DNA of 49,131 nucleotides from Basidiobolus meristosporus CBS 931.73 (Eukaryota; Fungi; Basidiobolomycota): NCBI GenBank assembly GCA_002104905.1, contig MCFE01000658.1, forward strand, positions 1 to 49,131. Reading direction: 5' to 3'. The first letter of the stretch is position 1; each line of letters opens with the position of its first letter. The notes below the pieces were generated by a model, which ran no database searches, was not told the origin of the DNA, and saw nothing but the letters and a program-made list of their open reading frames with translations. Positions 1-49,131 of this stretch are shown in pieces. The translations under genes and the position numbers were made by a program.

Positions 1-156
1 TGCCTGTCCAATTGCATCAAGTGTTCTACTGTCACCCATGCAGACCTTCCTTGAAAGAGTTTTTTAGTATTTGGCATCAAATTTATCAACCATGGAAAAA
101 TTCCAGTAATAGAAGTAGCAGACAGTTTGGAAAGTGCCAACTTGGGGCTTAAAACT
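1..156 (-). mobile_element. Degenerate copia PBS + gag start (relic)
   Basis: Reverse complement after the LTR end reads AGTTTTAAGCCCCAAG...CTGTCTGCTACTTCTATTACTGGAATTTTTCC, matching the PBS/gag start at 40836-40900 (GGTTATGAGCCCCAGG...TGTCTGCTACTGCTATTACTGGAATTTTTCC). Confidence 0.8.
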
Positions 157-501
157 TATTGTAGGAGTCTGGAGATAGTGGAACTGATTGGGAGCAAAGT
201 GGATTGTGTGGTTCTCACCTGATAATATATTAAATGTAAAGGTAGTGTTTATGCTTTTACATGGTACTGGCAGAACAAACATATATAATATGCTGACAAA
301 AGTCCCACAAACATGTGTACAAAATTTGGGGTTGTTTGGACAGCTTTGAGAAATTTCATGCTCTGGGTACCCAATATTGTGGTGAAATATCCATGGTACA
401 TCCCAACAGGGAATTTAATCAGAACCTTTTAAGATCCGTAGGTAATGATCTGCATGACTAAATTTGGTGAATGCTTAGATGTAATTACAAAATTTAAAAC
501 A
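157..501 (-). mobile_element. Diverged copia LTR (5' LTR of a relic element)
   Basis: Aligns by eye along its length to the 350-bp LTR at 41649-41998; termini TGTTTTAA...CTACAATA. Confidence 0.85.
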
Positions 502-727
502 GGGTCAACCTGATAAAGCATTAAGATTCAGAAGAGTTATACTGAAGCAATCATTATGTTATATCAGTGGGAGTTATAGAAATCTACACATAAGGTCATC
601 AGGGAAAGGGAAGTTGAATTCAGTAAAAATCACTACTATCTATCAGCAAGATTAAATGTTATCATGATTGACTCAGCCAGTGAAAATCATAAAATATATG
701 GCTGGGAAAAGGAAAAATTCCATTGTT

Positions 728-741
728 GGGTCACGTGACCC
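728..741. promoter_or_regulatory. Perfect 14-bp palindrome GGGTCACGTGACCC containing E-box TCACGTGA
   Basis: Seen directly about 90 bp upstream of the XAP5 ATG; a bHLH (Cbf1/USF-type) site is inference. Confidence 0.45.
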
Positions 742-828
742 ACGAGGGGGCATTTTTCAATAAAGGGAATTCTCAATGGGTAAGAGTGGCCCATTATCAG
801 GTAGTGTACCGGGTACAGAACAAGCATC

Positions 829-2248
829 ATGGCCGAGTACAAGGGAGGGAATTCGGAGGGGCTTCGACAAGCGATGCTCGAGAAGCAACGACAGAAGATG
901 TTGGACGATTTCGAGAAGAAGCGAGAGCAGATCACCAAAGTAACTTTTTCGCCCTTACCTTTGACGAACCAACGAGAGGACTGACGAACTTCCGGGGGGT
1001 GGCGGTGAACTAATTTCCAGGATAGTAAGGTGCGCATCGGTTCCGACAAGTTCGTCTCGCAACACGACTCCACGGAGACCATGCTGAAGAAATCCACCAT
1101 CGGGTTGGTTCAGTTGGAGGACTTCCAGCGGATCCGCTCGGAGATCGAGCTCAGACGTGCCCAGGAAGCGGCCAAGACGCTGGTGAAAGAGTAAGTAGAG
1201 GAGGTGTCGGTTGGGCGGCGGGGGAAGCGAACGGTTTAGTAACCACGTGGGTTCTCTTCAGTGACGACAAGAAGAAAAGAAAGAAGAAGAAGAAGGAGAC
1301 GAGTCGGTTGTCGTTTGCCCTAGAGGAGGAGGGAGAGATGGAGGGCGAAGAAGGTAAAGGGCTGTTTGGCAGTTGCTCGATGGAACCCTCGCTCACCATG
1401 TACCTAGTGGAAGCAAAAGAAATCAAGAAGGTTAAACTTGGAAAGAATCCGGACGTGGACACGAGCTTCCTCCCGGATCGTGATCGCGAAGCGGAGGAGA
1501 AGCGTCAGAGGGAAGAGCTACGCGTCGAATGGCTGAAGAAGCAAGAGATAATCAAGGGTGGGTGACAAACGGAGGTTTGAGCACGAGTGGGCATGGCTAA
1601 CGGGCACCTTGCGTCCAGATCAAGACATAGAGATCACCTGGAGTTATTGGGATGGAAGAGGTCATAGAAAATCCACCAAGGTTTGTTCGATCCTCCCGCC
1701 TGGTGAATTCCAGCGTCACTCATTTCGTTGCGGTTTAGTGCAAGAAGGGAGACACGATCTCCACCTTCCTGATCAAGTGTCGGGAACAAATCCCCGATAT
1801 CAGAGGGGTCCACGTGGACAACCTGATGTACATCAAAGAAGATCTCATCATCCAACATGTATGTTGTCCGCGCACCATCCGCCGCGCCTAACATTGCCAG
1901 CTAACCTTTGGCCGCTGTAGCACTACACGTTCTACGACTTCATCATCAACAAAGTCCGCGGCAAGTCAGGCCCACTCTTTAGCTTCGATGTGAAGGAGGA
2001 CATCCGTCTGGTGAACGACGCCGCGGTTGAGAAGGAGGAGGTAAGTGGCTGGCATTGCTGCTCGACGCGTAACAGTACTCACCTCCCGTTTGCTTTAGTC
2101 GCATGCAGGGAAAGTCGTGGAGAGGGCGTGGTACGAGAGAAACAAGCACATCTTCCCTGCCTCTCGGTGGGAGCCTTATGATCCCGAGAAGGACTACGGG
2201 AAGTATTCCATCAAGGACAAGCGAGAATCCACCGAGCCCACCATGTAG
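829..2248 (+). CDS. XAP5: XAP5/FAM50 family nuclear protein (multi-exon)
   Basis: Spliced exons read [11 protein letters not shown]..., [112 protein letters not shown]; GT-AG introns. Confidence 0.93.
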
Positions 2249-2375
2249 ATTTCCAAATAAAGTAGGATGGACCAATATCGTATGTACGACTAGTAGAATT
2301 TATTATATATACCAGATACAAAACTATACAAAAAGACCCGGATTTGGTTACATCAATAACGACTGGTTGTGAGCC

Positions 2376-4445
2376 TTAATCTTTTCGTACTTCCACGGAG
2401 TCGTTGGGGACCCACGCGAAGTCCATGTCTTCCGGGAGTTCACTCAGATTGGTGAACGTTTGGGTGTGCTGACGAAGGGAGGGGGGGAGCTTGTCGGCGT
2501 TACGTGCTAACCGAGCGGATCTGCGCACTGGGGTCAGCACGACGTTGCAGTCCAGTGATTGTCTAAGCTTACGCGATGGGGTGATGCAAGTGTACACCAG
2601 TTGGCTAGCTTCGTTTTCAACCTCCTCCTCCAGCTGCTTTTTCACAGTGCTAACACGCTTTCCAGTAAGCTTCTTTTTCGTTGACTCCCCAGCTGGGGTG
2701 TCAGCATTAAGCAGTCGAGCGGAACGACGCACCGAGTCCAGGGCTGAGGCTTTGCTACGGCCTCTGCGTGTAGCTTTGCGGGGGGTGCTTACACTGATAG
2801 AAGCCTCATCACCACAGCATTCACTTATGGCAACTTGATCGAGCATGTTGGTCATGTCCTCGACCTCCTTCGATGGGACATCCTCCGTTTCACTCATATT
2901 TGTGGTCTCTTCATCTTCATTAGCGGACTCCTCTTCGCTAAAGGTCACATTGGATTCTAGCACAGGAGGTGCCATAGTATCATCATCACTCACGAATGGG
3001 CTACATCTAACCTCCCGGGGCAGTTCAAATACGGGGTCTTGCTCTTTGACCTGGGAATCACTGCTGTCGAAACCATTTGAGGCCCCGTCGACAGTGCTAT
3101 CACCAGTACGCCCCGAGGTTTCCGAAGCTAGCTCGCAGTCTACAGAGGATTCTTTGGAAGCGTGACCATCCATCTGGAAGCGGATGTTGATGGGCTCAAA
3201 CTCCACCATTTCCCCGAGTTCGCGGTGACGACCAATGAAGCGGTTGATGGCCACCTTAACATCCTTAGTAGGCTTGGCTTTCATTTGCTTGCCCTTTTGA
3301 AGCAGACCCAGCGCAACCTGGATGTTCCCGCATTGTTCTTCGAATTTGGCACGCTCGATCCAGTAATCGGCGGTGTAGGTGATATGCACCGTGCCGGACT
3401 TAGGAGGTGCGCCAAGAATCTCGAACATGGCTCGAGTAACCTCCTCCTCACCGGTAGCGGCATACTCCACTACCTTCGACAAGCGGAAGAGCGAGATGCC
3501 ACGAGATGGGACGAACTCTTCGAGCAGGATTTCCTTGGTTTGGGCATCGATCACCTGGAGGATCTTCGGGGTCGGTACGGCGAAAGCCGACTTTCTGGAT
3601 TCCACCAATTGTTGCTTTTGAATCAGGTGGAACTTGTGGACGATGGATGCGACATTTCCGGAGGCATCCTCAGTTGCCTGGTCGCACTGCTTGGGTGCTT
3701 CTTGAGGCTCTGCGGCATTTACAGGCTCGAGTTTAACGATCATACATGGGGAAGTCTGGGTACCAATGGTGGCATATCGGAGGGCACGGCGGGGCGTCTT
3801 CATGATACAACGGGATGTCTCAACCCTTTGTGCTGGCTTGCGCAGAGATGTGAGAGTAACATCGTTGAGGGGACCGCGTCTGACAGTTACTTGAGTAACT
3901 CGGTTGGCAGAAAGATTGATCCTGGGGCTGTTTCTTTTCACCATGGGAGAGCGTTTCTTGTGAACGAGTCTACTCCTTCTGGTTGTTTTGGGGGAGGATC
4001 TGATCGGATTGGACTCTGGGTTCTGAGACTTCAAACTTGTGCTCAAGGTGCCTCTAGTCAGTCTGCTGGTCACAGTGTTCGCGGCGAAGGTGGTCGCCCT
4101 TCTTGCGGCGGGCCTATTGGCCGGGGTTCGAAAACGCGACATGTTGGTCGCATCTTTGGCTTGTGTGGCAGGAGCCAGTGAGTAGGAAGGGTTTTGCTGC
4201 AAGACCAATCGATTGGATATCGCAGTTCTAGGCAGCTTGTTGGCAGTCCGCTGAATAGGGGTCTCGGTGAAGGGGACACGTGGGAAAGTTTTTTTCACGG
4301 TGGCCGGAAGGCGTCTCACGCTGTTGGCAACGCTCAACGGAGCTTTGTTCAACGATTGCCCAGTATTTCGTAGCTCCTCCTTCCTCTTGCGGAACTCCTC
4401 GAGCATCCGACGGCGCTCTTCCTGGGCGGTATTCATTGTTTCCAT
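2376..4445 (-). CDS. 689-aa basic/low-complexity protein with CKAP2_C-like motifs (putative spindle/microtubule-associated)
   Basis: Uninterrupted ORF; YWIERAKFEEQCGNIQVALGLLQKGKQMKAKP and two (TP)VRRSARL motifs resemble the CKAP2 C-terminal domain; many S/T-P sites. Confidence 0.6.
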   Translation of the reverse strand: METMNTAQEERRRMLEEFRKRKEELRNTGQSLNKAPLSVANSVRRLPATVKKTFPRVPFTETPIQRTANKLPRTAISNRLVLQQNPSYSLAPATQAKDATNMSRFRTPANRPAARRATTFAANTVTSRLTRGTLSTSLKSQNPESNPIRSSPKTTRRSRLVHKKRSPMVKRNSPRINLSANRVTQVTVRRGPLNDVTLTSLRKPAQRVETSRCIMKTPRRALRYATIGTQTSPCMIVKLEPVNAAEPQEAPKQCDQATEDASGNVASIVHKFHLIQKQQLVESRKSAFAVPTPKILQVIDAQTKEILLEEFVPSRGISLFRLSKVVEYAATGEEEVTRAMFEILGAPPKSGTVHITYTADYWIERAKFEEQCGNIQVALGLLQKGKQMKAKPTKDVKVAINRFIGRHRELGEMVEFEPINIRFQMDGHASKESSVDCELASETSGRTGDSTVDGASNGFDSSDSQVKEQDPVFELPREVRCSPFVSDDDTMAPPVLESNVTFSEEESANEDEETTNMSETEDVPSKEVEDMTNMLDQVAISECCGDEASISVSTPRKATRRGRSKASALDSVRRSARLLNADTPAGESTKKKLTGKRVSTVKKQLEEEVENEASQLVYTCITPSRKLRQSLDCNVVLTPVRRSARLARNADKLPPSLRQHTQTFTNLSELPEDMDFAWVPNDSVEVRKD

Positions 4446-4550
4446 GCTAAAAAAGGGAAGGGGAAAGTTAGTGTTGGACTGAGCCGGCGCGAGTCAGTGT
4501 CTGGTATGAACGGTGAATAAGAAAAACAGTGGAAAGCACGTATAACCGTC

Positions 4551-4556
4551 ACGCGT
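4551..4556. promoter_or_regulatory. MCB-like ACGCGT element
   Basis: ACGCGTGAAAACGC about 105 bp upstream of the CKAP2-like start; function inferred only. Confidence 0.3.
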
Positions 4557-4714
4557 GAAAACGCTATGTTGTCAAATAGTGAGTTTGCCAAATGTAAACA
4601 AACTCAGATACAATGGAGTGCGGTTTCATTGGTCGAGATCACATGATCCAGGGTGGTGCATGAAGCCTCCTCAACTCGGCCAAGAAAATTTATTTACGAG
4701 AATGAAATCTATTT

Positions 4715-4754
4715 CCACATCAATCCCACATCAATCCCACATCAATTCCACATC
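4715..4754 (+). repeat. 11-bp tandem repeat (CCACATCAATC)x3.6
   Basis: Direct reading; lies between two divergently transcribed genes. Confidence 0.9.
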
Positions 4755-5003
4755 CCTCCCCACCCACAACAGTTGTAAGATCCGGTGGCAGGATTGATCA
4801 GCTATTCGTTTAGCCAAATTTGTTAGTTATCTATCAGGTTAAGTAGGCTGATTAGCTCATCTGCTAAACAGGATAGATGAGATAAGTGGGAGGGGAATAT
4901 TTGAGGGATTCGTCCAGTTACCAAAAAGTGAACCTTCATCACTTTGAAATCAACGTAGAAAGGTTATTTCCGTATCTGACCACCAGTGAATACCCCCAAG
5001 AAA

Positions 5004-7532
5004 ATGGCTTTTGGGTTTAGACTTCCGACTTTACTCGTGTATCTGCTAACCTTGCTGCCATACATATCGTATGCCTTTCACGTCCCCGGGTTCACCCCAA
5101 ACGTCTACAAAGAGAACGATAACATCCCACTTTATGTCAACAAAGTGTTCTCTGACAAGACTCAGCTGCCCCATGCTTACCATGACTTGCCGTTTGTGTG
5201 TCCCAACCCCGATGCCAAACGTTCCATGTTGAATCTGGGCGAGATCCTGAGTGGAGACCGAATCTACAACTCCGAATACAAGGTATACGTTCATCCACCC
5301 CTGACCCCACACGTGCTCCTGCCTACTAACCCATCATAGCTTCATTTCGGAGAGAACACCGAGTGCAATAGGCTGTGTACGTTACAAATCACTGCGGAAG
5401 ATGCCAAGACCGCCCAAGAAATGATTAGGGATGACTATCGCGTTGAATGGTATTGAGAACTCCGGAATGGTCAACCCGACGACAGTCGGAACTAACCCCC
5501 CCCCCTCTTCAAAGGATTGTAGATGATTTACCCAGTGCTGCGCCCTACCATACCGTGGAAAACACCAAAAAAATGTACGAAGCAGGTTTCCACTTAGGCC
5601 AAGTTGACCCCAAGGTTTCCGCCCATTTCAGATACCCACCAACTGCACTATCACTTCCTAACTCACTCCACCCTTTCCAAGACCTCGAAAACTTACCTCA
5701 ACAACCACGTCCTGATCAACATTCTCTACGAAACCAAAGAAGCAGACCCAACCGCCCGGCTGATCGTAGGATTCGAGGTGTATCCTTACAGGTGAATATC
5801 GACCAGTCTCTTCGCAACATCCTAGGTACAGCTAGCTAACGGCCCTCAGCATCGAGTCTGCCGCCCAGTGTCCCAACATCAAGCTCAACAACGATCAAGC
5901 GGTCCCAAAGAAGGAGATCTCGAGCCAGGATACTTCGATCGACTTCACCTACACTGTCGTTTGGACCAAGGTATTGATCAGGCGGTGTTGCTTGTGTGGG
6001 CCTGATGTTGACGTGTTCGAATGAATCTAGGAAAATGTCATCACCTGGGGCACCCGATGGAGCCTGTACATGGCCAACAATGATCCCCAGATCCATTGGT
6101 ACTCGATCATCAACTCCATGGTCATCATCCTGTTCCTGACATCGATGGTGGCCGTGATCATGCTGCGCACGCTCAACAGAGATATCTCTCTTTACAACGA
6201 TGAGGACTTCAGGGTCAGTGTGTTCATGTGGATGCATCCTTGCTTGGCGTCGGTATTGATTCGGTGTAGTTTGAGGAAGCGCAAGAGGATACCATCGGAT
6301 GGAAGCTTGTTCATGGAGATGTCTTCAGGGCACCTAAGTACGGCGGCCTGTTTGCGCCCCTGGTCGGTACTGGTGTCCAGCTGTTCATGATGTTCTTTGC
6401 CACCATATGTAGGTATTCCTTCTTTCCGACATCAGCCACCCGTGCTAAACCTCTTCTAAAACCCAGTCTTTGGGCTTGTTGGCATCCTCAATCCTTCATA
6501 CCGCGGGGGCCTCGTCTCATTTGCCTTGTTTTTATTTGTCTTCATGGGGTAAGGGATATAGTTCCGTTGCGCCGTACCAAATGCTAACCGAGATTCCAGA
6601 ATGTTCGGAGGGTACTTCAGCGCACGTCTGTACAAAGTATTCAAGGGGAACTCGTGGAAGAAGAATGCGTTCATGGTATTAGTAGGCGTGATGGGGTGAC
6701 ATTTCCCTTCTCTAACCCACTTCCCCTAGACCGGCTTCGTTGTTCCCGGGTTCATATTTGGGATCATCTGCGTGCTCAACATCTTCGTCTGGGCCCAGCA
6801 TTCATCCACCGCCATTCCGTTTGGGACATTCTTTGCACTGGTGTCCATGTGGTTCTGCATCTCGATGCCCCTGATCTTCGTTGGGTCATTCTTCGGATTC
6901 AAAAAGCAGGTGATCCAACACCCGGTACGAACTAACCAGATCCCACGTCAAATCCCTGAACAAGTGTGGTACATGCAGCCTATCCCGAGGTAAGTGAGCG
7001 TGGATTGCATGGTTGTGGTGTGACGAGCTAAAATTTCAAACCCAGCGTCTTGGTCGGCGGGTTGATGCCATTTGCTGTGATTGTGATCGAGCTCGTGTTC
7101 ATCCTCAAATCGATATGGCAAGACCAGTTCTACTACATGTTCGGCTTCCTCTCCCTGGTGTTTGTCATCCTCGTGATCACGTGCATCGAGATCACCATCG
7201 TCATCACGTACTTCCAGCTCTGTGGCGAGGTTTGTGAGATCTAAATTCGGCTTGGAATCGGCGTAGCGGCTAACCTTTATGAATCCGAACAGAACTACTT
7301 GTGGTGGTGGAGATCCTTCTTTGTTGGCGGCAGCTCTGGGCTGTACATCTTTTTATACTCGTTGATGTACTGCTTCGCGCATCTCCACATCACCCACTTC
7401 GTATCGTTCCTAGTGTTCGTCACCTACAGCTTTGTCGCATGCGTGATATACGCACTTGTGACCGGGTCCGTATCGTTCCTGGTCACCTACTTCTTTGTTC
7501 GTAAGATATTCCGCGCGGTGAAGCTTGATTAA
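5004..7532 (+). CDS. Transmembrane 9 superfamily (EMP70/TM9SF) protein, multi-exon
   Basis: Signal peptide, AFHVPG..., [71 protein letters not shown]-terminal KLD. Confidence 0.95.
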
Positions 7533-7808
7533 GCCACTTCACAGGCTAGCCTCCTAGGAGCGTTCGCCTCCCCCTCCACGTCATCATCGCCGCCCAACCT
7601 TTGTCAAATATGGCTTCACCGTAAATTTCATCCATTTCCAATCATTAATTTATACGTATTGGACCGTTCCACTTGATGCGGTCAAGGGAAAAGAATAAAA
7701 TCCTAAAGAGACGCTTCAATGCATCGGTAGTGTGACTTCAATTCGATTTATTGTTCATTGAAATAGAAGAGGGGATGGGATTATGATACACTTTGGGGTT
7801 GATATTCG

Positions 7809-10800
7809 CTAGCGACTGTTGGATCGGAACTTGGCGATCACGAACCCGGTGACCACGATGTTGAACAGCCAGAACATGCACATGAAGCCAAAGTTCCGCC
7901 AGCGGTGATGATAACTCCATCCCAGGGGAACGAAGAAATCATCTCCCAGGGAAGCAGAGCAGTACTCACACCCGGTTGTGGCGTTGTAGTTGTTCAAATA
8001 GCCGGCGGCCTTCGTCAGGAATTGGCCAGCGTATTGTCCGCAGGTTTGACCAGAGGGTGGATTGAATACATAGAATTCGTCCGGCTTGCAGGTCACTTTG
8101 AAGTTGTGTAGCTCGTTGACCACTAGCCCTTCGATCCAGTAATGGAATGGATCTAACCAGTACATCCATGCTCTCCAGAAACCTGGCATCGAGTTGTGAG
8201 GGACAACCACACCGCAGAACAGATTGAGCATGGAGAAGAAGAAGGGGTTGAGTAAGGCGGCCATTTGCTTGCTGGACGAGAATGAGGCGATCATTTGGCC
8301 TAAGGAGATGGTAAAGAAGGCGAAGACGACATACATGAGCCACGAGTAGATGGCATGGGCAGAGGCCTCGCTGTAGCCGCATATGTAATAGAAGATCAGC
8401 CAGAATGTGGTGATGGTCACCAAGAGGAACGGAAGCTCGGTTAGCATGATGGAGAGCCAGAAGGGCTTCCATCCGTACATTTTACTGGAATGCTCCCTGT
8501 TGTAGACGTTACGTTCCTCGATGAATCTAGGCTGGGACAGATTCATGAAAATCGTCCCCATGACGGAAGACTGGAAAAGAGCGAACACACGCGCCTGTAA
8601 CTCTCCTTGACTGTGACCCATCTTGTAAAACGAAAAGCCAAGAAGAAGGGAGAAAACGGTACAGAACATGTGCCTTCCGAGGTTGTAGGTGGGGTTACGC
8701 CACCACGAGAGAGCCATTCTGGTCCAAACAACCTTCAGCTGGGTACCGAATGGAGTGGCAAACTCCCGCTGGTTTTTCAGCTCCTCCCTGGTCAACTGTT
8801 TGGGAGTGATATGATCAAGTGTTTGTTGTGTTTGCTTCTTTTCGGGGGACTCGTTCCATATGGATGGCCAATCCAAGGCCCGTTTATCATTGATGACATC
8901 AAGAATATATTCAGCTGGGTTGGCATCAGGAGCACAAGAAGGAGCACCGTTACGCTCAAAGTAGCCCAAGATAGTCTTCGAGTCAGGGCCCAGTTCTCCG
9001 AAGTAGACGGTCTTACCACCGCGAGCAAGGAGCAACATGTGGTCGAAGAAGTCGAAGAGGACCGCACTCGGTTGATGGATGGTGCAGAGAACAGCCTGAC
9101 CCTGGTTAGCCAACTTGCGCATGAAACGGATAATGTTGAAGGCAGCCTGTGCATCCAGGCCAGACGTTGGCTCGTCGAGAAAGACCAACTTGGGCTTGGC
9201 GACCAACTCTACACCAATGGTCAGACGTTTACGTTGCTCTACTGAAATGCCAACACCAGTTTCGACATCTCCGATGACAGCATCAGCGATATCCTCCATT
9301 TCCAGAAGTCTGATGATCTCCTCTACATAGGCATCTTTCTCAGCCTTAGACACCTCTGCAGGCTGTCTAAGGTAAGCGGAGAATTGGAGGGATTCTCTCA
9401 CGGTCACGGCAGGGTTGTGGACATCCATCTGCTCGCAATAGCCAGTGGTACGTTGGAAATCTGGGCCAATTGGACGCTCATCCACCAAAATATCGCCCGT
9501 CACTTTACCGATAGACTTACGTTGAGCTAGCACATCCAGAAGCGTCGTCTTGCCTGCGCCAGAAGCACCCATAAGAGCAGTCATCTGGCCTGGCTTGACC
9601 CAACCATCAATTTTGTTCAGCAGCTGTTTACCTTCAGGGAATCCTTTGGCCGGCACTACGTAGTCAATGTTGTGCCAGGTGAAAGTGGTCCCCTGAAGCT
9701 GGATATCATCGGACTTCTCATCCACCTTCACTCTTGATTCCTGGCCTGTCTCTTGGGCGAGTTTTTTTGTGGGCTTGAACATGTTCAAGGTGAATCCCCC
9801 TCTTCCGAATTGCTTGACCTCCATGGCAATCATGGCGAGGATGGAGTACAACACCCACCAGCAGATAACAGTGACCGTGTCTTTCCACATATCGTGGGTA
9901 TTGTAGCCGAACGATTTAATCAAATAGTCGGCGCCATCCACGTAATTCACACCAGGCTGACTGCCAGCCAGGGTGCATGTTTGATAGTCGATGTTGGTAT
10001 ATCCAGGCCCCCTGGGCACCAGGTCAAACTCAGAGCATGTAAATCGTAGCCCGTGGAACTCGTTGGACATCAGTGCTTTGAAGCCATAGGCAAGCGGATT
10101 GATCCAATAGATCCATACAAACCAACCGTGCATATTGTTCTGAGGAATCAGGTATCCGGTGTACAGAAGAAAGGCTACAAGCACCAGGCCTGACGTACGG
10201 GTTGCCACGTCGAAATTCGGCGAGTAGGCAGCGAACATTCGGAAGTAGGCCGTGAGACTGAAACTGCATACCAATAGAATAAACATAAAGTTGAAGAACT
10301 TTCCAGCTTCTGCCTGCAGACCAGCAGTCCAGTATAGAATGACCGAGAACAGGATGATCTGTATCATCATGAACGGGATGTCCGCAACCATCTGGGCAAT
10401 GTAGTAAGCGCTTGGATAGTAGAAGGCAAATGACTTGTGTTTGTACAGGATCGAACGACCGCTCATAGCAGTTGGGACTTCAGCCTGTGCCACTAGGGAG
10501 TTGAAGAGGAGCGAAAAGAATAGAACACCACCACGTGTAAAAGCCCCCGAGGTGTTATCGGTCGGAAGCTTGAGGAAGGCGGTGCCTACAATGGCTGCCT
10601 TAATCAGGATAGACGAGTAACGGGATATAAGGGCGGCCCGGTCTCCGAGAGTCAGTTGGAACTGACGAAGCGTCAGTGCTTTCACTTGCTGTACGTAGGA
10701 GGTGGTGTATGGGGATTTGTTTGGAACGTGTTTTTGTTTAGATTCCTCGACATGTTTTCGGAAATCCTTCTCAGGTGCGGCTCTACTCAGGTAGTCCTCA

Positions 10801-12173
10801 TACTCTGCTCTCTCTTGTTGCATTCTTTGATATATGTGGGACTTCTTGTATGCCTGCTCCATTGCCTCAGATGTCTGTGGAATTTGATCTTCCATCCCCG
10901 GAGTGATCTTGCGTTCATGTGGATCTGTGACTGCAGTAAGGAAATCTGAGGTGGTCTGGCGAGGTACGTCTTGGAATCCAAGGGAGATGAAGTATTGTCT
11001 GGCTTCTGTGGCGGGCCCGAAATAGACACAACGCCCCTCGTCTAGAACCAAGACCTTGTCGAACTCACGGTAGATACTCTCCGACGCTTGGTAGATTGTA
11101 ACCAGAGTAGCTTTGTGCATAATGTTGGTCATGATGCGCAATGATTTAATGTAGCTCAGTGCGGATGAAGCATCCAATCCCTTGGTACTGCCATCCCACA
11201 TGTTAATGGCCGCACGGGCAGTCATCTGCTCAGCAATAGATAGACGCTTTCTTTCGCCACCAGAGACACCGCGGACAAACTCGTTACCAACCAGGGTATG
11301 AAGAGTGTGCGACAGACCAAACATCTTCAACAACGTGTCTCGGACGTTCTGAACAAAGGATTTCTTGTTTTCGTCGGGCAATCGCTTCCCTGGCGTCTTG
11401 CACTTCAGAGCAAAGTTCATTGTCTCCTGCACGGTAAGAGTCGGGAAATGGAAGTCATCCTCGGGGTTGTATGCTACCTCGCCAGTGTACTTCTTGGCAA
11501 ATTCTTCTGCGGAAATGCCACCGTAAGAGACGTCCCCTTCGATCTTCTTGTACTGCTTTCGCTCATTTGAAAGCACTCTCAACAGGGTGGAGCAACCAGC
11601 GCCTGGCCTACCCAGTACAAACAGCATCTCTCCGTCTTTGCAGAAGCCATCGATTTCGTGGAGGATCACCCTCCCTTCATCCTTGTCACCATGTTCGCGT
11701 TTGGCAAATGGGTTGAATAACCTCCCCAACTTTCGGAATGGGGTTCCACAATCAGGGGCATATACTCGGCCAACCTTATCTCCAATCACAGTTAGATTCT
11801 TGAATGTTAATCCGATTCGCTTCTCCTTGATGTCGGCATTTTTGTTTTGCAGGCATTGTGTTTGAAAGAAATCGTTCAGGTCGAAACCGTCATCTTCGCG
11901 GCCTTCCTCCAGGACGGTATCCGAGCTTGCCCGTGCGCTTCTCTGATGGATGGTCGATATGCGAGAGAGCTCTCTTCGTAGATCTTCGTATTCTCCGGTG
12001 GCTCCAATGACGTCAATGTTTGGCTCACCCTCGCCCCAGTCACCGGTGGACCCCTCGGTGTCGAAATGTGTGCGGACTCTCAGATTGGTGTCTTGAGTCT
12101 TCTCTTTCTGGCCCTCGTCTCCAAGCACGGTAGAGCCGCTGTGGCAACTCTCACGCTCATTATTAGATGACAT
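7809..12173 (-). CDS. Full-size PDR-type ABCG transporter (NBD-TMD-NBD-TMD), 1454 aa, intronless
   Basis: NBD1 GRPGAGCSTLL (degenerate Walker A), VSGGERKRLSIAE; NBD2 GASGAGKTTLL, SVEQRKRLTIGVEL, LDEPTSGLD; PDR_CDR-type extracellular cysteines. Confidence 0.97.
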   Translation of the reverse strand: MSSNNERESCHSGSTVLGDEGQKEKTQDTNLRVRTHFDTEGSTGDWGEGEPNIDVIGATGEYEDLRRELSRISTIHQRSARASSDTVLEEGREDDGFDLNDFFQTQCLQNKNADIKEKRIGLTFKNLTVIGDKVGRVYAPDCGTPFRKLGRLFNPFAKREHGDKDEGRVILHEIDGFCKDGEMLFVLGRPGAGCSTLLRVLSNERKQYKKIEGDVSYGGISAEEFAKKYTGEVAYNPEDDFHFPTLTVQETMNFALKCKTPGKRLPDENKKSFVQNVRDTLLKMFGLSHTLHTLVGNEFVRGVSGGERKRLSIAEQMTARAAINMWDGSTKGLDASSALSYIKSLRIMTNIMHKATLVTIYQASESIYREFDKVLVLDEGRCVYFGPATEARQYFISLGFQDVPRQTTSDFLTAVTDPHERKITPGMEDQIPQTSEAMEQAYKKSHIYQRMQQERAEYEDYLSRAAPEKDFRKHVEESKQKHVPNKSPYTTSYVQQVKALTLRQFQLTLGDRAALISRYSSILIKAAIVGTAFLKLPTDNTSGAFTRGGVLFFSLLFNSLVAQAEVPTAMSGRSILYKHKSFAFYYPSAYYIAQMVADIPFMMIQIILFSVILYWTAGLQAEAGKFFNFMFILLVCSFSLTAYFRMFAAYSPNFDVATRTSGLVLVAFLLYTGYLIPQNNMHGWFVWIYWINPLAYGFKALMSNEFHGLRFTCSEFDLVPRGPGYTNIDYQTCTLAGSQPGVNYVDGADYLIKSFGYNTHDMWKDTVTVICWWVLYSILAMIAMEVKQFGRGGFTLNMFKPTKKLAQETGQESRVKVDEKSDDIQLQGTTFTWHNIDYVVPAKGFPEGKQLLNKIDGWVKPGQMTALMGASGAGKTTLLDVLAQRKSIGKVTGDILVDERPIGPDFQRTTGYCEQMDVHNPAVTVRESLQFSAYLRQPAEVSKAEKDAYVEEIIRLLEMEDIADAVIGDVETGVGISVEQRKRLTIGVELVAKPKLVFLDEPTSGLDAQAAFNIIRFMRKLANQGQAVLCTIHQPSAVLFDFFDHMLLLARGGKTVYFGELGPDSKTILGYFERNGAPSCAPDANPAEYILDVINDKRALDWPSIWNESPEKKQTQQTLDHITPKQLTREELKNQREFATPFGTQLKVVWTRMALSWWRNPTYNLGRHMFCTVFSLLLGFSFYKMGHSQGELQARVFALFQSSVMGTIFMNLSQPRFIEERNVYNREHSSKMYGWKPFWLSIMLTELPFLLVTITTFWLIFYYICGYSEASAHAIYSWLMYVVFAFFTISLGQMIASFSSSKQMAALLNPFFFSMLNLFCGVVVPHNSMPGFWRAWMYWLDPFHYWIEGLVVNELHNFKVTCKPDEFYVFNPPSGQTCGQYAGQFLTKAAGYLNNYNATTGCEYCSASLGDDFFVPLGWSYHHRWRNFGFMCMFWLFNIVVTGFVIAKFRSNSR

Positions 12174-12592
12174 TGGCTTGAAGTATGTGTTGAGTGGATT
12201 TCTATGTATATGACAGTTGTTCTATGGGATCTTTCAAAGATGTACGGCTCAGGAAGGCTCTGCTAGGCTTAAATATGCCCACCCACGGTATTTCTCGGCA
12301 TCGCTTCGGCTGAAATAGACCTACGTCCCGTCAAGTATTCATTGTAGTCTAGACACCCCTTCCAGAGTTTACTTGGTATCGGATCCAAAGCTCCGATTCA
12401 CCCGACTGTATTGTGGTAGCTATGGCCATACTTCTTGCTGTAGCCACTTTGGCTTGACATACTCCAAGCGAAAACTCACGCATGATCAAACTTCCTTTTC
12501 TAACCATAGGATGCCGTTGTGCTACCGAAAATCCTCGGGAATCACCAAGAAGCCGGTAAATACAGTTGAGTAAAATACGGGCTTTCCATCAC

Positions 12593-12610
12593 TCCTAATC
12601 CGGATTAGGA
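12593..12610. promoter_or_regulatory. Perfect 18-bp palindrome TCCTAATCCGGATTAGGA
   Basis: Seen directly, about 420 bp upstream of the ABC transporter ATG; regulatory role is inference. Confidence 0.35.
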
Positions 12611-13217
12611 AATCCTATCAGCTATGTCTATCCATCTTCCTTATCGGTATCACGACTTTGCCAGATTTGGACACACTATCTTCATTTTAACTACTGAGAT
12701 CTTATCTCGACAACCACAATAACTTCGGTGGGAATCATCCCGCAGCGCCGATGTTGGAAGCCAACAATCACTAACCAGACAGCAAACGAGTGTACCAACG
12801 GCTGGTATGCTCATAGAATAGCTGCGCTCAATGACTGACACAGTCATAGAGGCGTACCAGCATCCAAGACATATCCATCCAAATGCATAATTGCTTCAAT
12901 ACGAGCGTACTGAACAAATCATTTCTAAATAGGATCATGCGACTATATGGAGAATACTACAAGCGTGTATCCTCCGTAGCCATATACAAGAAGATAAGTA
13001 ACCAAATGTGAATATCATAAATATATATTGTCTTTCCTATTTGGCTTCCTTACACATACTCGAAATGTAGTTAGCATTAACCTATATGGCTCCTTGAAAA
13101 TAATCGGGCTATAGGCAGGATAATCATTCATATTTATTTTACATATTTATTTTACACTATGCATACACACATTACTCTAGCCACTGGACTGGTAGAAGCT
13201 GCTGTAGATATTGTATG

Positions 13218-13519
13218 TGTTGCAAGGCTCTAGGGAGTATTAAAAGTGACCCAAAAATCTAATAGAAATGCATAATATTAACTTGTTAAGCTTAAAGAGG
13301 TATGTATACTTCGATGAGGGCCTTGTAGGGTTAGCTATAAAGATGTACTTCAAAAGCTTTAAGAAAGTAGTGTATCAAATTCGGGGTCTTTTGGCTAAGC
13401 TTTAAAGCTTTGTTAATATTCGGAACTTCTCAATTTATGCACTTGCCTAATATTGTAAAAGCTAATTCCCAAGAGAATAGCTCGTTACTTAGCTTTAAGC
13501 TAAATAGAAACTTACAACA
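13218..13519 (-). mobile_element. Highly diverged LTR candidate
   Basis: Bounded by TGTTGCAAG...CTTACAACA; internal AAATTCGGGGTCTTTTGGCTAAGCTTT resembles the minus-strand LTR core; no TSD seen. Confidence 0.5.
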
Positions 13520-13679
13520 TATAGATAATCAGGGTGTAAGCAAGATAAGTACAACAGCTCTCTATACCCAAATAATACACTGATTCCGTTACTTTGATCC
13601 TAGTAAATGGACTCAATTATTTCCTTACCAGAGTCTCTTACAGGATATATTAGGATCAGATATACCAGAATATTAGATG

Positions 13680-13830
13680 GAATCCTCCTAATCATATTTT
13701 ACGTGTTTATCTTGCCTAGACCATGCAAAAGTATAAATACCACTTTTACATTCAATAAGTCATCAAGTGAAAACCGCCCAATCTACTTGTTCTCTCAATC
13801 ACTTCCAATATTTCCAAGACTCTTACAAAA
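13680..13830 (+). mobile_element. Partial copia LTR (3' half)
   Basis: AAAAGTATAAATACCACTTTTACATTCAATAAG...CCAAGACTCTTACAAAA matches the LTR 3' half; left boundary approximate. Confidence 0.8.
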
Positions 13831-14121
13831 TAAGCATCTCAGATACTCACTTTGCAGCAGACAAGCAGACATCTTGTCTGGTAGCAGACTAGGCCAACTG
13901 GCATTTGTACCATTCAAATACCAGCTGTATACTAGCTAAAAATCCAATGAATTCCAGCTTTGAGACTTTTCTAAGGGATTCTGAGAATACTTTTATACCC
14001 TACACTTGCATCTCCAAAGTCTAATAGAGTTGTAAGTTTAACTCATATAACTAATAGCTCACACAGTAAAAATGAAACTTGTATATCTATTTGTAGTTTA
14101 CCTCTGAATACAATTTTTGCC

Positions 14122-14471
14122 TGTTGTAAAAAATTCGGAATTCCACCTAAATATTCACCTAACTTGGCCACTTAGATCATTGCCTTCAAATCCTAGAGAA
14201 TACTGACTAAATCTCTTGTTGGGATTCACCTGGAATATTTTCACCAAAATATCAGGTACCCAGAACATGAAAATTAGATTAATTGTATAAATAGCCACAA
14301 ACTCTGCACACATGCTCTTGGGACCTTCCTTAACCTATTCCATGTGTTTGCTATGCCAAGACCATGTAAAAGTATAAATACTACTTTTACATTCAATAAA
14401 TCATCAAGTGAAAATCATGTTATCTATTTGTTCTCCCAATCACTTCCAATATCTCCAAGACTCTTATAACA
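14122..14471 (+). mobile_element. Solo copia LTR, 350 bp
   Basis: TGTTGTAAAA...CTCTTATAACA, colinear with 41649-41998; flanks TTGCC/CAATA give no TSD. Confidence 0.92.
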
Positions 14472-14536
14472 CAATACACCAGTACTACTATAGGCTTTAT
14501 AGTTACGTCTAAGTATTTTATTGACCATGGCACTTT

Positions 14537-14870
14537 GTATTGAAAGTTTTGTAACAGCACCTGAATATTTATCCAAATTACATATATCAATGTCTATAAG
14601 CCTTAGAAAATTCTGGGAAATCGGTTGTGGGGATTTACATGAAATACTTTCATTAGAATATCAGGTACCCAAAGCATAATATGAAAATAGATTATCTGAG
14701 CAGCCACAAACTTTACACACATGCTCATGTGGCCTTCCAAAGCATATTTTATGTGCTTGTTCTGCCATTACCGTGTAAAAGTATAAATATCACATTTACA
14801 TTCATTGAATCATTAAATGAAAACCACTTGATCTACTTATTCTTGCAGTCACTTCCAATAGCTCCAGAGT
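14537..14870 (+). mobile_element. Diverged copia LTR
   Basis: Conserved blocks GGGATTTAC, ATCAGGTACCC, GTAAAAGTATAAAT, GAAAACCAC, CACTTCCAATA; boundaries approximate. Confidence 0.75.
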
Positions 14871-14889
14871 TGTTGCTGTTGCAATATTC

Positions 14890-15235
14890 TGAGGAGTATT
14901 GGCAGTGATGTGGAGAACTAGAGGATTTATATGTTATTCACTTATAGATTTCTTGATCAAAAGCATGGTATTTATACTTTTGATGAAGTAGAGCAAGCAA
15001 ACGTGTAGAGTTTGTTAAGAAAGGTCCCAAGAATATGTGTGCAAAGTTTGGGGGCTTTTGGACAGCTTTGAGAAAGATCATAATCTGGGGTACCTGATAA
15101 TTTGGTGAAAATATTCTAAGTAAATCCCGACAAGAAATTTGGTCAGGACAGAATGCTGATCAAAGAATAAGATCTATGTGACTAAGTTAGCATGAACATT
15201 TTGGTGACAACTTAATAATTACAACAATTACAACA
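14890..15235 (-). mobile_element. Diverged copia LTR, inverted relative to its neighbour
   Basis: Reverse-complement LTR blocks (GTATTTATACTTTT, GGTCCCAAG, GGTACCTG, AAAATATTCTAAGTAAATCCC); ends in a duplicated TTACAACA. Confidence 0.8.
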
Positions 15236-15249
15236 CCCAGGATATGGGA

Positions 15250-15445
15250 GGATCTTTAAGTTGTCAAGGGTCTACAAGCTTTTGGACAGATTGTTTGGAT
15301 CATCCTCAGCATATTCTGTATGTTTATTTTGCCAAGATCATATAAAAGTGTAACTACCCCTTTCATATAGTAAATCATCAAGTCAAGGTTGCATAATACT
15401 ATTGCTCTGCCAATTACTTCCAGTATTTCCAAGACTCTCACAATA
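15250..15445 (+). mobile_element. Partial diverged copia LTR
   Basis: GCCAAGATCATATAAAAG...AAATCATCAAGT...TTCCAAGACTCTCACAATA. Confidence 0.65.
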
Positions 15446-15750
15446 AATACAAGTGGGTATCATATAATTCTTCTAGCTCTCCTATACACTTCTAATACTC
15501 CCTACAACTTTACAACAAAAGTGTCAACATTACATTTGCATTCAACAAAGCACTGAGTGAGACCATGTAATACACTGGCTCTGCCAAAGACTTCCAGCAT
15601 CCCCAGAACTATGGCAGAATCTCAAACCTATAGTAGTTTTTTATAGTGGCTTGGAATTGGTACTCGGACAGCATCCTACCAAATTTTCACAGCAGCAATT
15701 TCTACTCATTCTGCAATGGGCTCCAACAATGTATGACAATAGCTTGGTTA

Positions 15751-16101
15751 TGTTGCAAGAGTATTGGAGATTTTGTAAGTGATTGGGAGAACAAGTAGAT
15801 TATGTGGCTTTCACTTGATGATTTATTGAATGCAAAAGTGGTCTTTATACTGTGGCATGGACTTGGCAAAATGAGGATGTACAGTACAATTGATAAGGCC
15901 CCATGAGCATGGGCGCAAAGTTTGGGGGGGGGCTTTGGACCACTTTAAGGGTACCTCATATCCTGGGCACCTGATGTTGTGGTAAAATATTCCAAGTAAA
16001 TCCCAGCAAGGAATTTGGACAGGATATTCCAAGATTCATAGAACATGATCCAAATGACCAAGTTGATGGAATATTTAGGTGCGATTACGAAATTTACAAC
16101 A
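15751..16101 (-). mobile_element. Solo copia LTR, 351 bp
   Basis: Minus-strand termini TGTTGTAAATTT...CTCTTGCAACA; internal blocks colinear with the family; no TSD. Confidence 0.88.
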
Positions 16102-16309
16102 TATCATTCGTCTAAATACTCCCAAGTAGTGTTAGAGTTGCTTAGCGCCAGTAGGTTTTGGCCAGTCATTGATGTTGACCACTTTTAGTGGGCCTAGTTG
16201 GTGGCCAGCTGGCGGGACTGTAAACCCAAGTAAACTGATTTTGAGTTGAGCAAAACTGCAATAGAATTCGCGGAATAGGAACAAGCAAACCCATTCCGAC
16301 CCCACCAGT

Positions 16310-17188
16310 ATGCCATCCATAGTCAACCCAACATTTACAGCAAAGATATAACTGTTTCTCGACCTGCTCAAAGAAATCAATCTGGACTTTGTTGATGGAG
16401 AGTCCGGTTCATCCATCCCAACATATCATGGGTTCCGGTGATATTACGACCCCAAACCTCACATCCATCTTTTCCGGGTCTTCCTGACATATCCCATGAT
16501 TTTCTTGAGGACGCATGAGAACCATTTGTCCCTATCATCTACCCCAAGTCTAGCAAGTGAGAGGCACGCCTGGAAATACCGAGAAAATGCTTGCCGTTGG
16601 ATACTGCCAATATGTGTGGCTCTTGGTGGGTGAAGTCGTCAGATCGGAACGATTAGTTGCGACACAAATAGGAATCCACGGGGCATCCTCGGAAGCAAAA
16701 TCGGTGAGATCGTGCCTAACCTCCTGGAACCACCACGAGCTCCTCTCCCATCGACCCCGAGCTACTCTCGCACACACAGTATACCGTCGTTTAAACACCA
16801 CAGGCTTCCTCTAATCATCCCAACCTCCCAAATGCGTGCTCCGTCTTGGGGGGAGGGGTCTGTTTGAAGAGATGGAAAGTCCCCGAATTTCGTACACATT
16901 CCACGGCATCCAGTACCTGATGATCTGCATCCGTGGCCCAGTCGGGTGACCGAAAATCCCGTTCCGTTCCACATGTGCACTGCAAACCTCACCGAACCAC
17001 CGCTTCCAAGATTCCCAGCCAATCGCTCCCAGCCCGCAGCAGGTTCGTTCAATGGAAAGAGCGTAGCGATCGGTAGTCGAGTAATTCCACATCTGAATGA
17101 TTTCGAGAAGGAAAGCACGCTTCCATCACTGGAGAAGACCGCGACCAATGACAATGGATCACGACATCATGGAAAGATGACAGATTGA
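16310..17188 (+). pseudogene. Probable pseudogene of unknown family (one frame, 4 internal stops)
   Basis: A single + frame runs about 290 codons from ATG 16310 with only TAA, TGA(16439), TGA(16631) and TGA(16865) inside; no recognisable domain. Confidence 0.4.
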
Positions 17189-17745
17189 ACCGAGCCAATC
17201 AATCACGCGTAACCAAGCCAAGATTCCATTAATGTTGCCCTAAACGAGGCCATTTCGCTTCCCCTTCCCTCCCCCCAGTTGTGCCTAATGAGGTTCAAAA
17301 ATGGCTTAACGATGAGGATCTAGATGGATGGCTTGCGTTCAGTGATTGTCATCTAAACGAACATCTTGAATCCACCTCGTCACCTTGGGTCAACAAAAGC
17401 CATATGACGGCCCGTTTCACAGGGAACTCACCAGTTTCACGATCACTGCTCTATGTGGCATTGGACTCCATCCAATTCGGGCTCGATTGGGGAGAATGGA
17501 CTACATGGTCGAATGTGCGGTGGAATTTAATAGGAAATACAATAAACAGTATGTAACACGGTGTCGATTGGTGACAAGTCTTGTAACCAATAAATCCATC
17601 TGATTAGTGGTGGTGGTACAGGGTGAGCGGTTGCAGGTGATATGGTGGTGAAGAGGATGGGTAGAGGGGATGCGGTGTGGAAAGAAGGTGGAAATATACA
17701 AAAAAATACATGGTTCGGCGTATGTGTGGGTAGGTGTGTTTGTGC

Positions 17746-18354
17746 TTACACTACACTACTGGGCGTCCTACAGTTTCGGTCACCATAGCTTAGTTTACAC
17801 CTCCACCAACTTCTGGGGGCTTCAGGCTCTTCAGAAATACCGTTCTCTTTCATGTTGTCTTGAGCGTTGAGTATACCATACGCATATCTGCTGAAGCGGA
17901 GATACTGCTCGATGTACAACACCCACTGGGTGAACTCGACTTCCGAGACGAACAAGTCGAACCCAATGGCGACCAGGAAGGTTTGCTCGACGGTGGTAAG
18001 CTCGCCAACTTCAATGCCGGAAATCCACGACCAGCTAGCGTTGGTGAAAGAGTCGTCTTCCAGGACTTTGTGGGCGAGCATGATGGCCACTACGACTGCG
18101 TGGTGCAGAGAGTCGATGGTCCGGAGGTGGGCACCTTTGGTTATTCGTTGTATGTACTTGAGTGCCAGCAGAAGCACCGAGGGGGACGCCCCGCTGTTCA
18201 GGATTACTTGCTCGACGTAGGTTCTCAAGGGCAAGCTCAATTCGGTGGTCGCAGTTTGACCGTTCCACATACGGGCCACCATGTCGGTCGTGAATGTGGC
18301 CAGCCTAGGAACAAAGTCCTCCTGTGTCGTCGAAAAAAGCTCAGAGGGAGTCAT
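17746..18354 (-). CDS. Pho80/Pcl/Clg1-like cyclin
   Basis: LRTYVEQVIL...SVLLLALKYIQR...VVAIMLAHKVLEDDSFTNASWSWISGIEVGELTTVEQTFLVAIGFDLFV is the cyclin-box pattern of this subfamily. Confidence 0.88.
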   Translation of the reverse strand: MTPSELFSTTQEDFVPRLATFTTDMVARMWNGQTATTELSLPLRTYVEQVILNSGASPSVLLLALKYIQRITKGAHLRTIDSLHHAVVVAIMLAHKVLEDDSFTNASWSWISGIEVGELTTVEQTFLVAIGFDLFVSEVEFTQWVLYIEQYLRFSRYAYGILNAQDNMKENGISEEPEAPRSWWRCKLSYGDRNCRTPSSVV

Positions 18355-19029
18355 CCAAACTGAATGGAGAGAAAATCAAAGATGCGGATTGCAGAGCCTG
18401 TAGGGATTATATGTATATGGTCCTTACAAATACTGGAGATATAGAATAAGCAACCTTCTAAATCCAACCACCGGTTTCTCCGATCTCCTTATTTATTCAA
18501 ATTTAGTCAACCGATATGATCCCGCAGTAGATAATTTAGGAAGTATGATCTATGGCAATGGAATTGGCATTGGCATTGGAAATCCAAGTTCGCGTAATTG
18601 CTAAATCCACCCCCCGAGTTTTTACGGACTAGAATCCCGAATTAGCCACCTTACACATTTTGCAGCAACACGTCTAACTTGGTTTAGTTCACGACATTAC
18701 ATTGTTCCATGTAGGGGTCATGTGCCAGTAACTGGATGCCTGAAAGCCATCAATGAAATGATCGAGGTGGTGAGTGTTGGGTAATAATCTTCCAATGGGC
18801 GTGCCATGATTCTGGGCTCGCTCCACCGCATTAAGGAATATTTAGTCGTATTGGCTGATGTAGAACGTAGGAGTATCTCTCACAAGTGACTTGATATTGA
18901 AGTGCCAACGGAAAACACATAGGTGACTGTATAGATCCAGCCCAACTCCACACTAAAAGTCATAATAGCCCACTTTCCCTTCAACCATTGTGTTTCTCTA
19001 ATACGTTGCGAGTTTGTTCTTTATAACCG

Positions 19030-20298
19030 ATGAGTGACTCGGAAAACCTGGTAAAGAACCAGCTTCAACCCAGTACCAATTACTGCCACGCTCAACAAGG
19101 AGCAGCAGGAAAAGGAAAAGCAAGAGGATCCCGATTTGAACTCGGACAAGGTAGACTCAAACAAGGATACTCCCTCAGAAGTGTCACCTGAAGCTGCTCC
19201 AGCGAAATGTGAAGAGTCAAACGAGTACGAGTATAATCAGTTAGGCAGTGACGAAGAATCCAAACCAAAGGACGAGAAAACCACACGCGAAGGGCCCAAA
19301 GCCCTGCAGGATGCAGAGGAACTTTATTCCGAGCATGATTTGCAGACCCCGGTTTCTTCAGACGCCGAAGATTTCTTTGAGGACAGCGTGGAAGAGTCTC
19401 AGCCTCTTCTGACTTCAGAGGAGAAGGACAATGATGCCCGCTTGGAAACAGCCAAAAACGAAAGGGAAAGCTCCGATGACGAAATAAAAGATGAGAAAGC
19501 CCAAGATGATTGTACAAAAGAGAAGGTGGCTAGTGAGGGAGAGGAGAAGCAGTGTCGTATATGCTATGGTGGTCTGGAGGAAGAGCCATCGTTTGGGAAA
19601 CTTATATCCCCTTGCAAATGTAAGGGAACTATGAAATACGTACATCTGGAATGCCTGAACAGTTGGAGATTGGCCAGTGGTGGTGGCAAGAGTTTTTTCG
19701 AGTGCGATAGCTGTCATTACAAATATAATTTCCAGAGAACGGCTATGGCTAAGGTGGCAACTAACCCATGTAAGCTATATTGAAAGAACCAAAGACAAGC
19801 CGACTTTATTAATACTTTTACCAATCTTTAGTTGTTCTAACTCTATTCAGCCTACTGGTGTTCGTCTTTATCATTTTCCTGGCCGGATTTCCCGTGAAGA
19901 TTGCTCTTCAACACAGTGACATGGAGGAGTTCGAGGTTTGGGATGAGTTTGACGATAACCTGATCACCATTATGGACCTGGGCCCGTTTCTTGCTCTGAC
20001 AAACATCGACTTGTTTCACATGTTGCTCGGGTTGGTCCTGGTGGGTATCATAGGGTTTTTGCACTTTTTGGTAAGCACTCTTGCCTTCGGTGGTCCGATT
20101 CCCATCATTGGTTTTGGATATCGCAACGGTGGTTTCCGTGGTAATCGTGGTGACGACCGGTTCGGTGGCGGCATACTGCTGGTTTTGGTGGCAATTGGTA
20201 TAGTCAAGGCGTTCTGGACTGTTTACAAGATCGTTCGTAGCGTGAGTCGAAGAAGCTTAGAGGCAGTAGGGGCAGCCATTCTAGAGGTTCATGAATAG
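19030..20298 (+). CDS. RING-CH (MARCH/RINGv) membrane E3 ligase
   Basis: CRICY...LISPCKCKGTMKYVHLECLNSW...CDSCHYKY followed by TM helices after an intron. The start is uncertain: ATG 19030 is out of frame with the RING exon and there is no in-frame ATG before the RING. Confidence 0.8.
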
Positions 20299-20678
20299 GA
20301 CTTTGTAGCCTCACATCTTGACCTACTCCACACGTTTTGATATGTATATATACATACATATATATACATTTATTCACTTGGTGTAATTCCTTGTGGTTTC
20401 CATTCACACTCACTAACGACTAGTATGATTTCATTGAATGATGGCTGTTCATCTTGATATTCCGAGGTTTATTCTATTCGCATAATCGTTATTAAAGTGG
20501 TCTTATGTTTGTGACATGATGAGAGCTGTGCTGATCATTCTGGCCCCAAAACGAACTTTCCCATAGAGTTGATTCGCTGATGGCTGATTTCCCGGCTAAT
20601 CCATTCCAGCAATCAGTGTTTATCATTTGCTAGAGCTGCCTTTTATTTCTTTGTCTGGACTAGCAGCGAATACTCGTC

Positions 20679-21603
20679 ATGAAGCGTAATGAAGGCCTTA
20701 GGTTGATACTCGTTATTCTTATACTGCTGTCTATCCACTACTTCCTCTGCGGGAAGCAGCTTACAGGGAATAGGCAGTACTCTGAGGAGGATAACCATGT
20801 AAGCCGTCCCTGGAATAAAGAGACCGAGTTTTTCAGCAATGGGACTCTACCAAGAGTGAAGCCCTCGGAAATTGCAATCTTGATGGCTTTTGATACCGCA
20901 CAGAGTCTCTATTTACCGCGCTCAGTCGATGATAAGCGAGAATACGCCAAGCTTCATGGGTATACATTTTTGAAAGACGGCATTTACGATACTTCTAAAC
21001 CACCGGTAAGTTTCACGACCAGCATACAATTCGTTCAACATCACTTAACATTGCAATGCCTTCAAGGTTTGGGGAAAGATCGCGAGTTTGCGAAAATACA
21101 TGAGACAATACCCAAAGATCAAGTGGTTCTGGTGGATAGACTTGGATACCCTGATTGTAGATCCTTATTATGCTCTAGAGGATCACATCCTTGGAGGAAC
21201 GCGCCATCCGCGTTTTGCGGATAAAGATATAGTTATTTCCTACGATTGTAATGGCTTCAACGCCGGAAGCTTCATGATCAGGAATTCGGAGTGGTCTCGG
21301 GAGTTCTTGAAAGAACTTTATAATCCAATCTACGACAACAGATTTGGGTATCAAGAACAGGGAACCATGCAACATCTATTTGAAACTAACCCTTCAGTCG
21401 CTGAGCACTTCTACATCGTACCGCAAAGAAATTTCAACGCATTTCCCCAATTTGCCTGCAGGGGCGAAAGGGACCATGTATTCCAAGAAGGCGATTTCTT
21501 GGTTCATCTTGCTGGCTGCTGGGCATATGGTTCAGAAATCTGTGAGCAAACATTTGAGCAATATTGGAACCGCAGGGTTCAGATTATCCAAGATGAGCTC
21601 TGA
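20679..21603 (+). CDS. GT34 family (Mnn10/Gma12-like) type II membrane glycosyltransferase, 2 exons
   Basis: N-terminal TM; DKREYAKLHGY; WFWWIDLDTLI; DCNGFNAGSFMIRNSEWS; QEQ; GDFLVHLAGC. Confidence 0.9.
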
Positions 21604-21868
21604 AATATATATATTTTTATGTAACAATGGAATCTGGGATAAAGCATAGAGGATACCAGTGCAAGTTTCCATATAAATAAATTCATTGAAACTCAATCGC
21701 ATAGTTAGGCTGAATTTTACGTAATATGCATATAATGTGACTTGCAAACATCCATTGAAATAAGGCTATTTCTTTCGTCCCTTCTGTACCACCACCCATT
21801 GCACTTTGCACAAAAGTCAGTCAGAGAGGATAAAAAACACGCGCACCTTCAAGTTACGAGAAAAGAAT

Positions 21869-23125
21869 ATGTCTAGATTAGCTGAACTACCAGAGGATCT
21901 ACTTCTGCATCAGCTCCGATATTTCTCAGCAAAGGGGCTAGCTCGTCTGTCAGTTACGAACAAGTACTTCAACAAGATATGCATGGACGATTCACTCTGG
22001 CACAATGTTTGTCGCTCTTATGGGGTAACGGAGTTGGGGAATTGGCCAGGAAAAACCTTCAAGTCTCTTTACTACCTTTTGCTTTCGAAATGGGGCTGGC
22101 TTTTGGGCTTGTGGTTTGGGAATTTCCCAACTATCGGAGATTTAGTACAGGTTGTCTGGGTGCCAGAGGAAGGAGCTTTGGTTGCTTCACGGATCGAATG
22201 CATCAATACATACAATATGAGGATGGAGCAACTATTACCAGTCAATCCAAACGTACTAATTTACGAGCTTCACACATCCTTTAAATATAGAAGGCTTTTT
22301 GTAATAAGTTTGGATGCAACCACTTCTGATATCACAACCCTTTGCCATTACCCTGACCTACTGATCCGACTGGATGACGACACCTGGGTACCAATGGATA
22401 ACCGTACTGGGATAGATCTGAGGCAATGTCATCGTGCAAATGTTTCCAAGGTTTCCTTCTACTCTCATCCCAAGACCGGCCTCTGGGTATCACTTCCTGA
22501 GCAATGGGAGTTGGACTATACAAATCAAGACAGCCCTCAGATGTCCAAACGGCCATGTTTCTCCTGGAGGTGTTCGCGTCATTGCCACGAGTGTTCGAGG
22601 TTTCAAGTCCGAATGTTTGTCCCGTCACTGGCTAAGCTCTTCCCGTTTGAAGTAAATCCCAGCGCAAGCTCACCTCTGCAAGGGCTATGGGTTGGGACTT
22701 ACGGGCCACATGGATGTGAGATACTACTGTTCAACTATGACGAACAGGGATCTCAGTTGCTTGCTTCCAAGATCACTGGCGACATCAACGTACCTCGGGG
22801 AGAGATAACTTTTCTTGTCGACTTCGGAAGAGAGCTGGTCGACGCTTCCAACGTTTTATTTAGAGGTTATCGAGTATATGCAGGGCAGGGGCAAATCGCT
22901 TCAAACAGCTTCCTAAATAGTCGGATGATTGACATTGAATGTATGCACAGATTCCCTTGTCGTATGATCGGGATACTAATACGGTTTATTCGAATAGGTA
23001 TTTGGATCTCTAACGATGAGATTGCTGTATACTGGTGCGACCTTCATCTTCTTGGGCGGTATCTGCGTGTAACAGATAATCAAAGCCGATTTGTTTCTCG
23101 CATCTCGACTCCACTAGCCCATTAA
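21869..23125 (+). CDS. F-box protein with FBXO31/DUF3506-like C-terminal domain
   Basis: LAELPEDLL F-box; GLWVGTYGPHGCEILL, SKITGDINVPRGEITF, YAGQGQIA; probable intron near 22942-22996. Confidence 0.82.
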   Translation: MSRLAELPEDLLLHQLRYFSAKGLARLSVTNKYFNKICMDDSLWHNVCRSYGVTELGNWPGKTFKSLYYLLLSKWGWLLGLWFGNFPTIGDLVQVVWVPEEGALVASRIECINTYNMRMEQLLPVNPNVLIYELHTSFKYRRLFVISLDATTSDITTLCHYPDLLIRLDDDTWVPMDNRTGIDLRQCHRANVSKVSFYSHPKTGLWVSLPEQWELDYTNQDSPQMSKRPCFSWRCSRHCHECSRFQVRMFVPSLAKLFPFEVNPSASSPLQGLWVGTYGPHGCEILLFNYDEQGSQLLASKITGDINVPRGEITFLVDFGRELVDASNVLFRGYRVYAGQGQIASNSFLNSRMIDIECMHRFPCRMIGILIRFIRIGIWISNDEIAVYWCDLHLLGRYLRVTDNQSRFVSRISTPLAH

Positions 23126-23280
23126 GATGGCTTCTGGATTAGCCATGTAAATACTTTTAATCAGGATAAATATATACTCATAAAAATTCAGTGGTGGCTT
23201 TATAGATTCTCAATTATTAGTCATTGAATATCTGCAGTTCTTGATATTCCATTTGCTGTCAACACGCATACGAGAATTTG

Positions 23281-24046
23281 ATGCAGCCTCTACGCAAGAA
23301 AGCCGTAGTCTCCTTTACAGGCGGAAAAGACTGTTGTCTGAGCCTGTTTAGAGCACTTCAGGAAGACAAGTTCGATGTTGTCGCCCTGGCAACCTTTCAA
23401 TCTTCTAACTTGTTAAGTTACATGAATTACACTCATCCGCTAAAGTTGATCGAAAAGCAAGCAGAAGCACTGAATCTACCTTTGGAGGTGTTCCACTTCT
23501 CAGAGCCACATTTCGATGGTTACAGGAACAGTATATTGGCCTTGAAAGAAAAATATGGAGCAGAAATTCTTATCACTGGTAGCCTTTGCATTTTGCTACC
23601 TTGGCCCTGCATACAAAGGAGTAACCCTTCTTGTCAATTTAGGGGATATTCTGGAAGTCACGGAAGGTTACATGGACAAGGTTGCTGAGGGTACCGGAGT
23701 CAGTTTGTGGAAACCACTGATGGGGATTGATAGAGACGCTCTGCTAAACGAACTATTTAGTAATAATTTCAAAGTGATATTCTCTTGTGTAAGTTGCACC
23801 AGTGCAGGCGAGCAAGACTCGGAAAAACTCGTAGGAAGGACACTATCGCCAGAGATATTCGACACAGTTGTTCGACGCAACGTAAATCATATTGACCTGG
23901 GAGGCGAGTTTGGCGAGTTCCACACCATGGTGTTGGATGCACCAATGTTTTGCAAAAGTATCAACATTCAAGGAGCCCCTGTCCGTACAGAGGAATACAA
24001 CCTAATTTCTTACGAAGTTCATGACATATTGCTAATGGGCAAATAA
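23281..24046 (+). CDS. Stand-alone PP-loop ATPase of the diphthine-ammonia ligase/MJ0570 family (prokaryote-like), 2 exons
   Basis: SFTGGKDCCLSL, QAEALNLPL, TGDI, KPL, LVGRTL, IDLGGEFGEFHTMVLDAPMF; intron about 23578-23642. Confidence 0.85.
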
Positions 24047-24087
24047 ATGCTCCCCATTTTCGATAAAGAAATGATGATTTATTCAAA

Positions 24088-24593
24088 TTAGATGCGTGCG
24101 ATACACTCAATCTCTACCAAAGCACCTTTTACTGGGGTTGCGACCACTTGAACGCACGTACGAGCTGGACGATGATCGCCGAAAAACTCCCCGTAGACCT
24201 CGTTCATCTCCGCAAAAAGCCCCATATCGCAAATGAACACATTGACTTTTGTGACTCTATCGCGGCTAGAGCCTGCTGCCTTCAAAACGTAGTCCAGGTT
24301 AGCCAAAGCTTGTTTCTAAGAAATCTCCGTTAGTACAGAATCAAGCCAAGTGCTAGATCGTCAGGAGTATTACGGTTTCGGCTTTGATGCCACCTGGGGC
24401 TAGTTGCTTCTTACTTTCATCCCAGCCCACTTGGCCTGAGCAGTAGATATGAGGGTCGCTCTTAATGGCATGAACTAAAAGAGAACTGAATTAATGCCAG
24501 GCAGACTAATATCTGATATCTCCTCTACGTACTGAATGGGCCGGTGGGTGTGGGTGCTTCGGGAGCAAAAACGGTATTGAGTTGGCTGGACAT
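24088..24593 (-). CDS. ridA: RidA/YjgF/YER057c family imine deaminase, multi-exon
   Basis: MSSQLNTVFAPEAPTPTGPFS, ANLDYVLKAAGSS, KVNVFICDM, MNEVYGEFFGDHRPARTCVQV, VEIECIA. Confidence 0.92.
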
Positions 24594-24666
24594 CTTGTAG
24601 TGCAGACAGATTTAGCTAGGCGTAGTTTTTATAGATGTCAATGTGGATTATTAATCACTGATGGGT

Positions 24667-24747
24667 GCAACCACATTGATAATCGTATTAGTTGGAGCAA
24701 CCACATTGATAATGGTAGTGGTTAGAGCAACCACAATCGTATTAGTT
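24667..24747 (+). repeat. 30-bp tandem repeat x2.7 (GCAACCACATTGATAAT core)
   Basis: Direct reading; in the divergent RidA/EXS intergenic region. Confidence 0.85.
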
Positions 24748-24976
24748 ATGAATGAATCATAGTGTGGGAAGAAAAGAACAAGCTACATTTCCATATATAA
24801 GATCCACGTCTACATACGATCTTACTGTGGATTTCTATAAATGTACATGCTATGCAACTTCGCCTAATTTTCTGCCAGAATTGATTAATTTGCGACACAT
24901 CTAAATTAGGCACATATTTCACAGCGCTTTGTTTGGTGCTACTGAGCTTTCATCTTTGCTCACGAATAAAGCAGTC

Positions 24977-26305
24977 ATGGCCGACTCATATGTTCCTTTT
25001 GAATATCGCGCGTTGCTCCTGATAGATTTGGGACTTTGGTGTTGGGGACTGAATATTCAGCTTCTGAACAAGGCTGGAATAGACGTTCCAACACTCTTTG
25101 GCTTTGAGAAGCATGAAAACAAAGTTCACGGGGTGGTTTACAGGATTGCTCTAGCCTTCTCCCTGATTACCCTAGCCTTTCTGTCCCTTTTCTGGTACGC
25201 AGTAAAGTTGGAATACAGGGGGAAGTTTGTGACTGCAACGTGTTACTTCGTGCTTATTTTTCTCACCATTTGCCCTTTCAATACCTTCTACAAGAAAGTC
25301 AGATACAGCTTCTTAAGGTATGGTCTTCTGTCGTCCTCGTGCAGATTCAAGTCGACTAATCCTTGTCCTGATGGGGGTGTGTCCACAGCTCCCTTCTCAG
25401 GATTATCGTCTCTCCTATTCGCTCAGAACCTTCATTTGGGGATGTTATCTTGGCGGATATTTTGACTAGCTTTGCGAAGGTCTTTGCGGGGATATATTTC
25501 ACTTTTTGCGCGTTCTTTACTGCTTCCAACTCCGATGCTATTTCGTCTGATTACCTTCATCATTCACTTGAGCTGCTTATTATTGGCCCCCTCATCACCA
25601 GGTAAGTGGTCAAGTTTGGGGACTCGAAGCGGCCTCCCTCACCAACAGTGTTTATTTAACAGTCTCCCGTTCCTCTTTCGCTTCCGTCAATGCATATCTG
25701 AATATCTAGCCTCGGAGGGAACCGGGTACAAAGCATTAGCTAATGCCGTTAAATACGCCTCAGCTTTCCCAGTGATTTTCCTATCCGCTCTGATCCATAG
25801 TCCATCGCAGGAAGCTAGCCACATGGTAACCATTTGGTAAGGAACATCAGTTAAGATCAAGGCCTTTGCCTGAATAACAATGTGCATTCTTAGGCTATTG
25901 ACAGTGCTGTTCAATTCACTGTATTCTTTCTACTGGGATGTTGTAATGGATTGGGGTCTTTCGGTTTCCTGCTCGCCTGAGAAGAAGTCAGGGATGATCG
26001 TGCTTCGACACATCTTGCTCTATCGTGAGCCCGTATACTATATTTCAATCCTGGTGGATTTCTTTCTTCGTACCACATGGTCACTGAAACTCTCGGAAAA
26101 TCTTAAATCTGAAGATCTGATCTCGGGTGGATTCCTACTTGAGGCTGCGGAAATCCTGCGACGCTGGCTTTGGGTGTACTTCCGTGTTGAGAAGGAATGG
26201 ATTGGCTTCGGCTTCAATGGGCTTCACTCCAACGATTCATTGGACCGTGTTGAGGAGCAAGAGATCCATCTTATCACCCACGAAAGGGCACATTTGCCAC
26301 AGTGA
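24977..26305 (+). CDS. ERD1: EXS-domain protein (ERD1-like), multi-exon
   Basis: DVILADILTSFAKV, LPFLFRFRQCISEY, LANAVKYASAFPV, NSLYSFYWDVVMDWGL, DFFLRTTWSLKLS, EILRRWLWVYFRVEKEW; no SPX domain. Confidence 0.88.
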
Positions 26306-26496
26306 GCACTCTCCCGTTGATGTACATAGCATTTTATTTAACGGTTATAATAAAGCAGACCTAGCAGCTCTATGGTGGGGATTTTCCTTCAGCTTACATG
26401 CACAAGATCCTGCTTATCTAATACAATCCCAAAATTTCCTCCAACAAAAAATATGGCACTCGCCAGTATCCTTGATATACACATCAATGTCACCCT

Positions 26497-27800
26497 CTAT
26501 TTACGCTTGACTTGTTTTGATGCCAAAAGCTCGGCCGCGCTAGCGTAACCGAGCCTGTCGCATACATGTGCCAGAATTCCTGTTGGTGGAAGACCCTTCC
26601 TTCGTCGACATATCGAGCAGTTGCATATCCCTTGACACCTATAAATTGTGAAGAGCTCTCGTAAACATGCACAGACAGTATACATATCCTACCAATAGAT
26701 CACTTACACTGGACAAAGCCAATTACCGGACGCCTTCGCTTGTTTGACTGTCATGCCATACCTAAGTGTCAAGAAATCTGCATTAGATAATGGTAAAGCC
26801 AGGAAAAAGAACGTTGTGCTACTTCACCTATTTGTTATGCACATGTCGTCTAATAGTACGTTGCATCTTACACCATCGATAACATTCGTGCATCGAACCT
26901 AGTCAAATAATTAGCTGCTGTGGATAAATAACCGAACGTGCAATGTGGTGCGCCACCTTTTCATCCATGGTTTTTTGTCTATGATAGTAGGTTAAGAGAA
27001 AATTCACGAGATATTACGGAGCAGTATACTAACCGGCATTGATGGCAAGTAGAGCCGCGAAGTGAATCATACACTCTGTAAAGATGAACTATCAACCACA
27101 ACATACTCGCTTCGTGACTGTAAACCGCCTTCTTTACCTGTTTCCCTGATAGCGTACCCCAGGTACACGGCGAGTGGGTTTTCGTGACGCCGCACTCTAA
27201 AATATAGAGCTTAATATCTTTCCACCCAGGTCGAGAGTATGGTAGAATGCTTACCCGACGACGTTGTGTAAAGGAGTATCCGTCTACCTCCTCGGCTTCG
27301 AATAGGTATGCAACAAAGTCGAAGTCTGGATCATCATCTTCATTCTTAACAGCTGTGTACGAATCCGTGTATGATTTCTAGAAAACACCACAAAATTAGC
27401 ATGGTTGGAGAAGAAGGATAGCGCACTCATATGTATATACCCTTCCTCTTGCCCGAGAACTTCGGCGAACTTTAGGTATTAAAACTACCGGCTTATTGTG
27501 CGTGGCAGTACAAACAAAAGAGTAGATAGGATCTTCAACAGGTGGAGTAGGAGAGCTACGGGCTACGACTTTGACTTTGGGAGTAACCTTTGGTATTTTC
27601 TAATGGGTACTACGAAGTTTAGCTCAGATACGCGTGAAATCGCTTTAGGAAACCATCTTTTCACCTCCTCACTGAGTCCTAAACTTTGCAGCAATAGTTT
27701 GTTGGCCTCAATGCGCTTTTGTCTGATCTTTGGATGTTAGTTAGGAAGTAAATTGAAAACAGAATTCAAAGTCCCACCTCTCGACTTCGTAATCGTTCAT
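26497..27800 (-). CDS. CDCA7: CDCA7-like protein with zf-4CXXC_R1 domain (about 10 short exons)
   Basis: Manual splicing gives MNDYEVERIRQKRIEANKLLLQSLGL...VRRSSRARG...GNRVYDSLRGSTCHQCRQKTMDEKVRCTNVIDGVRCNVLLDDMCITNRYGMTVKQAKASGNWLCPxCQGICNCSICRRRKGLPPTGILAHVCDRLGYASAAELL. Confidence 0.88.
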
Positions 27801-28428
27801 ATGCGAATAATGTGACTGAGAGTAGTACGTCCAATGCTGTACTGTCGAAGTCTAATCGTAGCTGGCCGTGATTTTATTAAATGTAAACACCACGAAAAGT
27901 AGGTTGTTTTTACTTGCTAGTCACCCAATCCCGGATTCTGATTGGTGGAGCCATGGGAGAGCTTTACTGTGTGTTTCATGAGCTATTTTTAACACGTACG
28001 TGAGGATAATGGCATTTATCGGGGATTTGTGTGAAACGCTTGGTTTTTGGCACTTGGCCAAAGAACATCAGACAAAATACAATGGTAGTGGCGTTTCAGA
28101 CTGCTGTGCAGTTGTAACGCAAGCGGATGCATCCATTATCGAGAATTGTATATAAGCGATGCTGGAAGTGATAGCATCACCCATCCTAGAGCTTGTATAT
28201 TACATTTCCTAATGAAATCCACCGTTCGTGACTCGCTTCTCTGCAACTTGAATTCTTCTGCAAACCTATTTTACCCCTCATACCAAGGGAGAAGAACGCA
28301 ATCCAGGGCCTCCAATCTGCCCAACCCACCTAGTCCAAGTCAGATTTCAGCTCGATCAAGTGTGATGTCACCTCGGTTCAGCTACGAGCCTATGCGGTCG
28401 CCAAGTGCCCCCTGCCCCTACTTTTAAA

Positions 28429-28464
28429 TGCTACACACCTTGCCGCACACCTTGCTGCACACCT
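28429..28464 (+). repeat. 12-bp tandem repeat (TGCYRCACACCT)x3
   Basis: Direct reading. Confidence 0.8.
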
Positions 28465-29755
28465 CATCTAAACCTCAACACCCATAGATTCGAAATAGAC
28501 TATAGAAAATCATCCAATAATCATACAGGATTTCTAGATGTAATTTAATGCTGCATATCTAACAGTAATAACTGAAGGCGAAATCTTGTGATCAATCTAA
28601 CCACAGAAGGCGTATATCATGATTAACCTACTTAATTAACCACTTGATTAACCCACTTAATAAACACGTAATAAAAATAAGCCAAACCTTGCACAAGCTG
28701 GATCGTGGTCTCAATGATGATAATAATAATAACTACATCGTAGCATCTGTTGACGTTAGCCAAGCTGCTATTTGCCCAGCTGATTACGTTTGATGTTGCC
28801 TAACCGCTATCTGTTTAACTTTTCCATGGTCTGAAACATCTATGATATCACTCCAATGTTGCCTCACAACCAAGCGGATTGTATATTAGGATATATTGAA
28901 GCCACATAAAAGAATTCCATTCTCCAGCGACTGATCTCTCATATTTTATCGAGTGTACAGATTAATTAGCGATGAATCGGGATATGTCCATTCTGCTAAC
29001 ACAAGCGCTCCAAATGTTGTCCTTGGATTTCTAGTTTAGTCAACGATAAACGGCGGAGAGGAGACCTTTGAAATTGAAGTGACGTGTGAATGACTGAAGA
29101 TGCCTTATGTGGACGGCGTCTTGAATACCCTATTCCATATCTGGACCCAGGGTGGCTATATTTGGCTTCGTTCATATATGTTAGCTAATCATTACACATT
29201 CCTCATCGTTTGTTACGCTATCCACCCCGAGCACCATGGTACCACCCAAATTCAAATAAACTCCGAATTAATATTAATTTAATATCGTTCCATATATTTA
29301 TTTATTTTGCTCACTCTTAAAACATCCACAACTAACGGTCTGGATATACCGAAATTGGAAAATTTCAGGAAATGGTTGCTAAGAAAGCTAAATAAAATTT
29401 GTCGCGTTGTGAGGGACTATCTTATAAAGCATACAGTCATCTCTAATAAAAGTAAGGCTCGTATATAAATTTAGCCAATTACTGCCCGGAGGAAACAGCT
29501 GGCGTATACATAAAACATTCTTTTGCCTCATCTAGTCTTTTGTTTTCTGACTGCCATCTTTCCATTTATTGGCTTTTGTAGAATCTTCTCTTTCCGCTCG
29601 TGATTTGCCGACGCATTTTCTGAGATATCTTCAACTTCTTGCGCCATTGTTTGGATGGACGTTGTTTGTCTATTTTAACTCCACCCTGGTAGAGATTTTC
29701 AAGAACACACACCGTATATTTGAATATTGGTCATATCTTAGCCTGAAGCCTTCAT

Positions 29756-32700
29756 ATGTCTGCTCCAAAAGCCAACTCATATGAGGCACCGCCCAACCAA
29801 ACCCGAGCAAATGGCCAATCCACTCACGACGCAGAGTCTGGTGATATCTTCTCCCCGTACCAACCGCTTGAATCCCCGTCCCGTTTTTCTGACTACACAC
29901 ACACACCACTAGAGCTTAATAATATACATGACCAAGGTGAAGTCGAGTCCCGTGCTCTCGAGGAGCAACCGTCGCTAAATACACCTCGCAGACAAAGATC
30001 CTTAGTACGGCCAGAACGGCACCCTTCGGAGCGCAGATACCCTCGCCGCGTAAGCGGAGTCGATGGAGATGTCATGTCTGACCGTTCAAGGGCCCACAAA
30101 CACCCTGCTTTGGATCGGAGTGGCAGTACCTTCCGTTCTCTTAAGGGAGGAAAATCAGCAGGAGGATCACATTCACAGAAAGGGCGCAGATGCCCTTCAG
30201 TATGGCAAATGTTTGCTACATGTGTTACCTGTTACGCTCCAAATCCATTGCTCTCATGTTGTGGTTAGTTGATGTTGACCCTAGTTATCATTAATGAATC
30301 TGAATATTGATCCTTGCTTACTCAAGGTATGAAAACCAACGAGATCCGTCGAGCCTGGCGCGAAAAGATGGCCCTATGCACCATCATTATATTGTTATGT
30401 GGAGCAGTAGGCTTTTTGACATTCGGTTTTCAACAGGTGTTATGTGGATTTTCTAGCACCGCCAACCGAGTAAAGCATGGCTCTTTACAAGCAACAGATG
30501 CAATTATCAATGGCAAAGTCTATAGATTGACTGGTTTCACCCATCCACCTGCAGCCAATATTCCACAAGATGGCAATCTAAGCCCAGTTATTGGAGGCCA
30601 GGACGTCTCTTTCCTATTCCAAAGTGCGAATTCCCACTGTAAAGGAATTCTCAATGTCCAATCCGGGGATGCTTCTAGTTACTTCCCTTGCGTTGCGCGA
30701 AACTCAACTGCAGTATCCAATCCATCCGAAAATTCCGATCGTGCTGCTTGTCATAGCCCATCGGCTAGTGCCAGAGTTAAGCAGCTGAAGTTTATTGGAG
30801 ATATTTACTACGAATGGCCAGATATATTGAAGAAGGACAGAAACTTTGTCGTTTACAATGGTCATGTTTTGGACATCGACCTCTTGAAATGGTTGGTTCC
30901 AGGGGTTCAAACACCGGCTATTTTTAACGACCTACTCCGACCCGACTCACCTTACCGCGGCAGTGATATCACGTTTTTCATGGGGAACTACCATCGTGCA
31001 GAGGCTAAGTGTGCGATGGATCTACTCAACGTTGGTGTGTTGGATACCCAATCGATGGGTTGCATAATATCAAATGTTGTTCTGTATGTTTCGCTCATTG
31101 TGATTCTTGGTGTTGTGCTTGCCAAGTTTTTCCTGGCTGTCTACTTTGGTTGGGTGTTGAGCTGGCGACTAGGCACGTTCCGTGAAGAGACTTACGAGGA
31201 ACGCATGAAAAGGCTAGAGGCCATTGAACAATGGAGTGAAAACCCTAACCGACTTGCTGTCTCTGCAAACATGCGCGGAACCAGTAGTTTCCTTCCTCAC
31301 GTAAGTCGCTATACGGCGCCTCCACCGATTTACGACGTCAAGCGAAATAGCTATACTCCGCGTCCTGTGAACAATTCCAGCAACTCCCTTTTGATGGTGA
31401 ATACTGGAGTCCAACGGACCCCAATTGCAACTAGAAATGGTCCACCCGATTCTCCTTATTCACAAGTATCAGGGTATAGCTCCTCAACATTTGGATCCAA
31501 TTTGCATGTGCCTCCAGCTCCACCACCACCTAGTTTCCAACCTTTCAACTTCACTCTGGCGCACACTATCCTTCTAGTCACATGCTATTCCGAAGGCGAG
31601 CTTGGAATGCGCACTACTCTGGATTCACTTGCGTTGACTGACTATCCAGAATCTCACAAGTTGATCATGGTCATTGCTGATGGAATAATCAAGGGTGCTG
31701 GAAATGAGTTATCTACGCCCGATATCTGCCTATCCATGATGAAAGATTTCGTCATTCCGCCGGAGAGCGTTCAGCCTTACTCATATATTGCTATTGCGGA
31801 CGGAGTCAAACGCCACAATATGGCCAAAGTATACGCTGGCTATTACAAGTTCGACAACGCGATCATATCTGCAGATAAGCAGCCTAGAGTCCCCATGATT
31901 CTCATTTCGAAATGTGGCAACGCCGAGGAGCAGAATCTACCGAAACCAGGAAACCGTGGTAAGCGCGACAGTCAAATCGTGCTAATGTCATTCCTGCAGC
32001 ATGTGATGTTCAACGACCGCATGACCGAAATGGAATACGAGCTGTTCAACGCTATGTGGAGCGTTACCGGAGTTAGCCCCGACAATTTCGAGATCGTTCT
32101 CATGGTTGACGCAGACACCAAGGTATATCCTGATTCGGTAACTCGTATGGTATCGTGCATGGTCCTTGACCCTCAGATTATGGGACTCTGCGGTGAAACC
32201 AAGATTGCCAACAAGCGAGACTCTTGGGTGACAATGATTCAGGTGTTTGAGTACTACATCTCTCATCACCAAAGCAAGGCGTTCGAATCTATTTTCGGTG
32301 GCGTGACCTGTCTTCCCGGATGCTTCTGCATGTATCGCATCAAGGCCCCGAAGGGGCCCAATGGCTATTGGGTACCCATTCTAGCTAGCCCCGATATTGT
32401 GGAGCACTATAGCGAGAATGTGGTAGACACATTGCACAAGAAAAATCTATTGCTGTTGGGCGAAGATCGGTACCTCACCACTCTCATGCTACGTACCTTC
32501 CCAAAACGAAAGATGATGTTCGTTCCGCAGGCGGTGTGCAAAACCGTTGTCCCAGACACGTTTGGCGTCCTTCTCTCGCAACGTCGTAGATGGATTAATT
32601 CCACCGTGCACAACCTTCTCGAGTTGGTTTTGATTCGGGATCTTTGCGGTACGTTCTGCTTCTCCATGCAGTTCGTGGTGTTCATGGAGCTGGTCGGTAC

Positions 32701-33286
32701 TGTTGTGCTACCAGCAGCCATTTCCTTCACCATCTACTTGGTTATCATCTCCTTCTTCACAACGCCCGTGCCTATCATCCCGCTCATACTTCTCGCCATC
32801 ATTCTTGGCTTGCCCGCCATACTGATCTTAATGACCACCCGGAAGATCGTGTATGTCGGGTGGATGTTGGTTTACCTACTCTCACTGGTCCTATGGAATT
32901 TCGTTCTACCCACCTATGCATTCTGGCACTTCGACGATTTCAGCTGGGGTCAAACACGACAGGTTGAAGGGGAAGCTAAAGGGGGAAGCCACGGTGATAA
33001 GGAGGGAGAGTTTGACGGGTCGAGAATCAACATGAAGAAATGGAACGAGTTCGAAAAGGAGAAGCGTCGAAAGACCAATATTCTCATCTCCCAGTTGGAC
33101 CTGACTACCGAGTCACACCAGAGCTTGGACAAGCTCGGTTACCACACACCCAGCGAATTGGCCAGATTGTCCAGCATTAACTTCAGGGATAAGGAGGGAT
33201 TCCCCTCGAGTGATGCAGACAATGAGATCGAGGTCGACTTCCCCGGAGGGAACACCGGCCGTGAGCGCCCAACCACACAAAAATAA
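29756..33286 (+). CDS. Chitin synthase, division 2 class IV (Chs3-like), 2 exons
   Basis: AWREKMALC, cytochrome-b5-like segment, LVTCYSEG, KPGNRGKRDSQ, VDADT, CGETKIANK, GEDRYLT, LSQRRRWINST, DDFSWGQTR. Confidence 0.96.
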
Positions 33287-34002
33287 CTCAACCTCACCAA
33301 CCTAATATTCGTAGGACCTCTTGGGCTTACATTGGCAACCCATTTTGATCATCTGATAGTGAACACCTATTTAGTCACCATTACCAACCACCACAGCAAC
33401 GTCCACGAACTTGCTCCACCTTGCCTCCCACTCACATCATGTATAGACCCCACCCTACCCCCCAGTATATGGAGCCAAGCCTACCTACTTACCTACCGGT
33501 ACATCCATCACGAAACCTTGCCCATCATTCAGGTGACGATTCCAAATAAAGGATTTCATATACTCCGGCCTACATTTACAATCCCAACCATTGCTGATCA
33601 GATGTTTGGTTTATCGAAGACGTAAAGAAAACGGAAATGACCGGGTGCGAGAAATTTACATGGCTTTCAAGGGAGTGGGAGGTAAGAGGTGGGGACGTGA
33701 AGAGAATCAAGGGGACGTGATGGGGCGCGGGAGTGGATGTGTGCGTGTGTAAGGGTGAGAGGAGGTGAAAGTGGATATGAATGCGGATGTGAGGGGTGGG
33801 GAGATGATTCTCTCGAGGTACAAAATACAATTTCGGAGTATGGGGGGGTGGGGGTGGAGAGGGAAATCCGATGCTTGCAGCTCAAGATGGCGATGGTGGC
33901 CCTGATATTCAACACGAGGATATCAAGGGGGCGACGGGGATCCGCATGTGGACGTGGCTCGCTCGCGTTCCGACGTTCACACGGATCCGACGTGACTGGG
34001 AT

Positions 34003-36744
34003 TCACTTCGAGCCGGTGTGATGGGAATGGGTGTGGGTGTGGGTGTGGGTGTGAGGATGGGTGTGTATAGGTTTGAGGGCGTGGATGAAGTTCGTCCGTG
34101 GAGGGGTGTGGATGTCGGATTTCTTGAGACTAGACAGCTCGTTCTCGAGGGCGATCAAAAAGTCCACTTTGGATTTCTTGTCTGGGTGTTGGAACACGTA
34201 TTTGTTGGTGGTTTCTGACGGGGGCTTCTTCGCTTTCCTCGCGACCTCTCCATCCCCTGACGACTGTGCCAGCGGGGAGTGGGAGCGCGGGGACGAGGGG
34301 GAAGGCGGCGAGTCGCCCCTGGATCCGACCTGTGTATTGATGGTAAGCTCACCCGCCGTCTTGGGGGAAAGGCCGGATTGGTGCTCGTTGGAAGGAGATG
34401 AAGGGTTGGAAACAAAGATCACCGTCATGTTCACTCCGTCTAACGGCCAGATATCGGGTTAGGATGACACAGCAATAAACAGTGAGCGATAACCCCAATT
34501 ACCTTGGCTGTCCGGCACATTGAACATAATGATGTGTCGTAGGTCGATCAATCTCACGAAGATCCACTTCTCCGTCGGCTTAAGCGGGCGCCCCTTGGAC
34601 GGGGTTGTAAGCATCAAATAGTCCGAATACAAAACCAGGTGCAGCTTGCGATTGGTCCGTGTCTCCAAAACTCCGGTTTCCAGAGTGAACCTTCGATTGG
34701 CATTGATCATCGTGGGCTAGACGTAAGCGTTACTACTTGTTCGTTGGGATTCCGGCCCGAGGGGAATACTAACCGGACAGTTCCGAACGGCGTTGTACAT
34801 GGTGAAGAGTTGGGTCCTCTCCTCCTCCCGCTGTTTGACCTCGTTTACCCTCACCGCGAGTGACGTCATAAACTCCAAAGCCTTCTCGACGTTTCTGAAG
34901 TCCGGGTGATCGGGCTTCGTCTGTTTACGAAGATCTAAAGGTGGGGGTGAGAAAAAGCACACCTGACCACCGACAGCGCGAGATGGCTTTACCTTTCAGG
35001 AGCAGTGTGTAGCGGGTGACTCTTTGGATGGGGATGATCAGGAGCTCCTTCAGCGTTTGCCGCTTGGTGGTCTTTCTTGCCACATGCTGCGAGGGAAACG
35101 AGTGAGAAACCTGGTCAGTGTGGCTGATCGAAGCTCATCCTTTACCTTGGTAAAGCTGTAGAACGAATGGGTGGCCTCAGCCCTTCGAATCGCCTCCCTG
35201 GCAAACGAATAATTGTCTACGAATCGTGGATAGATTTCCCACGCTTTCTGGCGCCTCAAGAAGAGGACCCCTACTCGAGTCTCCTTGTCCCAATGCTCGA
35301 CCATATCCTTCAGCTCCTGGCAGATCTCCTGACTGAGATCGTACAACGACTCTATCCCTTCGAAAATGATCTTCGTGTCGCGCGGGGGGATGATGGGATG
35401 GGAGGATTTGGCGGATTTCTGGATGGGGATCATGAAAGTCTACATGAGAAACAAGGTGAGTCCAGCTGCCACGGACGGAGAACGCGATCTGTCATACGCA
35501 CATTGAGGATGATCTCCAAATTCTCCAGGTAATTCAACTCCGTGGTCAGTATCTCGTCCACTACGTAAAACCGGCCTTCGTTGAACACCGGCCGCACTCC
35601 TTGACGCTGAGGTAATTGAGAACTCGATCAGAAAGATGCACATGCCCCCCGATCATACAACACAAACAAACCAGGTGCTTCGATGCTGCAAATACTTTGC
35701 TCTTTGAAGAAACGTTAGTTGCCATCCCGCGCGCGACTGCTACCTGAGCTCTCTTACCGTGAAAATTTTCTTCTTAGATTCGGTGGCCAGATCAAGCCGA
35801 GGCGACGTCACCTGCGATGGGCTTTTGTCTACATGCTTCTCGTATTTTGCGTTCAAGCTTTGGGACCGCTTGGGCTCCTTTTCGCCGATGCTTACAGGCG
35901 CAGCAGGGTCGGACCTAGTTGAATAGTCACTATAAATAGAGAGTGTATCCAGAGACACGCTGGAATCGTTGCGCGTCAACTCGGCACTCTTTCCAGAAGC
36001 CGGGCTTCCCTGTGAATGACTACGCTGTATGGTCCCTGCCTCAGGCTGGATCGCCCTGCTCATACCCGACACGGGGGCTTTTGCGACCGAGATCAATGGT
36101 AAATCATCTTCGAGAGAGACACTACGACGTGCTGGAATGCTAGCGTCCGATTTCTCCGTTCTGTTGAGCTGAGCTTGTATCTCGTCGACGCTGAAGGATC
36201 GGTGGATGGAATCCAATGTGCAGGACCTCCTACGAAAGGGGGACCGAAAGGATTTCGCGTCTTTCTTCGACTCGGCCGCCTGGCTCGAAGATAGCTCGGG
36301 GTAGCTCTTTTTCTTCGTCTGAGCGCTTCCCGATTCAAACAGGTCCAGGACCCCCCAACCGGACTTCTTCCAAGGGTCGTTCTCGGAATACATGGAACCC
36401 TCGCTGTCGGTTTGAGAAGAGCCGCTCTCGGACCGATTTAATATGGAGGGGCTGGATTTCCTCGTCTTGAAAAGATGGAAGCTACGAAAGTTGTATTTCG
36501 GATGGAAATGGTACGTTTTCGCCTTGCCCTCCATTTCCTTCTTGTGCGCACTGCTGCTCCTCGGCTCGCTGTGTGGTTGGTTTTGGGTGGCGGGGCGACC
36601 CGTTTCCGGTGGACCTTTGGGGGAATGTTTGAGAAAATTGTCGGAAAGGTTCTTGTTGGACTGAACAGAAAAGTCAGACTCGGTCTCTGAGAGGGAGGCT
36701 GCTGTAGACCTTGAAGAGTATACTTTCGTCGGGTCCTGAGTCAT
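34003..36744 (-). CDS. DH-PH RhoGEF with long Ser-rich N-terminus, multi-exon
   Basis: Exon 1 (36744 to about 35759) ends at a GTAAGA donor; VVDEILTTELNYLENLEII, IIFEGIESL, LLIIPIQRVTRYTLLLK, LRKQTKPDHPD, then PH-like LVLYSDYLML and YVFQHPDKKSKVDFL. The 3' end is uncertain. Confidence 0.85.
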
Positions 36745-37514
36745 ATTTCCCCAAGTGTGTAAACAGAATCAAATATCGCGTATAGCTAGCAAAGTACCGA
36801 TCGGGTGGTGACGAAAAGAGAGGCGACGACCGCTACTGAAAAGAATGGGCAAGTGAGGCCAAAGAAAACGGGAAGAGCTGGTTCAAGAAAAAAAGGGCAG
36901 AAACCACATTCGGGGTCGAAATAGAAGAGGTATCTAAAAATCTATATCAGCGGTGTTCATAAATAACGATCGAAGCTAGTGGGTACGAATGTCAATGAAA
37001 TCCAAATTTCACGCAAGCCAACAAGGGACTGAAAAAATCTACTAAACGATGACCAAGCAAGGACTGATCCTATTGAAATGAAAACAAACTATCATTGATG
37101 ACCTTAAATTCCCGAACCATTGTCTAATTATAATATGATCACTTCTGGATCTTTGCTGATCCAATCGCCGGGTAGTTGCTTACAGAAGTCTATATTTGAT
37201 GCGTCTTATTTGGCGATATTTACTATGCTGATGGACCAATTGCTGTCCATGGAAACAACGAGAGATTTCGTTGAGGCTAGCTCCATTGGTCGTCAATGTT
37301 GTACGGGTGCGCGTGTTCTATCATAACAAACAGATGAAGATCTGCTGATAAGTAGCATTTGGCGTAGGATAAAAATAGCCTAGCTGATGGTTGAAGTTAT
37401 TTATTGTACATTTCCGAGATTTAAATAATACATAATATAAGCATCTGGTTTGAGAAGCGATGGTGGTAGCTATCCTGGAGAAGCGAGTGTTGTTATTCTT
37501 AGGTGTACATGGGC

Positions 37515-37778
37515 TTAGCGAGACGCGTCATAGAAGTGGAATCCAGTAGCATCGAGTCCTTCCACTCCACCTAGTGTAAGGGCGAAGCCGGCCATGTTAC
37601 GAGATTGTTCCATTCTGCGCTTCTGCTTGAAGTTTCTGGGGGTAGAGGACTGGGTTGAGCATTTTCTTGATTGGGTTATTGTACCCTCGGTCTTGCTGAT
37701 GGTTTGGGTGACAGGCTCATTAAGACGTCGAGTAAACAGTCGGGTGGTTGAATTAACTATGCTGCCAAGGAATGACAT
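37515..37778 (-). CDS. Hypothetical 87-aa protein
   Basis: True ATG in a pyrimidine-rich leader, non-repetitive composition; no recognisable domain. Confidence 0.4.
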   Translation of the reverse strand: MSFLGSIVNSTTRLFTRRLNEPVTQTISKTEGTITQSRKCSTQSSTPRNFKQKRRMEQSRNMAGFALTLGGVEGLDATGFHFYDASR

Positions 37779-38520
37779 TGGTAAAGGAAGGGATAATGAA
37801 AGTGGTATTCGGCCTATTCCTTATGTTACTTATATTGAGGAGTGGTAGGCCGAGACTGATCCAGATGCCACGTGAGCGTATGAATTATGGGGACGAGGGT
37901 TCTGGAAGCCATGATGGAGTGGGATGGGTGGGATGAGTGGGCATTGCATTGGGTTGAATCATGTTATCGATCACCGTGCCCACTCATAGATTCAGAGTTC
38001 CCTGATTTATCTCATCATATCCTGTATTTAATCCTCAGTAATCCCTAATTTATCCCTTACTTTCCCTGATTTATCCTATCAATATTGACGATTTCGATGG
38101 TTTTGGAGGTTCACGTGGTTCAGAGATTTCATCTATCTTGGGAGGATTTGGGCCCATACGCAACGATTGGCTTGTGAGGTTGACTATGGTGATCTCTGCC
38201 TAGAAAGCTTAGTAATCATGCTGTTGCCGGAATATTCAACTAGCCTTGGCAACTAGTGATACTCGTTTAGTGTCTATGTATGAAATGGTGATATCCGAGA
38301 ATTCCATCGCTTTGATAATACGAACGTTGTTGCTCATTTCTATTTTTTGTGGTGCCACCAGGAGATGTTGATGTACTATGCAACAGCACATTGTATGGTA
38401 TGCGCTTAGCAACATACACTTGGCAGTAGGAATCGAAAGAGTACATAGCATAACTACTACACGAAGTAGATGGATGCTTTATTGGCATAGTATCATTTAC
38501 GAGGACGAAACAATCATGCG

Positions 38521-39237
38521 TCAGTATCCAACCTTTTTGGTTGACAGGGCAAATACGTGAATATGGCCTTTGATACCTTTCTGGTAGGGATGAACGTCAT
38601 AGACTTCTTTAGCTGTAGGGAACTCTACATAGGCAACCTCTTTGCTGGGGTCAAGATCCACCTCGGCGATGTAAATTCGAACATCACCGCCATTGGTTGC
38701 AGCCAATCCATTGATTGCAATCTTGTTCCCAGGTGCTAATTCAATTTTCCATTTCCAGTCCGAGGAGCCTACTCTCTCCACCTGTGTGGTACAATCCGTA
38801 TAGACGACCTTGAACTTCCCACCAAAGTTGCCCATGTCGCTAGACAAGAGGAATCCAAGTCGAGTAGCTCCCGGTACTGAGGCGACCTTCACTTTCTGAC
38901 CACCTTCAATCCAATTATCCTTCTTGCTTTTACCCCAATGAGGCAGAGTAAACTTGTAACCATTTACTCGGACAACTTTTCCGGGGCCCCAACCAGCTTT
39001 TAGCAACGAGGAAGCCTTATACCCAGGTCCCCATTTGGCTACTACATCAAAGTTGGCGGGGTCCGTTTTCTGGTCCAAAGAGATGGCCTTGTTATTGAAT
39101 GGAGCTTGAGTATTGGGCGCGTCACATCTCTTTTCCTCCTCGTAGGACTCCCCATAGCCTCCCTCTTCACCATATTCACCACCTAGTACAAACTGAGCGG
39201 TGGCAACAAGAACAATCAGCGAGTACAGGAAGCGCAT
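38521..39237 (-). CDS. Secreted 238-aa protein with actinobacterial-type beta-sandwich/CBM-like domain, intronless
   Basis: Signal peptide MRFLYSLIVLVATAQFVLG, acidic pro-region ending KR, then FNNKAIS...ANFD...KDNWIEGGQ...LGFL...VVYTDCTTQ...SDW...LDPSKEVAYVEFP...IHVFAL. Confidence 0.8.
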   Translation of the reverse strand: MRFLYSLIVLVATAQFVLGGEYGEEGGYGESYEEEKRCDAPNTQAPFNNKAISLDQKTDPANFDVVAKWGPGYKASSLLKAGWGPGKVVRVNGYKFTLPHWGKSKKDNWIEGGQKVKVASVPGATRLGFLLSSDMGNFGGKFKVVYTDCTTQVERVGSSDWKWKIELAPGNKIAINGLAATNGGDVRIYIAEVDLDPSKEVAYVEFPTAKEVYDVHPYQKGIKGHIHVFALSTKKVGY

Positions 39238-39315
39238 GTCAATATATGGCCAAAGAGGAGGGGCGGAGGAGAAGGATTCGGTGGAAGGTGACTACAAACC
39301 AGAATTGAACTTCCC

Positions 39316-39323
39316 TATTTATA
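39316..39323 (-). promoter_or_regulatory. TATA box (TATAAATA) of the secreted-protein gene
   Basis: About 80 bp upstream of the ATG at 39237. Confidence 0.55.
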
Positions 39324-39863
39324 CTGAGCTAGAGGCTCATCAATATGAGACAGTGTAGCACGCTACATTGCTGTTTTTATCAGTATTGCGGGTAAAGTGG
39401 TGCTTGCAGGAAGCATTGAAGAAATGCGAAGATAAATGTCAACCCAGTTGGATATGGTCATGAAACTGCTGGGCTTGATACAGCAAGGGTAAAGTAAAGT
39501 AGGGGTAATTCTACTGCGTTTGAATCAGGTTGAGCCGGTTTCAGGGTTAGCTGGTTAATAGCAGAAAAGATTCGTTTGGTTTGCATTAAGCGCACCAGTC
39601 TGTGATTTGTGTCAACTGTAAGGATGCAAATGGTCCCTAAGAGCGTGAGTGCCTCTTCTGCTAGTGCTGTGATATGAGCTTGCCACCGACGTTGGGGAAA
39701 CGGTGGTCCCTGAGCCTGACCTAGACGACACAGCAACATTGTTCACCATCCTGATCTGTGAAACCTGTTCCTGACATGCTCCGCGTTCCCCTCCTCGTTC
39801 CTGGTGTGGAACTTGGAGGTGAAGACATCACCATCCGCCCCCGTTGTTGATGACCCTTCCATC

Positions 39864-40199
39864 ATGCTAATCAGAGTTTTGATGACAATGGAAGTGATTG
39901 GGAGAACAAGTAGGTAATGTGGTGCTCACTTTATGATCCATGGAATGTAAAGGTGGTATTAACACTTTTACATGATCTTGTCCAAACCAACATGTAAAAT
40001 TTGTTTGGAAAGGTCTCAAGAACATGTGTAGAGTTTGGGGGCCTTTGGACCACTTCAAGTGTTTTTCATATCCTGGGTACCTGATATTTTGTTGCAACAT
40101 CCCAACAAGGAATTTGGGCAAAATACCTTGAGATTTGCAGACTATGGTCTAAGCAATTGATTTGATGGAATATTAGGTGCAATTACTCAACTTACAACA
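39864..40199 (-). mobile_element. Diverged copia LTR
   Basis: Reverse-complement LTR blocks; minus strand begins TGTTGTAAG (40199); left boundary approximate. Confidence 0.8.
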
Positions 40200-40297
40200 A
40201 AGACAAGATAATATACTAGTATTCTATTCATTTGTAATATCTTCATGACTCTAATAATCTGAGTTTGGTAGGTTTTAGATTTGTACTGCTGTAAATT

Positions 40298-40480
40298 TTA
40301 GGGCTAGGGGGGAGACACTCACCAACAGGTGAAATCTTTATTACAGTTGAAACAAAGAAGCCAGTGCTACTGTTGAGCTTTGATACAAGAATGTGTAGGT
40401 AAGGGGAATTTGTAGGTTAGTTAATCAGGAGAGATGATAGTTATTCAGTGCTCAAGACATTGTTCAGTGGGAAGGTGGGA
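40298..40480 (-). mobile_element. Fossil 3' end of the telomeric LINE
   Basis: TTAGGGCTAGGGGGGAGACACTCACCAACAGGTGAAATC...GTTCAGTGGGAAGG aligns to 44196-44378 with roughly 10-15% differences (estimated by eye). Confidence 0.92.
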
Positions 40481-40835
40481 TGAAAATGTTGTAAAAATTT
40501 GTAATTCCACCTAAATATTCACCTAACTTAGTCACTTTGATCATTATCCTCAAATCCTAGAGAATACTGACCAAATTCCTTGTTGGGATTTACTTAGAAT
40601 ATTTTCACCAAAATACCAGGTACCCAGAACATGAAAATTCTCAAAGTTGTCCAAACAGCCCCAAACTTTGCACACATGCTTTTGGGACCTTCCTTAACCT
40701 ATTCTACATGTTTGTAATGCCAAGACCAGGTAAAAGTATAAATACTACTTTTACATTCAATAAATCATTAAGTGAAAACCACATAATCTACTTGTTCTCC
40801 AAATCACTTTCAATATCTCCAAGACTCTTACAATA

Positions 40836-40850
40836 GGTTATGAGCCCCAG
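40836..40850 (+). promoter_or_regulatory. Primer-binding site GGTTATGAGCCC (copia-type, internal tRNAiMet half-molecule)
   Basis: Abuts the LTR end, as does the copy at 44060; nearly identical to the Drosophila copia PBS GGTTATGGGCCC. Confidence 0.8.
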
Positions 40851-41648
40851 GTTGTTACTCTCTGCAATGTCTGCTACTGCTATTACTGGAATTTTTCCCT
40901 CTGCTGAAAAGTTGGATGGATCTAACTACCAAGTGTGGAAGGTGAAGATGAAGATGCTGCTACAAGAAAGAGGCCTTTGGGATATTGTCATGGGAGAAGA
41001 ATGCCCTCCTAAGAATGTGGGAGAGGAAGCCTTAAAGTACCAGAAGAAAGAACAAAGTGCCTTTAACTGCATTTGCCTTAATGTTAAAGACAAGTTGCTA
41101 ATTCAATGCTCAACAGCAAAAACAGCAAAGAATACCTGGAAGGCATTAGAAGACACCTACCAGTTATGTTCAGCTGCTAAGAAAATTTATCTGGGACAAA
41201 AACTCTTCATTACAAAGATGCTGCCAGGAGAAGAAATGAAAAATCTAATCAACAGAATTACCCTGCTGGTAGATGAAATGGAATCTGTGGGTGTACCAGC
41301 TACTGATGAGGATATGATAGTTACCATCCTGAAAAGCCTGACAGACAAGTTTCAGGGCCTTGTATCAGCCCTAGAGTCCAGAACTGAAGATTTGACCTTA
41401 AATTACGTATATGGAAGACTCCTGGATGAAGAATTAAGAAAGTCAAGCACCAATAAGAAAGAAGAAGAAAATGCTTTAATAAGTAATGATAACCAACAAA
41501 GGAGGTACCCAAGACCCTACAAAGGCAACAGCAACCTGTCTTGTAACTACTGCAAAAGGAAAGGACATACATCACACTGGTGCTTCAAAAAGAAAGATAG
41601 TCAGCAGAAAAAGCCTGAATATGCAAATGCTGCAACAACTGAAGATTG

Positions 41649-41998
41649 TGTTGTAAAAACTTGTATTTCCACCTAAATAATCACCTAACTTAGTCACTTA
41701 GATCATCACCTTCAAATCCTAGAGAATACTGACCAAAATTCCTTGTTGGGATTTACTTAGAATATTTTCACCAAAATACCAGGTACCCAGAACATGAAAA
41801 TTCTCAAAGTTGTCCAAACAGCCCCAAACTTTGCACACATGCTCTTGGGACCTTTTTCAACCTATTCTACGTGCCTGTTATGCCAAGATCAGGTAAGAGT
41901 ATAAATACTACTTTTACATTCAATAAATCATTAAGTGAAAACCACATAATCTACTTGTTCTCAAAATCACTTCTAATATGTCCAAGACTCTTACAACA
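41649..41998 (+). mobile_element. Solo LTR nested in the copia gag/pol junction, 5-bp TSD GATTG
   Basis: GATTG(41644-48)-TGTTGTAA...TTACAACA-GATTG(41999-42003). Confidence 0.96.
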
Positions 41999-43709
41999 GA
42001 TTGACTATTTATATTTGCACTAAATATGACCACAAATAATGATTCTCTGATGTGGTATATTGACTCTGGAGCATCTCAACACTTTACACACCAAAAAGAA
42101 CTTTTTACCCAATATCAAGAAATTCCAATTAAGAAGGTTTTCATGGGTGACGATAGAACACTCAATGCAGTGGGAGAAGGAACTATCCAAGTAAACCTAA
42201 GAAGCAGTGAAGGAAGCCATACACTGACTTTCAAAGAAGTACTCTGTGCACCAGAAATAGCCAAGAACTTACTATCTGTAAGCAAGGCCACTGCAGTAGG
42301 ACTCAGTTTCAGTTTTGACAATTCTGGATGCAAGATCACTGATCAAAATGGTGCCCATATTGCTTTGGGTATCCAAGATCAGAATCTTTACTAGTTGACT
42401 TATATTCCATCATATTTGGGAGTCAATATAAGTAACTTAAATGAAGAAACAGCAATGCTTTGGCACAGGAGATTTGGGCACATCAATTTTGATTATTTGC
42501 GCAAAATGATCAAAGATCAGCTAATTTCTGGAGTAAAAATTGATCCCCCAGCTAATTTGGAGCACTGTGAAGCCTGCATATATGGGAAACAAGCCAGACA
42601 ACAGTTCAAAAGCTCTGGGATAATCAAAACTAAGAAATAATTAGATCTAATTCACTCAGATCTGTGTGGACCTATGCAAATTTATCCTTAGGTGGGATGA
42701 AGTATTTAATCACTATTATTGATGATTATACAAGATACACATGGGTCTACTTCATGGAGAGAAAGGAAGAAGCTCTGTCTAAGCTCAGGCAGCTTAAAGC
42801 CATGTTGGAGAGAGAAACTGGTGAAAAAATCAAGAAAATACACTCTGACAATGGTGGAAAACATACCTCAGAACTCTTCATCCACTTCTGCAAAATTTAT
42901 GGGATTAAGCAAGAGACTACTGTACCATACTCCCCACAGCAAAATGGGGTAGCAGAATGTGCTAACAGATCAATAATTTATATGGCAAGATCTATGATCC
43001 ATGATTAAAAATTACCATATGATTTTTGGGTAGAATTAGTTGCCACTGCTGTATATCTTAAAAGTAGAAGTTATAACTGATTACTTTGTGGTTCTACTCC
43101 ATTTGAAGCATGGTATGGATACAGACCAAGTGCAGAACATCTAAGAATACTTGGGTGTACAGCATATGCCAAGAAACCACCCAGAAATCTGTCAAAATTT
43201 GAGCCAAAAGGTGTTAAATGCATATTTTTGGGCTACTGCAATGAGAGTAAAGCATACAGACTCTACAATACCAAAGCAAAGAAGCTAATCAAGTCCAGGG
43301 ATGTGTTATTTGATGAGAATTCAAAATTTTCACAAAAAATGACATCATATGATGACAAAAATCTGATCTCAAGTCCACCAATTTTCAGGATTGAATCAGA
43401 GCAAAAAATTGAAACTTTTTTCACTCCAGAGGACTCTATAACCATGGTTCAGCCAGAATCAGTGCCCAGGAATATCCCAGAAGTGATCTTTCCAGAATCA
43501 AATGCCCAGAGATCTATTTGGACAAGAAATAGCCCAAATTACTATATCATTGAGGGTACAAACTTAGCCTACACCTATTCAGTCGATATTGATGAACCCC
43601 AGACTGTAAAAGAGGCCCTAAATAGCCCTCAGGCAAAGTTTGGGAGATCTGCAATGACTGAGGAATATCAGGCCCTGATGGAAAATCAAACTTGGAACTT
43701 AGTCAATTT

Positions 43710-44197
43710 TGTTGTAAAAATTTGCATTTCCACCTAAATATTCACCTAACTTAGTCACTGAGATCATTACCTTCAAATCCTAGAGAATACTAACCAACTT
43801 CCTTGTTGGGATTTACTTAGAATATTCTCACCAAAATACCAGGTACCCAGAACATGAAAATTCTCAGAGTTGTCCAAACAGCCCCAAACTTTGCACACAT
43901 GTTCTTGGGACCTTCCTTAACCTATTCTACGATGTCTGTAATGCCAAGACCAGGTAAAAGTATAAATGCTACTTTTACATTCAATAAATCATTAAGTGAA
44001 AACCACATAGTCTACTTGTTCTCCAAATCACTTTCATTATCTCCAAGACTCTTACAACAGGTTATGAGCCCTGAGCTGTCACTCTCTGCAATGTCTACTA
44101 CTGCTATTACTGGAATTTTTCCCTCTGCTGAAAAGTTGGATGGATCTAACTACCAAGTGTGGAAGGTGAAGATGAAGATGCTGCTACAGGAAAGAGG
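43710..44197 (+). mobile_element. Second copia copy nested in RT: 5' LTR (43710-44059), PBS, first ~40 gag codons, then truncated
   Basis: TGTTGTAA...TTACAACA-GGTTATGAGCCC; gag repeats 40840-40972 up to ...CAGGAAAGAGG. Confidence 0.95.
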
Positions 44198-44233
44198 GTT
44201 AGGGGGGGAGACAGTCACCAACAGGTGAAATCT

Positions 44234-47032
44234 TTATTTCAGTTGAAACAAAGAAGCCAGCGCTACTGTTGTAGCTTTGATACAAGAGTGTGTAGCTGAA
44301 GGGGAATTTGTAGGTAAGTTAATAAGAAGTGATGATAGTTCTTCAGTGCTCAAGACACTGTTCAGTGGGAAGGGGGGTAGCAAGAGAGGTAAGAATGACT
44401 TGTGAACAACATTAATGAGGGGAATGTGATAAGGATTGATATTCATCATAAAGGGAGTGTGCTGCTTCAGATATTGCTGCCAAAGGTCTGTCAAGTACTT
44501 CAGGTAGGCCAGCTTGGGGTTTTCTGACTGCAGAATAAATTCAGCAAACTTCTTGACTTCAGGATCTCCAAGTATAGCTCTCCAGCAGGAGCCAGGTGTT
44601 GTGTGGTGTGTTCTCTTCCAGGCCTTAATCAGTGGGTTGTTGCAGTTGTGAAGTCTGAGGTATAATCTGGTTCTAAGGCAAAGAAGTCTGATCTTATAGG
44701 GCATGAACCCAAAAGCACCAAGAATAGCATGTCTGTAGGGGCATTCAGGCAAATGAGGCACCAAGGAGGTAATGCACCATACTGCAAACTTGTCAAGCTT
44801 AGTGCAGTCTCTAGAAGTAAGAGAGAGAAGTGGTAAGCCAAATTCCAGGACAGGGAAGACAAACTGCTTGAGTAGAAGAAGGCAGCTGGGAGCTGAAGTT
44901 GTAGGAGGAGTAACAGCCAGTAGCTTGTGGAGTGCCTGTCTTGCTAGGATAATTCTCTTCTTCAGGTGTGCTCCAGAGTCTAATCCAGTAGGAAGGAAAG
45001 GAAAGCCAAGATATGTAGCAGAAACCTGAGCAGGTAGAGTGGAGTTCTCCAAGTTGATGGGAGAGCCCAAAGGTACTGTCTTTGCAATGGAAAGCTGGAG
45101 ATTATTCTTCTGCAGATACTGGTGGATGGTCTGGGAGTCTTGTTGCACATTGGAGGAGGATATTCTGATGTCATCAGCAAAGAGAGTAACCAGGCAGTCA
45201 GCTGAGAGTCTTGGGAAATCATTCAGGAAGATGGCAAACAGTATAGGACCAAGCACAGAGCCTTGAACCACTCCATTAGGAACTGAGAACACAGCTGATT
45301 GCTCACTTGGGTGCAGAATTCTTGCTTGTGGATCCAGAAACAGAGACCTGACAAGGAGGGTGAGAGAGGTACTGGAGAAGCATTGCAACTTGGACCAAAG
45401 CAGATTTCTGTCAACTGAATCAAAGGCCTTAGTAATATCAAACAGAACAGAGGGATACTTGCACTGGAGAGAGTGATCTTGGCTAAGTATGACTGCATAT
45501 TCCAAGGAGAGGCCAGGAACAAAGCCAAACTGTGCAGGATGAAACTTGAGAGAGTCAGAGTAGAGCTCCTGAGCAAGCAGAAGCTCAAACACCTTTCTGC
45601 AGGTGGGCAGCAGAGATATTGGCCTGTAGGAGCTAGGATCCAGGTGCTTTCCTTTACCCTTGTACAGTGGCAGAACATTTGCAAAGGACCATTCCTCAGG
45701 AGTAGAAAGCTGGGCTGAGCATTGCTGAAACAGTGGAAGCAGAAGTGCAGACATGGCCTTGGTACTAGTCTTCAGAAGCTCATAGGAGATTGTGTCCACA
45801 CCTGGAGCAGTAGAGTTGGAAAGCCTCTTGAGCACATTATGGATTCTCCTTTGATCAAGTGCAAGTGGGATGGGCAGAGTCTTGAAGTCAGGATGAAAGC
45901 CAGGAGTTGAGTACTGCTTTGTAGAGAAGAAGATGTTAGCCAGCTGTTCTGTTGAAGGTAACTTCCTGGAAGAGGGCCTCATTGCCCTGTAGAGTCTTGA
46001 TACTGTTCTTGTTATAGAGTTGGAAGATTGCAGAGGCAAGGAACTCATAATATGATCCCAGAGCTGAGTATGCAGAGTGTGGTGAATTGCCTTGGAGTGG
46101 TGTATTGCTGTCAGGAGGAGTTTCTCTGTTTTTGGGTTAGGGAAGCTCAGGTAGCTTTGTTGCAGGGCTGAAACAATGGATTCCCATTTTCTTGAGGTAA
46201 CAGCAGTAGTCTTGCATGGCAGTGAGAGGGAGGCAGACACCAGAATCAGATGCTTCACAAAGAGCCAGGCATAGTTGAGATCATCTGGCAGAGAAAGTAG
46301 CAAACTGGCAAGCTTCAAGTAGTTCCCAAAGTCTTTCTTCTGATTCTTGGTAGCTTTGTGGGTGAGCACAGTAAGTTTTGGCAGCTTCTTCTTCACAACT
46401 GGTTGCATAGAAAGGGACCAGGCTGGGTGGTCAGAGGCTCTCAAGGATCCTAGCTCAGCTCCAGAGAATTGCTTAACTTCATTCATAAAGTAGAGGGCAG
46501 CAGCAGAAGGGCAGATCCAGTCAACACATCTTTTCTCAGATTGAGCACCTAGTGCTAGCAGGTGGCTTTCTCTCAGGAAGTTCAGTAGGAATGTAGACCT
46601 TGGCTTCATTCTTGCAGTCAGAGTAGTCTTGTTCTCAGGATAGGGAATGTTGAGATCTCCAAGCAAGATAACAGGTGTTGATATAGATTGTTGGTATTGC
46701 TGAACCTTCTGGCATATAACTTGCACTTCCTGAAGGGCTAGACTTGGAGGCAGATAGCAGAGCACCAGACTGATAGTTGGCAACTGGAGAGCAGCACAGT
46801 AAGGGGAGTAAAGAGGAACACAGAGCTGAGGAGTATTGATGGTAGAAGAGATGAAGCAGATAGAGGAGGTATTCTTTGTTCTAGGAGTAGAAAAGCAATA
46901 TAGATTAGTCAAAAGTATAGAGGGTAGCTGGACATCAATCAAACACAGGAGGGAAAATCTTGAAAGAAGTCTCTCTAGAGTTGGTCTTGATGGCTGTATG
47001 CTGTTGCAGTTAAGCAACAGAACTTCAGGTAG
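44234..47032 (-). CDS. LINE ORF2: APE-type endonuclease + reverse transcriptase
   Basis: EN: VLLLNCNS, YLPP, GDLN, VDWI, SDH. RT: APGVD, YRPISLL, AQFGF, FDITKAFD, GVVQGSVLGPILF, LFADD, YLGF. No ATG until residue 137. Confidence 0.95.
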   Translation of the reverse strand, partial: LPEVLLLNCNSIQPSRPTLERLLSRFSLLCLIDVQLPSILLTNLYCFSTPRTKNTSSICFISSTINTPQLCVPLYSPYCAALQLPTISLVLCYLPPSLALQEVQVICQKVQQYQQSISTPVILLGDLNIPYPENKTTLTARMKPRSTFLLNFLRESHLLALGAQSEKRCVDWICPSAAALYFMNEVKQFSGAELGSLRASDHPAWSLSMQPVVKKKLPKLTVLTHKATKNQKKDFGNYLKLASLLLSLPDDLNYAWLFVKHLILVSASLSLPCKTTAVTSRKWESIVSALQQSYLSFPNPKTEKLLLTAIHHSKAIHHTLHTQLWDHIMSSLPLQSSNSITRTVSRLYRAMRPSSRKLPSTEQLANIFFSTKQYSTPGFHPDFKTLPIPLALDQRRIHNVLKRLSNSTAPGVDTISYELLKTSTKAMSALLLPLFQQCSAQLSTPEEWSFANVLPLYKGKGKHLDPSSYRPISLLPTCRKVFELLLAQELYSDSLKFHPAQFGFVPGLSLEYAVILSQDHSLQCKYPSVLFDITKAFDSVDRNLLWSKLQCFSSTSLTLLVRSLFLDPQARILHPSEQSAVFSVPNGVVQGSVLGPILFAIFLNDFPRLSADCLVTLFADDIRISSSNVQQDSQTIHQYLQKNNLQLSIAKTVPLGSPINLENSTLPAQVSATYLGFPFLPTGLDSGAHLKKRIILARQALHKLLAVTPPTTSAPSCLLLLKQFVFPVLEFGLPLLSLTSRDCTKLDKFAVWCITSLVPHLPECPYRHAILGAFGFMPYKIRLLCLRTRLYLRLHNCNNPLIKAWKRTHHTTPGSCWRAILGDPEVKKFAEFILQSENPKLAYLKYLTDLWQQYLKQHTPFMMNINPYHIPLINVVHKSFLPLLLPPFPLNSVLSTEELSSLLINLPTNSPSATHSCIKATTVALASLFQLK

Positions 47033-48475
47033 TCAGGCAGAGGTTGTAGCTTCTTCAGAGGCAGCATTAACAATGTGACCTGCAGAGTCCCAGAGCTCTT
47101 CAAATGGTGCATCACTTAAGTCAGCAAGGAGGGAAATGGCATGGTTCCTGAGGAAGTATGCCACATCATAGGAGGGGGCTTGTCTCTTGATGGCAGCAAG
47201 GAAAGACAGAATGGCAACATGGGCTGGAGGCTTGTTGAACAGTAGAGAGTCAGAGGATTCAGATTCTTCAGGCACTATCTTGAAGTCAGTTTTCAGCCAG
47301 TTAAGGTTCTTCTCCACAAAGGCAACAAATGGGTCAGCAATGTTTTGGTCTAGGATAACCTCCAGAATCTTCCCTTTTCTCCAGGCCAGGTTGACAATTC
47401 TTGAGAGCTGAATATTGCATGCCTTGAGTGCTTTCCTGATGTTGGAAATGGGGGTCCAGGGAACTTGCTTCAAGTACACCACAGTCCAGGTAGAAGCTGG
47501 TGGTAGGTTTGCTGGGGGCTTGTAAGTCCTTCTGTGTTGCAATGGAGCTGCAGTAGTCAGATTGGAGTCCACATTCTCAGTAGAAGGTTTTCTTGATGTG
47601 TCTTGCTGAATAGTACTGGAGCTGGATGTGCTGATAATTCTTGCTAGAACCTTGCCTGCATAAGTCTGAGGTATAGCTGAGATGACTGTAGAGGTGGTGG
47701 CAGCTGGTGCAGGTGGAGAGGCAGAGACTGAAGCAGGAACTGAGGTCACCTGGGAGAAGGCAGTAGAAGCAGGTTTTCTGGGAGGAACAGAGTTCACTAT
47801 CCAGTTGTTCTGTAAAACACTGGAGTAGCTTTTCTGTGGAACAGGATCTTGCTCTTGAACAGGAACAGAAGCAGGAGGCTGGGGCTGAGCAGTAGTGGTA
47901 AGGCAGTGGCACTCCAAGGAAGCTTTTTGCAAGGCATCTCTGGCAGTTTTCAGGGCAGTATTGGCAGCCTCTAAATCAGCAATTCTCTTCTCAATTGCAA
48001 GGAATCTCTGAAGAAATGCATCAGTAGAAGTGCTGGCATCTGGGAGAGCAGTGGCAGGAATAGAGTCCATTGACAGTGGGCTTCTTGGAGGCAAGGAAAG
48101 TGGACTGGCAGATTCAGGCACAAAAGGAGATATCCTGGCAGGAGGAGAAGGAGTATCCAAGGCAGTAACAGAGGCAATTCTTGTTGGTGAAGCAGCAGCA
48201 GGGGAGGCAAGCCTGTTCAAAAACTGGGCAGGAGAGAGTGCTTGGGGAGAGGGAGTCTTCAGCTTGCCAAGCATGTCTTCCATCAGAGTGATACCAATAT
48301 TCCTGGTGCATTTGCAGAGAAAAGTAAGCTTCCTGAGTCTGCCAGCTCTTCCATTCCTTCTGATAGTACCTTTGTTTCCACAGTTGGGGCAAGATATCTT
48401 CTTGACAGACTTGTCAAAGCAATCAAGAACCTTCCTTTCAGGTGTAGTGGGCTTCTGTTGAGGTTTTAGTGGCAT
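47033..48475 (-). CDS. LINE ORF1 (gag-like): Zn-ribbon, coiled coil, P/S/A linker, RRM-like domain
   Basis: ATG at 48475; CPNC...CKC; FLAIEKRIADLEAANTALK; VVYLKQVPWTPISNIRKALKACNIQLSRIVNL. Confidence 0.85.
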   Translation of the reverse strand: MPLKPQQKPTTPERKVLDCFDKSVKKISCPNCGNKGTIRRNGRAGRLRKLTFLCKCTRNIGITLMEDMLGKLKTPSPQALSPAQFLNRLASPAAASPTRIASVTALDTPSPPARISPFVPESASPLSLPPRSPLSMDSIPATALPDASTSTDAFLQRFLAIEKRIADLEAANTALKTARDALQKASLECHCLTTTAQPQPPASVPVQEQDPVPQKSYSSVLQNNWIVNSVPPRKPASTAFSQVTSVPASVSASPPAPAATTSTVISAIPQTYAGKVLARIISTSSSSTIQQDTSRKPSTENVDSNLTTAAPLQHRRTYKPPANLPPASTWTVVYLKQVPWTPISNIRKALKACNIQLSRIVNLAWRKGKILEVILDQNIADPFVAFVEKNLNWLKTDFKIVPEESESSDSLLFNKPPAHVAILSFLAAIKRQAPSYDVAYFLRNHAISLLADLSDAPFEELWDSAGHIVNAASEEATTSA

Positions 48476-48544
48476 ATCCAGAGTTTCAGCTTCAAATTTC
48501 AATTTTTGAGATTTTTGGGTGATTTTTGATGGGCGGGATCAAAA

Positions 48545-48558
48545 TTAGGGTTAGGGTT
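48545..48558 (+). repeat. Internal telomeric motif TTAGGGTTAGGGTT in the LINE 5' region
   Basis: Direct reading. Confidence 0.9.
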
Positions 48559-48700
48559 GCGCGCTGTGACTGCTTTTTACGATCGCAAGGTCAGATCCTA
48601 GGAAAAAATAAAAATAGTTAGTAAAGGTGATTTAATGGATGGATGGATGGATTTGGAGTCAGATTCAATCAAAAAATCAAATTGTTGACTAATTTAAAGA

Positions 48701-48882
48701 GGGTTAGGGGGGAGACAGTCACCAACAGGTGAAATCTTTATTTCAGTTGAAACAAAGAAGCCAGCGCTACTGTTGTAGCTTTGATACAAGAGTGTGTAGC
48801 TGAGGGGAATTTGTAGGAAAGTTAATAAGAAGTGATGATAGCTCTTCAGTGCTCAAGACACTGTTCAGTGGGAAGGGGGTAG
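48701..48882 (-). mobile_element. 5'-truncated (~180 bp) LINE copy capped by the telomere
   Basis: About 97% identical to 44196-44380 (2 substitutions, 3 single-base indels counted by eye). Confidence 0.97.
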
Positions 48883-49131
48883 GGTAGGGTTAGGGTTAGG
48901 GTTAGGGTTAGGGTTAGGGTTAGGGTTAGGGTTAGGGTTAGGGTTAGGGTTAGGGTTAGGGTTAGGGTTAGGGTTAGGGTTAGGGTTAGGGTTAGGGTTA
49001 GGGTTAGGGTTAGGGTTAGGGTTAGGGTTAGGGTTAGGGTTAGGGTTAGGGTTAGGGTTAGGGTTAGGGTTAGGGTTAGGGTTAGGGTTAGGGTTAGGGT
49101 TAGGGTTAGGGTTAGGTTAGGGTTAGGGTTA
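48880..49131 (+). repeat. Telomere: (TAGGG)2 then about 40 TTAGGG repeats, one TTAGG variant at 49112
   Basis: Direct reading; G-rich strand runs 5'->3' toward the end. Confidence 0.99.

What the first reader, a model, noticed from the sequence alone, without database searches (positions are those of the whole stretch)
44196..49131. Telomere-attached APE-type LINE building the chromosome end (HeT-A/TRAS-like orientation) in a fungus that also uses telomerase
Seen: an intact ORF1 plus APE-RT ORF2 sits directly under the TTAGGG array with its 3' end facing the centromere, followed head-to-tail by a truncated second copy. A third, older 3' end lies at 40298. No copy has a poly(A) tail or TSD, and all three 3' ends begin with GGG(T/C)TAGGG. 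Known: the telomere-associated retroelements I know in fungi are MoTeR and Cnl1 (restriction-like endonuclease) and Coprina PLEs (no endonuclease). APE-type telomere specialists are known from insects (TRAS/SART), and terminally attached elements from Drosophila (HeT-A/TART/TAHRE). Inference: this may be an undescribed fungal lineage that transposes onto chromosome ends and alternates with telomerase.
Basis: partly seen in the sequence, partly recalled or inferred. Interest (0 to 1): 0.92.

Follow-up and report, generated by a model that had tools for sequence, protein, structure and literature searches.

The report
Telomere-building LINE family in Basidiobolus
The end of this Basidiobolus meristosporus chromosome is built from an undescribed endonuclease-bearing LINE retrotransposon whose RNA ends in the complement of the telomere repeat, stacked head-to-tail and capped by TTAGGG repeats: a fungal parallel to the retrotransposon telomeres of fruit flies, in a genome that still carries ordinary telomere repeats.

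Summary
The window is a whole 49-kb contig of the fungus Basidiobolus meristosporus CBS 931.73, ending in about 42 TTAGGG repeats. Beneath them lie a 179-nt 3' fragment and a 4.5-kb LINE on the minus strand (ORF1, in-frame UGA, ORF2 with APE and RT), with the 5' end towards the telomere. There is no poly(A) and no target duplication. The tail is CCCTAACCC.

The weak APE call is real: profile-profile probability 97%, AlphaFold2 pLDDT 87, best PDB fold TRAS1 endonuclease, and dN/dS about 0.13.

Two other contig ends of the same genome carry same-orientation arrays of variably 5'-truncated copies. All 28 of the 3' ends found share one orientation. These arrays also hold Gag-only and non-coding elements that share the 3' hairpin module, and a second LINE lineage with its own telomere-like tail. 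That lineage's relatives elsewhere end in CCTAACCTAACC.

The full-length copy joins a truncated copia gag through a 2-nt overlap. This favours priming from free chromosome ends over TRAS-style nicking within repeats.

Close relatives appear only in Basidiobolus or in unnamed assemblies. The papers I found describe only REL-endonuclease (CRE-clade) LINEs and endonuclease-less Penelope-like elements at fungal telomeres.

Verdict: a new variant of a known kind. The mechanism is inferred, not shown.

The parts
48880..49131 (+). Terminal telomere array, about 42 TTAGGG units. The first units are irregular (TAGGG TAGGG) where they join the G-run of the truncated element.
48701..48879 (-). Terminal 5'-truncated copy, holding only the last ~179 nt of the element. 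Its tail CCCTAACCC (48701-48709) abuts the 5' end of the full-length copy.
   Evidence: 97.8% identity to the 3' end of the full-length copy
48476..48700 (-). 5' UTR of the full-length element. It is conserved in related elements (CATCCATCCATCC motif) and has normal CpG content, unlike the element body. It contains CCCTAACCCTAA at 48545-48556, which is also present in a second genomic copy.
47036..48475 (-). ORF1 (480 aa): an N-terminal C-x2-C...C-x-C motif, a coiled coil, and a C-terminal beta-alpha-beta-beta-alpha-beta domain followed by helices. It lacks 22 coiled-coil residues that relatives have.
47033..47035 (-). Single in-frame UGA between ORF1 and ORF2. The context UGA-CU is conserved in all seven elements examined (six of the seven have GCC before it), so it is a probable read-through site.
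46388..47032 (-). APE-like endonuclease domain of ORF2 (about aa 1-215). The motif residues N8, D33 (in place of the usual E), Y93, D126/N128, D171 and D201/H202 are invariant across the family.
44999..45637 (-). Reverse transcriptase domain of ORF2.
44234..47032 (-). ORF2 as a whole (932 aa, open). A private extra base at about 44299-44300 shifts the last ~22 codons relative to other copies.
44196..44258 (-). 3' module shared by all families: hairpin 1 (which contains AAUAAA), hairpin 2 (CACC-loop-GGUG), a C-run, and the tail CCCUAACCC (44196-44204).
44044..44195 (+). Start of a copia-type gag, cut off at the junction with the element. The intact copy at 40840 continues GAAAGAGGCC, whereas here the sequence reads GAAAGAGGGTTAGGG, a 2-nt GG overlap. 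The copia sequence does not resume beyond the element.
40298..40479 (-). Older 3' fragment with tail CCCTAGCCCTAA. It is truncated within a few nucleotides of the same G-rich point as the terminal fragment, and now lies about 8.6 kb inside the chromosome, proximal to a copia array.

Best explanation
This is a Basidiobolus lineage of APE-type LINEs specialised for chromosome ends.

Proposed mechanism:
1. The element is transcribed. ORF1 and, by read-through of one UGA, an ORF1-ORF2 fusion are made.
2. The RNA ends in a conserved two-hairpin module, then a C-run and CCCUAACCC.
3. That tail pairs with the 3' end of the telomeric G strand, or with any free 3' end that offers a couple of G's.
4. 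The reverse transcriptase extends the chromosome's own G strand by copying the element. This is target-primed reverse transcription without a prior nick.

This would explain the fixed orientation (5' end outward), the absence of target duplications and poly(A), the variable 5' truncation and the head-to-tail mixed arrays. Telomerase, or the next element, then extends the new end.

Gag-only and non-coding elements carrying the same 3' module ride on the same machinery.

Shown here: the anatomy, the orientation, arrays at three chromosome ends of one genome, purifying selection, and tails that match the host repeat. Inferred: the priming step, the role of the conserved endonuclease, and present-day activity.
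For: - Terminal position and orientation are the same at three contig ends of one genome.
- 28 of 28 3' ends lie on one strand. Fifteen of the 24 with readable downstream sequence abut another element, most of them 5'-truncated at varied points (starting at nt 36, 52, 55, 117, 138, 531, 2393, 3362, 3528, 3567 and others) and some at or near their own 5' ends. They are separated by 0-15 nt of telomere-like sequence. The flanks show no shared target motif and no element is split.
- The full-length copy joins a truncated copia gag through a 2-nt GG overlap, and the copia sequence does not continue distally.
- The tail matches the host telomere in two LINE lineages. It is CCCTAA in Basidiobolus, in both the window family and family D. 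It is CCTAACCTAACC in family D's relatives, one of which is again joined head-to-tail.
- The 3' module is structured (z -3.7; 5 of 14 pairs show compensatory changes) and is shared by autonomous, Gag-only and non-coding elements.
- All domains are under purifying selection, with dN/dS 0.09-0.23.
- Copies within the genome are 98-100% identical, which implies recent activity.
- The sense strand is C-rich, so the strand continuous with the telomeric G strand is G-rich, in every family member.
Against: - The APE domain keeps its catalytic motifs and is as constrained as the RT. An element that only used free ends would not obviously need it, although Drosophila TART and TAHRE also keep theirs (my own knowledge).
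- Some copies are not strictly terminal: 40298 in the window, and a block 16-26 kb from the end of MCFE01000243.
- I could not search the whole genome, so interior copies are not excluded.
- How the RNA 3' end is formed is unknown; I found no ribozyme.
- The window copy carries two private lesions.
- Some joins could come from template switching or from subtelomeric recombination rather than from separate additions.
Confidence: 0.6

Rival explanations
1. TRAS/SART-like mechanism. The APE domain nicks the G strand inside double-stranded telomeric repeats and the tail anneals at the nick, so elements insert within the telomere tract rather than being added to its tip.
For: The APE domain is conserved and under purifying selection. 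The best structural match is the TRAS1 endonuclease, though only marginally ahead of APE1. Several junctions carry 1.5-3 telomeric units. The orientation is the one I recall for TRAS1 (my own knowledge).
Against: The full-length copy abuts non-telomeric copia DNA with only a 2-nt overlap. Most element-to-element joins carry 0-9 nt of repeat, whereas SART1Bm needs at least three repeats and a poly(A) tail (PMC7265360). There is no poly(A). The APE profile does not match TRAS1 or R1Bm endonuclease by sequence at E<=10.
Confidence: 0.25
2. The arrays arise mainly by subtelomeric recombination or break-induced replication, or by template switching of the RT between RNAs, acting on a few original insertions rather than on repeated independent additions.
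For: The same window-family-to-X join (tail followed by AACCAAGAAC) occurs twice on one contig. X occurs as a 332-nt tandem pair. An old array has been internalised behind 6.7 kb of other DNA. Copy 3 in the window lies proximal to a copia array.
Against: Most joins differ in truncation point and in partner family. Short-read assemblies from several unrelated samples show different joins. This rival explains array growth but not the tail, the fixed orientation or the terminal position.
Confidence: 0.1
3. This is an ordinary dispersed LINE that merely survives in gene-poor subtelomeres. On this view the telomere-like tail is a remnant of the target site.
For: I could inspect only three contig ends and some short contigs. 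TE-rich subtelomeres are common, and copia elements are here too.
Against: The tail is present at every 3' end, including those joined to non-telomeric DNA. All 28 ends share one orientation. There are no target duplications. The 3' module is shared with Gag-only and non-coding partners. The window holds no copy outside its last 9 kb.
Confidence: 0.05

Closest known systems
Drosophila HeT-A / TART / TAHRE (Jockey-clade telomeric LINEs)
   Same: Head-to-tail terminal arrays with the 3' end towards the centromere and variable 5' truncation. Several co-resident families are mixed together, including a Gag-only non-autonomous partner (as HeT-A is) beside APE+RT elements (as TART and TAHRE are). 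The strand running towards the chromosome end is G-rich (PMC5537684 for the Drosophila facts).
   Different: Drosophila elements end in oligo(A) and the host has no telomerase repeats. Here the tail is the complement of the telomere repeat and TTAGGG arrays cap the ends. The RT is not placed in any named clade. ORF1 and ORF2 are joined by an in-frame UGA.
Bombyx TRAS1 / SART1 (R1-clade, telomere-repeat-specific LINEs)
   Same: APE-type LINEs that coexist with telomerase-type repeats. TRAS1 endonuclease is the top structural match for the APE model.
   Different: TRAS and SART insert inside the repeat tract by sequence-specific nicking. They carry poly(A) and need at least three repeats (PMC7265360). 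Here there is no poly(A), some joins are to non-telomeric DNA, and the endonuclease shows no sequence-level match to TRAS1 or R1Bm.
Endonuclease-deficient Penelope-like elements (Athena, Coprina)
   Same: Reverse-complement telomeric repeats at the 3' end are thought to anneal to G-rich overhangs. These elements are restricted to chromosome ends and occur in telomerase-positive hosts, fungi included (PMC8557442).
   Different: They belong to a different RT class, related to telomerase. They have no endonuclease and they carry hammerhead ribozymes. Here the RT is LINE-type (best PDB match L1 ORF2p), an APE domain is present, and no ribozyme was found.
MoTeR / FoTeR / Cnl1 (fungal telomeric LINEs of the CRE clade)
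   Same: Fungal non-LTR elements found at telomeres in a fixed orientation.
   Different: They have a single ORF with a C-terminal restriction-enzyme-like endonuclease and belong to the CRE/SLACS clade (PMC12857005). The element here has an N-terminal APE domain, a separate ORF1 and no REL domain.
Giardia GilM/GilT and Chlorella Zepp
   Same: LINE-like elements that accumulate at chromosome ends (listed in PMC10088271). Tandem organisation is from my own recollection.
   Different: The hosts are unrelated. As I recall, GilM/GilT carry a REL-type endonuclease and Zepp carries poly(A). I did not test either here.

Membership tests
APE-type non-LTR retrotransposon (LINE) | LINE-type reverse transcriptase domain | tested here: met
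   Pfam RVT_1 E 2.7e-25. The best PDB sequence matches are human L1 ORF2p at E 2e-21, then R2.
APE-type non-LTR retrotransposon (LINE) | N-terminal apurinic/apyrimidinic-endonuclease-like domain with catalytic residues | tested here: met
   Pfam alone is below cut-off, and the profile finds no PDB sequence match. However, hhalign against LINE APE domains that pass the Pfam cut-offs gives probability 97%, E 1.2e-10. The AlphaFold2 model has pLDDT 87. Foldseek finds TRAS1 endonuclease, APE1 and L1 endonuclease at E about 1e-10. All motif residues are kept except that the usual E is a D.
APE-type non-LTR retrotransposon (LINE) | Target-site duplication and a poly(A) or simple-repeat tail at insertions | tested here: not met
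   There is no duplication and no A-run at any of the 28 3' ends. The tail is CCCTAA-like. This departs from the usual insertion signature but not from the protein architecture.
Drosophila HeT-A/TART/TAHRE type (works-like test) | Head-to-tail terminal arrays, 3' end proximal, variable 5' truncation | tested here: met
   Seen in the window and in contigs MCFE01000090 and MCFE01000243.
Drosophila HeT-A/TART/TAHRE type (membership) | RT within the Jockey clade; oligo(A) tail; host without telomerase repeats | tested here: not met
   The RT is a separate long branch with no supported sister; named clade references were not available. There is no oligo(A). TTAGGG arrays cap the ends.
TRAS/SART (R1 clade) | Insertion at a fixed site inside telomeric repeats, repeats on both flanks, poly(A) | tested here: not met
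   The proximal flank of the full-length copy is copia gag with only the 9-nt tail between them. Most joins carry 0-9 nt of repeat, and there is no poly(A).
TRAS/SART (R1 clade) | Sequence kinship of the endonuclease and RT with R1-clade elements | tested here: inconclusive
   The family APE profile does not match the TRAS1 (1wdu) or R1Bm endonuclease sequences at E<=10. TRAS1 endonuclease is nevertheless the top fold match, by a small margin. I had no R1-clade RT references for a tree.
Endonuclease-deficient Penelope-like elements | Penelope-type RT, no endonuclease, hammerhead ribozyme | tested here: not met
   The RT is LINE-type, an APE domain is present, and there is no Rfam ribozyme match. 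Only the reverse-complement telomeric tail is shared.
MoTeR/FoTeR/Cnl1 (CRE clade) | C-terminal restriction-enzyme-like endonuclease with a CCHC motif; single ORF | tested here: not met
   There are two ORFs, the endonuclease is N-terminal and APE-like, and the C-terminal 230 aa give no Pfam match. Family features are taken from PMC12857005.

The most novel reading that the evidence does not exclude
Basidiobolus may keep a second, retrotransposon-based way of extending chromosome ends alongside telomerase. It would be run by a community of telomere-tailed LINEs: autonomous APE+RT elements, Gag-only 'HeT-A-like' partners and non-coding passengers.

These telomere-tailed APE LINEs may also form a wider clade, possibly with a single origin, whose RNA tail co-varies with the host's telomere repeat (CCCTAA here, CCTAA in unidentified hosts). 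That would make them a LINE counterpart of the Penelope-like telomere elements and a living intermediate between ordinary LINEs and a Drosophila-type telomere.

A tree that holds the window family and the family D clade together is not rejected, and it scored better than the free search (p-AU 0.69). Long branches and the post-hoc choice of the group weaken that result.
Probability: 0.35. Interest if true: 0.9.

Novelty: new variant of a known kind. Interest (0 to 1): 0.8.

Why it matters
Retrotransposons that build or patch telomeres are known from a handful of lineages. The standard case, Drosophila, has lost telomerase, so the transition cannot be studied there.

Here an APE-type LINE family with a telomere-complementary tail, Gag-only partners and head-to-tail terminal arrays sits in a culturable fungus that still has ordinary TTAGGG caps. 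That makes three questions directly testable:
- how an element comes to use a chromosome end as its primer;
- what a conserved endonuclease is for in such an element;
- how telomerase and retrotransposons share the same ends.

It also adds an endonuclease-bearing LINE to the short list of fungal telomeric elements. The ones I found described are REL-type LINEs and endonuclease-less Penelope-like elements.

The second lineage, whose tails match a TTAGG repeat elsewhere, suggests the strategy may be more widespread than recognised.

Tried and rejected
- **3' module scan of JGI metagenome contigs.** The pattern AATAAAKATTWCACCNNNNGGTG gave 64 hits. None is followed by the C-run and tail, so all are chance matches.
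- **APE family profile against PDB sequences.** No match, even at E<=10. The question was settled by profile-profile comparison and by structure instead.
- **Rfam searches.** At gathering score on the whole window, and at a permissive E-value on 44100-49131 and on L077, there is no ribozyme or other credible family. How the RNA 3' end is formed stays open.
- **5' UTR fold.** No better than shuffled sequence (z -0.22).
- **ORF1 C-terminal domain model** (pLDDT 80). It has a ferredoxin/RRM-like topology but no significant PDB match (best E 0.047). I do not claim kinship with L1 ORF1p.
- **ORF1 homologue search.** Only family members turned up, plus one Basidiobolus ranarum protein.
- **Naming the LINE clade.** No set of named reference RTs was reachable with these tools. 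The tree shows only an isolated long branch among unnamed arthropod, fish, Mucorales and metagenomic RTs.
- **Contigs of P0239 and P0282.** Both stop before the 3' end and say nothing about tails.
- **G-quadruplex motifs.** None in any family member.
- **AAUAAA as a polyadenylation signal.** I considered this reading. The hexamer lies in the 3' arm of conserved hairpin 1, so either reading is possible.


Full report
**Where the window comes from.** The chitin synthase ORF at 30314-33286 is 100% identical to a Basidiobolus meristosporus CBS 931.73 protein recorded on a contig of exactly 49131 bp. The next best matches are other Basidiobolus proteins, then Entomophthoromycotina. A PDR-type ABC transporter and copia-type gag and pol fragments are also present. 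The window is therefore a whole contig of an early-diverging fungus (Zoopagomycota).

**Checking the observation.** The + strand ends in TTAGGG repeats running 5'->3' to the last base (48880-49131). Allowing one mismatch, there are 42 matches to a two-unit probe against 0.15 expected. That is the correct polarity for a true chromosome end.

On the minus strand lies an element of about 4.5 kb (44196-48700):
- a 5' UTR;
- ORF1 (47036-48475);
- one in-frame TGA;
- ORF2 (44234-47032), with Pfam RVT_1 at E 2.7e-25;
- a short 3' UTR ending ...CACCTGTTGGTGACTGTCTCCCCCCCTAACCC.

Its 5' end points to the telomere. Between it and the repeats sits a 179-nt copy of the element's 3' end (48701-48879, 97.8% identical over 181 aligned columns). 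An older copy of the same 3' end lies at 40298-40479 (92%). None has an A-run or a duplicated flank. On the + strand the three ends read GGGTTAGGG, GGGTTAGGG and GGGCTAGGG.

Two refinements apply. The full-length copy has a private extra base at about 44299-44300. That base shifts the last ~22 codons of ORF2 relative to four other genomic copies and a relative. The copy also lacks 22 coiled-coil residues of ORF1 that relatives and another genomic copy have. Both ORFs stay open.

**Is ORF2 really APE-type?** Pfam gives only a sub-threshold hit (Exo_endo_phos_2, E 0.0079). A profile of the family's N-termini finds nothing among PDB sequences. Four other lines of evidence settle the point:
- In an exhaustive profile search, several LINE proteins whose APE domains pass Pfam's cut-offs align colinearly with ORF2 from about residue 5 onward.
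- Profile-profile comparison of the N-termini gives probability 97%, E 1.2e-10 over 188 columns.
- An AlphaFold2 model of residues 1-225 has pLDDT 87. Its best PDB fold matches are the TRAS1 endonuclease (E 1.3e-10, TM 0.64-0.66), then APE1 and L1 endonuclease.
- The motif residues are invariant in the family: N8, Y93, D126/N128, D171 and D201/H202, with D33 in place of the usual metal-binding E.

The domain is as constrained as the RT. Its dN/dS is about 0.13, although dS is near saturation. TRAS1's lead over APE1 is marginal, so I read nothing into it.

**Relatives.** The word-index search and the exhaustive representative search agree that the family is small and isolated. Scores fall from about 1460 bits among members to 274 bits for the next protein.

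Named members are two B. meristosporus proteins, one B. ranarum ORF1, and two short 'Bacteroides fragilis' records that must be contamination. The rest come from unnamed ENA and Logan assemblies.

In an RT tree of 94 sequences the family is a 100%-supported clade on a stem of 1.18 substitutions per site, with no supported sister. The neighbours that carry names are arthropod, fish and Mucorales sequences. I could not obtain curated clade references, so the LINE clade is unassigned.

**Conserved design.** All seven elements examined keep ORF1 and ORF2 in one frame, separated by a single UGA followed by CU. Six of the seven have GCC before the UGA; L008 has GCA. The APE domain begins directly after the stop. 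The likely reading is a read-through fusion.

Every 3' end in every subfamily carries the same module: a first hairpin holding AAUAAA, a second hairpin CACC-loop-GGUG, a run of 5-10 C, then TAA(CCC)(TAA...). The window's 3' 105 nt folds better than all 200 shuffles (z -3.7). Five of 14 consensus pairs show compensatory changes.

Element bodies are almost free of CpG (observed/expected 0.00-0.10), while host genes are at about 0.8 and the 5' UTR at 1.03. The sense strand is C-rich (GC skew -0.18 to -0.26). The strand continuous with the telomeric G strand is therefore G-rich.

**Are copies confined to ends?** I could not search the whole genome. The only two annotated family members in B. meristosporus provide a reasonably unbiased sample.

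*ORX99946 (contig MCFE01000090).* It lies within 5 kb of the contig end. The last 9 kb hold at least seven element fragments, all in one orientation with their 5' ends outward.

*ORX93213 (contig MCFE01000243).* Walking this contig to its end shows, in order:
- (CCCTAA)33;
- a 45-nt fragment;
- a 2.1-kb fragment;
- non-coding X units;
- a Gag-only element;
- a full-length but frameshifted copy;
- another X unit;
- 6.7 kb of other DNA;
- a second block of elements, reaching about 26 kb from the end.

*Short contigs from other samples.* These show the same head-to-tail joins.

*Junction tally.* I found 28 3' ends, all on one strand.
- Of the 24 with readable downstream sequence, 15 abut another element.
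- Most of those partners are 5'-truncated at varied positions, from nt 36 to nt 3567 of the partner; some begin at or near their own 5' ends.
- The joins carry 0-15 nt of telomere-like sequence.
- The flanks share no motif and no element is split.

Some copies are subterminal rather than terminal: 40298 in the window and the inner block on MCFE01000243. I read these as fossil ends.

**The junction in the window.** The intact copia gag at 40840 reads ...GAAAGAGGCCTTTGGG. At the junction the sequence reads ...GAAAGAGGGTTAGGGGGG. So a chromosome broken or eroded inside copia gag was extended directly by the element, with a 2-nt overlap. The rest of the copia element is absent distally. This is hard to reconcile with an enzyme that must recognise telomeric repeats. 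SART1Bm, for comparison, needs at least three repeats and a poly(A) tail (PMC7265360). It is what end-priming predicts.

The terminal fragment ends in a G-run onto which irregular TAGGG units, then regular repeats, were added. The old fragment at 40298 is truncated within a few nucleotides of the same point. On MCFE01000243 the cap starts at a non-G-rich point, so a G-rich seed is not required.

**A community of elements.** Besides at least three autonomous subfamilies (47-62% ORF2 identity to the window copy), the arrays hold three further kinds of element:
- *Gag-only elements* of about 0.96 kb. These consist of a 5' UTR, a coiled coil, the ORF1 C-terminal domain and the shared 3' module, with no ORF2. 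Non-synonymous differences (0.35) are far below synonymous ones (0.82) between subfamilies.
- *Non-coding X units* of about 332 nt carrying the same module.
- *Family D*, a distinct LINE with a canonical APE domain (hhalign probability 97%). Its RT is only 27% identical, and its 3' end reads AATAAA...GCCTAACCCTAACCC.

Family D groups at 98% support with unnamed proteins. Two of those relatives' contigs end in ...CCCCCC(C)TAACCTAACC, the complement of a TTAGG telomere. One of the two is joined at once to a 5'-truncated copy of itself. The tail thus tracks the host repeat in two lineages, and I take that as the strongest indirect evidence that it works by base-pairing.

A tree that holds the window family and the family D clade together is not rejected and scored better than the free search (p-AU 0.69). 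Long branches and the post-hoc grouping mean this only leaves a single origin open.

**Mechanism.** I favour end-primed reverse transcription (confidence 0.6). The tail anneals to the G-strand 3' end, or to any end offering a little G-rich overlap, and the RT extends the chromosome. Telomerase or another element then follows.

The main rival (0.25) is TRAS-like nicking of the G strand inside the repeats. Only the conserved endonuclease argues for it. The two are not exclusive: the endonuclease might open or trim capped ends.

Recombination and template switching probably contribute to array growth; the same window-family-to-X join occurs twice. They do not explain the tail, the orientation or the terminal position.

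**Comparison with known systems.** Functionally the closest is the Drosophila HeT-A/TART/TAHRE system, which shares terminal head-to-tail arrays, a Gag-only partner and G-rich outward strand bias. It differs in tail, host telomerase status and lineage.

The base-pairing tail is the device of the endonuclease-less Penelope-like Athena and Coprina elements (PMC8557442). Those belong to a different RT class.

TRAS and SART share the APE-LINE architecture and coexistence with telomerase-type repeats, but not the insertion signature.

The fungal telomeric LINEs on record (MoTeR, Cnl1, FoTeR) are REL-endonuclease elements of the CRE clade (PMC12857005; PMC10088271). Coprina elements, which occur in fungi, are endonuclease-less Penelope-like elements.

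No paper I could find describes telomeric LINEs in Basidiobolus or any APE-type LINE at fungal telomeres.

**Verdict.** It is a new variant of a known kind, telomere-specialised retrotransposons, with an unusual combination of features. Interest is high for telomere and mobile-element biology. The mechanism is inferred from anatomy and still needs the experiments listed under next steps.

Noticed in passing
window 47033-47035; L001, L002, L003, L007, L008, L009: ORF1 and ORF2 are in the same frame, separated by one UGA followed by CU, in every element examined (six of seven have GCC before the UGA). The APE domain starts right after the stop. A read-through ORF1-ORF2 fusion would be unusual for a LINE.
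   Followed up: partly
L077 3252-4214; L075 1-638 and 1624-2158: Gag-only elements of about 0.96 kb (5' UTR, coiled coil, ORF1 C-terminal domain, shared 3' module, no ORF2) sit in the terminal arrays. Non-synonymous change is well below synonymous change between subfamilies. They are a HeT-A-like non-autonomous partner.
   Followed up: partly
L076 6968-11701 (= L077 16033-20766); L078 and L079 3' ends: A second, distantly related LINE (family D, RT 27% identical, canonical APE) lies in the same array and orientation, with the tail CCTAACCCTAACCC. Its relatives from unidentified samples end in CCCCCC(C)TAACCTAACC, the complement of TTAGG. One of them is joined head-to-tail to itself.
   Followed up: partly
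L077 2557-3231 and 8766-9304; L076 12718-13115: Non-coding X units of about 332 nt carry the family's 3' hairpin module and tail, and occur once as a tandem pair. They are SINE-like passengers. I found no tRNA or Rfam match.
   Followed up: partly
window 44196-48475 versus 48476-48700; copia array 40479-44195: CpG observed/expected is 0.03 in the element body and 0.05 in the copia array. It is 1.03 in the element's 5' UTR and about 0.8 in host genes. All family members elsewhere show the same depletion. This suggests cytosine methylation of transposons with a spared promoter region.
   Followed up: partly
window 48545-48556 (also L077 4346-4357) and window 46134-46142: CCCTAACCCTAA lies inside the 5' UTR in two genomic copies. 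CCCTAACCC lies within the invariant F-P-N-P codons of ORF2 in every family member. These could act as built-in telomere seeds after erosion, or they could be coincidence.
   Followed up: no
window 39873-44195: There is a tandem copia array in which LTR-like segments (starting at 40479, 41645 and 43706) are each followed by gag or internal fragments. An inverted LTR fragment lies at 39873-40118. The old LINE fragment at 40298-40479 sits between the inverted and the direct copies.
   Followed up: no
proteins P0362 and P0368 (EYE59617.1, EYE59572.1): Two partial 'Bacteroides fragilis' records on contigs of 1.5 and 0.7 kb belong to 90%-identity clusters of this fungal LINE family. They are almost certainly eukaryotic contamination of a bacterial assembly.
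   Followed up: no
L075 10790-18266: Five tandem CHAP-domain genes (four of 181 aa, one of 231 aa) lie directly inside the terminal array on MCFE01000090. This is a bacterial-type domain family expanded in a fungal subtelomere.
   Followed up: no
window 48866-48895 and 40466-40479: The terminal fragment and the old internal fragment are truncated within a few nucleotides of each other, at the G-run GGGAAGG(G/T)GGG. This could mark a preferred stopping or healing point, or common descent by duplication.
   Followed up: partly
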